A stretch of DNA of 32,000 nucleotides. Source: Nostoc punctiforme PCC 73102. GTDB taxonomy: Bacteria > Cyanobacteriota > Cyanobacteriia > Cyanobacteriales > Nostocaceae. Location: the NCBI RefSeq assembly GCF_000020025.1, contig NC_010628.1, forward strand, positions 5,010,001 to 5,042,000, in the 5' to 3' direction. The notes below the pieces were generated by a model. That model had not been told where the DNA came from, did no database searches, and saw nothing but the letters and a program-made list of their open reading frames with translations. The translations under genes and the position numbers were made by a program. Below are positions 1 through 32,000 of this stretch, piece by piece. How positions within the stretch are numbered: position 1 is the first letter of the stretch; the number at the start of each line of letters is the position of its first letter.

Positions 1-117
1 TTCCAGCAGCGCCGTCCTCTACCAGAGGAACCTGTGGTGCAACATTATTTGCCCTCTCGTTCTTCTAGTGCGCCTTTACCAATGTTAAGCGTTTCTAAGA
101 AAAAACCACCTCTTTAA
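1..117 (+). CDS. 3' end of an unidentified CDS entering from upstream (partial)
   Basis: Frame +1 is open from base 1 to TAA at 115-117 (...LPMLSVSKKKPPL*). The 38 visible residues contain no recognisable domain. Confidence 0.3.
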   Translation, partial: FQQRRPLPEEPVVQHYLPSRSSSAPLPMLSVSKKKPPL

Positions 118-189
118 GAGTGCTGAATTATGAGTTGATAATTCATAATTCTAAGTGGTTTGTTTGTATATAAAAAGTGAGGAAAAAGT

Positions 190-1257
190 GTGAGTAGTGA
201 GGGAAGAAGTGGGGATAATTTTCTGCGTCCGTATATTATCCTGTCATTTATGGCAGCTGTTGCCCTTCCAGTGACTATCTGGCAAGGGTTTTACATTCAT
301 CAAGCTCATGCTGCTGTTGAAGTAACACCAAACTCCCCAACTACTAACAGCTTTGCTAATGCCCAACTACTTTACACACTCAGAGGACATAACGGAACTG
401 TTAAATCTCTCGCTTTCAGTCCAGATAGCAGAATTCTTGCGAGTGGAGGTGCAGAAAATGAGGGTATTATTCGCCTGTGGAATCCAGCAAATGGCAAAAA
501 GTTGGCGGATATTAACAAAGCACACAAAGCAGCCGTAGAGTCTTTAGTAATTTCACCAGATGGGCAAACCCTTGCTAGTTGTAGTGATGACAACACGATT
601 AACCTCTGGAACCTGAAAAATTTTAAGTTTAGCCGCTCTTTTGTCGGACATACCAGTAACGTATTATCTTTAGCGGTGTCTCCTGATAGTAAAGTTCTCA
701 TCAGTGGGGCTTTGGATGGAATTCGGCTATGGGATTTACTACAGCAGCGCCCTTTAGGGACTCTAGTACGCTTCGATAACTTGATTTATACTCTAGCCAT
801 TAGCCCTGATGGACAGACCTTGGCTAGTGGTGATAGTAAGGGTGTAATCAAGGTATGGAGCTTGAGTACTGGTAAATTAATCAGTGAATTTGTCGCTCAT
901 TCTAATGTTGTTAGCGCTGTCATCTTTACACCAGATGGACAAACATTAGTGAGTGCTAGCCGCGATCGCACAGTCAAACTGTGGAATATTAATACTGGAG
1001 AATTAGTCCGCACCCTCACAGGACATAATAACTGGGTAAATGCGATCGCTATTAACCCCGATGGACAAACCCTTGCTAGTGCCGGCAAAGATGGGATTAA
1101 AGTGTGGAATTTAACTACAGGTGAGTTAATCAATACACTGAATGGACATACAGACTGGGTAAGTGCGATCGCTTTTAGTCCCAATGGTAAAATTCTTGCC
1201 AGTGGCGGATTTGATCGACAAATCAAGATTTGGGGAACTCCACAAAAACGTAATTAA
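190..1257 (+). CDS. Membrane-anchored WD40-repeat protein
   Basis: 355-aa ORF. GTG start is preceded by GAGGA at 178-182. An N-terminal hydrophobic segment (ILSFMAAVALPVTIW) is followed by seven units with the recurring pattern GH..V.S[LA]A.SPDGQTLAS....D.T[IV]K[LV]WN. Confidence 0.9.
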   Translation: MSSEGRSGDNFLRPYIILSFMAAVALPVTIWQGFYIHQAHAAVEVTPNSPTTNSFANAQLLYTLRGHNGTVKSLAFSPDSRILASGGAENEGIIRLWNPANGKKLADINKAHKAAVESLVISPDGQTLASCSDDNTINLWNLKNFKFSRSFVGHTSNVLSLAVSPDSKVLISGALDGIRLWDLLQQRPLGTLVRFDNLIYTLAISPDGQTLASGDSKGVIKVWSLSTGKLISEFVAHSNVVSAVIFTPDGQTLVSASRDRTVKLWNINTGELVRTLTGHNNWVNAIAINPDGQTLASAGKDGIKVWNLTTGELINTLNGHTDWVSAIAFSPNGKILASGGFDRQIKIWGTPQKRN

Positions 1258-1266
1258 CAGCGAATA

Positions 1267-1300
1267 CTAGAATCCCGACTTTTTAAATAAGTTGGGGTTC
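1267..1300 (+). terminator. Possible stem-loop downstream of the WD40 gene
   Basis: agaatcccgac-tttttaaataa-gttggggttct forms an 11-bp stem if two G:U pairs are allowed, starting 10 nt after the stop. There is no clear U-tract. Confidence 0.25.
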
Positions 1301-1524
1301 TGAATGACTACCGTCCAGGTTCTTAGCCTAATGGCGACTCTTATACAAAAGAGCGATCGCCACAATACCTTGTCTTTGAGGAGAAGGTATTGCAAGCATT
1401 TACTGTGTTTGCTAAACTTTTTTCTTGCTTTTTTAGAGTTTTTATAGTAAAAAATCAAGCAAAGCTCAGATTAGATTTTGCCAGAACTACCCAAAATCAA
1501 TCATTGTAGCAACCAAGTGCGGTG

Positions 1525-1640
1525 TTGCGATGTCTACGACTGGCTATGACGCTCCTGCGCCGCTCTAAGCCTTGGCACAGCCTCTCGTAGAGAAGCCATG
1601 CCGCAGGCTTTACGCTACGCTATCGGTGTCGCCAATTATT
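1525..1640. repeat. Dispersed Nostoc-type repeat (alanine/arginine-codon-like 'ctacgc/ccgcaggctttacg' class)
   Basis: It shares a 17-nt identical core, atgccgcaggctttacg (1598-1614), with 13568-13584. It shares a ctct(c)gtagagaag-type motif with 13538 and 28855. Confidence 0.6.
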
Positions 1641-1995
1641 GAATAACTGTAAATACTTGATGAAAATACAGCCGAGCTAATATCTTATCCAGCAAATTAC
1701 TGTAAGTATAAACATAGGTAAATTCAAATTATCTATGCAGCTACTTGCCCTCTATAATCGGAACAATTTCTGAACTTAGACAATCTTAGAACTGGTCATC
1801 GTCAGTAAATGCACTCAGGTAAAAATTACTATCTTGGCTGAAGCAAAGGTTTGTAGCGTTTAAGCGCTATTTGAAACGTAAGATAACTTGCTACTTAAAT
1901 GATGTTTAATTTTCCCGAACTGCTTTTGATCCCCATTTCGATAGAATGACTAGGCAGAACCCTAAAACTAAAAACCGCTTTTGACTGCGACGCAC

Positions 1996-3051
1996 ATGAA
2001 TCAACTGAACAATGGTTTTACGATATTTCTAAGTCTGCTAGTCGAGGCGATGCCTTTTTTGCTTCTTGGGGTTTTATTCTCCAGTTTGCTGCTATTTTTT
2101 GTTGATGAGCGCAAATTAGTAGAAAAAATGCCCAAAAATCCGCTGCTGGGTGCTTTAGTTGGCAGCTTGATCGGCTTTTTATTTCCGGTGTGTGAGTGCG
2201 GGAATGTGCCAGTAGCGCGGCGATTCCTGATTCAGGGAGTACCCACACCAGTCGCCATTGGTTTTTTGCTAGCAGCGCCAACAATTAACCCAATTGTAAT
2301 TTGGTCAACTTGGACAGCATTTCGAGATCAGCCAGAAATAGTGGTTTTACGAGTCGTATTTTCTCTAGCAATTGCCACAATTATTGGTTTTGTTTTCAGT
2401 TTTCAAAAGGACTTAAATCCGATAATTCAACCTGCGATCGCTCGGTATATGAAGTTTAATCCACCCGCGCAGCCGGAAACCAAACGCCGTGGTAAACGTT
2501 ACCAAGTAGAACAGCAAGAAGCGATACCAAATATCTTGCAATCCGGGACTTATATTTTAGGAGGAAAAGCAGGTGTACCTCTGCGGATTGATGCTAATTT
2601 TGTACAGCCGACTGCCCCAATTTCTAACACCAATAAACCTCTTGCAGATAAACTGCGCCTAGTGGTAGATAATAGCGTCCAAGAATTCCGGGAATTGGGC
2701 GGAGTGATGATTTTAGGAAGTGCGATCGCAGCAGCGATTCAAGTCTTAGCTCCCCGTGAATTAATTCTCAGTTTGGGTGCTGGGCCTATTAGCTCGATTG
2801 TAGTCATGCTGATATTAGCAGTAGTGGTGTCAATTTGTTCTACAGTCGATTCTTTTTTTGCTCTATCTTTTGCCTCGACCTTTAGTAGCGGTTCCTTGTT
2901 GGCATTTCTAGTGTTTGGGCCAATGATTGACATCAAAAGCGTTGGTTTGATGTTATCTATTTTTAAGCCCAAAACTGTGTTTTATTTATTTGCTTTAGCA
3001 GCACAATTGACATTTGTGTTAACTCTTTTCCTCAATTTGCACGTTTTTTAA
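1996..3051 (+). CDS. COG0701/DUF318 family permease (ArsP-like predicted permease)
   Basis: Polytopic membrane ORF with the Cys motif FPVCECGNVP typical of this permease family. The ORF opens at TTG 1981, but ATG 1996 (MNQLNNGF...) is the more plausible start. It is followed 53 nt later by its usual TIGR03943 partner. Confidence 0.85.
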   Translation: MNQLNNGFTIFLSLLVEAMPFLLLGVLFSSLLLFFVDERKLVEKMPKNPLLGALVGSLIGFLFPVCECGNVPVARRFLIQGVPTPVAIGFLLAAPTINPIVIWSTWTAFRDQPEIVVLRVVFSLAIATIIGFVFSFQKDLNPIIQPAIARYMKFNPPAQPETKRRGKRYQVEQQEAIPNILQSGTYILGGKAGVPLRIDANFVQPTAPISNTNKPLADKLRLVVDNSVQEFRELGGVMILGSAIAAAIQVLAPRELILSLGAGPISSIVVMLILAVVVSICSTVDSFFALSFASTFSSGSLLAFLVFGPMIDIKSVGLMLSIFKPKTVFYLFALAAQLTFVLTLFLNLHVF

Positions 3052-3075
3052 AGAATTAATCTTTTGTTCTTTGCT

Positions 3076-3117
3076 AATAACCAATGCCCCATGCCCAATA
3101 ACTAATGGCTAATAAAA
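3076..3117. repeat. Tandem heptamer (STRR-type) array, 6 units
   Basis: aataacc|aatgccc|catgccc|aataact|aatggct|aataaaa. The fifth unit contains the ATG (3105-3107) of the next gene. Confidence 0.8.
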
Positions 3118-3878
3118 ATCCTAAATCTAAAATCCCAAATCTGTTACTCCCTTGGTTGGATGCTCTAGCAATTACATCTTGGGGCATTTTGATGTTGAGA
3201 TATTGGCTGACTAACAAGCTGAACTTATTGATTCACCCAAATTACATTTGGTTTGTGGTTGTGACAGGTATCAGCTTGATTGTTATTGGTTTCTTCAAGA
3301 TGCAGGAACTTTGGCAGCGCCGTCGCCGTGATGTTACGCCAAACGGCCAACATATTAGTTTATTTCCCCCTGGTTGGGGCAGTGTTTTATTGTTGACTAC
3401 AGCGATTCTAGGTTTTATCATTACACCGCAAGTTTTTGCTAGTGACAAAGCACTCCAAAGGGGCGTAACCACCGATTTATTGGGAAGTACACGCGTCAAA
3501 CCCCAAGCCTTTCGAGCTACTGTTCGTCCAGAGGAGCGATCGCTTGTAGATTGGGTACGCACTGTTAATGTCTATCCAGAACCAGACACATATACAGGTC
3601 AAAAAGTAAAAGTTCAAGGATTTGTTATTCATCCGCCAGATATAGGAAAAGAATATTTGTTCTTAGCCCGATTTGTCTTAACTTGCTGTGCAGCAGATGC
3701 TTACCCAGTAGGATTACCTGTCAAACTTCCAAACAATCAAGAACCTTATTCCCCTGACACTTGGCTGGAAGTAGAAGGACAAATGATGACAGAAAATTTG
3801 GCAGGTAAACGCCAACTTACCATTGCTGCTACTTCTCTCAAAAAAATTCCTCAACCCCAGAATCCTTATAGTTATTAA
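3105..3878 (+). CDS. TIGR03943/DUF1980 family protein (membrane partner of COG0701 permease)
   Basis: N-terminal TM helices plus a C-terminal domain with the family-typical LTCCAADAYPVGLPV motif. It lies immediately downstream of the permease gene. Confidence 0.8.
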   Translation: MANKNPKSKIPNLLLPWLDALAITSWGILMLRYWLTNKLNLLIHPNYIWFVVVTGISLIVIGFFKMQELWQRRRRDVTPNGQHISLFPPGWGSVLLLTTAILGFIITPQVFASDKALQRGVTTDLLGSTRVKPQAFRATVRPEERSLVDWVRTVNVYPEPDTYTGQKVKVQGFVIHPPDIGKEYLFLARFVLTCCAADAYPVGLPVKLPNNQEPYSPDTWLEVEGQMMTENLAGKRQLTIAATSLKKIPQPQNPYSY

Positions 3879-3886
3879 TTATTTGT

Positions 3887-3920
3887 TGATGACTAATGAC
3901 CAATGACCAATGACAAATAC
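3887..3920. repeat. Tandem heptamer array (TGACCAA/STRR2-like)
   Basis: tgatgac|taatgac|caatgac|caatgac|aaatac. The array resumes at 3943-3958 (gacaaat|gacaaaa) after a 22-bp insert. Confidence 0.8.
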
Positions 3921-3942
3921 TTCGGCTCCGCTCAGTACAAGT
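3921..3942. repeat. 22-bp mini-insert (small dispersed repeat) splitting a heptamer array
   Basis: ttcggctccgctcagtacaagt interrupts the heptamer array. It matches 17 of 22 positions of ttcggctacgctcacggcaagc at 7964-7985. Its ...tacaagt end recurs at 13618-24, also abutting a heptamer array. Confidence 0.6.
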
Positions 3943-3947
3943 GACAA

Positions 3948-5447
3948 ATGACAAAATCTAAAACATTTATCCAACCACTGGATCGGATAGCGATCGCACT
4001 AATGTTACTGCTAAGTGTGCTGATTGGGTTAATCATATTGCAAGGTGATGTGGTAACTGCTCGTGTGCGGGACTTTACCTGGCAAAATCAACAGATTGGG
4101 GCGGAAGATAACTCCTTTACCCTCACCTTCAGCCGCCCAATGGAAACAAAAAGTGTAGAGGATAACTTGAAAATCGAGCCACCCCTAGCGGGTAAATTTA
4201 GTTGGGCAGGTCGGCGGATGGTTTATACGCTATTAACACCAGCACCTTATGGCACAAATTATAAATTGCAGTTACAGGGAGCCAAAGATAAGTTTGCACA
4301 GCAAGAGGGTAAAAATCGGTTAATCCAGGCTTTTACAGGTAGCTTCCGCACACGCGATCGCGTCATTCTTTACATAGGAACCAATCAAGAAGAACAGGGG
4401 CGATTAGTTCTATACAACTTAACCCAAGAGCAAAAAAGGGTACTTACCCCTAAAGACTTGATAGCAATGGACTTCGAGTCATTTCCAGATGGAGAGAAAA
4501 TTTTATTTTCGGCTCGCGCCAGCAATAACGAAGACTTACTTTCAGCCCAACTGTACACAGTGACAACAGGCGTTTCTAGTAAATCTGGACAAGAAGCACA
4601 ACCAGGAGGCAAAGTTGACCTAGTTTTAGATAGTAAAGATTATCAAAACCTGAAATTTGACTTATCACCTGATGGGCAAACTATTGTCATCCAACGCGGA
4701 AACAAAAATAATCCCGGCGACTTTGGACTATGGTTTATGCCAGCAACCAGCGACGGTTCAGCAGAAAAACCCACTCCTAAACGTCTGAAAAGCCAACCAG
4801 GGGGAGACTTTACGATCACCCCAGATAGTAAAGCCGTAGCAGTTGCCCAAGGACAGGGAGCAGCGATCTTACCACTGCAAGGTGATGCCAGTAAACCTCT
4901 AGATTTTCTGCCGCAGTTTGGTTTGGTACAGGCTTTCTCTAAAGATGGCTCTCAAGCAGCGATGGTAAAGTTTAATACAGATTACACGCGAGATTTGTTT
5001 TTAGTGACAAACCAAGGTGTACAGAAACAACTATTAAAAACAACAGGTTCAATTCTCAGCTGCCAATTTGATATCGCCTCACCCACCCTCTATTGCTTGC
5101 TGACACAGCTAGTATCCAAAGAACAATACATAGAACAGCCTTATGTGGTAGCAATTGATCTGAAAACCGGCCAACAGAAACCCCTGCTAGTACTGCCTCC
5201 CGCTCAAAGAAATGTGCAAATGAGTTTATCTGCTGACGGTTTAGGCTTGTTATTTGACCAAGTAGTACCGCAGGCAAACCCCCCAGTATCATTACCCACA
5301 AACACTTTGAAAACTGATGATGGAGATGTTATTGCTACCAGTAGCCTGTGGTTAATGCCTCTGCTGCCCATCGCTGATGCTGCGACTGTTGAAATTAGAC
5401 CAGAACAACTCCCCTTAGCCGGATTTCATCCCCGATGGCTACCTTAA
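3948..5447 (+). CDS. Hypothetical membrane-anchored periplasmic protein (Ig-like + TolB-like beta-propeller features)
   Basis: 499-aa ORF with an N-terminal anchor (IAIALMLLLSVLIGLIIL). An SbsA/Big-like segment (FTLTFSRPM...LKIEPPLAGKFSW) is followed by repeated 'SPDGQTIV / TPDSKAVAV / SKDGSQAA' propeller-blade-like motifs. Confidence 0.7.
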   Translation: MTKSKTFIQPLDRIAIALMLLLSVLIGLIILQGDVVTARVRDFTWQNQQIGAEDNSFTLTFSRPMETKSVEDNLKIEPPLAGKFSWAGRRMVYTLLTPAPYGTNYKLQLQGAKDKFAQQEGKNRLIQAFTGSFRTRDRVILYIGTNQEEQGRLVLYNLTQEQKRVLTPKDLIAMDFESFPDGEKILFSARASNNEDLLSAQLYTVTTGVSSKSGQEAQPGGKVDLVLDSKDYQNLKFDLSPDGQTIVIQRGNKNNPGDFGLWFMPATSDGSAEKPTPKRLKSQPGGDFTITPDSKAVAVAQGQGAAILPLQGDASKPLDFLPQFGLVQAFSKDGSQAAMVKFNTDYTRDLFLVTNQGVQKQLLKTTGSILSCQFDIASPTLYCLLTQLVSKEQYIEQPYVVAIDLKTGQQKPLLVLPPAQRNVQMSLSADGLGLLFDQVVPQANPPVSLPTNTLKTDDGDVIATSSLWLMPLLPIADAATVEIRPEQLPLAGFHPRWLP

Positions 5448-5518
5448 TCGAATAATTCGTAGGAGCCGGACAATGACCATTGGTGTCAACTTAAGCAAAA
5501 AGTAAGCAAAAGATGTAA

Positions 5519-5548
5519 TCTAAGAACATTACTAATGATGTTCTTAGA
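5519..5548 (+). promoter_or_regulatory. Perfect 11-bp stem-loop 8 nt upstream of the transposase ATG
   Basis: tctaagaacat-tactaatg-atgttcttaga. Its position suggests control of transposase translation or read-through transcription. Confidence 0.3.
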
Positions 5549-5556
5549 GATACATC

Positions 5557-6699
5557 ATGGCAAGAAAACGCCCAGCGCGAACAGGAAACCCAGACCTGCG
5601 GCAACAAAAACAAGTACCGATGCCGCCAATAGAGGAAATTGAACAAAAAATCTACTCATTACTATCTCCGCTCAACTTTAAACCCTTGAAATTGTACGAA
5701 ACGGAAGAAAAGAAACCATTCCGAGACAGAATACTGACCTTATCGGTAATGATGGCGCTCGTTGTGAGTTTAGTATATCGTCAGATTCCTGGATTAAGAG
5801 AAGTACAAAGAGTCCTATGCGAAGAAGGATTATTGTGGGCAGGTCGGATTGAAGTGAGTGCCCAAGCAGTTTCAAAACGATTGAGAACACTACCAATAGA
5901 ATTATTTGCACAAATTTTCGAGCAAGTAATGGAAAGAATGAATGTGAAGCCACAAAATCAGGCAGTACCAGAGAATTGGCAGCCAGTATGCGCCAAATTT
6001 ACAGCCATCTGGATTACTGACGGTTCAACCCTAGAAGCACTAAGACGCAAACTCAAAGTACTACAAGAACAAGATTTAGGATTTTTTAAGTTTCCTTGGT
6101 TTGATGCGTTCACAGAAGCTGACAAGTTTTTTTTGACAAGACTGCGAGAAAAAACTTCTTACAAGGTGATACGTTGTTTGACCAATGCCCCATTCTACCG
6201 TGATGAAATTATATCTATGGGGGAATATCGCTCTAATCCTTGCCAGCACCAAGTACGTTTAGTTTCTGTTTTGTGGGGTTCAACTTGGTACTATTACCTG
6301 ACAAATGTACTCGACCCACAAATGTTATCTGCTCATCTTGTCTGTGAATTAGGGAGCAGGCGCTGGCGCGTTGAAGATGCTTTTCTGCTCACAAAAAGAC
6401 TTTTAGGTTTAGCTTATATTTGGGTTGGGGACAACAATGGCGTACAAATCCAGATTTTTGCCACTTGGATTTTTTATGCTGTTCTTAACCAATTATGTAT
6501 CGATATAGCAATCGCCCTCAACCAACCTTTAGACCGAATTTCTACAGAAATGGTATTTCGTGCTTTATACCATTTTTCACAAGCTGTTCTCCGTGGTGAT
6601 GCACATGAGGCTGTTCCTTATCTTGTGGAACGTCAAAAGCTGTTTGGATTAGTTAAAGCAGGGCGTAAGCGTCATCGAGAGATTTCTATGTCGCAATAG
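5557..6699 (+). CDS. IS4-family DDE transposase (DDE_Tnp_1), probably internally deleted
   Basis: Motifs present: ITDGSTLE (first D), DLGFFKFPWFD...FFLTRL (second D), RRWRVEDAFLLTKRLLGL (E and K of the YREK-like block). D1 and D2 are only ~20 aa apart, and G replaces the expected Y. Confidence 0.8.
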   Translation: MARKRPARTGNPDLRQQKQVPMPPIEEIEQKIYSLLSPLNFKPLKLYETEEKKPFRDRILTLSVMMALVVSLVYRQIPGLREVQRVLCEEGLLWAGRIEVSAQAVSKRLRTLPIELFAQIFEQVMERMNVKPQNQAVPENWQPVCAKFTAIWITDGSTLEALRRKLKVLQEQDLGFFKFPWFDAFTEADKFFLTRLREKTSYKVIRCLTNAPFYRDEIISMGEYRSNPCQHQVRLVSVLWGSTWYYYLTNVLDPQMLSAHLVCELGSRRWRVEDAFLLTKRLLGLAYIWVGDNNGVQIQIFATWIFYAVLNQLCIDIAIALNQPLDRISTEMVFRALYHFSQAVLRGDAHEAVPYLVERQKLFGLVKAGRKRHREISMSQ

Positions 6700-6986
6700 A
6701 GGAACTAAATAAGTTGATAAAATCTACAGAATAATAGTTATATGAATTGGAGCAACTGACTTCAGTTTCGTAGTGGCGTGGCAAGGCTAAAATGCTGTAA
6801 TAGCTAAAGCGCGACTATGAGCCTTTAGCTGAAAAAACCATAAATCTAATACACAAATTTAGTCTTGCCCCAATAGTAGGTTGGGTTAGCCTTTGGCAGG
6901 GTGGGATTCTCTGGGTTTAATAAGTAATCAGGCAGACATGATAAGCTAAACCACATCTAGTTTGCATATCTAAAATTTATATAACT

Positions 6987-7016
6987 CTTGTGGGGTGGGC
7001 ATCTTGCCCGCCGTAA
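6987..7016 (-). repeat. Dispersed repeat / small hairpin downstream of the TauE gene
   Basis: cttgtggggtgggcatcttgcccgccgtaa contains a gggca-tct-tgccc stem. The (c/t)ttgcccgccgta core recurs at 16319-16331. Confidence 0.4.
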
Positions 7017-7049
7017 TTATGCACTTTAAATGTGGAACAGCTTATTACA

Positions 7050-7077
7050 AATTACGAATTAGTAATTATAATTTATC
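7050..7077. repeat. Tandem heptamer array (AATTACG-type) overlapping the 3' end of the TauE gene
   Basis: aattacg|aattagt|aattata|atttatc. It encodes the last residues (..NYNY) and the stop codon (7059-7061) of the minus-strand gene. The same heptamer family occurs at 9307-9334. Confidence 0.7.
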
Positions 7078-7835
7078 CAAGCTTCCCAAAAAACATAGAT
7101 TGAGAGTATTCCTAAGAAGATACGAAGTACTAAACTCACAGTATAATCTGGTAGTTTTGGCAGGGTGCGAGTACTCATCTGAACGCCTAAAAGACCGCCA
7201 CATCCCAAAACTATACCTTGAGCAAACAGAATATTTCCCTCTAATGTATGTCCTGTGCAGGCAACTAAAGCAGTGATGACAATCACGCCCAAACTAGTCT
7301 GAATTGCTACTTTAATTTCTTCTCCCAGTAGCAACATTTGTAGTGGCACCATAATCGTACCGCCACCTAAGCCAAATAAACCTGCTAAAATTCCTGCTGC
7401 TCCCCCAGTGCTAATTTTAGAAACTAATGGGTTAAATACTGGGCCTGTATTCTCTTTTTCATTGAGGGCTAGTCCCTTACGAAGTTCAATCAAATAGATA
7501 TTAGCGAGTAGTATGATGCCAAATGTAAATAGTATTATATAAGATGGAATTTTGTTGGCGAAATATACACCTATACCAGTAGTTAGAAAAGCTGGAATTC
7601 CTAAATAGATTACTCGTTTAAAGTCAAAGTATCCCATCCACCAATTCTGCAAACTTCCAGAAATTGAAGTAATCACAATAGCAAGGCTACTAGTAGCGAT
7701 CGCCTGAACGGGAGTATAACCTAGTGTGACTAAAAGAGGAATTGTGATAATACCACCACCTATTCCTAAAAGTCCAGCTATGACTCCAGATATTAAACCC
7801 CCAGCTACTAAAATCAACCAACTAAAATCAATCAT
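7059..7835 (-). CDS. Sulfite exporter TauE/SafE family membrane protein
   Basis: 258-aa polytopic ORF with the duplicated family motifs GLLGIGGGIITIPLL and GLFGLGGGTIMVPLQ. Confidence 0.9.
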   Translation of the reverse strand: MIDFSWLILVAGGLISGVIAGLLGIGGGIITIPLLVTLGYTPVQAIATSSLAIVITSISGSLQNWWMGYFDFKRVIYLGIPAFLTTGIGVYFANKIPSYIILFTFGIILLANIYLIELRKGLALNEKENTGPVFNPLVSKISTGGAAGILAGLFGLGGGTIMVPLQMLLLGEEIKVAIQTSLGVIVITALVACTGHTLEGNILFAQGIVLGCGGLLGVQMSTRTLPKLPDYTVSLVLRIFLGILSIYVFWEAWINYNY

Positions 7836-7865
7836 AAATAGGTATTTTTCTAGAGAACTGATAGT

Positions 7866-7900
7866 GGGAATTGGGAATTGGAAATTGGAAATTGGGCATG
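7866..7900. repeat. Tandem heptamer array (GGGAATT/GGAAATT)
   Basis: gggaatt|gggaatt|ggaaatt|ggaaatt|gggcatg, directly upstream of the TauE start. Confidence 0.8.
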
Positions 7901-8014
7901 ATGATTCTTCTTGTCCCCTTATCCCCCTTATCTCCCCCTGCTTCCCCCGCCCCTCTGCTCCCGTTCGGCTACGCTCACGGCAAGCCTGCTCCCTGCTCCT
8001 TCTCCCTCATCCCC
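7901..8014 (-). repeat. G-tract hairpin element, copy a (G-rich on minus strand), with nested mini-insert at 7963-7985
   Basis: Minus-strand reading: ggggatgagggagaaggagcagggagcagg[cttgccgtgagcgtagccgaac]gggagcagaggggcgggggaagcagggggagataagggggataaggggacaagaagaatcat. It shares a 22-nt identical core (7926-7947) with copy b (9364-9385) in inverted orientation. It contains the stop codon of the sulfite-oxidase-like gene. Confidence 0.75.
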
Positions 8015-9293
8015 GTACTGTCACCGGATGGCTAACAATGCCTCCGTAGAGCAATCCAAAATCATTCCACGGAACCGTATTAGGTTGTGTGTTACCTAAA
8101 TTGTCAGTAGCACGAGCTTGGAGAAAATATTCGCCAGGAACTGGGTTCCATTCAATGTCCCATCGTGTCCATGCAAATGGAAAGTTTGGTTCTCTCAGTC
8201 GTGCAAGCTGCCAAGTTTTACCGCCATCTAGACTGACTTCTACACGGGCAATTTTTCCTTTCCCAGACCAAGAACGTCCACGTAGTAAATGGGTTCGAGC
8301 CGAAAGCGTAGCGGGCCAAGCCAACTCGAAAGCGCTTTTAACATTTTGATAGGTAATCAGCTTACCTTTATATGGTGCGATCGCAGGGTAATCTGCACCA
8401 ACCAGTACCATCTGCTCCGTTACCCACTGGGTATATATCGGTGTTTCAGAAACCTCAATCCGCTCAATCCATTTAACGTTGGCGTTTCCTCCCCAACCAG
8501 GGAATAAGACACGGCATGGCTGGCCATGATCTGGAGGTAATGGTTCTCCATTCATTGCATAGACGACGAGCGAGTTATCTGCTAATGCTTTGCTAATTGG
8601 AACTACACTGCTGAATTTAGATTTATTTGTCCCTTTTGAGTCCAACGAATCCACATCTGCACCCTCAACAAGTACATCTTTTGCTGTAGATTTCAATCCA
8701 GCCCGCTCTAATAATATGCTCAGTGGTACACCAGTCCACTCAGCCACACCAATGGCCCCAAGCCTCCATCGGGTTCCAGAGAGTGGTGTGTTGTAAGCCT
8801 CTTCAAAGAAACGCCGACCATTAGCAGCACACTCAATGGCACATGTTACTGAGATGGAAGGCATAGTGATGATTTCATCGTAAGTGAACTCGCAAGGGAC
8901 AGAAACGCCAGTTCCATGAATTTGCAAACGCCATATAGATGGGTCAAAGGGAGGAGGTGTACTGCGGTTGTGAACATAAAACCAATCGTTTGGTACTAAA
9001 TAACCACGCTCATACATCGCTTCCCAGTTCATCTCTAACGTGCCTTTGCTATGGGAGATATACCCTGGTGGTAATGGTTTAAGTATTTTACTGCCCTTAG
9101 TTTTAACAGCTGCCTGACTGTGAGCAGGCGCAGGTTTAGCTAAACCCCCGATGGCTGTTGCGCCAACCATCGTGGCTAGTATTTTCAGAAAGCGCTGGCG
9201 CGAAATACCTGCATCTGTGCTTTTTTGCCAGATGCACTCATCAACCCGTGCCTGTAGATAATCCTCTTGGTCAAAGAGGTTCTCATCGCTCAA
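8007..9293 (-). CDS. Sulfite oxidase family molybdopterin oxidoreductase (SorA-like), Tat-exported
   Basis: Tat-like signal SRQRFLKILATMVGATAIGGLAKPAPAHS. Mo-ligand cysteine context AIECAANGRRFF. C-terminal Ig-like Mo-co dimerisation domain (ARVEVSLDGGKTWQLARL). The ORF is open up to 9482, but that extension is translated repeat DNA. TTG at 9293 is preceded by AAGGGGG, 6 nt upstream, and is the likely start. Confidence 0.85.
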   Translation of the reverse strand: MSDENLFDQEDYLQARVDECIWQKSTDAGISRQRFLKILATMVGATAIGGLAKPAPAHSQAAVKTKGSKILKPLPPGYISHSKGTLEMNWEAMYERGYLVPNDWFYVHNRSTPPPFDPSIWRLQIHGTGVSVPCEFTYDEIITMPSISVTCAIECAANGRRFFEEAYNTPLSGTRWRLGAIGVAEWTGVPLSILLERAGLKSTAKDVLVEGADVDSLDSKGTNKSKFSSVVPISKALADNSLVVYAMNGEPLPPDHGQPCRVLFPGWGGNANVKWIERIEVSETPIYTQWVTEQMVLVGADYPAIAPYKGKLITYQNVKSAFELAWPATLSARTHLLRGRSWSGKGKIARVEVSLDGGKTWQLARLREPNFPFAWTRWDIEWNPVPGEYFLQARATDNLGNTQPNTVPWNDFGLLYGGIVSHPVTVRG

Positions 9294-9306
9294 GCTATAC
9301 CCCCTT

Positions 9307-9334
9307 GTAATTCGTAATGCGTAATTCGTAATTA
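9307..9334. repeat. Tandem heptamer array (GTAATTC-type)
   Basis: gtaattc|gtaatgc|gtaattc|gtaatta. Confidence 0.8.
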
Positions 9335-9340
9335 AGGCAC

Positions 9341-9458
9341 AGAGATGAAGGAGCAGAAGGGCAGGGGAAGCAGGGGGAGATAAGGAAGACAAGGAGGAAT
9401 TATTGAATAAGTCTCTCTCTTGTCTCCCCCCTCTTCCTTGTCTCCCTTGTCTCTTCTT
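9341..9458 (+). repeat. G-tract hairpin element, copy b (G-rich half, AT loop, C-rich half)
   Basis: agagatgaaggagcagaagggcaggggaagcagggggagataaggaagacaaggagg - aattattgaataagt - ctctctcttgtctcccccctcttccttgtctccc... 9375-9389 can pair with 9432-9446 (15 bp, one G:U). Confidence 0.75.
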
Positions 9459-9486
9459 CATGCCCCATACCCCATGCCCCATGCGC
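9459..9486. repeat. Tandem heptamer array (CATGCCC-type)
   Basis: catgccc|cataccc|catgccc|catgcgc. Confidence 0.8.
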
Positions 9487-9494
9487 TGAAGAGA

Positions 9495-10949
9495 CTAGCT
9501 GTTTATCGCTGTCCAAACACCAGTGATTTCATCTTCTGTGTAGTTGGGCGAATAGTGAGCAAATCCGTTTTTAGCAATTTGTGCGATCGCATCAATAAAG
9601 CGATCGCAGTCTTCTAATGTATTATATACTGCAAAGCTAGCGCGGATAATACTAGGGATGTTGCGTGTAATTCCCCTGTCTACTTCCTGAGCAATCTCGT
9701 AGTCTCGCTCATCCGAAATATTCTTTAGTTTGCGAATGTATTCATAAGTGCAGAAAGCCCCAGCCCTAACTCCAATGCCGTATTCTTGTGCCAGAATTTC
9801 TGCTACTAAGCGTCCATCAAACCCATCAATATCAAAGGGAATAACATGGGCTAAATTATCTCCTGGGATATGTAGTTTAACTCCAGGAATCAGCCTAAGC
9901 CGTGTATATGTGAATTCAACTAGAGAGTGTTCATACTTAGCAATGCGATCGCGCCCTACTGCTTCGATAATTTCAATTGCCTTGGCAATGGCGATCGCAC
10001 CCATTGCGTTTGGTGTTCCAGGGTCATGGGCCCGTTCTGTGTAAAAACGCTTGATCTCTAAATTTCTGGTGATATAAGGCAGGTTCCCACCACCAATTTG
10101 ATAAGGGTAAGAACTATCAAAAAATTCCTTTGGACCCAGCAAAACCCCAGTTCCATAAGGTGCGTACATCTTGTGTCCAGAGAAAGCTACAAAATCTAAA
10201 TGACATGGGTCATCATCAGCACGCATATCTACTCGTTCATGCTGAATTAACTGACATACATCGGCAAAAATCTTAGCACCATACCGATGTGCTAAAGCTG
10301 CGATTTCATAAATTGGGGGTCTATAACCTGTAATTGTTGAAGCACCTGTAATAGTTACTAACTTAATTTGCTCGGCTTCAGGAAGATTTTGGTGTGCTTT
10401 GAAGATATCTTCAATTTCTGCGACACTTACACTTCCATCCGGTTGGGTTCTGTATTGCACAACTTCGTCTCTAGTAACCCAAGGGAGCAGGTTTGATGAA
10501 TGCTCAATATCAGAAACTAAGATTTTCCCAGGTTTTTTTGCCCAAAGTGTGGCAGCTCCATTAATTGCTTCTGTTGTATTCTTCGCAAAGATTACATAGT
10601 TGTCTGAAGATGATCCCACAAAGTCTCGAATCACGTTCCGGCTAGCGTCATATTCTCGTGTAGTGATGATGGACTTTTGCCCAGAACCTCTATGCACGCT
10701 GCCGTATGTGTCAAGCATCTCGTCTACATGCTGCTTGAGGGTTGTAAAGGGAGTGGTTGTAGCTCCATTATCCAAGTTGACGTAATTTACATAGTTTCCC
10801 TTCAGAGTCTTCACCCTAAAAGATAGAGACTCATCTGTGAATAACGGTCTAATTTCTTTGTCCCAAAAACTGTCAAAATTTTCTGCAACTATCGGGAATT
10901 GGACAGTTTCTTGTTTTATATTTACACCCATTGCAAGTATGTCGGTCAT
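9495..10949 (-). CDS. Class V aminotransferase-fold PLP enzyme, cysteine desulfurase / cysteine sulfinate desulfinase-like (SufS/CsdA family)
   Basis: Family blocks present: YVNLDNGATTTPF, SDIEHSSNLLPW, FADVCQLIQHERVDM, FSGHKMYAPYGTGVL (PLP lysine), HDPGTPNAMGAIA, GVRAGAFCTYEY (active-site Cys loop). The ORF opens at GTG 10958. ATG 10949 follows GAGG with 8-nt spacing. Confidence 0.85.
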   Translation of the reverse strand: MTDILAMGVNIKQETVQFPIVAENFDSFWDKEIRPLFTDESLSFRVKTLKGNYVNYVNLDNGATTTPFTTLKQHVDEMLDTYGSVHRGSGQKSIITTREYDASRNVIRDFVGSSSDNYVIFAKNTTEAINGAATLWAKKPGKILVSDIEHSSNLLPWVTRDEVVQYRTQPDGSVSVAEIEDIFKAHQNLPEAEQIKLVTITGASTITGYRPPIYEIAALAHRYGAKIFADVCQLIQHERVDMRADDDPCHLDFVAFSGHKMYAPYGTGVLLGPKEFFDSSYPYQIGGGNLPYITRNLEIKRFYTERAHDPGTPNAMGAIAIAKAIEIIEAVGRDRIAKYEHSLVEFTYTRLRLIPGVKLHIPGDNLAHVIPFDIDGFDGRLVAEILAQEYGIGVRAGAFCTYEYIRKLKNISDERDYEIAQEVDRGITRNIPSIIRASFAVYNTLEDCDRFIDAIAQIAKNGFAHYSPNYTEDEITGVWTAINS

Positions 10950-11682
10950 CTTTAGCACCTCTGTTTTAAACTTGGAATTTTTGGAATAACCTAACTAACA
11001 CACCGCTTTCTCTAACTCAATCTCACATCCATCGGTAGTAATTATGGTCTTTATAACTACTTTATTACTAATAAAAAACTCGGTTATTCCAATTATTCTT
11101 TAATAAATCAATTAAAAAGTGTATCCGTGTTAGTACGTAAATAAAATAATTTTACCGTCAATCAAATTACAATGTAAAAAATATTCGTAAGCAGTTAAGT
11201 ATACTTTAAACAATTTTCTTGTGGTCATTAAACAAACTTGATATATTGAAGGTAAGTTGATAGAAAAAGCCTCTTCTAGCTAAAACTGAGATTGCTTGCT
11301 GGGACTATATTTAACGAGAAAAAAGCCTGTACTAAGTTGAGATTATTCTTTAAAAAAGTTTTATTAATTTGCTTATTGTAATTGTTACTGCTTCAATATT
11401 ATTTTCTACGTATTTGTTCGTAATTGTCAGCTTTTCTTAATATTTTACTCTTAGCAGAAGCTCTTAGTTGTTTGCTGATATCGCTCAAAATAACAGAATT
11501 ATCATCGAATAGTAGATACTTGTACTGACATCTATCCTAAGTAATAAATGAGCTAGCATGAAAATGTATTAAAGAAGACATTTTAAATGTAAATCTTAAG
11601 ATAGATGCGATTCTAGAAAATAAAGTATAAGCTAAGGCAGTTTTTTCATGTAAAAAACTTCCTTGGGACAGAGGCACCACTG

Positions 11683-11729
11683 CTTTAATCTCCCCTGCTC
11701 CCTGCCTCGTTCCCCCCTGCCTCTTCTTG
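11683..11729 (-). repeat. G-tract element, copy c (short, G-rich on minus strand)
   Basis: Minus-strand reading: caagaagaggcaggggggaacgaggcagggagcaggggagattaaag. It shares the gcagggagcaggggagat motif with the other copies. Confidence 0.6.
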
Positions 11730-11920
11730 ACGGGGACGAGCATCATAATGTTATAACGGCATCAGTCTAGATCCAAAATAGGGAACATCAATTGATGATT
11801 AATTGCTGGTGCCTAGAGAGAGTTAAACTTAGCTTCTAGAGCAAACCCTGATTAGACAAGGTTGATAAGCAATGCTAATGCCAGCACTGCTGATATTTTT
11901 AGGCAGGTGGGTCAAGAGTG

Positions 11921-13471
11921 ATGAATGAAGCTGACACCTCAAATAAGGGGGCTGTGATGGAATCCCTAAATTCTGCTAATTCGCCACAATCGGAGCAGGC
12001 GAGTTGTCCCTTTTACTCAGTTGTGCCTAATGACAATATGGCAGTTAAACAACTGCCACTCCTCATGCCGGCTGAAGATAGACAATTTTCAAAAGATACC
12101 ACCCAGCAGGACTGGGTTGCAGAGCCGGAAATCGGCAAGCAAGCACTTATTGATTCAGAATTTCAGAACCTGCTGGCATTGAACGAAGAATTGCGTGCAG
12201 CTAACAATAACTTGTATGAACAAGTAGAGCAGCTAAAAGACAACCTAGCTGAGTCTGAAAAGGTTTTGCAGTGGCAGAAAACGCGCTCTAGCGTTACTGA
12301 GTCGATGCTCAACCAACATACTCAGGAATTAGCTGCGGCTCAAGAACAGATAAAATCTTTATTTCAACAATTAGAAATTGCTGTACAAACTATTCAACGT
12401 CAGGAAATTTTCACTGATAGTTATAAAGCACAGCTACAAATTAGCCAGCAACGCCTTGCCCAGCTAGAGCGAGAATGTACGTTGTTACACACTAATAACA
12501 ACGAACAGTCTGAGCAGTTATTGCAGTCAGAAACTGTTTGTCGGGAGTTACGTACTAGGCTGATGCGACAACAACGTCAGACGCTGCAATTTAAAGCAGC
12601 TCTGGAAAAATGTTTAGATACATCGGTTCCTAGCTATGACTCTTTAGAAGATACTGCACAACACCCCAAAGACATAACTAGCGGACAAGGAAGATTTTCT
12701 AGAAAAGCTCGGTCTTTGTTTCCTAATGCCCAGCCAATTAAACCTTGGTCAGCAGAATCAGAATCATTGACTGAAAATGAAGATGATTCTTGGGGTGAAC
12801 CGTCAGCACCAATCCCATTCCAAAGAACTGAGCCGACTCCACCGCCATCATCTTCTTGGAACTGGTCAGTTAAAAAAAATACCCCAAAAGCAGCAGAACC
12901 TCCTGCTCCCTTTCCAAAAATTGACGATTCCCCAGATACACCTGAAGCTGTTTCAACTTCGGGCTCATCCAATTTAGATCAGCAATTAGATAGTCTCATC
13001 CAAATGTTTTTCACTTCCCAGCCTCCATCTACATCACCACCGCCTACTGCAAAAACAGATGTGGATGCTAATAATGCCCCTGTCTGGGAGACTTTGGCAA
13101 CAATTATAGAAGACGATGAAAAAGTAGAAAATCAACGGGAGAAGGAGTTGGAGGCAGAAATTAATCCCCCTGTAACTACCTCTACTTCTTGGACGACAGA
13201 TTCTGTACTTTCACCAGCCAATAACTTACTGCTGTCTTCTACCTCCTTCCACACTGAGCCGCCTATTGGAGAAGCTGAAGATTACTGGTCAGAAGTTTCT
13301 CAATTGTCACAGTTGGAATTGTCAGAAAATGATTTTTCCTCAGAGTCATTAGGTGATAACACCAATGACGGTAATTCACCTTCACCTGTGGTTTATCCCC
13401 AACGTCCACCCAAGGGGCGTAAGTCGTTGGCATCTGTGGAACTACCGAATTTTCGCCCCAAGAGTCAATAG
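11921..13471 (+). CDS. Hypothetical coiled-coil protein with Pro/Ser/Thr/Glu-rich disordered C-terminal half
   Basis: 516-aa ORF (GTG 11918 / ATG 11921). Residues ~75-230 are heptad-like and Q/E/L-rich (LLALNEELRAANNNLYEQVEQLKDNLAESEKVLQ...). The C-terminal half is low-complexity (PPPSSSW, PPSTSPPPT). No enzymatic motif is visible. Confidence 0.7.
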   Translation: MNEADTSNKGAVMESLNSANSPQSEQASCPFYSVVPNDNMAVKQLPLLMPAEDRQFSKDTTQQDWVAEPEIGKQALIDSEFQNLLALNEELRAANNNLYEQVEQLKDNLAESEKVLQWQKTRSSVTESMLNQHTQELAAAQEQIKSLFQQLEIAVQTIQRQEIFTDSYKAQLQISQQRLAQLERECTLLHTNNNEQSEQLLQSETVCRELRTRLMRQQRQTLQFKAALEKCLDTSVPSYDSLEDTAQHPKDITSGQGRFSRKARSLFPNAQPIKPWSAESESLTENEDDSWGEPSAPIPFQRTEPTPPPSSSWNWSVKKNTPKAAEPPAPFPKIDDSPDTPEAVSTSGSSNLDQQLDSLIQMFFTSQPPSTSPPPTAKTDVDANNAPVWETLATIIEDDEKVENQREKELEAEINPPVTTSTSWTTDSVLSPANNLLLSSTSFHTEPPIGEAEDYWSEVSQLSQLELSENDFSSESLGDNTNDGNSPSPVVYPQRPPKGRKSLASVELPNFRPKSQ

Positions 13472-13534
13472 TCATTTGTCAATAGTCATTTGTCATTTGT
13501 CTAAATACTAAGACCAATGACCAATGACTAATAC
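13464..13534. repeat. Two heptamer arrays in opposite orientation (GTCATTT x6, then GACCAAT x3)
   Basis: gtcaata|gtcattt|gtcaata|gtcattt|gtcattt|gtctaaa ... gaccaat|gaccaat|gactaat. The first array contains the TAG stop (13469-13471) of the coiled-coil gene. Confidence 0.8.
13484..13529 (+). terminator. Hairpin formed by the inverted heptamer arrays (candidate terminator)
   Basis: agtcatttgtcatttgtc (13484-13501) pairs with gaccaatgaccaatgact (13512-13529) at 16 of 18 positions, with a 10-nt loop. It starts 13 nt after the stop codon. Confidence 0.4.
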
Positions 13535-13624
13535 AACTCTTAGAGAGGCTGCGCCCTAGGCGTAGCTATGCCGCAGGCTTTACGACTACGCGGTAGTTGG
13601 GCGCAGTCGAAACTCACTACAAGT
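13535..13624. repeat. 90-bp dispersed-repeat insert separating heptamer arrays
   Basis: acaactcttagagaggctgcgccctaggcgtagctatgccgcaggctttacgactacgcggtagttgggcgcagtcgaaactcactacaagt. It shares its core with 1598-1614 and ends in ...tacaagt like the 3921-3942 insert. Confidence 0.6.
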
Positions 13625-13673
13625 GACCAATTACCAATAACCAATAACCAATAACCAATGACCAATGACTAAT
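13625..13673. repeat. Tandem heptamer array (NACCAAT x7)
   Basis: gaccaat|taccaat|aaccaat|aaccaat|aaccaat|gaccaat|gactaat. The last unit contains the stop codon (13669-13671) of the minus-strand oxidoreductase gene. Confidence 0.85.
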
Positions 13674-15840
13674 TGAGAATCCTTGCTTCTGACTTCGGGA
13701 TTACGGCTTCTGGGTTTGTCTTTGCTACTTGAGAGCGCGATCGCGGTTTGCCTGTGGCGATCGCATAATTAATCGCCAATAGCCACAGCCACAAGCCAGG
13801 ATTTCGGGGTTCTAACCAAAAACCTACCCGGTTTAAGAAGCGCCCAAACCAGGGGCTTAGCAAAGCGCTAACGAGAGCATGACGACCGAAATTGAAATAA
13901 CTACCAAGCCATCGCATTAAATCTCTAGGCCCAGCTAGTTCCCAAATCCATAAAAGTAAGGCAGGATTTTTCCTAGCGGCTTTGAGTGCTAGGCGATTAA
14001 AGGTTAACCAATCACACCTATCTTTGATAAAGTTATCTGCTACTTCTTGGGGTTCATCTGCTAACAATCCAAAGAAGGTGTTGAGCATAGAGTTAATGCG
14101 CTGGGGTGGTAAGAATTTCCCAGTGGGTACCATCATGCCTTTGGAAAATAGCCAAGTCACGGAAACATTGCTTTGATAAGCTCGAATTTGGTTCAAGTGG
14201 CGGAAACTCAACAAGTCATGTTTGAGAGCAGTATCCAACAGTGTTGTTAAGCGCTCTAAGTTGCGAACTAGCGAACCAAAACCGGTGAAGACGAGGGGAG
14301 ATTGAAGTGATGCCGCATCACCGATCGCAATCAATCGATCGAAGGCAACTGTGCGATCGCTACTTCCTACACTAAAATGCCCTGGTATATACCCAAATGT
14401 CGGCTTCTTCCACACCAATTTGTCCATATCGCACCTGCGATACTCTGGCAAAATCGTGAAAAAGTCCTCGTACATCTCTAGCAAAGAACCAGGATTTTCA
14501 GCATTGACTTCATGGTAATGAAATAAATAAATCGTCAATTCATCATCTGCTGCGGGAAACAGTTCCCAAATTAACTGCCTTCCCCGCGAAATATCCCCAT
14601 GACTATAAAGAACGTCCCCGTATTGCGAATCCCATACTCCCGGCTCAAATCCGCTCTCAATTGCCGCACCTACTGTTGGGCATACGCTATCAAAGGCACG
14701 ACCACCATTTAACTGCCAAGCGATGGGTGAGGCAGTTCCCATTGCATCTATTAGCAGTCTTCCACTTACTTGTTTTTCAACCTGACTAGGTAAGTGCTTG
14801 ACTTGCAACAGAACTTGTGATATATCAATATCTGCACGCATAAATTCTGTTTCATCCCAGATTTCGCCGCCTGCCGCTTGCAGCTTTTGCCCACACATTT
14901 GGAGCCATTTTTCGGAATCTAAGCCTAAATTTAGGACTGTGGGTGTGTGCAGAACGGGCGATCGCAGTTTGGATGGATTGTTCGCATCAAAAAACTTATT
15001 GAATCCATCTTTGTATTCCCTAGCAATGATGGTTTCTAACTCAGCGGGGGTGACTAAACCCAGGTTAACCAAGCTTTGAATCTCATCGCGAGAAATATTC
15101 CATTCTCGGTTCATCCGGCCAAAGGGCATTCGTTCCACCAGCAGGACTTTATATCCTAGTTTTGCCATCAATGCTGCATGAATCGCGCCTAGTGCGCCGC
15201 CGATATAAATCAGGTCGTAAGTAGGGGATGAGGAGGATGATGAAGATATTATTTTTCCATCTCTCCCTGCTCCCCTGCTCCCCTGCTCCCCTGCTCCCCT
15301 GCTCCCCTGTCCCCTGTCCCCTCGACTGGAAAACACAACTTGACGCGGCTGCTGCGGATTTCGTACTCCTTCGCGCCACCGTTGTTCCCACCAGTAGGCA
15401 CGTGTTAGATCGTATTCACCGTTGGGCATTTTCTGAAAATACTTGACGGTGAGGGGGTAAGCAGAGGCTAAAGCGGCAAAAATCGATTGTTGGGATAAAT
15501 CAATCGGTGGTGGTTCCGGGTAATGATGCGGAAAACGGCTTCTAATTTCTTTGGTTAGGCGTTGCAGAATTTGTCCCTCACAGGGAAAGGGTTGTTCTGC
15601 CCAACGAAACACTTTCAGATAGGTAGTTCGTTGCACTGACCAAACAAATACCGAAAGTTCTACAGGCAAGTTTTCGGAAAGAGCCGCCCCAGCAGGTGTC
15701 TTAGCACTGGGTATTTTGAGGCGAAAGCCTTCCAAAGTAAGCACTTTTTCTCCATTTCCAGGTTCAAAATCTGTTTGTAGCCAGCTACGCACAGTTTCTA
15801 TATCTGGAGTTGGAACTTCTAAATAAAGGATTTCTCTCAT
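13669..15840 (-). CDS. FAD-dependent oxidoreductase, CruA/CruP-like (putative lycopene cyclase family) with repeat-derived in-frame insert
   Basis: 723-aa ORF with the Rossmann dinucleotide-binding motif YDLIYIGGALGAIHAALMAKLGYKVLLVE. Size and architecture (N-terminal extra domain, flavoprotein core, hydrophobic C-terminus) resemble cyanobacterial CruA-type proteins. That family assignment is from memory, not from a search. Confidence 0.75.
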   Translation of the reverse strand: MREILYLEVPTPDIETVRSWLQTDFEPGNGEKVLTLEGFRLKIPSAKTPAGAALSENLPVELSVFVWSVQRTTYLKVFRWAEQPFPCEGQILQRLTKEIRSRFPHHYPEPPPIDLSQQSIFAALASAYPLTVKYFQKMPNGEYDLTRAYWWEQRWREGVRNPQQPRQVVFSSRGDRGQGSRGAGEQGSRGAGRDGKIISSSSSSSPTYDLIYIGGALGAIHAALMAKLGYKVLLVERMPFGRMNREWNISRDEIQSLVNLGLVTPAELETIIAREYKDGFNKFFDANNPSKLRSPVLHTPTVLNLGLDSEKWLQMCGQKLQAAGGEIWDETEFMRADIDISQVLLQVKHLPSQVEKQVSGRLLIDAMGTASPIAWQLNGGRAFDSVCPTVGAAIESGFEPGVWDSQYGDVLYSHGDISRGRQLIWELFPAADDELTIYLFHYHEVNAENPGSLLEMYEDFFTILPEYRRCDMDKLVWKKPTFGYIPGHFSVGSSDRTVAFDRLIAIGDAASLQSPLVFTGFGSLVRNLERLTTLLDTALKHDLLSFRHLNQIRAYQSNVSVTWLFSKGMMVPTGKFLPPQRINSMLNTFFGLLADEPQEVADNFIKDRCDWLTFNRLALKAARKNPALLLWIWELAGPRDLMRWLGSYFNFGRHALVSALLSPWFGRFLNRVGFWLEPRNPGLWLWLLAINYAIATGKPRSRSQVAKTNPEAVIPKSEARILN
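15224..15322 (-). repeat. G-tract hairpin element, copy d, inside the CDS and in frame
   Basis: Sense strand: ggggaca x2, ggggagca x4, gggagagatggaaaaataatatcttcatcatcctcctcatcccc. It is translated as RGDRGQGSRGAGEQGSRGAGRDGKIISSSSSSSP, immediately before the FAD-binding fold. Confidence 0.8.
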
Positions 15841-16000
15841 CGTTTCCTGACATCTCCGATCAATCTACTCACTAAGACAGATTTTATGAAGGCACAAAGC
15901 AAGATACACTCCGCGCAACTAGTTTCGTAAAGATTCAGTAAAGAAATTTTAAGAATTTGTTGAATTTATTGTTCATTTTGTATTTCTGTAAACCCACGCC

Positions 16001-16234
16001 ATGAATTATCCCATTCCAGACAGTCCCCAAGAAATTTTTGCCCTGCGACAACAGCCAATTGATGAAGAACTCGTTGCAGCTGCGATCGCTGGAGTCATTA
16101 AAATTGTCCGCGCTCAGGGTCAATCTTTGGAAGAATTAACCGCTCAGTTGCTAGCAGACGATCCAATGCTGGATCAGCAACAACGTCGCTGGTTGAGCCA
16201 ATTAGTTGTCCAATCCTGGGAAAAGTTCTCCTAA
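16001..16234 (+). CDS. Small hypothetical protein (77 aa)
   Basis: ATG-initiated ORF in an otherwise ORF-free gap, with non-repetitive, helical-looking sequence (…EELVAAAIAGVIKIVRAQGQSLEELTAQLLADDP…). No motif is recognised. Confidence 0.5.
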   Translation: MNYPIPDSPQEIFALRQQPIDEELVAAAIAGVIKIVRAQGQSLEELTAQLLADDPMLDQQQRRWLSQLVVQSWEKFS

Positions 16235-16582
16235 AACCTTGCATAATATAAAGAAAATTTTTGGCGCAGCATTAGATATTTAGGTTTGCAACTAAATATT
16301 GGGAATATTGGCGTTGGCTTTGCCCGCCGTAGGCATCGCATTTTAGGTATAAGAGTAACAATAATTGTCAGTATGGAATTGGCAATTGACTTGCTATTTT
16401 GGCATTCATGGCGCAGAAGCCACTAAATTAACCATATCAGCGTTTTACGTTGCTAAAGAATTTTACAACGTTCTGAAAGCGAAAGACCTCTGCTTTACAG
16501 CCTAAGTCTCTTTTCGGGTTCATCCTTATGCTTTTGATCGCCGCCTCGACACCTTAGCGGAATAAATCTTTTTGGCACATAG

Positions 16583-16606
16583 CTTAGTTAGCGATCGCTA
16601 ACTAAG
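16583..16606. repeat. Perfect 24-bp palindrome centred on HIP1
   Basis: cttagttagcgatcgctaactaag is its own reverse complement. Confidence 0.9.
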
Positions 16607-17024
16607 TGAGTAGAAATAAATACAACTATGTTACAAAAAGTAAATATATTTAAAACCCTTAGCAATTAAGAATAAAAAAGGAAAAACGACGACCTTAAAT
16701 AGTTAAGTTTATTTGTGCAGACTATCTACTACTATTTATGAACATTCTTTATTTAACATGAGACTCATGAGCAAAAAGATGAATTTGGAGTATTATGATA
16801 TCTCTTACTAACTATTCTTCTCTCTTCAAAACTATTTAGTAGAGAACAAAATCCAACAAACAATTAGTAAATATTTGCATTGCAAACCTTATATAGAAAG
16901 AATTAGCGGCTTTTATCTCAGGCGATTACTGTGAAATAGACCGTATTTCATCAAACTTAATATTCAATAAATATTCTTTAACAACGAGTGCAAAAATCAT
17001 TTTTCCTGAAATCATTTATAAAGG

Positions 17025-17030
17025 TATAAT
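17025..17030 (+). promoter_or_regulatory. Candidate -10 box for the nucleotidyltransferase gene
   Basis: TATAAT lies 26 nt upstream of ATG 17056, with AGGAA at 17045-17049 as a possible RBS. The -35 region (tttcct) is poor. Confidence 0.3.
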
Positions 17031-17055
17031 CACAAAATAAAATCAGGAATAAACT

Positions 17056-18381
17056 ATGACAAAAGCACAGGATAAAACTCTAGATGCACGTAACCGCATC
17101 GTTGAATCAGCTAATCGTTTAGGGGTTCAACTCAATGAGCTAGAATTGGAACGCTGGATGAATTCCATTACTGAGGCGACAGGCGACAGCGATATTGTGG
17201 TGGATAAAGACACAGGTGTCTTTGGACACAAAGTCACCATGTTGGATTTCGACCCGCAACAGCTGGCACGGTTTCGCGCCATTGGCAAAATCGTAGAATT
17301 TGACGACATCCCTGGTGTTGTGGAAACGGCATTGGCGCTCTCTGGTTCAGCGGCTCAATCCAAGATTCAAACTTACCCTGGAGACTGTGACTATTTCGAG
17401 CGAGTGAATATCATTGCACCCACCCGCACCGAAGCCTGCGAGATTCTTGCTAAAATAATGCGCGAGAAGGCGCTCAACAGCTTGTCCGGTTCAAATTACC
17501 AGTTAATTGAGTTGAAATTTGGTAGTTATCCCCAAGAGGTGATTCGGGGAGAACAGACCATGCGAGCAGGTTCACCAATTAGTTGGCTACCCAATGATAT
17601 TGCTGCTGGTCAGATCGAAGCAATCGATGAAAAAGGAAATCCTGTAGTTATTAAGTGGGATTCTATAGCACAAGACCCAGGTTGGTGCAAGCTAGATTGG
17701 GTGATTGCCGACGCGGTACGCGGTCAGTTGTCCAATGCCAGTAATATGTTGGATGTCACCTGGGAAGCACCAGATGGTGTCATCACTCCACTAGACGGCT
17801 ATCTGGACGGCTATTTCCAGGAAGTTTACTTGGATGCTGAATCAGCCCCAATTTTTTCCAAGCTGGTGAAGCAGGTCTCCACTGATGTCATGGATGATTA
17901 TGTGGCGCAATTGGAAAAGGAAGTCAAGAAATGTGTTAAGGGCGAGAAACTCAACTACGGCAAAGCAGCCAAGCGCCTGTACAACATCTTCCGACTGAAC
18001 GGGCGTTATGAAGAAGCAGCTTTTTTGCGTGAGTTGTTCGATGAACCCGCGGCACTCCTCTATCAAGTCCATGCCCTAGTGCGAACTGTCCAAGAAGCTA
18101 GGGACAAGAGTAGTGTCTTTGATATCGAGAGCATTCTTAATCAGACGGATGAACTGATCGTCTCGGTCGTCAAGGTCTTGGAGGGTGAAGAGGAGTTAGA
18201 AATCGTGCGTCATTTGCTACGCTTATATCGTAGTTTGTGCCGCCAAGAATCTGGCACTCCCCTTGGTTCCGAAGTAGAAATAGCCCAGGCGGAAGTGATG
18301 AAAATAGTCAACAATTTCTTCTATGAGAAGATGACGGCGTTACCTACCATTAAGGCTTACATCGAAGGTACTCAGGTATAG
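17056..18381 (+). CDS. Pol-beta superfamily nucleotidyltransferase-fold protein with C-terminal helical domain (function unknown)
   Basis: 441-aa ORF. It carries the signature hG[GS]x9-13DxD as ALALSGSAAQSKIQTYPGDCDYF (G97-S98, D110, D112; nt 17344-17391). A candidate third carboxylate strand is CKLDWVIAD (D214). The C-terminal ~150 aa are helical. Confidence 0.75.
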   Translation: MTKAQDKTLDARNRIVESANRLGVQLNELELERWMNSITEATGDSDIVVDKDTGVFGHKVTMLDFDPQQLARFRAIGKIVEFDDIPGVVETALALSGSAAQSKIQTYPGDCDYFERVNIIAPTRTEACEILAKIMREKALNSLSGSNYQLIELKFGSYPQEVIRGEQTMRAGSPISWLPNDIAAGQIEAIDEKGNPVVIKWDSIAQDPGWCKLDWVIADAVRGQLSNASNMLDVTWEAPDGVITPLDGYLDGYFQEVYLDAESAPIFSKLVKQVSTDVMDDYVAQLEKEVKKCVKGEKLNYGKAAKRLYNIFRLNGRYEEAAFLRELFDEPAALLYQVHALVRTVQEARDKSSVFDIESILNQTDELIVSVVKVLEGEEELEIVRHLLRLYRSLCRQESGTPLGSEVEIAQAEVMKIVNNFFYEKMTALPTIKAYIEGTQV

Positions 18382-18413
18382 AGCAAGATGCTCGGTTTCT
18401 CAAAGCAGTAAGG

Positions 18414-18456
18414 GATTTCCGATAACAATGATCGGGCTTCGTCGTTATCGGAAATC
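18414..18456 (+). terminator. 13-bp perfect stem-loop after the nucleotidyltransferase gene
   Basis: gatttccgataac - 17-nt loop - gttatcggaaatc, starting 33 nt after the TAG stop (18379-18381). It lies between convergent genes. Confidence 0.45.
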
Positions 18457-18472
18457 TGTTACAAAATCTTAT
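18433..18472. repeat. Direct repeat copy 1 (3' side of the exonuclease gene)
   Basis: cgggcttcgtcgttatcggaaatctgttacaaaatcttat. A 20-nt identical core, ttcgtcgttatcggaaatct (18438-18457), also occurs at 19131-19150. Confidence 0.8.
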
Positions 18473-18497
18473 AAGTGCGATCGCATAGCTATCTTAC

Positions 18498-19055
18498 TTA
18501 ACGCTGTAGATTCGCTTGCAAAAGATTACAGAATAACTTTCCTTGCTGAATGGCATCATCCAAGGCAATGTGAGCCAATGGAAGATTTTCTAACCATGCA
18601 GCAGGTAGATTATCCTTTCCAGATTCGTTGTAGCTTTGTTTTAAGAATGCCATCGCATAGGAACGGATATCCAATGCCGAAAATTTAAAGGGGCTATCGC
18701 CCACAAAATTTATCAAGTACCAGTAGACAAACATAAAGTCATAGGCGGCTGGATAGCCAACAAAGATCGGTTTTCCTGGTAAAGCTACAAGCCAGGAGTG
18801 GTAAGACTTCATGACTTCTACAGGGGGCTGGGGGTCGGCTCTACTAGCTGCCCAAGCATCTGGTTGTTCTGCCCACCATTTCATAGTTTTGGGATGTCCT
18901 TGGGCTCCTGGCAAGGTTTCTAAATTAGCTGTAAAAGTCCCAACCAATTGTTTGTCTGCGGTATACGCAGCTGAGGCAAGACTAAGCATAGAATGGGGCC
19001 CAGGGATAGGGCCATCCGCTTCTATATCAGTGCTGACGTAGATTTCGATTGTCAC
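18498..19055 (-). CDS. DEDDh-type 3'-5' exonuclease (Rv2179c-like small exoribonuclease family)
   Basis: 185-aa ORF with Exo [10 protein letters not shown], Exo [15 protein letters not shown] and Exo [13 protein letters not shown] (H-x4-D). Confidence 0.85.
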
Positions 19056-19124
19056 CTTTTATCCTGCCTGTCTTTTATCAGTATGTTTCTGCGTTGATGA
19101 CTATTGCCTGATTTTAGCAATACA

Positions 19125-19165
19125 CGGGTTTTCGTCGTTATCGGAAATCTATGACAAAATCTCAC
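19125..19165. repeat. Direct repeat copy 2 (5' side of the exonuclease gene)
   Basis: cgggttttcgtcgttatcggaaatctatgacaaaatctcac is ~85% identical to copy 1 and lies 70 nt upstream of the exonuclease start codon. Confidence 0.8.
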
Positions 19166-19292
19166 AGATGCAACCAAGTACAGCACTTCTGATTAACAAA
19201 CCGCCTTCTCTGTGAAAGGCTTCTACTTTCAGAGACGCTAACGCGTAACTCTTACTCTGTGGGAAGGTGAAACGCCTATGCGCTAAAAAAAA

Positions 19293-21047
19293 TTACATTC
19301 TCTCCAACACCTGAATTCCCAACAAAGATAATCCCAACTTCAAAGTTCTAGCAGTCAAATCACATAAAACCAACCGAGATGTTCGCTGCGGTTCCTCGGC
19401 TTGTAGTATGGAACAGCGATCGTAGAATTGGTTAAACTTCTGACTCAGTTCAAACAAATACTCACATAAACGATTGGGTAGCAAGTCTTGCTCTACACTA
19501 CTAATAACTTCATCCAGTTGAAGTAAATATTTTGCCAGTGCTAATTCTGTTTCATGCTGCAACAAAACGGCATTATTTCCCAACTCTTTAAAATTAATAT
19601 CACCCTTGCGGCTAATCCCATGAATCCGCGCATAAACATATAGCATATAAGGCGCAGTATTACCTTTGAGATCCAGCATTTTGTCGTAGCTGAAGATGTA
19701 GTTACTGGTGCGATTTTGGCTTAAGTCTGCATACTTAACTGCACTAATTCCAACTACCCTAGCAACTTCATTAATAAATTCTTCAGTTTCTTGACGTTCT
19801 TCTTTTTGTAATCTAGTTTTTAGGTCAGCATGGGCATGAGAAACAGCTTCATCTAATAAATCCCGCAACCGCACAGTATCCCCAGAACGAGTTTTAAATT
19901 TCTTCCCATCTTCTCCTAACACTAACCCAAAGGGAACATGCACTAATTCCACATCATCGGGAATCCAGCCAGCTTTGCGTGCTACTTGGAAAAATTGGGC
20001 AAAGTGGTTTCCTTGTCCAGCATCTGTTACATAAATTATTCGCTTTGCTTGATCCTGCTGAATCCGGTAGCGGAGGGATGCTAAATCTGTCGTGGCGTAG
20101 TTATAGCCGCCATCTGATTTCTGCACAATTAAAGGTAAAGGTTCACCTTCTCTATTTGTAAACCCTTCTAAGAAAACGCATTTTGCGCCCTGGTTTTCTA
20201 CCAGTAATCCCGATTTTTCTAAGTCTTCCACAATACCAGATAATAAAGGGTTGTAGAAAGATTCACCGCGTTCGGTTAACTTGATATCCAGCAATTCATA
20301 AATTACTTGAAACTCTCGCCGTGATTGTTCGCACAACAGTTTCCAAGCATGAAGTGTATCTTCTGCACCTGCTTGTAATCTGACAACTTCTTGGCGTGCT
20401 GTTTCTTGAAAAGCTGTATCTGTATCAAAGCGTTGTTTGGCTTTGCGGTAAAAAGAAACTAAATCACCAATATCTAAAGCATTAGCGGTGGTAAGCGCAT
20501 CTGGGTAAACTTCCCGCAGATAGGCGATTAACATTCCAAACTGTGTACCCCAATCACCGACATGATTTAACCGCAGCACATCGTGTCCTTGAAATTCTAA
20601 AATCCGGGCGATAGAATCACCAATAATGGTAGAACGCAGGTGTCCAACGTGCATTTCTTTGGCAATATTCGGACTGGAAAAATCCACATTTTCCCGCTTC
20701 GGCGTTTTCGCGGCTGGAACTCCTAACCGGGGATCAGCTTGAATATCGTTCAGTTGTGCTTCTAGATATGCCGTTTTCAGTTTCAGATTGATGAACCCTG
20801 GCCCAGCAATTTCCGGTGGTTCGCAGATTTCGGATACATCTAGTTTCTCAACGATCGCCCCTGCGATCGCTCTTGGTTGCTTGCCTAACTTTTTACTTAG
20901 GGATAAAGCCACATTCGCCTGATAATCACCAAATTTAGGATTACTGGCAGAAACCAAAATTGGATCTACTCCCGCGAAGTCAGCCCCAAAAGCTGCGACT
21001 AAAGCCTGTTCAAGCTGAACTTTTAGTTTTTCTTGTGTAGCGTTCAT
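19293..21047 (-). CDS. argS: Arginine--tRNA ligase
   Basis: 584-aa ORF. It has the class I HIGH motif ([14 protein letters not shown]), a [10 protein letters not shown] block (the MSTR/KMSK-equivalent), and the typical ArgRS N-terminal and anticodon-binding regions ending in ...GIQVLERM. Confidence 0.97.
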
Positions 21048-21242
21048 ATATAAATTTTATCTGGGAGAGAGAGAATGTAGCTCTGGAAAAGCTTGATTAT
21101 TAACTTTAGCATTTCATTTTGAGCCACTCGATTCATGAGGCGATCGCTCACTACCACAAATAGGAAATCTTATTGACTTTTGACTTCTCAATTAGCGACT
21201 CTATCTGTAACAGAAATTTTCCCTGTAGAGATAAGTAGTAAC

Positions 21243-21425
21243 ATGAAAGTACGTGATGCGATCGAGCGAGTGGAAGCTGATGGTTGGTATCTTGATAGAA
21301 CTAAAGATAGTCATCAACAGTTCAAGCATCCTGATAAACCAGGTTTAGTTACAGTTCCAGGTAAATTCTCTGACGACTTAGCCCCTGGTACTCTCAGTAG
21401 TATTTGGAGGCAAGCACAATTATAA
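21243..21425 (+). CDS. hicA: Type II toxin HicA (mRNA interferase)
   Basis: 60-aa product MKVRDAIERVEADGWYLDRTKDSHQQFKHPDKPGLVTVPGK... is typical HicA. The longer TTG-initiated ORF from 21180 is unlikely. Confidence 0.85.
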   Translation: MKVRDAIERVEADGWYLDRTKDSHQQFKHPDKPGLVTVPGKFSDDLAPGTLSSIWRQAQL

Positions 21426-21436
21426 GGAGAACGGCA

Positions 21437-21661
21437 ATGCATTACGTAGTGGTGATTGAAAAGGCGGATAGTAATTACTCTGCTTATGTGCCTGATTTAC
21501 CAGGTTGTGTAACTACAGGTGCAACCTTAGAAGAAGTCAAGCAGATGATTGCAGAAGCTATTGAATTTCATATAGAAGGAATGCTAGAAGATGGTTTACC
21601 TATTCCTAAACCTACAAGCATCGCTCATGAGGTTGAAGTTGCAAACTACAGCAAAACATAA
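21437..21661 (+). CDS. hicB: Type II antitoxin HicB (UPF0150 fold, short form)
   Basis: MHYVVVIEKADSNYSAYVPDLPGCVTTGATLEEVKQMIAEAIEFHIEGMLEDGLPIP. AAGGAG lies 7 nt upstream of ATG 21437. The gene starts 11 nt after the hicA stop. Confidence 0.85.
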   Translation: MHYVVVIEKADSNYSAYVPDLPGCVTTGATLEEVKQMIAEAIEFHIEGMLEDGLPIPKPTSIAHEVEVANYSKT

Positions 21662-21754
21662 TTATAGAAAACCACTAAATTAGCTCTAAACAATCCTTCT
21701 AGAATATTTTAAGTCTCTGTGAGAATGCGATCGCACCGCACTTTTAGATTACAC

Positions 21755-21797
21755 AATTAATTCACTGTGTAACTGCAAGCCACACAGTGAATTAATT
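21755..21797. terminator. Bidirectional stem-loop between convergent hicB and murD
   Basis: Perfect 16-bp stem aattaattcactgtgt (21755-21770) / acacagtgaattaatt (21782-21797) with an 11-nt loop. The right arm abuts the murD stop codon. Confidence 0.5.
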
Positions 21798-23295
21798 ATA
21801 GAGAAGATGAAAGCATCAAGTTGTGTTGAAGCTTTCCTCCTGCCGCCCAAGCAAGGCACAACTCACGAAAACGATCGCCGCGCACCTCAAAATTTGGGTA
21901 CTGATCGAAACTCGCACAGGCTGGAGATAGCAACACCACAGGCGCTTGATACTCCTTGGCTAATTCCGCCGATCTGGGAACTGCCCTTTCCATAGTTTCC
22001 ACAATTTCGTAAGAATAATACCCCACTTCTTGCAGGCGTTGAGCAAATGCGGGTGCAGCAGAGCCAATCAATAATACAGCAGCAGCTTTGGTTTGGATTT
22101 GTGCTAGCCAGCCAGTATCATCTCCTGCTTTGGCTTCTCCACCAGCAATTAAAATCGCTGGACTTTTCACAGATGCTAAACCAACTTCGGCCGCATCGTA
22201 GTTGGTGGCTTTGCTGTCGTTGATGAAATCAATACCTTCCCAAGTGCAGATATGCTCCAAACGATGAGGAACGCCGGGGAATTCCTGAATCGCACGTGCG
22301 ATCGCATCACGATTAATTCCCGCTAATCGTGCCGTTGCTACTGCCATCAAGAGATTTTGCTGATTATGTTCTCCCACCATCCGCAAAGTAGATACTTTCA
22401 CAATCGGTTCTGGTGCTGAGGTTGCAGTCAATTTTTCCACAACCCAGCCGTTCTCGATGTAAAAGCCTTTTTCGCTAATCAGGAAATCTTTTCCTTTGAC
22501 ACTTGTCCAATAGGCATTAGGCCAAGCACTTAAACCTAACTGGCTCAAATAGGCATCATCGCCATTGAACACTTGCAACTCTGACTGACGCAACAGCTTT
22601 GCTTTGATGTTGTAATAGTTCTCTAAAGTCTTATGCCGACTCAGATGATCCGGTGTAAAAGTCGTCCAAACACCGATACGGGGTGCAAGAGAACTGGAAG
22701 ATTCTATTTGATAGCTGCTAACCTCCGCAATCACCCAATCGAGCGAGGGGGATGAGGAAGAATTTACTTCCCTATCTCCCCCTGCTCCCTGCTCCCTGCC
22801 CCCTGCCCCTCTCCCGCTCCAAGAAAGGGCAACTTCACAAGCGGCGTAGCCAATGTTACCGCAGGCGGGCGCGTCTAATTCTGCTGCTTGAAAAATGGCA
22901 GCAATTAAAGCTGTGGTAGTAGTTTTACCGTTAGTACCTGTAATTCCTACCCAAGGTAGCGATGCCTGCGGCTGGCTGCGCCAACGCAAATTTCGCCAAG
23001 CGAGTTCCATTTCCCCAATGGTTTCAATACCTAATTGGCGTGCCTTGATTAATACGGGAATATCCCAAGGCACGCCAGGACTAACAACTATTAATTGGGG
23101 TAAATTATCACCATTTAATTCTAGGGATTGGCCTAGTTTAACGGTTATTTGCTCGGCAGCGAGTTCTTGTTGTTGTTGTAGGAGGGTTTTGGAGGTGTTG
23201 CCATCACTCAGCTCTACCTCCCAACCTTCCCGTTTCAACAATCTCGCCGCAGCAACACCGGACTTTCCCAATCCAATAACATGAGCTTTGGACAT
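21796..23295 (-). CDS. murD: UDP-N-acetylmuramoyl-L-alanine--D-glutamate ligase
   Basis: N-terminal [17 protein letters not shown]-loop [16 protein letters not shown] and EVSSYQIE blocks, and C-terminal domain RLE...[12 protein letters not shown] 23295 is preferred over TTG 23304. Confidence 0.95.
22747..22818 (-). repeat. G-tract hairpin element, copy e, inside murD and in frame
   Basis: Sense strand: agcgggagaggggcagggggcagggagcagggagcagggggagatagggaagtaaattcttcctcatcccc. It is translated as [24 protein letters not shown], between the GNIG block and the SSYQIE strand. Confidence 0.8.
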
Positions 23296-23380
23296 AGATT
23301 GCAAGCAGAGTGTCCCTGGTTAAGCACTCCCTATAGTAGCGTCTATTGGCAAAAATTACACAACTTTTTGTTGACTTACG

Positions 23381-25534
23381 CTACAGATTTTTGACGATCG
23401 CACCAAAGTCAGCTAAAACACGAGCATGATTCCGAACCAATCCCAGTAAGTGTAATCGATTACGCTTAATTTCTGGATCGGAGTCCATAACTAAAACGCT
23501 ATCTGGCCCATCAAAGAAGTTACTAACTGTTGGAGCAATTTTTGCTAATGCTGCTACTAACAGTTGATAATTTCGTGTCTGCTGTGCTGTTTGAGTTTGT
23601 GGTACTGATTCGATTAAAGCATTATACAAAGCTTCTTCAGAGGGCTTTTGGAATAATTCTGGACGAACTACAGATGTCGGTTCTAGCTGTTTTGTATCCA
23701 AATCACCTTGGGCAGCTAATCGTGTGGAACGGTTAACGGTTTCATAGATGTTATCTAGAATACTGTCGCTACGGATTTGTTGTAAGTACAAGGCGCGATC
23801 GCGGACATCCAATAAATCCTTTAACGTCCGTTCTGTGTATTCTGGGTCATTTTCTCCCAAAACTGCATTTACTAAATCGTAATCAATCTGCTTTTCTTCT
23901 TGCAGTAAAGTGCGGATGCGTTGTAAGAAAAACTCTTGCAATGCTGTGGTTAATGATGCCCGATCTTTTTGATATTTCGCGGCAAAATCTGTTGCTATTT
24001 GCGCCAACAAATCATCTAAATTTATCGGCAAATTATAAAACCAAGTAATTTTAACTACAGCATTAGCAGCCCGACGCAAAGCGAAGGGATCGGAGGAACC
24101 AGAGGGAATTAAACCTAAACCAAAGATACTTACCAAGGTATCTAATCTATCTGCCAAACCGACAATTTGGCCTGTGAGTGTTTCGGGTAAATTGTCACCA
24201 GCTCCCGTTGGCAAATAATGTTGATAAATTGCTTTTGCTACTTCGGCATCTTCACCACTCGCTAAGGCATATTTTTCTCCCATAATGCCTTGCAATTCAG
24301 GGAATTCATACACCATTTGAGTTACCAAATCTGCTTTACACAATAAAGCAGCACGTTGGATTTTTTGGCTTTGATTTTCAGCTAATTTTAATTGGGTGCT
24401 AATTTGCTCGGCAATCTTGACTACTCTATCTATCTTGGTACGCACCGAACCCAATTCTTCTTGGAAGGTGACTTTTTCTAACTGGGGTAAAAAGCTATCT
24501 ATTGGTTTAGTTAAATCAGCTTCGTAGAAAAATCTGCCATCAGCTAATCTGGCACGAATTACCCTTTCATTTCCGACGGCAACAATATCTGATTTTTTGG
24601 GATCGCCGTTAGAAATGGTGATGAAATTGGGCAATAATTCTTGCTCAGAACTACCTGGTTTGAATACAGGGAAATAACGTTGATGAGTTACCATAACTTC
24701 AGTAATTACTTCAGTTGGTAATTCCAAAAATTCTGGTTCAAATTTACCAACAACTGTAGAAGGATATTCTACAAGGTTGGTTACTTCTGCTAACAAATCG
24801 GGGTAAATGACTGTATACCCGCTTAAACTCTCTGCTACTGCCTTTACTTGCTCTTTGATGAGATTTTCCCGTTCTTCGGGGTCAACGGTGACATAAGCAG
24901 ACTTGAGGGCGGTAACATAATCAGTAGCTTGAGCGATTGTCACAGGTTCAGGATGTAAGACACGATGACCTTGAGAAATGCGATCGCTCTGAATCGTTTT
25001 AGAACCATTCACCAATTCCAACGGTAGCACCGTCTCATCTAACAAAGCTACCAGCCAGCGAATTGGTCGAGAAAACCTCCCATCCCCATCTCCCCAACGC
25101 ATTAACCGCTTACCTTCTAAACCCCAAATCCACTCTTGAACAAGTTCTGTCAAAATTTCCGCCACAGGACGGCCAGGAATTCTTTTTTGCACAAAAACAA
25201 ATTCCCCTTTGTCAGTGGGGCGAAGGAAGAGTGCATCTAGTTCCACACCTTGCTTTTTGGCAAAGCCTAATGCTGCTGCTGTTGGCTGACCATCTTTAAA
25301 GGCAGCTTGGGCGGGAGGCCCTTTGATTTCTTCTTCTCGATCTGCTTGCTGGGATGGTAGACCTTTAATCAATACCGCTAAACGCCGGGGAGTACCGTAC
25401 ACTTGGACGCTTTCACCCTGAAGGCTGTTTGCTTCCAAACTTTGGGGAATGCGTTCTCGCCATTGTATTAAGGCATCACTGAGAAAGCTTGCAGGTAATT
25501 CTTCTGTACCAACTTCTAATAGAAACGCAGGCAT
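23381..25534 (-). CDS. glyS: Glycine--tRNA ligase beta subunit
   Basis: 717-aa ORF starting [17 protein letters not shown], with GlyS-typical blocks throughout (PRRLAVL, HQRYFPV, DPFALRR). Confidence 0.97.
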
Positions 25535-25808
25535 AGGTCACTGTTTTCAACTTTGCGTAGCTCAACTTTATCAGTTATTCTCAAGCGATCGCTTGTGATT
25601 TTTAGGTAATAAACCTTGCTATATACATTAAAATAGATAAATTTGAGCTTAGGTTTGTTAAATAGACTTGATATCTTTTCGAAAACTTTAAAAAATAAGT
25701 GTTTCTCTTCATCTAGTTGTTATATTTACCTCAACCTCCCATGTAGTATTTACTTATATGTATTTCTATCGTAAAGTTAGTGTTGTTTGATGCACTGATA
25801 TTTGCATC

Positions 25809-26426
25809 ATGCAAATAAATCTTGGAGATATAACAGTGAGAAACATTTTTGCCAAAATCGCTGCTACCACAGCAACCAGTGCTGTACTTAGTGTTGCGAT
25901 CGCTGCTGGTTCTAACAACCCTGCTCAAGCTATTGATTTCAACTTTAACTGGCTAGGAAATGCTGGTTATTCCGCAGTCGGTTCATTCAGCTACGACGAG
26001 ACTACAGCCCCAACAATTATTTCAGAAAGTGGTAGTGGAGCCACCAACTTTTTACAATCCTTGAATGTCTCTTTCTTAGACCCATCTAATAATTCTCTGG
26101 GAACTTATAACACCGTTACTTCTGGGGTATCACAATCTGATTTCTTCAGTTTCAACTTTGATACTGCCACCCAGAAATTGTTTGGTCCCTTGAATATAGG
26201 AGGAGGGACAGGTGTCATTGGAGAATACTTCTTTCAGGGAACGGTTGGCGAATCTTTGGCATTACGTCAGGATGTCAATCAACAGGGAGCCTCAATAACA
26301 CTAGATGAAAATTCTGGTTTTATTCAGGTATCCAAAGTTCCTGAACCTGCTTCTCTGCTGGGTTTACTGGCATTTGGGACCTTGGGTATCAGCTCAACTT
26401 TGAAGAAAAAGCAAGCCTCTTGCTAG
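25809..26426 (+). CDS. PEP-CTERM sorting-domain secreted protein
   Basis: The C-terminus VPEPASLLGLLAFGTLGISSTLKKKQ has a PEP motif, a TM helix and a basic tail. The N-terminal signal peptide ends in ...NNPAQA. GTG 25836, preceded by GGAGA, is an alternative and perhaps better start. Confidence 0.85.
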   Translation: MQINLGDITVRNIFAKIAATTATSAVLSVAIAAGSNNPAQAIDFNFNWLGNAGYSAVGSFSYDETTAPTIISESGSGATNFLQSLNVSFLDPSNNSLGTYNTVTSGVSQSDFFSFNFDTATQKLFGPLNIGGGTGVIGEYFFQGTVGESLALRQDVNQQGASITLDENSGFIQVSKVPEPASLLGLLAFGTLGISSTLKKKQASC

Positions 26427-26536
26427 AAAGTAAGGCTTTCTAGTTAGAGGTTGCCAAGTTTAGTTTAATGAATCTCTATTTTAGCTCCAATAGCTCAGTG
26501 AACTGGTGAGTTTATCATCCAGCCTTATCGGTTGGC

Positions 26537-26574
26537 GATCGCTCGAATACTTATGAAAACAAGTATTCGAGCGA
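26537..26574. terminator. Perfect 15-bp stem-loop overlapping a HIP1 site
   Basis: atcgctcgaatactt - atgaaaac - aagtattcgagcgat, ~110 nt downstream of the PEP-CTERM gene. There is no U-tract. Confidence 0.3.
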
Positions 26575-27268
26575 TTATAATCAGAAATATTTTCGCTAAA
26601 ATCGTCCTGACTATAGCAATCAGTGCAACTTTTTAGTATTGCATCAGTGTAGCCCGCTACAGGTATCACTAGTGTTGCTAACAACCCGAATAAAGCTGTT
26701 GATGTCAATTGCGATACATTGGAGTTTTTTCCAGTTACAGCTTTAAATACGCAGCTAGTAAACACACTAATGTTAAAAAGTTAGTGCCTTTGAGCCACTA
26801 AAAAAACTGGATGCTCACCCATTAATGCAATACTGATTACTTGGTTAAAAATACTTCATGTGCCAGTTTACAAGGCGGAATGCAGGTTATATGCATGATA
26901 TTAAGTCTTATGCTACAATCCCCTCAGTGTAAATTTAACAACTCAATTCTCTTTTAAATAAGTGAACAACTATCACATATATGGGAAGGAATTTAAATAA
27001 GTGAGCAGTCAAAGTTTATTAGTTAACACGGGTAACTTTTAAATATACGTTTGAGAAACTTTATCCAACCCGAAAACCTGATAATTGTTCGCTAATAACT
27101 GTTAAAATCCACCTAGAAAATTTCTCAGCAGTGCTTATCGCAATTGTGATTTTAAAAAATCATAATCTGATCACAAACTAAATTAAATAATAAAAGTTGC
27201 AGCCTCTACTGAAGTTAGCAATAAATCGGCTTATCTCCGGCTGTATTTACCAAATTTATAAATAGCTC

Positions 27269-28558
27269 ATGCACATTCTGATATATTCCTACAACTATCA
27301 TCCAGAGCCGATTGGAATTGCTCCCTTAATGACCGAATTGGCAGAAGGACTAGTAAATCGAGGTCATGAAGTGCGGGTGATTACTGGAATGCCCAACTAT
27401 CCTGAGCGCGAAATTTACGATGGTTATCGGGGTCAATGGTACGTTACTGAACAAAAAAATGGTGTCACCATTCAGCGAAGCTACATCAGAATTAAATCTA
27501 AACCTAACCTTTTAGATCGTCTGTTGCTGGAGTTAAGCTTTATTTTCACAAGCTTACCTCAAGCCTTTAGAGGTGAACGTCCAGATGTGATGATTTTAAC
27601 AGTACCGCCTTTACTAGGTATCCTACCAGCAACAATATTTGGTTGGCTATACAACTGCCCAATAGTTCTAAATGTGCAAGATATTTTACCAGAAGCTGCT
27701 GTGCGTATCGGGCTACTGAAAAACAAGTGGATGATCCGAACTCTTGCAGCTTTAGAGAAATTTGCCTATCGGACTGCACATACTATTAGTGTTATCGCCG
27801 ATGGGTTTCGTGAGAATTTAGTGAATAAGGGAGTACCTGTTAATAAAATCGTTTGTATTCCTAATTGGGTGAATGTAAATTTCATCCACCCTTTACCGAA
27901 ACAGAACAACTCTTGGATATCTAGTCATCAACTGGATGGGAAATTTATAGTCCTTTATTCGGGCAACATTGCTCTAACCCAAGGTTTAGAAACAGTAATA
28001 GAAGCAGCAGTTTGCTTACGTCATATCAAAGAAATTGTCTTTGTCATTGTCGGCGAATCAAGAGCATTGCAAAGATTGCAAGAATATTGTCTATTACATG
28101 GAGCAGATAATGTTTTGCTGCTACCATTGCAGCCGAGAGAAAAATTACCCGAAATGCTAGCAGCAGCTGATGTCGGGCTGATTGTGCAAAAACGCAATAT
28201 TATTTCGTTCAATATGCCTTCAAAAATACCACTACTCTTGGCAAGTGGTCGCCCGATTGTGGGTTCAGTTCCTGCAACTGGAACTGCTGCTAGAGCGATC
28301 AAACTCAGTGGTGGTGGGATAATTGTTGAGCCAGAATCGCCCGATGCAATGGCCGCTGCGGTGCATGATTTATACGCTAATCCTACTTTCTGTACGAGGC
28401 TAGGTAACGCAGGAAGACAGTTTGCCGAAGAAAACTATTCCTTGGAGCAAGCACTCGATCGTTATGAGTGGCTCTTTTATCATATTCTTGCTAACCGAAA
28501 ATCAAATGTGGGTATCTTGCCGAAATTGGATTCTAAGGAATCAGTTGTGGATGCTTGA
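27269..28558 (+). CDS. Family 4 glycosyltransferase (WcaI-like)
   Basis: 429-aa ORF. The N-terminus MHILIYSYNYHPEPIGIAPLMTELAEGLVNRGHEVRVITGMPNYP is typical of the WcaI-type GT4 N-domain. The C-terminal GT-B domain carries the acidic/P-rich LPLQPREKLPEMLAAADVGL block. Confidence 0.9.
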   Translation: MHILIYSYNYHPEPIGIAPLMTELAEGLVNRGHEVRVITGMPNYPEREIYDGYRGQWYVTEQKNGVTIQRSYIRIKSKPNLLDRLLLELSFIFTSLPQAFRGERPDVMILTVPPLLGILPATIFGWLYNCPIVLNVQDILPEAAVRIGLLKNKWMIRTLAALEKFAYRTAHTISVIADGFRENLVNKGVPVNKIVCIPNWVNVNFIHPLPKQNNSWISSHQLDGKFIVLYSGNIALTQGLETVIEAAVCLRHIKEIVFVIVGESRALQRLQEYCLLHGADNVLLLPLQPREKLPEMLAAADVGLIVQKRNIISFNMPSKIPLLLASGRPIVGSVPATGTAARAIKLSGGGIIVEPESPDAMAAAVHDLYANPTFCTRLGNAGRQFAEENYSLEQALDRYEWLFYHILANRKSNVGILPKLDSKESVVDA

Positions 28559-28783
28559 AGGGCATTGAGCATGACTCGCTCACATATACAGAACCCTGAT
28601 TAGGATCAATTAAATCACCCGAATGGGTGAGTTAAGAATCATCCGATTGGATGACCTAAGTGTAGGAAGATAAGACTGCTCAAAAATAGGACTCTAGAGA
28701 ACACTGTATTGATTGCACTTTGTTCTTGGTGAGGATAACTCAATGAAACTCGCAACCTTGATGAATAGAGCTGAATTAATCAG

Positions 28784-28875
28784 CGTAGGAGAAGTACGCC
28801 GTTGGCATACTCCTACTCAGAAGCAAGCTACGCGCAGCGTATCGCAGACAAGCCTCTCTTAGAGAAGACATCGCT
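28784..28875. repeat. Dispersed Nostoc-type repeat
   Basis: cgtaggagaagtacgccgttggcatactcctactcagaagcaagctacgcgcagcgtatcgcagacaagcctctcttagagaag. It shares motifs with 1525-1640, 13535-13624 and 16310-16339. Confidence 0.5.
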
Positions 28876-29599
28876 CCACACATTTTTCCTCCCTAAGATC
28901 AGTATTCAATACAACTCAAGAGGGATAAACTCATCTTTAAACTTATACAAATTTAGTTTGCTATGTGGTTATAATGCAAGCAAGCGCTTGCAAACATTTA
29001 TGGAAAACTTTCCCAAACCGCCCGTCTGATTTTATACAAAACCTACGAATCGCGAATAGCTAGCTGATTATGTACTTGCAAAAAAGTCAAGATAAGGGTG
29101 CAGTATCTTCAGATATAGATTTAAAAGCATCTGTAGGTAGTTTCACGGGTATCTTGTTTCACGGTATTCTGCGTTTTTAGCGATATCCCTACCACACTAG
29201 ATTATAAGTGTGAATGCTACATGGAAACTTGTTTGAATTTATTTGTACGCGGTATCACGCAGTTTGCCATTGCAGGAGACAGAAGATTTAGTTGATTCCC
29301 TTACAACATAAACCGTGTTTTCTCTAGGACGGAAAGTAATTGTTTTATACTGGCTAAAAAAGTTTTATAAATTACACTTTAAAAAAATGATGGGAGTTAA
29401 GTAATGTACAAAATAACCATAATGTAATGAAGCATATTTATTTGTTTTAGGTACTAGACATCGTGAGCGATCGCCCAAATACCCAAATACATATTTGTTA
29501 TCAACATCAAAAACAAAGGGCTAGAAAACTATTGAAATAATGCTTTTTTAGTCAAGAGTAGATTGCCCAAGTCTAAATCCACAAGACGAGAAACCGAAG

Positions 29600-31225
29600 A
29601 TGTCCCATTCTGAGTTCCCTGATTCTCCCCTTCCAGTTGAAATAGAACAGCCTGCTGTTATTGATTCTAGTCAACAGCCACAACCACTGCCAGAGCGATC
29701 GCCTAAACCACCTCAAAAGCGTCGTTGGCCTCTAATTTTGGGAATTATCCTCTTAATTGGAGGCATTGGTTTTGGTTGGCGCTGGTGGCAAACTAGTAGT
29801 GCTAGCAATCCACCAGCAGGTGGGCCAGCTGCTGGTCAACCGATGGCAATTCCAGTCAAGCTAGCGACTGTTCAACCTGAAACTGTGCAAGAGAGTTCGG
29901 AGTTTATTGGCTCCTTAGAGGCTCCACGTTCGGTAATTATCAAGCCACAGGTTGAGGGACGAGTTACCCAAATTTATATCAAAGAGGGCAACCGTGTTCA
30001 ACAAGGGCAAGTTATTATTAGCCTAGAAAGTGATAGTGTCCAAGCGCAATTATTACAAGCAAAAGCTGCACTAGCACAAGCTCAAGCACGTCTTGCTGAA
30101 CTCAAAGCAGGTACGCGACAAGAAGAAGTTGCCCAAGCTAGAGCGCAGTTAACCCAAGCCCAAGCTCGCTTGCGAGATGCTCAATCGGGGTCGCAACCAC
30201 AAGAAATTGCTCAAGCTGAGGCTCAAATTCAGTCAGCTAAATCAGATGTAGAACTAGCACAGTCACGAGCCAAGCGATACGCACAATTGAGAAAAGAGGG
30301 CGCAGTTTCTCAAGATACCTTAGAAGGATATGTCAAAGAACAGCAAAGTGCTGAAGCTGCACTGGTTGTAGCCCAGAAACGCCTAGCTCAACTCCGCCAA
30401 AGCAGAACTTCTAGTGTCAATGAGCTGGCTGGAGCCTTGGAACAACAGAAACAAAACTTAAGGCAACTAGAAAATGGTTCCCGCCCAGAAGAAATTGCCC
30501 AAGCGCGATCGCAAGTAACTCAAGCAGCAGCCCAAGTCCAAGCAGCCCAAGTTCAACTGCAATACACAAAAGTTCTGGCACCTTTTACTGGTACTGTTGG
30601 CGATATTCCCACAAAAGTGGGAGATTATGTAGAAAAAGCAGATCAACTCACTACACTTACTAGAAACGATTCTTTAGAACTAAATATTTCCGTTCCCCTA
30701 GAAGAAGCCAAAAAGCTGCGCTTGGGATTACTAGTGCAAATGCTGAACATCCAAGGTCAACCTACAGCAACGGGTAAGATAAGTTTCATCTCTCCAGATG
30801 CTAGTTCAGATTCGCAGACAATTTTGGTTAAAGCTAATTTTGGTAATTCTAGAAGTCAACTGGTAAATCGCCAATCAGTGCAAACCAAAGTGATCTGGAA
30901 CGAACGTCCAGGAATATTAATTCCAGTTACAGCAGTATCTCGCCTGGGTGGGGAGACCTTTGTATTTGTAGCTGAAGCGCCAACAGAAAAGAAAGCTGAA
31001 CCAACAGAAAAAAAAGCTGAAGCGCCAGCAGAAAAGAAAGCTGGAGCGCCATCTTTAGTTGCTCAACAAAAACCTGTGAAATTGGGAGTTATTGAGGGGA
31101 ATAATTATCAAGTTATCGAAGGACTAAAAGCTGGAGACAAAATTGTTGTTTCCGGTATTCTCAACCTAACTAATGGCGCTCCCATCACTCCCGCACCGCA
31201 AGAAGTGGGTAGTCAGAAGCCATAG
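29600..31225 (+). CDS. RND efflux transporter periplasmic adaptor (MFP/HlyD family)
   Basis: Pro-rich N-terminus, then a TM anchor (WPLILGIILLIGGIGFGW). A lipoyl-like half-motif (GRVTQIYIKEGNRVQQGQVIISLE) is followed by a long coiled-coil hairpin with repeated EE[IV]AQA.AQ motifs, then beta-barrel and MP domains. Confidence 0.9.
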   Translation: MSHSEFPDSPLPVEIEQPAVIDSSQQPQPLPERSPKPPQKRRWPLILGIILLIGGIGFGWRWWQTSSASNPPAGGPAAGQPMAIPVKLATVQPETVQESSEFIGSLEAPRSVIIKPQVEGRVTQIYIKEGNRVQQGQVIISLESDSVQAQLLQAKAALAQAQARLAELKAGTRQEEVAQARAQLTQAQARLRDAQSGSQPQEIAQAEAQIQSAKSDVELAQSRAKRYAQLRKEGAVSQDTLEGYVKEQQSAEAALVVAQKRLAQLRQSRTSSVNELAGALEQQKQNLRQLENGSRPEEIAQARSQVTQAAAQVQAAQVQLQYTKVLAPFTGTVGDIPTKVGDYVEKADQLTTLTRNDSLELNISVPLEEAKKLRLGLLVQMLNIQGQPTATGKISFISPDASSDSQTILVKANFGNSRSQLVNRQSVQTKVIWNERPGILIPVTAVSRLGGETFVFVAEAPTEKKAEPTEKKAEAPAEKKAGAPSLVAQQKPVKLGVIEGNNYQVIEGLKAGDKIVVSGILNLTNGAPITPAPQEVGSQKP

Positions 31226-31286
31226 GGAAGGGCAAGGGGGCAGGGGAGCAGGGGGGCAGGGAAAGATAAGGGAAGAAGAAGAATAA
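31226..31286 (+). repeat. G-tract element, copy f, in the adaptor-pump intercistronic spacer
   Basis: gggaagggcaagggggcaggggagcaggggggcagggaaagataagggaagaagaagaataa starts directly after the TAG stop (31223-31225). Confidence 0.75.
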
Positions 31287-31370
31287 CTATGCCCAATGCC
31301 CCATTCCCCATGCCCAATTCCCCATGCCCAATGCCCCAATACCTAATGCCAAATACCCAAAGCCCAATTT
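31287..31370. repeat. Tandem heptamer array, 12 units (CCATGCC/CAATGCC-type)
   Basis: ctatgcc|caatgcc|ccattcc|ccatgcc|caattcc|ccatgcc|caatgcc|ccaatac|ctaatgc|caaatac|ccaaagc|ccaattt. Confidence 0.85.
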
Positions 31371-31378
31371 TTTAAACT

Positions 31379-32000
31379 ATGTTTGTTGACTTCTTTATTA
31401 AGCGACCAATCTTTGCGTCGGTCTGCGCGATCGTCATACTTTTAATCGGATTAATCAGTATTCCCACACTACCGATCGCTAGATTCCCAGAAATTAGTCC
31501 CACCCAAATCACTGTAACTTCCAACTATAGCGGAGCTAGTGCAGAAGTTGTAGAAAGCGGAGTGACAAATATCTTAGAAAGGCAAATCAACGGGGTTGAG
31601 GGACTAAGATATCTCACTTCCAGCAGCAGTAATGATGGTACTAGTACTATTACAGCCACCTTTGATTCATCGCGGGATAAAGATATTGCGGCTGTGGATG
31701 TGCAAAATCGTGTTTCTGTTGCCCAACCACAACTACCAGATTCTGTGCAGCGCACAGGAGTGCGGGTATCAAAAGAATCTAGCAACATTCTCTTGGCGAT
31801 TGGTTTATACGCTGAAAATAGAGAGTACGACAATATATTCTTAAGCAACTATGCCGACCTTTACTTAGCAGATGCCTTAAAAAGAGTCAAAGGCGTGAGC
31901 AACGCTCAAATTTTTGGTGAACGTCGCTATGCAATGCGTCTGTGGTTAGATCCTAGTCGCCTTGCTAATCGGGGGCTAACGACCAAGGATGTAGCGAATG
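31379..32000 (+). CDS. RND efflux transporter permease subunit (AcrB/HAE1-like), 5' partial
   Basis: The ORF is open from ATG 31379 to the window end. MFVDFFIKRPIFASVCAIVILLIGLISIPTLPIARFPEISPTQITVTSNYSGASAEVVE... is the canonical AcrB N-terminus. It is absent from the ORF track because no stop lies in the window. Confidence 0.9.
   Translation, partial: MFVDFFIKRPIFASVCAIVILLIGLISIPTLPIARFPEISPTQITVTSNYSGASAEVVESGVTNILERQINGVEGLRYLTSSSSNDGTSTITATFDSSRDKDIAAVDVQNRVSVAQPQLPDSVQRTGVRVSKESSNILLAIGLYAENREYDNIFLSNYADLYLADALKRVKGVSNAQIFGERRYAMRLWLDPSRLANRGLTTKDVAN

Follow-up and report, generated by a model that had tools for sequence, protein, structure and literature searches.

How does a G-rich tandem repeat come to sit, in frame, within the gene of a CruA-like oxidoreductase of Nostoc punctiforme, and is it there as a frame switch, a useful peptide, a structured RNA or a tolerated passenger? 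The original prediction had located an in-frame element at 15224..15322 of the window (the whole 32,000-nucleotide stretch of DNA analyzed here), and both its sequence and its peptide are confirmed: the in-frame translation of 15224..15322, RGDRGQGSRGAGEQGSRGAGRDGKIISSSSSSSP, is found as an exact match inside the 723-aa protein encoded by the open reading frame (ORF). We consider it probable (about 0.7) that we are dealing with a dispersed G-tract repeat of the hairpin type, one resident copy of which is tolerated here as a disordered interdomain spacer of CruA and evolves by slippage, the tolerated spacer being the default reading.

The repeat segment and its host protein

On the sense (minus) strand the element reads (GGGGACA)2(GGGGAGCA)5, followed by GGGAGAGATGG, an 11-nt A/T spacer and CTTCATCATCCTCCTCATCCCC. 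Its parts, the host gene and an overlapping alternative frame are as follows.

13669..15840, minus strand: CruA-like FAD-dependent oxidoreductase, 723 aa (ORF list)
15308..15321, minus strand: two GGGGACA heptamers that open the G-rich arm (5' side, sense strand), within the Tandem Repeats Finder (TRF) array
15268..15307, minus strand: five perfect GGGGAGCA octamers (16-mer matches)
15257..15267, minus strand: core GGGAGAGATGG, where the G-tract units end in degenerate form (seen when the four window copies are aligned)
15246..15256, minus strand: A/T spacer AAAAATAATAT, the loop of a weak hairpin, in which a TAA terminates one of the three sense frames
15224..15245, minus strand: C/T-rich 3' arm CTTCATCATCCTCCTCATCCCC, encoding SSSSSSSP, a unique match in the window
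15149..15391, minus strand: alternative-frame ORF, 80 aa, with a peptide that includes WKNNIFIILLIPYLRPDLYR (ORF list)

Four octamers had been claimed, but the 16-mer GGGGAGCAGGGGAGCA has four overlapping matches at 15268..15307 on the minus strand (0 expected, 100 shuffles), which correspond to five GGGGAGCA units. TRF reports the segment 15265..15322 with period 8, 7.5 copies, 98% matches and a score of 102. The octamers yield the cyclic peptide GEQGSRGA in every reading frame, and the preserved frame is in itself of little significance, since with units of 7 and 8 nt the cyclic peptide is the same whichever of the three frames is read. The repeat-encoded in-frame peptides of the linker include IISSSSSSSPTYDLIYIGGALGAIHAALMAK and GAGEQGSR.

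The host protein consists of a cyanobacteria-specific N-terminal domain (residues 1 to ~172), the repeat linker (~173–206) and a FAD fold that starts at ~207 and has a GxGxxG-type motif, IYIGGALG. Its orthologues are named 'lycopene cyclase CruA' (JGI) or 'NAD(P)/FAD-dependent oxidoreductase' (NCBI); no Pfam model matches the ORF at 13669..15840, and the match to TIGR02032 is weak. In an AlphaFold2 model of the protein (mean pLDDT 81.5, pTM 0.82) residues 173–203 stay under a pLDDT of 50 and lack secondary structure, with confident models for the domains on either side. The linker of ~34 aa is thus predicted to be disordered, and the insertion site appears structurally permissive in the model. 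A CruA with 68% identity has a 12-aa non-repetitive linker at the position of the repeat, and CruA paralogues can be aligned only from about residue 204, which together identify the repeat segment as an insert. The element lies in a conserved ORF, keeps its frame and is not present in more distant orthologues, and the same is true for a second copy, in murD. For annotation and alignment, 34 residues are accordingly to be placed outside the CruA fold.

Variation at the cruA site and the reading frame

Orthologues were taken as the best 120 Nostocales CruA-like proteins, a set biased towards intact genes in which frameshifted alleles would be under-sampled. All 120 have a differing repeat-derived segment between PRQVVFS and YD(L/I)IYIGG, and all are full length, with total sizes of 690–754 aa. 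Sequence and size of the linker are hypervariable even among strains with 92–97% identity, and in some strains the linker encodes unrelated repeat-derived peptides (GDWGLGTGDWG..NPNTQSLIPNP, RRGDAEN..PRPPVPV); at one locus (L125) the same cruA site is occupied by GGGGACT units. Between strains with 97% identity the linkers differ by exactly 24 nt, i.e., three octamers, or by 15 nt, and the strain of L001 is without three of the five GGGGAGCA units. The strain comparison suggested in the original prediction thus bears out a variable unit copy number, and length differences at this linker are best read as repeat slippage rather than as domain changes. Linker DNAs were obtained for eight cruA loci (42–138 nt) and two metagenome copies (87 and 90 nt), and all ten are multiples of three in length. 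A metagenome scan with exact anchors for the cruA linker gave no matches.

These data bear on the suggestion that the array makes expression prone to frameshifting or slippage. In such a contingency locus, gain or loss of units, or ribosomal or transcriptional slippage, would switch between full-length CruA and a truncated product ending at 15149. Units of 7 and 8 nt are not multiples of three, their copy number varies between strains, and two database gene calls (P0156 and P0157) are split at the linker; furthermore, one alternative sense frame, 15149..15391, is open across the element as had been stated. This frame is open because the G-rich repeat units are free of stop codons; it terminates 38 codons past the repeat, and no sign of its use was found. 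The differences of 24 and 15 nt between close strains are only frame-preserving combinations, the best 120 orthologues are all full length, and the ten linker DNAs in frame, albeit a small sample biased towards intact genes, include no out-of-frame allele. Neither OFF alleles, in this sample, nor a host with a surface-type function, as expected of a contingency locus, were seen: the hosts of the repeat are housekeeping enzymes and do not serve surface, host-interaction or restriction-modification functions. The split gene calls are most readily put down to sequencing errors in homopolymers or long reads, P0157 having its frameshift in C-homopolymer runs of a metagenome contig (L130) and P0156 coming from an assembly with several split genes (L131). 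Programmed frameshifting or phase variation was rejected as a candidate, and we regard a frame switch at this locus as very unlikely.

The same two assemblies illustrate that such repeats can be error-prone, and the element itself might be suspected of being an assembly or sequencing artefact of a low-complexity region. However, related strains that were assembled independently have this element as well, with intact frames and differences in clean unit steps, and the murD protein of the window, which contains the second copy, is recorded on 91 contigs, one of them of 8.23 Mb; the element is almost certainly genuine.

Returning to the tolerated spacer, we envisage the following course of events. 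In filamentous cyanobacteria the element combines a G-rich 5' arm built from 7- and 8-nt units with an A/T loop and, on the 3' side, a C/T-rich arm. The cruA site was probably invaded before the sampled Nostocales diverged and has served as a hot spot ever since, the array changing by replication slippage of whole units, with turnover of its arms and nesting of small elements within it. As production of the downstream FAD domain depends on the frame, alleles would survive only with a net length change in multiples of three. Tolerance by the host would follow from the flexibility of the linker site and from the soluble peptide of Gly, Ser, Arg, Glu and Gln that the sense orientation gives. The anatomy, in-frame translation, insert status, hypervariability, unit-step differences, predicted disorder and orientation bias are observed, and from these we infer slippage as the mechanism, the neutrality of the linker peptide and this account of orientation.

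Dispersal, orientation and RNA structure

Three further copies of the element are found in the window.

22747..22822 (about), minus strand: copy inside murD (ORF 21796..23304), encoding a 25-residue peptide and adding ~23 aa in a central-domain loop
7900..8016, minus strand: intergenic copy that overlaps the stop codon of the upstream gene 8007..9482 and has its G-rich strand in sense orientation to that gene
7963..7984: nested 22-nt element inside the copy at 7900..8016, with copies in L122 and L104
7865..7896: heptamer array beside the copy at 7900..8016
31225..31368, plus strand: intergenic copy that begins where gene 29600..31225 has its stop codon

The core shared by the cruA, murD and both intergenic copies is GGGnGAGATrGG. 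The murD copy had been described as the same element in the same orientation, and the four-copy alignment agrees with this and adds that its frame relative to the ..GAGAT.. core, and its subtype, are those of the cruA copy. Alignments with MurD structures in the PDB break at query residues 161–187, where the insert lies, and this gap points to a permissive site here as well. This loop is hypervariable in 110 orthologues (13–53 aa), compared with ~4 aa in solved MurD structures. Nested peptides, e.g., FDNSCTDAINRVS and AALRLRSVTEG, are seen in murD orthologues. In the copy at 31225..31368, G-tract octamers and GGGAAAGATAAGGG precede an ATGCCCA heptamer array, which makes up its C-rich arm. Arms of the GGGGCAGA type also occur.

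A genome scan for (GGGGAGCA)3 gave at least 120 loci. Among the matches listed most are from Nostocales; other cyanobacterial sources are Phormidium, Kastovskya, Floridaenema, Planktothrix, Spirulina and Chroococcidiopsis, and the non-cyanobacterial ones are Caldilineaceae, Anaerolineales, Phycisphaerales and Acidobacteriota. For in-CDS copies among these matches, residence in a conserved protein was verified by Pfam in 20 of 20 cases, about half of the copies lying between Pfam domains. Hosts of the repeat include CruA, MurD, MutL, aspartokinase, PFOR, a PPDK-type enzyme, AnmK, ThiO-ThiG and a CobN-type chelatase. In long ORFs of cyanobacterial genomes, arrays of at least three GGGGAGCA units have the G-rich strand in sense orientation in 32 cases and in antisense orientation in one, at ~27 distinct host sites among the matches listed. 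Between co-directional genes, 16 of the arrays listed are co-oriented and 16 anti-oriented, which rejects the polarity of transcription as a general cause of the bias. Stop codons were likewise discarded as its cause, intergenic copies having 1.64 stop-free frames in either orientation. The bias belongs to the GGGGAGCA arm or the composite element and is not general among G-tract repeats: in ORFs, the non-seed G-tract arrays are split 11 sense to 12 antisense, because many on the antisense side represent the same element's C-rich 3' arm.

A bias specific to coding sequences reveals that selection of some kind is at work, either on the peptide or at the RNA level, and with 32 of 33 arrays facing one way it clearly bears the mark of selection on translated repeats. 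The original prediction had argued for selection from two independent insertions of identical orientation. The orientation constraint stands on the counts given above, but two recent independent insertions do not, since both sites are old hot spots that are occupied in every Nostoc orthologue examined and undergo rapid turnover.

Selection on the peptide would mean that the Gly/Arg-rich and then Ser-rich segment is itself functional, e.g., in RG-type interaction, as a motif for phosphorylation or because the linker has to be of a certain length. The peptide lies in a linker, is always hydrophilic and predicted to be disordered, and the sense-only orientation in coding sequences could reflect such selection. 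However, the same peptide occurs in more than 25 unrelated enzymes among the matches listed, and the hypervariability of the cruA linker at 92–97% identity, with unrelated peptides in some strains, speaks against a defined sequence, as the range of protein sizes does against a required length. The composite element encodes GEQGSRGA with PLCPSAPL in one orientation and GAEGQRGR with CSPAPLLP in the other, which are similar in composition, so a purely peptide-level cause of the orientation bias is not obviously sufficient. A selected peptide feature at the cruA site is in our opinion highly improbable.

The second candidate target is the RNA. The cruA element contains seven GGGG tracts with 3–4-nt loops, followed by GGG, and hence at least four consecutive tracts of G3–5. 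With G-quadruplex energies included, ViennaRNA predicts a four-layer quadruplex in the sense RNA (–64.6 versus –37.6 kcal/mol without the quadruplex). A quadruplex or a hairpin in the cruA mRNA might slow ribosomes at the domain boundary, so as to tune expression or to let the N-terminal domain fold co-translationally before the FAD fold emerges. In addition to the predicted quadruplex, the orientation bias confined to coding sequences, which stop codons do not explain, and the position of about half of the listed in-CDS arrays between Pfam domains are in agreement with this. The latter is, however, equally expected from mere tolerance, and the quadruplex is a prediction. Furthermore, structure is not conserved at the cruA site, as neither L126, with a 42-nt linker, nor L127, with a GC palindrome, has a G-quadruplex motif.

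Hairpin formation gives a mixed picture. Complementarity between the C/T-rich arm at 15224..15245 and the G-rich arm is weak; the cruA element folds with z = –1.5, and the linker alone, at z = 0.06, no better than shuffled sequence. The murD copy forms a clean hairpin (z = –2.0), and the hairpins of orthologous cruA linkers are significant (z = –3.9 for L124, –2.5 for L125 and –7.4 for L127). In these three loci both arms have switched unit type together, and such co-changing arms could indicate that the structure is maintained rather than neutral. Folding energy favors the sense orientation for cruA, murD and L124, and the antisense orientation for the intergenic copy at 31225, L125 and L127, a pattern too inconsistent to support a sense-specific RNA hairpin as the source of the orientation bias. 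On balance we find a ribosome-slowing structure in the cruA mRNA unlikely. The broader proposal that GGGGAGCA-type arrays are retained in sense orientation in more than 25 housekeeping genes to act as pause or regulatory sites of G-tract RNA (quadruplex or hairpin) at domain boundaries is quite unlikely.

Coding-region RNA G-quadruplexes have been described in PE/PPE (PGRS) genes of Mycobacterium tuberculosis, where a ligand revealed an effect on translation (Kumar et al. 2023, PMC10801317). PGRS genes resemble the GGGGAGCA arrays in having sense-strand G-tract repeats in bacterial ORFs that encode a Gly-rich low-complexity peptide; they differ in that the present hosts are housekeeping enzymes and the present quadruplex is a predicted one. 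If arrays of this kind were indeed used as pause sites, the Nostocales would be a bacterial lineage with widespread use of coding-region RNA G-quadruplexes, contrary to the depletion of these structures reported for bacteria in general (Guo and Bartel 2016, cited in PMC10801317).

Relation to known repeat families

The preferred reading of a tolerated spacer makes the cruA element an ordinary case of the known STRR/G-quadruplex-repeat class, in which the nearly one-way orientation inside genes stands out. Rickettsia palindromic elements (RPEs) reportedly occur in frame in protein-coding genes. Like the Nostoc element they are small palindromic or hairpin-type repeats that lie in frame in conserved genes and are translated where extra residues are tolerated; there is no sequence relationship, RPEs are ~100–150 bp and not tandem arrays, and only the Nostoc element changes in length by apparent unit slippage and turns over at the same site. 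The palindromic trait varies among the Nostoc copies, from z = 0.06 and –1.5 at cruA and –2.0 at murD to between –2.5 and –7.4 at orthologous cruA sites.

Small dispersed repeats (SDR) of Nostoc punctiforme are said to be nested in tandem heptamer repeats, and heptanucleotide-repeat stem-loops are reportedly present in the Nostoc tRNA-Leu(UAA) intron. The organism group is the same, nested small elements (cf. 7963..7984) and repeat arms that serve as the sides of a helix are shared, and the cruA copy, a tandem array with a weak hairpin, is not itself an SDR. The SDR and intron reports concern RNA genes and intergenic DNA.

STRR heptanucleotide sequences are reportedly a feature of heterocyst-forming cyanobacteria. 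The units of STRR1–3 are CCCCAGT, TTGGTCA and CAACAGT. As with STRR, the cruA element consists of tandem short units, is dispersed (four copies in the window, at least 120 (GGGGAGCA)3 loci), is abundant in Nostocales and can lengthen a dispensable element of a functional gene. Its units GGGGACA and GGGGAGCA differ from the STRR1–3 heptamers, and its main unit is an 8-mer joined to 7-mers (five and two, respectively). In contrast to a restriction to heterocyst formers, GGGGAGCA arrays also occur in non-heterocystous cyanobacteria and some non-cyanobacterial genomes. An STRR inside the RNase P RNA gene is indicated by the title of Vioque 1997 as cited in PMC7593598; the cruA host is instead protein-coding, and the repeat is translated.

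The closest relatives are G-rich heptamer repeats, GGGGA(C/T)T in Nostoc sp. PCC 7120 and GGGAATC in Xanthomonas, of which those of PCC 7120 form G-quadruplexes in vitro and are 32% intragenic, in a genome of 41.3% G+C that is related to that of the present host, according to Rehm et al. 2015 (PMC4692102). The repeats share with GGGGAGCA arrays the G4N3–4 units, runs of at least four, dispersal, a frequent location by stop codons on the coding strand and a partly intragenic distribution; both intergenic copies in the window likewise start at stop codons. The cruA units, GGGGACA and GGGGAGCA, do not fit GGGGA(C/T)T as given there. The available portion of that report describes no in-frame hypervariable protein linkers, and its generalization that G-rich repeats of this kind keep off the coding strand within ORFs is at odds with the coding-strand bias of the GGGGAGCA arrays (32:1 among the matches listed). 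Conserved enzymes of filamentous cyanobacteria hold old, hypervariable repeat hot spots in linkers and loops, a pattern that may merit genome-wide study; within an incomplete literature collection no work on in-frame repeat hot spots in Nostoc enzymes was found.

Many classic heptamer arrays are also detected by TRF in the window, among them a GACCAAT array at 13512..13532 that is a rotation of the complement of the STRR2 unit.

Anatomy of the cruA element and its host protein

The repeat segment originally predicted at 15224..15322 is present on the sense strand, as judged from the sequence, from Tandem Repeats Finder (array score 102, 7.5 copies, 98% match) and from the 16-mer of two octamers, which has four overlapping matches versus none in 100 shuffles. 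The octamers number five, not four.

13669..15840, minus strand: host ORF, 723 aa
15308..15321, minus strand, read on the sense strand: heptamers (GGGGACA)2
15268..15307, minus strand, read on the sense strand: octamers (GGGGAGCA)5
15257..15267, minus strand, read on the sense strand: GGGAGAGATGG
15246..15256, minus strand, read on the sense strand: AAAAATAATAT
15224..15245, minus strand, read on the sense strand: CTTCATCATCCTCCTCATCCCC

Across the element the ORF encodes RGDRGQGSRGAGEQGSRGAGRDGKIISSSSSSSP, exactly the translation first proposed. The octamer's cyclic peptide, identical in all three frames, is GEQGSRGA in sense and CSPAPLLP in antisense, and because units of 7 or 8 nt yield the same cyclic peptide in every frame, the "preserved frame" of the original prediction is a constraint on total length only. 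The cruA copy in the window is asymmetric, and its hairpin is no better than that of shuffled sequence (linker z = 0.06; z = -1.5 when flanks are included).

The best 120 homologues of the host protein are Nostocales proteins of 690-754 aa, named 'lycopene cyclase CruA' (JGI) or 'NAD(P)/FAD-dependent oxidoreductase' (NCBI). No Pfam-A family matches the host at E <= 0.001, and NCBIfam returns only a weak, sub-threshold geranylgeranyl-reductase-family match from residue 208. When 50%-identity representatives were searched, the alignments of ~40%-identical paralogues did not start before query residue ~204, and residues 1-175 were matched by N-terminal fragments. The AlphaFold2 model, computed from 49 sequences, is on the whole confident (mean pLDDT 81.5, pTM 0.82); residues 173-203, immediately ahead of FAD-fold strand 1 (208-213), have pLDDT < 50 and no secondary structure. 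From these alignment boundaries and the low pLDDT, the repeat encodes a linker of predicted disorder that joins an N-terminal domain specific to cyanobacteria to the FAD-binding fold. The CruA-type protein (~700 aa) is widely conserved and has hundreds of cyanobacterial orthologues.

Turnover at the cruA and murD sites

The cruA segment is an in-frame insert, as first proposed: the CruA protein P0121 (68% identity) has merely REEEKTPHSLPS between the conserved anchors QVVF and YDLIY, against 37 aa in the window. The original prediction hinged on an array length divisible by three; the linker is 111 nt in the window, and lengths are multiples of three at 8/8 cruA loci (42-138 nt) and in two metagenome copies (87 and 90 nt). 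All of the best 120 Nostocales orthologues carry differing repeat-derived segments between the same anchors (for example GDWGLGTGDWGKGNPNTQSLIPNP, GSRGAGEQGSRGAGEQGSRGEVAGSLSPLPLCPSAPLPL and RRGDAENFLPASPRPPVPVSSSP), which as DNA run from G-rich units through a loop to C-rich units. Several strains have a strong hairpin here, its two arms having switched unit type together, with (GGGGAGCA)7 paired with (CCCCTCTG)n at locus L124 (-88.3 kcal/mol, z = -3.9), GGGGACT with AATCCC units at L125 (z = -2.5) and a GACGCGGAGA palindrome at L127 (z = -7.4). The suggested comparison of copy number between strains revealed change in unit steps: relative to the window, the difference is exactly three octamers (24 nt) in one strain at 97% protein identity and 15 nt in a second strain at that identity.

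~22747..22822: murD copy, inside ORF 21796..23304 (TIGR01087, E = 8.6e-114)

The murD copy is identical to the cruA copy in architecture, orientation and frame relative to the ..GAGAT.. core, and the two align closely across the last octamers, core, loop and TCTTC..CTCATCCCC arm, which confirms that they are one element type in equal orientation. The murD copy forms a clean hairpin (z = -2.0). Between query residues 160 and 188 the alignments with solved MurD structures are interrupted, the best-matching chain, 3lk7, having four residues there. Across 110 Nostoc orthologues the site is 13-53 aa long, with differing repeat types and nested small elements visible as the peptides FDNSCTDAINRVS, AALRLRSVTEG and PSCAGSAPKVRPKIQN. 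Since orthologues carry varied segments at the same sites, cruA and murD both carry old, quickly changing hot spots rather than recent insertions private to the strain, and the proposal of independent recent insertions into the two genes is not sustained. At a parallel site in anmK (anhydro-N-acetylmuramic acid kinase), the unit type has been replaced: L048 has GGGAAAT/GGGGAAT heptamers at ~2032..2083 (reverse-complement coordinates; peptide GKWEMGNGEWGMGNGEK) and L057 has GGGGAGCA octamers at 647..671 (peptide GGAGEQGSRG).

The best reading, to which we assign a probability of about 0.7, is that a permissive linker tolerates the repeat element. The array would change through whole-unit slippage and arm turnover, the peptide itself would be neutral, and selection would purge any allele that puts the downstream FAD domain out of frame. 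A role for the G-tract RNA is the main rival, albeit an improbable one. A four-layer G-quadruplex is predicted in the sense RNA (-64.6 vs -37.6 kcal/mol, ViennaRNA with quadruplex energies), and coding-region quadruplexes, when stabilised, lower translation of mycobacterial PE/PPE genes (PMC10801317); however, the cruA orthologues at L126 and L127 lack any quadruplex motif at this site.

Frameshift-prone expression, as first suggested from the open alternative frame, or phase variation, is very unlikely. That frame is open solely because the repeat lacks stops, and ends 38 codons later; the sampled alleles (8 cruA loci and 2 metagenome copies) are all in frame, the hosts are housekeeping enzymes, and gene calls are split solely within C-homopolymer runs on a metagenome contig (L130) or in an assembly where several genes are split (L131). 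cruA is called there as two or three ORFs (L130 3060..3115; L131 2501..4822), the L130 frameshift falling inside a linker of C-homopolymer runs, CCCCCACCCCCCTACCCCCCCACCCCCC, and a neighbouring Rieske/VanA gene of L131 being split as well. These calls probably reflect sequencing errors or, with less likelihood, genuine inactivated alleles.

Orientation of arrays within genes

Scanning a single genome of each species for (GGGGAGCA)3 found at least 120 loci; the matches listed are mainly Nostocales, along with some other filamentous cyanobacteria. Orientation was counted for cyanobacterial arrays at least 240 nt from the locus end, and arrays in a frame that stays open for 80 codons or more to either side were scored as in ORF. 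Among the matches listed, 32 in-ORF arrays have the G-rich strand as sense, one is antisense (RecJ, L114) and one ambiguous, with 61 outside long ORFs; the suspected constraint on in-gene orientation is therefore upheld. With orthologous duplicates removed, the same matches give ~27 distinct host sites versus 1 (two-sided binomial p ~2e-7). Solid Pfam domains were found in 20/20 host ORFs checked (among them P-type ATPase, MutL, a PPDK-type enzyme, PFOR, ThiO-ThiG, aspartokinase, CobN-type chelatase, nitrite/sulfite reductase, RecJ-like DHH protein, AnmK, LdpA, glycogen debranching enzyme and CLC channel), and about half of the in-ORF arrays in the hosts checked lie between Pfam domains.

The bias is a property of coding sequence, because, among the matches listed, co-directional gene pairs flank co-oriented and anti-oriented arrays equally often (16 each), and intergenic copies have a mean of 1.64 stop-free frames in both orientations. 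Among the matches listed, in-ORF G-tract arrays other than the seed number 11 in sense and 12 in antisense; the antisense ones are mostly the C-rich 3' arm of an element with its G-rich arm just upstream in the same gene, so that the bias concerns which arm is the GGGGAGCA arm. What deserves systematic study is this bias, together with the same-site turnover seen in many enzymes.

(GGGGAGCA)3 also occurs at L028, L034, L056, L010, L014, L037 and L102 (Caldilineaceae, Anaerolineales, Chloroflexota, Promineifilum, Phycisphaerales), within long open frames (putative genes) and with the G-rich strand as sense. A 9-nt relative, GGGGGAGCA, forms long in-ORF arrays in both orientations at L059 (Planktothrix; 3982..4062 and minus-strand offsets 552..710, reverse-complement coordinates), one gene encoding (GGA)n/GAGGAGG and a second PPAPPAPP; the orientation constraint seems not to hold for a unit whose length is divisible by three.

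Related repeats and other arrays in the window

Short tandemly repeated repetitive (STRR) heptamers are a classic feature of heterocyst-forming cyanobacteria, and Rickettsia palindromic elements lie in frame within conserved genes, a behaviour that the present element shares. The small elements nested in arrays here match the small dispersed repeats reportedly described by Elhai and colleagues in 2008. A passage in PMC7593598, citing Vioque 1997, places STRR inside the gene for RNase P RNA, and a passage in Rehm et al. 2015 (PMC4692102) describes GGGGA(C/T)T repeats of Nostoc PCC 7120 that form quadruplexes in vitro. The cruA-type element resembles these repeats in architecture and distribution and fits an already known repeat class, but its main unit is an 8-mer, it is a composite of G-arm, loop and C-arm, and in genes it lies almost exclusively on the coding strand.

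7900..8016, minus strand: intergenic copy
31225..31368, plus strand: intergenic copy
L122, minus strand, offset ~6612 (reverse-complement coordinates): copy of the 22-nt element
L104, plus strand, ~5452: copy of the 22-nt element

In both intergenic copies the element either starts at the upstream gene's stop codon or overlaps it, its G-rich strand being sense for that gene; after each comes a C-rich heptamer array (CCCAATT-type or ATGCCCA) that may pair with the G-tracts. The 22-nt GTTCGGCTACGCTCACGGCAAG at 7963..7984 breaks up the C-rich tandem array downstream of gene 8007..9482; with near-identical copies nested in tandem arrays of two more Nostoc genomes (L122, L104), it looks like a small dispersed element targeting repeat arrays. 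At 9300..9484, the 5' end of the 491-aa minus-strand ORF 8007..9482, the ~60 first codons are three tandem arrays (GTAATTC, TCTCCCTTG, CATGCCC) translated as MGHGVWGMKKRQGRQGRGGRQERD..SSLSSLSPPASP; either the true start lies farther downstream or this is another translated repeat. Consecutive heptamer arrays of GTCATTT, GACCAAT and ACCAATA fill part of the convergent intergenic region 13459..13674, which separates ORF 11918..13471 from the cruA stop codon; the second we take to be the classic STRR2 unit, complemented and rotated.

Follow-up and report, generated by a model that had tools for sequence, protein, structure and literature searches.

In the window analysed here, a stretch of 32,000 nucleotides from Nostoc punctiforme PCC 73102, the gene at positions 17056 to 18381 of the forward strand encodes a 441-aa protein which, judging from its structural model, has a Pol-beta-type nucleotidyltransferase (NTase) fold, and this gene forms a conserved and co-evolving pair with the gene of an exonuclease that is assigned by sequence to the Cap18/CBASS "Exo" family. 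Tentatively, and with a chance that we put a little below even, the two proteins may, as synthase and hydrolase, make and break down a nucleotide messenger with a 2'-5' linkage, in a module that lacks an effector. The 441-aa ORF is a 100% match to the database entry ACC82383.1 (WP_012410350.1, UniProt B2J6H8), annotated as "hypothetical protein", and both the ORF and the LALSGS-x11-DCD motif that an earlier note on this DNA had read in it are real.

The motif covers residues 93 to 112, of which residues 97 to 112 are encoded by nucleotides 17344 to 17391 of the forward strand, and its context in the sequence is L95-S-G97-S98-x11-D110-C-D112-Y. The four residues singled out earlier as the catalytic signature, G97, S98, D110 and D112, proved invariant both in an alignment of 28 and in one of 96 diverse homologues; among subfamilies at 30 to 45% identity, S98, D110 and D112 are invariant and G97 is at least 90% conserved. 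This arrangement agrees with the motif of the Pol-beta superfamily, where hG[GS] after strand 1 is followed 9 to 13 residues on by [DE]h[DE]h as strand 2 begins: in the AF2 model, GS is placed after the strand 89 to 95 and DxD at the start of the strand 110 to 120. The acidic strand KLDWVIAD, also pointed out in the earlier note, is present at residues 212 to 219, but D214 within it varies, and the acidic residues that never vary come after it (D233 and D247). Candidates for the third catalytic carboxylate are E152, in the strand 148 to 157, and D219, both at least 90% conserved, as well as D233 together with D247. A basic/polar patch made up of K303, R307, Y309, N310 and R313 (nucleotides 17956 to 17997, forward strand) sits on the helix 301 to 314, the first conserved helix of the C-terminal helical domain; it is invariant in 96 sequences, and in the distant subfamilies, too, its R, Y, N and R never vary. 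By analogy with PAP/OAS-type NTases, the patch is a putative NTP/phosphate-binding surface. The C-terminal part is all-helical, as had been supposed, with AF2 helices from 261 to 440 making up a domain of about 180 aa, and the first 90 aa or so, described earlier as unrecognisable, matched nothing.

The Pol-beta NTase fold proposed in the earlier note holds at the level of the model, because the motif is invariant and the model is a confident one whose only significant PDB neighbours are structures of the Mg662 NTase. The AF2 model (pLDDT 87.5, pTM 0.86) has the canonical core order helix-strand-GS-helix-strand(DxD)-helix-strand. Foldseek against PDB returned three significant matches only, 4AMS, 4XUL and 4AMQ, all representing the Megaviridae nucleotidyl transferase (E from 1.5e-7 to 8.5e-6; for 4AMS, TMq/TMt 0.50/0.58, probability 1.00); one of the solved Mg662 structures is a GTP complex. 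The structural search of BFVD gave 15 giant-virus or virophage matches at E<1e-4, whose TM reached 0.60 and whose best E was 3.4e-13, and for Zamilon V6BPH6 a TMq/TMt of 0.60/0.60 and a probability of 1.00 were obtained. Mg662 and these viral proteins (Zamilon V6BPH6, "V21 virophage-like protein", Mavirus, YSLV5) are therefore, by their TM of 0.5 to 0.6 over roughly the full length, the best structural match, and they have the NTase core and helical domain in common with the 441-aa protein. However, they are only 10 to 16% identical to it, without detectable sequence or profile similarity, they belong to eukaryotic viruses, and no exonuclease pairing is known for Mg662, for which no described function was found in the searchable literature. 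Of the profile and structure searches that the earlier note proposed, only the latter place the protein among NTases. The curated sequence profiles are silent: Pfam, NCBIfam and PDB sequence/profile searches gave no NTase match even at E≤10, PADLOC returned 0 matches for the 441-aa protein and for four distant relatives, and the 96-sequence profile did not retrieve 4AMS, 4AMQ or 4XUL from among all PDB chains at E≤10. The likeness to CD-NTase/SMODS, MNT/AbiEii or OAS enzymes that had been suggested was not found, with no Pfam or PADLOC model matched, a probability of 0.6% (no match) in hhalign of the family profile with E. coli CdnC, and the closest CD-NTase in Foldseek, 7X4A, at rank 28 (E=0.17, TM 0.18 to 0.25). 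A CD-NTase/SMODS identity (CBASS cyclase) is not supported by profile or structure, and no effector gene recurs nearby.

The protein is no orphan, as it had been called, since its homologues at E≤1e-3 number more than 6,157, and its gene and that of the adjacent exonuclease make up a conserved unit of two. The homologues are spread over Cyanobacteria, Chloroflexota, Actinobacteria, Planctomycetes and other phyla, at identities of 59 to 95%, and of 59 to 75% across phyla. That the type is undescribed agrees with our results, none of the 240 homologues listed carrying a Pfam domain or a name; in the literature on Mg662, 4AMQ/4XUL/4AMS, virophage NTases and bacterial OAS-like/DEDDh pairs, we found no description of the family. 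In one distant relative (P0160) a PQQ beta-propeller is fused to the NTase domain, in Deinococcus such a propeller is encoded by a gene overlapping the NTase gene, and other distant relatives are fused to lectin or AbfB domains. The linkage of a sensor-like PQQ beta-propeller in distant relatives is consistent with a regulated signal-generating enzyme.

The partner gene, at 18498 to 19055 on the reverse strand, encodes a predicted DEDDh exonuclease of 185 aa, a divergent class A member of the CBASS Cap18/"Exo" family. It matches the PADLOC model PDLC00753 ("Effector/Exonuclease") over its full length at E=1.3e-28, its sole PDB sequence match is 7T2S (E. coli Cap18, E=1.1e-15), and it is 30% identical to the Cap18 of E. 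coli upec-117 (E=1e-20). Residues D10, E12, D106, H162, D167, P16 and P122-F123 are invariant, the DEDDh site and the PF stacking motif being intact. The Chloroflexota and Planctomycetes partners are about 43% identical to Cap18, with N100 and V58 kept, and score 226 to 231 bits on the PADLOC CBASS exonuclease model versus 300 for true Cap18. At the pocket positions N97 and V55 (VcExo numbering), class B partners have N and V/I, whereas the class A enzyme of the window has P102 and E63; with these two replacements and 30% identity to Cap18, its specificity may therefore differ. Three Cap18/Exo homologues were reported to have no DNA or RNA nuclease activity and to be selective for 2'-5' dinucleotide intermediates and 2'-5' oligoadenylate, and Exo was reported to act in CBASS as a regulator, not an effector (preprint, bioRxiv 10.1101/2025.03.04.641389). 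This one preprint is the source for the 2'-5' specificity of Cap18/Exo.

In the earlier note the convergent DEDDh exonuclease served as a landmark only. It is present, and as the conserved functional partner of the NTase it provides the main clue to what the NTase does. A Cap18-family exonuclease gene adjoins the NTase gene in 68 of 83 loci, lying upstream and co-directional in 45 (often with 4-bp overlaps; the count takes in 2 with overlapping called ORFs); the arrangement is convergent in another 22, and in 1 locus the exonuclease gene is downstream and co-directional. The pairwise divergences of the two proteins correlate (Spearman 0.72; 1,830 pairs), the pair is found in differing genomic contexts within cyanobacteria, and in the 160 loci whose neighbours were surveyed the exonuclease is the only neighbour recurring across phyla. 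For the metagenome scan, the alignment of all distant subfamilies was too divergent, so one subgroup was used as the query; in this broader sample the exonuclease is adjacent in 28 of 80 loci and absent in 27 which have room on both sides, and the NTase can therefore exist without an adjacent exonuclease. No third conserved gene, effector gene or cyclic-nucleotide receptor gene recurs near the NTase gene in the 160 loci. Neighbours are mostly housekeeping genes, and the loci are unlike defence islands. Metallophos_2 occurs nearby in Entotheonella only, the recurring GlyS, DnaG, RpoD, LeuS and ComEC neighbours reflect lineage-specific housekeeping synteny, and toxin-antitoxin genes and an integrase are close to some loci. 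In three lineages, aminoacyl-tRNA synthetase (aaRS) genes stand beside the NTase gene (ArgRS/GlyS in the window, GlyS in Anaerolineae, LeuS in a high-GC clade). As a functional clue this adjacency was set aside as probably coincidental: three further contexts are without aaRS genes, and it is due to insertion into the classic glyS-dnaG-rpoD and leuS-comEA-comEC-holA clusters.

If the two proteins do form a messenger pair, the 441-aa protein would be an active Pol-beta-fold NTase of a large unannotated bacterial family, operating in a two-gene module with the adjacent Cap18-family exonuclease. It would condense NTPs into a short oligonucleotide by means of a two-metal site at G97-S98 / D110-x-D112 and the helix carrying K303, R307, Y309, N310 and R313, and the product, linear or cyclic, would contain at least one 2'-5' phosphodiester bond. 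The exonuclease would hydrolyse this product or its linear intermediate and so set a signal threshold or terminate the signal, as reported for Cap18/Exo in CBASS, while the receptor or effector would be encoded outside the module. Since relatives of the exonuclease trim 2'-5'-linked signalling nucleotides, the pair may mark an undescribed bacterial nucleotide-signalling pathway. Counting against a messenger pair are the lack of CD-NTase/OAS likeness and of a nearby effector or receptor gene, the metagenomic loci that have no adjacent exonuclease, the divergence of the class A enzyme from Cap18, the single preprint behind the 2'-5' specificity and the missing functional description of Mg662, as well as the cross-phylum identity and the housekeeping-type neighbourhoods, both unusual for immune signalling genes. 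The make-and-remove logic would be analogous to that of eukaryotic OAS and the 2'-5' phosphodiesterases (PDE12, viral 2',5'-PDEs), an analogy drawn from the family of the partner; unlike in those systems, the NTase matches no OAS1_C or NTase-family profile and the hydrolase is of the DEDDh type, not EEP or 2H. A wider claim, which we regard as doubtful, is that of a widespread chromosomal 2'-5' oligonucleotide pathway, a bacterial analogue of OAS plus 2'-PDE, which would be independent of CD-NTases, would use an NTase lineage otherwise found only in giant viruses and virophages, and would serve mainly filamentous or complex bacteria (Nostocales, Anaerolineae, Actinobacteria, Planctomycetes), maybe in physiology rather than in classical abortive defence. 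Hundreds of species have the NTase, and its conservation is unusually high. If it makes a messenger, it would represent a second lineage of signal synthases, outside the CD-NTases and coupled to Cap18-type 2'-5' phosphodiesterases; thousands of family members now listed as "hypothetical proteins" would be assigned a function, Mg662 and the virophage V21-like proteins would have a first functional handle, and Cap18-like enzymes would be at work outside CBASS. The messenger hypothesis is directly testable, as both proteins are small and soluble and N. punctiforme is genetically tractable.

Among the alternatives, it is unlikely that the pair tails and trims RNA 3' ends, with the NTase adding untemplated nucleotides to RNA or tRNA in the manner of CCA-adding enzymes, poly(A) polymerases or TUTases and the exonuclease removing them as RNase T does. 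Like the 441-aa protein, template-independent RNA polymerases are generally laid out as an NTase core followed by a helical C-terminal domain, and the functional pairing of a template-independent Pol-beta NTase with a DEDDh 3'-5' exonuclease is known from CCA-adding enzyme/poly(A) polymerase and RNase T. However, CCA-adding, PAP and TUTase structures fell below significance in Foldseek, no profile of theirs was matched, and the weak matches of the exonuclease to the Pfam Rv2179c-like 3'-5' exoribonuclease and RNase_T models amount to 19 to 29 bits, versus 98 to 231 bits for the partner exonucleases on the Cap18 model; furthermore, Cap18-family enzymes reportedly showed no RNA or DNA nuclease activity. 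The aaRS genes beside the NTase gene would suit such a tRNA-related role, but that adjacency is lost in other contexts and follows from the insertions into housekeeping clusters described above.

A minimal CBASS-like system of anti-phage abortive infection, in which a divergent cyclase would sense infection and the exonuclease would be the effector, as its PADLOC label implies, appears improbable. As in the CdnC-Cap7-Cap6-Cap18 operon of E. coli upec-117, a Pol-beta-fold NTase gene adjoins the gene of a Cap18-family DEDDh exonuclease which keeps the DEDDh residues, P16 and the PF motif and matches the CBASS exonuclease model; the patchy phylum distribution combined with high cross-phylum identity suggests horizontal transfer, and the raised GC3 of the NTase gene and the toxin-antitoxin genes and integrase at some loci also speak for such a system. 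Unlike in CBASS, though, neither sequence nor structure makes the NTase a CD-NTase, no PADLOC model matches it, the loci lack effector, HORMA/TRIP13 and E1/E2 genes and lie among housekeeping genes instead of in defence islands, and sequence conservation is much stronger, atypically so for defence genes. No phage, viral or plasmid homologues were found by a scan of IMG/VR viral contigs or by tblastn against INPHARED phages and PLSDB plasmids, and a catalytically dead Cap18 left phage protection unimpaired in E. coli; according to the preprint, Exo is a regulator. The least probable reading is an NTase that modifies a protein or small molecule (of the AMPylation/antibiotic-NTase type or as an MNT/AbiEii-like toxin) and has no more than a loose relation to the exonuclease. 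The minimal GS...DxD core is common to such enzymes, including the MNT/AbiEii toxin-antitoxin NTases, a sizeable share of loci have the NTase gene on its own, and distant relatives carry the lectin, AbfB and beta-propeller fusions; against this, Pfam models NTP_transf_2, AbiEii, KNTase and GlnE were not matched even at E≤10, neither a HEPN nor a transcriptional antitoxin partner is present, the protein differs from MNT/AbiEii in its 441 aa, large insertions and 180-aa helical domain, and this reading does not explain the conservation and co-evolution of its pair with a nuclease from a nucleotide-signal family.

The earlier note also suggested that the gene may have been horizontally acquired, but this genome offers little evidence of a recently acquired island. 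Its HIP1 argument is correct in that the gene has zero sites, but with 34 sites in 32 kb only 1.4 are expected in the gene (P(0)=0.24) and 5 of the 18 ORFs have none, so that the absence is not significant and HIP1 depletion was rejected as a sign of foreign origin. Likewise, GC3 (49.3%) is the highest among the 18 ORFs, the others having 27 to 42%, but the total GC of 47.4% is equalled by that of core genes (MurD, 47.9%; Mo-oxidoreductase, 47.2%). The AT-rich, ORF-free DNA upstream was confirmed as an 821-bp spacer (16235 to 17055; 30.6% GC over 16501 to 17000), of which only the last 90 to 110 bp or so are conserved among relatives, and it is ordinary variable intergenic DNA. The promoter-proximal block at 16968 to 17055 (forward strand) is conserved in 6 of 6 aligned Nostoc loci, among them L005, where the rest of the spacer is unrelated; containing a TATAAT box (17025 to 17030) and AGGA (17045 to 17048), it is a putative promoter of the NTase gene. 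A promoter/terminator consensus scan gave no more matches than in shuffled sequence, and an Rfam scan that covered the entire window with its long 5' spacer found no family. The 116-bp convergent spacer between the two genes harbours a strong hairpin (18413 to 18458) with arms of 13-bp perfect inverted repeats (18415 to 18427 and 18444 to 18456) and RNA folding energies on the two strands of -37.4 and -35.8 kcal/mol (z = -5.0 and -5.3). The element is kept 3' of the exonuclease gene in L005, L010, L012, L013, L051 and L168, and is likely a bidirectional terminator or 3'-end element. A 41-nt sequence at 18438 to 18478 has a second, 85% identical copy at 19131 to 19171 (repeat family D5), so that direct repeats bracket the exonuclease gene; the window contains 2 exact 20-mers where 0 are expected, and both copies are present in L013 too.

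The open reading frame at 17056 to 18381 (forward strand) encodes a 441-aa protein, here the NT protein, which is 100% identical to the N. punctiforme PCC 73102 "hypothetical protein" ACC82383.1/WP_012410350.1. As the earlier note had read, it carries the catalytic motif L-A-L-S-G97-S98-x11-D110-C-D112 (nt 17344 to 17391, forward strand), together with KLDWVIAD at residues 212 to 219. Searched as a single sequence and as a profile against Pfam, NCBIfam, PADLOC, and PDB sequences, it gave no match, and the proposed placement in the Pol-beta superfamily is borne out by the predicted structure, not by profile searches. The AlphaFold2 model built from a 96-sequence alignment is confident (pLDDT 87.5, pTM 0.86), and the modeled order of elements is that of a minimal Pol-beta nucleotidyltransferase (NTase) core: a helix (residues 67 to 80), a strand (89 to 95), G97-S98 with helices (97 to 105), a strand opening with D110-x-D112 (110 to 120), a helix (124 to 141), and a strand (148 to 157). 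An N-terminal region of two helices and a beta-hairpin precedes this core; a beta-rich insertion and a 180-aa helical domain come after it. Foldseek returned only three significant PDB matches, each of them the Megaviridae "new nucleotidyl transferase" Mg662 or a relative of it: 4AMS, 4XUL (with GTP), and 4AMQ (E values of 1.5e-7 to 8.5e-6; TM 0.44 to 0.58), while CD-NTase 7X4A and NF90/NF45 reached just E of about 0.2. In BFVD, all 15 matches at E < 1e-4 come from giant viruses or virophages, with no phage protein among them; they include Zamilon (TM 0.60, E = 3e-13), a "V21 virophage-like protein," Mavirus, YSLV5, Tupanvirus, and Klosneuvirus. Judging from the predicted structure, the NT protein belongs with the Mg662 and virophage V21-like proteins, for whose function we found no description in the literature.

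The protein is not the orphan it had been taken for, since the homologue search returned more than 6,157 homologues from several phyla; the 240 that were listed all lack Pfam domains and carry no informative name. Identity is 59 to 95% across Cyanobacteria, Chloroflexota (Anaerolineae), Actinobacteria, Acidobacteria, Planctomycetes, Tectomicrobia, and Armatimonadetes, which, at the level of sequence, is extreme conservation. GTDB species genomes contain at least 594 matches. When 1.84 billion representatives were searched exhaustively with HMMER, 536 clusters (50% identity level) emerged, which include two long fusion proteins as well as full-length relatives with as little as 30% identity. 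Searches of viral contigs (IMG/VR), phages (INPHARED), and plasmids (PLSDB) turned up no homologue. G97, S98, D110, and D112, whose conservation the earlier note had made decisive, are invariant in 96 diverse sequences, as are about 35 further residues, including D233, D247, and the K303/R307/Y309/N310/R313 helix, and the S, D, and D of the motif are still invariant in distant subfamilies. Some Nostocaceae have tandem paralogues, which share about 79 to 86% identity with the window protein and lie upstream of one exonuclease gene (L008, 8552 to 9886 and 10001 to 11320; L018, 8519 to 9844 and 9977 to 11326; P0037/P0045 of Nostoc sp. TH1S01); P0045, the only one put into an alignment, retains the GS...DxD motif. 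Among distant members, P0160 (1067 aa) is fused to a PQQ-type beta-propeller, and P0248 (1291 aa), of eukaryote-like look, carries AbfB, FBA, C-lectin, and PLAT domains. The fusion to a propeller is paralleled in Deinococcus peraridilitoris (L085, 8001 to 12238), where the divergent NT gene and the gene for a 962-aa PQQ beta-propeller protein overlap, PrsW and trypsin-like proteases lie upstream, and the exonuclease is absent.

Convergent with the NT gene is that of a 185-aa DEDDh exonuclease (18498 to 19055, reverse strand). A Cap18-like exonuclease gene adjoins the NT gene in 68 of 83 loci, upstream and codirectional in 45 (many with 4-bp overlaps, and 2 with overlapping called ORFs), convergent in 22 (cyanobacteria and Planctomycetes), and downstream and codirectional in 1; of the 15 loci lacking it, 3 are truncated by a contig end. 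On a Pseudonocardiaceae contig and in Entotheonella, it lies directly upstream on the same strand. It is the only neighbor family recurring across phyla, the remaining neighbors reflecting lineage-specific housekeeping synteny; the contexts of the pair vary within cyanobacteria, and across pairs of loci the two proteins diverge in a correlated way (Spearman 0.72). Together, these observations argue strongly for a co-inherited functional unit, and we consider it highly probable that the Pol-beta-fold enzyme and the Cap18-like exonuclease work as one module. Among 80 NT loci sampled more widely from metagenomes, only 28 have the exonuclease next door, and 27 with room on both sides lack one; the linkage is thus not universal, strong though it is within the window protein's own clade. 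In Cylindrospermum stagnale (L168, 7414 to 8628), an IS605 OrfB/TnpB (Cas12f-like) insertion splits the two genes. Compared with the window, Nostoc loci L010, L012, and L013 have exonucleases 97% identical but NT proteins just 84% identical, a discordance pointing to recombination or to the exchange of one member of the pair. In Entotheonella alone (L002, 8703 to 9344; L003; L004), a Metallophos_2 phosphoesterase gene lies ahead of the exonuclease and NT genes, in the same orientation.

Sequence comparisons place the partner in the Cap18 family: it matches the PADLOC model PDLC00753 ("Effector / Exonuclease") over its full length (E = 1.3e-28), and its only match among PDB sequences is 7T2S, E. 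coli Cap18 (PMC11981726). Partners in Chloroflexota and Planctomycetes (class B) score 226 to 231 bits on the PADLOC model, versus 300 for true Cap18, are about 43% identical to Cap18, and retain N100 and V/I58, whereas those of the window, Actinobacteria, Acidobacteria, and Entotheonella (class A) score about 100 bits and have P and E/Q at these positions. Both classes share invariant D10, E12, D106, H162, D167, and P16, along with an invariant P122-F123 motif; on these partners, the generic RNase_T and Rv2179c-like Pfam models give just 19 to 29 bits.

Cap18 was named by Blankenchip et al. (bioRxiv 10.1101/2022.01.04.474952), who reported that phage protection is unaffected when it is catalytically dead. 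According to a preprint (10.1101/2025.03.04.641389), CBASS-associated Exo/Cap18 enzymes from three species lack DNA or RNA nuclease activity and selectively cleave 2'-5' oligoadenylate and linear dinucleotide intermediates with a 2'-5' linkage, thereby setting an activation threshold for the cyclase. Our literature search found no paper on a Cap18-like enzyme outside CBASS and none describing this bacterial NT family. We tentatively propose, giving it slightly less than an even chance, that the two proteins are a synthase-hydrolase pair controlling a 2'-5'-linked nucleotide messenger: the NTase would build from NTPs a short oligonucleotide bearing a 2'-5' bond, the exonuclease would remove this product or its intermediate, and the receptor would be encoded elsewhere. 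What the analysis shows is the fold, the conserved catalytic residues, the co-evolving gene pair, and the partner's kinship with Cap18; enzymatic activity, product, linkage, and role are inferred from these.

A pair tailing and trimming RNA 3' ends would also unite a Pol-beta-fold enzyme with a DEDDh exonuclease, and we regard it as unlikely; the characterized Exo/Cap18 enzymes reportedly do not degrade RNA. A minimal CBASS-like defense system with the nuclease as effector, in keeping with the PADLOC label, is improbable, phage protection having reportedly persisted with a catalytically dead Cap18. The chance that the protein modifies proteins or small molecules, or is a toxin, is slightly smaller. 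By every membership criterion tested, the NT protein falls outside CD-NTase/SMODS, OAS, and MNT/AbiEii, to all of which it had been likened. In its way of working, it may nevertheless resemble a signaling NTase, and the synthase-hydrolase pair would add to an already known nucleotide-signaling logic both an NTase family and an NTase-Cap18 module that are new.

The compositional peculiarities ascribed to the NT gene amount to a mild signal. Its 821-bp 5' spacer is indeed AT-rich (30.6% GC at 16501 to 17000), but close Nostoc relatives share just the final 90 to 110 bp or so before the ATG, even where the remaining spacer is unrelated, so that nothing sets the tract apart from ordinary, variable intergenic DNA; the conserved block holds a TATAAT box (17025 to 17030) and AGGA (17045 to 17048), both on the forward strand. 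HIP1 is absent from the gene, as claimed, with 34 sites in the 32-kb window, but only 1.4 would be expected (P(0) = 0.24), and 5 of 18 window ORFs likewise have none. At 49.3%, its GC3 exceeds that of every other ORF among the 18 (27 to 42%); its total GC of 47.4% is equaled by MurD and a Mo-oxidoreductase gene. No Rfam family matched anywhere in the window.

The 116-bp spacer between the convergent genes holds a 13-bp perfect inverted repeat that folds strongly on both strands (z of about -5), is kept 3' of the exonuclease gene in relatives, and is probably a bidirectional terminator; in L168, it remains on the exonuclease side of the IS605 insertion. The exonuclease gene is bracketed by two copies of a 41-nt direct repeat (85% identical, 20 nt exact), one at 18438 to 18478, overlapping the 3' arm of the hairpin, and the other upstream of the gene at 19131 to 19171. 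Both are present in L013, and the first alone in L005, L010, L012, L051, and L168; the repeat could be a shared regulatory site or the trace of a cassette insertion.

Aminoacyl-tRNA synthetase genes lie near the NT gene in three separate lineages: ArgRS (19293 to 21047) and GlyS (23381 to 25534) in the window, GlyS in L039-L081, and LeuS in L103, L111, L114, L116, L127, L139, and L151. In Anaerolineae and in the high-GC clade, the pair or the gene sits inside classic glyS-dnaG-rpoD and leuS-comEA-comEC-holA clusters, and L168, L169, and L170 have no such neighbor. The proximity is probably coincidence, a tRNA link being the less likely reading. CCCTGCT(C) tandem repeats of 7 to 8 nt occur in coding DNA at 15265 to 15322 (a 723-aa ORF) and 22780 to 22820 (MurD), coinciding with Gly/Arg/Ser-rich in-frame inserts, one reading ..GSRGAGEQGSRGAG.. 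and the other of 13 residues; several other heptamer (STRR-like) arrays are intergenic, e.g., 13626 to 13674 and 31289 to 31368. The ORFs at 11918 to 13471 (517 aa), 13669 to 15840 (723 aa), and 16001 to 16234 (77 aa) have no Pfam match at E ≤ 1e-3 and are conserved, likewise preceding the NT gene, in closely related Nostoc loci (L005, L012, L013, and L051). A HicA/HicB toxin-antitoxin pair lies between ArgRS and MurD (21180 to 21661) and is kept in the syntenic Nostoc loci L012 and L013.

Follow-up and report, generated by a model that had tools for sequence, protein, structure and literature searches.

The murD gene of Nostoc punctiforme PCC 73102 carries, in the coding sequence of an essential peptidoglycan enzyme, an in-frame segment of repeat DNA at a loop that is short in most other MurD proteins. 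Most probably, a composite repeat dispersed in Nostocales genomes was seeded in this permissive loop, is translated with the enzyme, and has since become a hypervariable nest of repeats under selection for the reading frame. The gene lies in a stretch of 32,000 nucleotides of the N. punctiforme genome, referred to below as the window, to which all coordinates refer.

Sequence and Structure of the MurD Loop

The murD gene (UDP-N-acetylmuramoyl-L-alanine--D-glutamate ligase) was recognised as a mechanical open reading frame of 502 aa at 21796..23304 on the minus strand; the annotation begins the gene with the ATG at 23295 and gives a form of 499 aa, which was 100% identical to N. punctiforme MurD. 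Pfam assigned three Mur ligase domains to the protein. The TIGR01087 murD profile matched with 381 bits (cut-off 211.95) and the match was broken in two at the insert, as was the alignment of MurD sequences from the PDB. The preliminary description of this DNA had reported an in-frame repeat insert at 22747-22818, and both its sequence and its flanks were exactly as described. These 24 codons (22818 to 22747 on the coding strand) lie inside the whole variable loop segment at 22741..22824 (minus strand), which encodes 28 aa versus 5 aa (e.g., AEKLP) in the orthologues with an empty site, that is, about 23 codons more than the 5-residue length usual in bacteria. The insert is located between the helix that follows the GNIG block and the strand ELSSYQ, its GC content is 64% versus 47% in the remainder of murD, and in the window copy only one of the three sense frames is open.

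The AlphaFold model of MurD had an average pLDDT of 91.7 and a target-normalised TM-score of 0.84–0.86 against E. coli MurD structures. Residues ~161–186, corresponding to the insert loop, were modelled as coil with a pLDDT of ~50, and the rest of the MurD fold was intact. The model thus agrees with the surface-loop location proposed earlier, and the combination of a low-pLDDT coil with a remaining fold like that of the solved MurD structures supports tolerance of the insert by the protein fold.

Measured from GNIG to SSYQ in 137 diverse MurD representatives, the region most often had 28 aa (87 sequences) and exceeded 34 aa in only six, compared with 51 aa in the window protein. The loop is short in the other 131, and the earlier statement that the linker is short in well-studied MurD enzymes therefore holds for distant orthologues, which lack a long segment. 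The ancestral state of the loop is short. Within the Nostocales, 21 of 76 genomes have the 5-residue empty loop, and the 55 occupied genomes contain 54 distinct inserts; the same site is filled in many genera besides Nostoc. All 120 Nostoc MurD clusters have an insert at exactly this site, in 107 different versions of 12–52 aa, and the loop is the sole large internal indel hot spot of a protein with 94% conservation elsewhere. As to the lineage or strain specificity raised in the preliminary description, occupancy is genus-wide and predates the species, and only the particular sequence is strain-specific. No loss of the insert was found among the Nostoc sensu stricto orthologues sampled, a constancy that pure neutrality does not predict and that therefore leaves room for a function. 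An assembly artefact was ruled out by the presence of the insert in a complete genome and in about 200 independent assemblies.

The Composite Repeat and Its Copies

The DNA of the murD insert is a composite repeat, in which a G-rich tandem array of 6–8-nt units leads to GGGGGAGATAGGGAAG, a TAAATT spacer and CTTCCTCATCCCCC. The array, at 22767..22815 on the minus strand, consists of irregular units (GGGAGCA / GGGGGCA) and ends with GGGGGAGATAGGGAAG; it was delimited by Tandem Repeats Finder (TRF), motif enrichment and a G-quadruplex (G4) regular expression. TRF reported, at 22780-22820, a period of 7 with 6.3 copies, 83% matches and 13% indels, and the seven G-tracts on the coding strand fit the G4 motif by the regular expression. 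The A/T-rich spacer (22761..22766, minus strand) forms the loop of an imperfect hairpin, and the pyrimidine arm CTTCCTCATCCCCC (22747..22760, minus strand), which encodes SSSSP, is complementary, with imperfections, to the proximal part of the G arm. In Nostoc CHAB 5836 (L014) the pyrimidine arm is expanded to (TCATCCCCC)n. The arms of the murD copy pair at −33.5 kcal/mol, with z = −1.1 versus composition-matched shuffles. A hairpin as the defining structure of the repeat is not supported by the murD copy or by the cruA copy described below, neither of which folds better than its shuffles. Rfam and tRNA scans over the window found nothing.

When the 84-nt variable segment was compared with the rest of the window by the Smith–Waterman algorithm, the best score was 70, against a mean of 25.8 (sd 3.6, maximum 41) in 300 composition-matched shuffles, none of which reached 70 (z ~12). 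Similarity to other copies, asserted in the preliminary description, is highly significant by this measure. The core without the G-array scored 32 versus 22.1 ± 2.0 in the shuffles, again with 0 of 300 reaching the observed value. Searches of the window gave seven matches to GGGGGAGATARGGAAG at ≤3 mismatches (0.32 expected from dinucleotide shuffles), seven to CTTCCTCATCCCC at ≤2 mismatches (0.50 expected) and nine to the G-array motif (0.10 expected).

The murD insert aligns best with a second in-frame copy of the composite, at about 15224..15325 (minus strand) in a cruA-like flavoprotein gene (13669..15840). Its layout is (GGGGAGCA)x7.5, GGGAGAGATGG, an AT spacer and CTTCATCATCCTCCTCATCCCC; TRF gave a period of 8 with 7.5 copies and 98% matches, and the encoded peptide, SRGDRGQGSRGAGEQGSRGAGRDGKIISSSSSSSP, directly precedes the FAD-binding motif YDLIYIGGALG. 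This copy was absent from the list given in the preliminary description. That list named four non-coding copies as sharing the architecture of the murD insert, which is accurate for one of them: the copy at 9341..9458 (minus strand) has both arms, with an AT loop between the purine arm and a pyrimidine arm containing CCTTATCTCCCCCTGCTTCCCC, and forms the strongest hairpin (z = −2.3). Two are partial. At 7901..8014 (minus strand) a G-array with GGGGGAGATAAGG (GATAAGG, AT spacer) leads to a (CCCAATT)n heptamer array and is interrupted at 7961-7984 by a 24-nt SDR-like module. At 31226..31368 (plus strand; 31226-31286 in the earlier list) a G-array, GATAAGGGAAG (GATAAGG) and an AT spacer are followed by an (ATGCCCA)n heptamer array; this copy gave the second-best alignment (score 51) and begins one base past the stop codon of an adaptor gene. 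The fourth, at 11683..11729 (plus strand), is only a short C-rich array of the CCCTGCT type without the core. At least ten heptamer arrays, mainly at gene ends, were detected by TRF in the window, and five of six window arrays have their G-rich strand in the sense orientation.

Beyond the window, the same composite was found in frame in an NHLP ABC-transporter gene on a plasmid of Nostoc sp. C057, with the 17-mer GTAAATTCTTCCTCATC in common. One repeat family is therefore in frame in several unrelated genes, i.e., murD, the cruA-like gene and the C057 transporter gene. A blastn search of plasmids with the three copies gave this one good match and a few weak Nostoc matches, most of the signal being taken by the low-complexity filter. 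A metagenome scan with GTAAATTCTTCCTCATC yielded 120 loci, which were all random hits in unrelated environments with no G-array beside any of them, and a protein-database search with a 48-aa composite query gave no match at E ≤ 10.

Allelic Variation of the Insert

The alleles of the murD insert vary by unit steps and by nested modules, their DNA is repeat DNA, and their reading frame and freedom from stop codons are conserved. The repeat steps keep the frame (3 × 7, 3 × 8 or 1 × 9 nt). Among orthologous inserts, SSLLTPN, encoded by three heptamers, is present one to three times, the 9-nt units encoding GDK, SSP and GEA occur in variable number, and the 18-nt unit encoding GAGGDE occurs four times; in cruA relatives of 97% identity, a difference of 8 aa corresponds to three octamers. 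Such unit-step differences between close relatives bear out the suggestion that the repeat is expandable.

Nested mini-elements of 24–48 nt appear as clean indels in orthologous murD inserts. L008 and L012 contain a 24-nt module that L010, L007 and L017 lack, modules of 27–30 nt and 48 nt were found in L015, L030 and L020, and in some orthologues (P0106, P0118) a module apparently lies inside another module. Orthologous murD loops also harbour a 24-nt GTAG-type palindrome, GTAGAGACGCGATTAATCGCGTCTCTAC, which recurs outside murD. The 72-nt insert of N. punctiforme contains neither this palindrome nor any nested module of the 24-nt type. Identical nested modules are translated in two different frames, and are therefore DNA elements and not protein modules. 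Mobility, also suggested earlier, can be upheld only for the small modules nested in orthologous inserts. Comparison of empty with filled murD sites revealed neither a target-site duplication nor element termini for the composite, and for that reason landing of the whole composite as a discrete unit is not demonstrated.

The variable segment has a length that is a multiple of 3 nt at all 49 loci measured, and reading across the site is stop-free at all 80 loci; both features hold over about 160 different alleles. Where a (CTCCTAA)n array would place a TAA in frame, the unit concerned reads TCA instead. Since frame and stop-freeness are kept in this way, the insert is probably translated with the gene as a flexible surface loop and not removed. 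No conserved peptide was found across the alleles (107 of 120 distinct).

In the murD gene tree, pairs of sisters with a bootstrap value of 100 differ in array family (L006 vs L001, L022 vs L005), and in one further such pair L035 is empty and L027 occupied. A single ancient gain followed by vertical descent is not supported by these differences, recombination and recurrent gain being inseparable in this tree.

Origin and Maintenance of the Insert

In the explanation that we favour, the composite of G-rich tandem array, short A/T-rich core and pyrimidine-rich arm or array would be a dispersed repeat typical of Nostocales genomes, a copy of which may have been seeded in the permissive surface loop of MurD by ectopic copying or by insertion of a hairpin-forming repeat. 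The insert would be transcribed and translated with murD to give a disordered Gly/Ser/Arg-rich loop. Its arrays would lengthen and shorten by slippage or unequal exchange, slippage being the probable cause of the length steps, while SDR- or REP-like mini-elements of 24–48 nt would enter the arrays and entire array families could be swapped between lineages. Because murD is needed, only frame-keeping, stop-free variants would pass selection, which would admit net lengths in multiples of three and an open used frame and leave the sequence otherwise unconstrained; the insert peptide itself would then be neutral.

Alternatively, the arrays could have been born in place by slippage on native proto-repeats, their resemblance reflecting a mutational bias shared by Nostocales in replication, with no copying or mobility involved. 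Unit-step variation is plentiful, target-site duplication and termini of the composite were not found, and empty sites contain CAAAAAC or GAAAAACTTCC adjoining the position of the (CCAAAAT)n arrays in Dolichospermum and Fischerella, so that native CAAAAAC-like sequence could have given rise in place to (CCAAAAT)n arrays in some genera. A G-rich seed is, however, missing at the empty sites, the nested modules of 24–48 nt represent dispersed sequences that were inserted cleanly, and the A/T core and the pyrimidine arm recur in unrelated genes and strains (shared 17-mer; score 70 vs 25.8 ± 3.6; BLAST E-value 7e-6), which makes an origin in place improbable for the composite. It is also very unlikely that the peptide is a flexible low-complexity loop under selection, for example for divisome or septal interactions or by diversification against an inhibitor. 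An insert of at least 12 aa is present in all 120 Nostoc clusters and in all Nostoc genomes sampled, and many other Nostocales genera have the site occupied, which speaks for such a role. Against it, neither residues nor length are conserved (107 versions in 120 clusters), the same DNA modules are used in different frames and the same repeat DNA is also intergenic, a 5-residue loop suffices in 21 of 76 Nostocales genomes, and unrelated proteins (CruA, the ABC transporter) bear the same composite.

A role at the level of the nucleic acid, in which a G4 or hairpin in DNA or mRNA would tune transcription, translational pausing between subdomains or mRNA stability, seems to us highly improbable. 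The seven G-tracts of the coding strand match a G4 motif, the sense orientation of the G-rich strand prevails in the window arrays (5/6), and related G-rich heptamers of Nostoc form G4 in vitro, about one third of them being intragenic (PMC4692102); yet many orthologous inserts lack four G-tracts, such as L024 and L015 (IQN type, G fraction ~0.2), the murD hairpin is not significant versus shuffles, and there was no Rfam match. The preliminary description had also allowed that the segment might be removed before the mature enzyme is formed, in an intron-like or intein-like manner, and the interruption of a conserved enzyme is the sole point in favour of this. Twenty-four codons of low-complexity sequence are much too short for an intein, and no intron was matched in Rfam. 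Excision from the RNA would free both frame and stops, yet every segment measured is a multiple of 3 nt (49/49) and every locus is open (80/80), so that removal is rejected on size and frame conservation and is hardly credible as a reading of this locus. Seeding of a dispersed composite, followed by repeat turnover under frame selection, is accordingly preferred over these readings.

Relation to Known Repeats

The murD insert belongs with repeats of the STRR/SDR type and with in-frame insertions like the Rickettsia palindromic elements (RPEs), and is no new kind of system. STRRs, the short tandemly repeated repetitive heptanucleotide arrays of heterocystous cyanobacteria reportedly described by Mazel et al. 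in 1990, are known only from the Nostocales, where they are scattered over the genome and have been found mainly between genes. The murD and cruA inserts resemble them as tandem arrays of similar unit size in a window rich in dispersed heptamer arrays (at least ten), and differ in that the murD array is irregular, paired with a pyrimidine arm and located inside an essential coding sequence. The ATGACCA and GACCAAT arrays of the window match the complement of TTGGTCA, which we take to be the STRR consensus; the murD units GGGAGCA and GGGGGCA, as well as GGGGAGCA and the 9-mers, presumably match none of the canonical STRR1-3. The SDR1-8 elements of N. punctiforme go back to Elhai et al. (2008, Genome Res 18:1484), a study cited in PMC3116915 and PMC5861425. 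These small dispersed repeats are reportedly 21–27 nt long, often situated in heptamer arrays or nested, and present or absent between relatives. In length and behaviour the 24-nt modules of orthologous murD inserts and their relative at 7961-7984 of the window are like SDRs, but the N. punctiforme murD insert itself has no such module.

RPEs are dispersed palindromic repeats of Rickettsia that are found in frame in unrelated housekeeping genes, are translated and are compatible with the fold, with a size of ~100–150 bp and a conserved encoded peptide (PMC10969869). The murD repeat family is similarly in frame in unrelated genes and fold-compatible, although the likeness is one of analogy only: there is no sequence relationship, and the Nostoc element, a composite built on tandem arrays, encodes no conserved peptide, is extremely diverse among alleles at a single site and shows nesting in addition. 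The GGGGA(C/T)T heptamer repeats of Nostoc sp. PCC 7120 form G-quadruplexes, 32% being intragenic and 68% intergenic (Rehm et al. 2015, PMC4692102). They share with the murD array the G-rich heptamer type found in Nostocaceae and, by sequence motif, the fit to G4, but their unit sequence is different, and hypervariable in-frame loops in a series of orthologues are not described there (PMC4692102). REPs tagged with GTAG or CGTC have been found within ORFs, where they add 20–80 residues, and GTAG families exist in N. punctiforme and Anabaena (Di Nocera et al. 2013, PMC3733652). The palindrome GTAGAGACGCGATTAATCGCGTCTCTAC of orthologous murD loops is of the GTAG type (candidate families GTAG-12, -15 or -16), but it is absent from the window insert. 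In-frame "small variable segments", often in surface or linker positions, distinguish strains of E. coli, S. aureus and a third bacterial species (Touzain et al. 2010, PMC2884548); like the murD insert they are short, intragenic and strain-variable and leave the frame intact, whereas composites of a repeat family and nesting are not described in that work (PMC2884548). The murD insert is a clear example of selfish or slippery DNA being tolerated by a protein, though one with precedents.

Conclusions

An essential peptidoglycan enzyme bears, at one loop, 12–80 residues of essentially arbitrary repeat-encoded sequence. Turnover of this loop is faster than anywhere else in MurD and amounts to a large natural experiment on insertion tolerance, which also marks the loop as permissive for tags or for engineering of the enzyme. 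For telling Nostoc strains apart, lichen and plant symbionts among them, the segment offers a marker at one locus, of PCR size and with high discriminating power. To our knowledge, the origin and mobility of the STRR/SDR repeats of heterocystous cyanobacteria are still unexplained. Since frame selection keeps the alleles intact, arrays, 24–48-nt modules and empty states can be compared over hundreds of genomes, which offers tractable data on target rules and rates. Possibly, though we hold it to be rather doubtful, the composite is itself a discrete hairpin-forming mobile element of the Nostocales that inserts frame-compatibly in coding loops and linkers and then acts as a landing pad for SDR or REP mini-elements. 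If so, it would be the cyanobacterial counterpart of the Rickettsia RPEs and a source of hypervariable loops in many housekeeping proteins, and the murD site would be a natural trap in which insertion events are recorded at single-nucleotide resolution over hundreds of strains.

Identity of MurD and anatomy of the insert

The murD open reading frame (21796..23304, minus strand) encodes a product of 499 amino acids with 100% identity to the NCBI N. punctiforme MurD. It contains three Mur ligase Pfam domains and scored 381 bits against TIGR01087 (cut-off 212); its AlphaFold model had a mean pLDDT of 91.7, and E. coli MurD crystal structures gave target-normalised TM-scores of 0.84–0.86 against this model. 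The murD product is a bona fide MurD.

A repeat element had been described as inserted in frame in this gene, and reading 22818→22747 on the coding strand indeed gave 24 residues between the two flanks proposed. The insert consists of a G-rich array of 49 nt with irregular 6–8-nt units and ending in GGGGGAGATAGGGAAG (22767–22815), the spacer TAAATT (22761–22766) and a pyrimidine arm CTTCCTCATCCCCC (22747–22760), all on the minus strand, the last being imperfectly complementary to the proximal G arm. The GC content of the insert is 64%, that of the remainder of murD 47% and that of the window 42%. In the AlphaFold model, residues ~161–186 form a coil with a pLDDT of ~50 between the helix 152–160 and the strand 188–191; from the general topology of the Mur ligase central domain, this loop presumably lies at the strand end distal to the active site. 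An intein was ruled out by the size of the insert, and an intron by an Rfam scan of the window, which returned no match.

Empty and occupied sites among MurD orthologues

In representatives of 137 diverse MurD clusters (50% identity), the distance between GNIG and SSYQ had a mode of 28 residues (87/137), compared with 51 in the N. punctiforme enzyme, confirming that the linker is short in other MurD proteins. The pattern was not that of an equally long segment in distant orthologues, the case that would have spoken against an insertion, as the span exceeded 34 residues in just 6 of the 137. Alignments of PDB MurD sequences and of TIGR01087 to this MurD were split in two, with the break at the insert.

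All 120 best Nostoc MurD clusters (86–100% identity) carried an insert at exactly this site, of 12–52 residues and in 107 distinct versions. Column-by-column conservation of the protein is otherwise 94%, and no other internal position was a large hot spot of indels. A second such spot, but a small one, was seen among Nostoc orthologues at residues 105–111 (WRSQPQA, ~22972–22992, minus strand), just upstream of the P-loop; it was absent in Tolypothrix and Hassallia MurD.

A tblastn search of genome assemblies yielded 80 species-level Nostocales murD loci, of which 76 allowed the site to be parsed. A 5-residue loop (AEKLP, SEKLP or similar) was found in 21 of these, including Tolypothrix PCC 7101, Trichormus, Halotia, Cylindrospermum, Nodularia, Anabaenopsis, Cuspidothrix and three strains named Nostoc. 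In the other 55 the site was occupied, by inserts of up to 80 residues and 54 different sequences. Since the short loop is found both in diverse MurD proteins and in 21/76 Nostocales, comparison of these genes identifies it as the ancestral state. As far as the sampled sequences go, occupancy extends across the Nostoc lineage and is patchy in other Nostocales; only the sequence of the insert, not its presence, is thus effectively strain-specific.

Similarity to other repeats and other in-frame hosts

Three sub-motifs of the insert were enriched 14- to 90-fold relative to dinucleotide-preserving shuffles of the window. When the 84-nt variable segment (22741–22824, minus strand) was aligned locally, with gaps allowed, to both strands of the remaining window, the best score was 70, while 300 dinucleotide-shuffled queries gave 25.8 ± 3.6 (maximum 41; 0/300 reached 70). 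The 42-nt core without the G-array also scored above all 300 shuffles. The likeness to other copies, asserted in the preliminary description, therefore exceeds chance.

The non-coding copies cited there are all real but differ among themselves. Both arms are present at 9341–9458, the sole copy whose hairpin was clearly better than shuffles (z = −2.3); in the copies at 7901–8014 and 31226–31368, the G-array, GATAAGG and A/T spacer lead into other heptamer arrays, and 11683–11729 is an array alone. A molybdopterin oxidoreductase ORF (8007–9482, minus strand) runs without a stop across 9341–9458. Its twin-arginine motif (SRQRFLK) lies ~94 codons into the ORF, which suggests a downstream real start, so this repeat is probably 5′ non-coding.

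The best alignment partner of the murD segment, missing from the earlier list, was an in-frame copy at ~15224–15325 in a cruA-like flavoprotein gene (723 aa; 13669..15840, minus strand). In this copy, (GGGGAGCA)x7.5 is followed by GGGAGAGATGG, an A/T spacer and CTTCATCATCCTCCTCATCCCC, the whole encoding SRGDRGQGSRGAGEQGSRGAGRDGKIISSSSSSSP directly ahead of the FAD-binding strand YDLIYIGGALG. CruA orthologues across Nostocales were likewise hypervariable here, with repeat-like sequence, and relatives at 97% identity differed in serine-run length or by 8 residues, equal to three octamers. A third host is an NHLP-type bacteriocin export ABC transporter on plasmid p057_G of Nostoc sp. C057 (NZ_CP040288.1, L081:1465–1550), with an in-frame GEGVGSGEWGVGEAEEQRSRGAGGVNSSSSPY in the linker ahead of the ATPase domain; the 17-mer GTAAATTCTTCCTCATC is common to its DNA and the murD insert.

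Heptamer arrays of the STRR type were also observed at 3071–3142, 3869–3925, 7865–7896, 9307–9333, 9459–9484, 13459–13532, 13617–13687 and 31289–31368. They cluster at gene ends or a few bases away, several adjoining stop codons, and 5/6 G-rich arrays have their G-rich strand in the sense orientation of the host or neighbouring gene. Other repeats of the window were an in-frame 24-nt tandem repeat (30970–31051, plus strand; ~3.5 copies, AEAPTEKK-like) in an RND/HlyD-type periplasmic adaptor gene (ORF 29600..31225), a 41-nt direct repeat (85% identity) with an adjacent 24-nt inverted repeat at 18408–18478 and 19131–19171, flanking a small ORF (18498..19055), and many scattered HIP1 (GCGATCGC) sites.

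Variation among alleles

Occupied sites shared a general plan of a purine/G-rich tandem array, a short A/T-rich centre and a pyrimidine-rich array, the first half being richer in purine than the second in 42/49 loci. Units of the purine/G-rich array included GGGGAGCA, GGGGACA, GGAGATAAG and GGAGAAGCA. The pyrimidine arrays (CTCCTAA)n, (CCAAAAT)n and (TCATCCCCC)n read SSLLTPN, IQNPKSKIQN and SSP, respectively; in Stigonema the two arms, (GGGGAGT)n and then (ACTCCCC)n, are heptamer arrays inverted relative to each other. Alleles differed by unit steps that keep the frame, namely 7 aa (three heptamers), 8 aa (three octamers), 3 aa (a nonamer) or a single 18-mer, so that the term expandable, applied to the repeat earlier, is apt.

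Nested modules were a further source of variation (L numbers denote loci from Nostocales genomes). The 24-nt module GCACTTCGGCTACGCTCAGTGACC was present in L008 and L012 and missing in the otherwise colinear L010, L007 and L017, a clean insertion; others were of 27–30 nt (L015 and L030) and 48 nt (L020). A 24-nt palindrome containing GTACAGACGCGATTAATCGCGTC occurred 1–3 times per variable loop in several species (L005, L009, L019, L027). Outside murD it has a GTAG-tagged form, GTAGAGACGCGATTAATCGCGTCTCTAC, dispersed in Nostocales (L017:4183, L079:3020, L078:2424). Both module families were read in two frames across strains (CTDAINRVS and VQTRLIASL; AALRLRSVTE and NTSTSLSN) and are therefore DNA elements, not protein modules. 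The GTAG-tagged palindrome was also seen at a second position within murD in Hassallia (GWVVETRLIASLQ). In the window, the module CCGTTCGGCTACGCTCACGGCAAG (7961–7984), a relative of the 24-nt murD module, interrupts an intergenic C-rich array and probably represents an SDR family; in Nostoc (L008, L012) and Dolichospermum (L059), relatives of it are inserted in murD arrays and showed apparently compensatory changes in a short flanking stem.

In murD gene trees built from core nucleotides, which are not species trees, sister pairs with bootstrap 100 had different right-arm families (L006, IQN, and L001, SSLLTPN; L022 and L005). The empty Halotia locus (L035) was sister to that of the occupied Nostoc minutum (L027), and L035 differed in occupancy from L027 and L028 with bootstrap 100. 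Such differences require that the insert was gained or lost repeatedly, or that gene conversion or recombination took place at the loop.

Translation of the insert

The length of the variable segment was a multiple of 3 nt in 49/49 loci measured, and reading was open across the site in all 80 loci, in sequences otherwise unconstrained. Of the three sense frames of the N. punctiforme insert, only that in use is open. In (CTCCTAA)n arrays, the unit with the would-be in-frame TAA reads TCA, TAA being kept in the other two registers. A segment excised from RNA or protein would escape constraints on frame and stops; this conservation is thus strong comparative evidence for translation. Of the earlier wording "tolerated, or removed", tolerance in frame stands, and removal before the mature enzyme forms is barely credible.

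Origin of the insert

STRR heptamer arrays are a known feature of heterocystous cyanobacteria, and 21–27-nt SDR elements of N. punctiforme, nested in heptamer arrays, were reportedly described by Elhai et al. in 2008 (cited in PMC3116915 and PMC5861425). About one third of the G-rich heptamer repeats of Nostoc PCC 7120 are intragenic (PMC4692102), intragenic REPs encode 20–80 extra residues, with GTAG families reported for N. punctiforme (PMC3733652), and Rickettsia RPE make in-frame insertions (PMC10969869). The ingredients of the murD case are already known. The insert is built like STRR arrays, but its units are non-canonical, and it works like RPE and intragenic REPs, but lies outside those families. 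In the searchable literature, no description was found of a single loop in an essential enzyme that serves across a genus as a hypervariable nest, holding nested modules and >100 in-frame alleles.

Birth of the arrays in place from proto-repeats could plausibly explain the A-rich (CCAAAAT)n arrays but accounts poorly for the G-rich composite, with its core shared by unrelated genes, and it is unlikely overall. A function of the loop peptide seems decidedly unlikely; no reversion to the empty state was found among the Nostoc sensu stricto genomes sampled, which neutrality alone does not explain and which rare exact deletions or a function could. A regulatory role as a G-quadruplex or hairpin is very improbable: the insert has a G4 motif, and G4 formation in vitro is known for related repeats (PMC4692102), but G-tracts are missing from many alleles.

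Neither target duplication nor element termini were found at the murD site. We consider it likely that a dispersed Nostocales repeat composite settled in a permissive MurD loop, where it would be translated as a disordered peptide, presumably without function. Its arrays may change by slippage or unequal exchange, SDR- and REP-like mini-elements, which favour such arrays, would nest in them by insertion, and arrays may be exchanged, while selection on murD would filter just for frame and the absence of stops.
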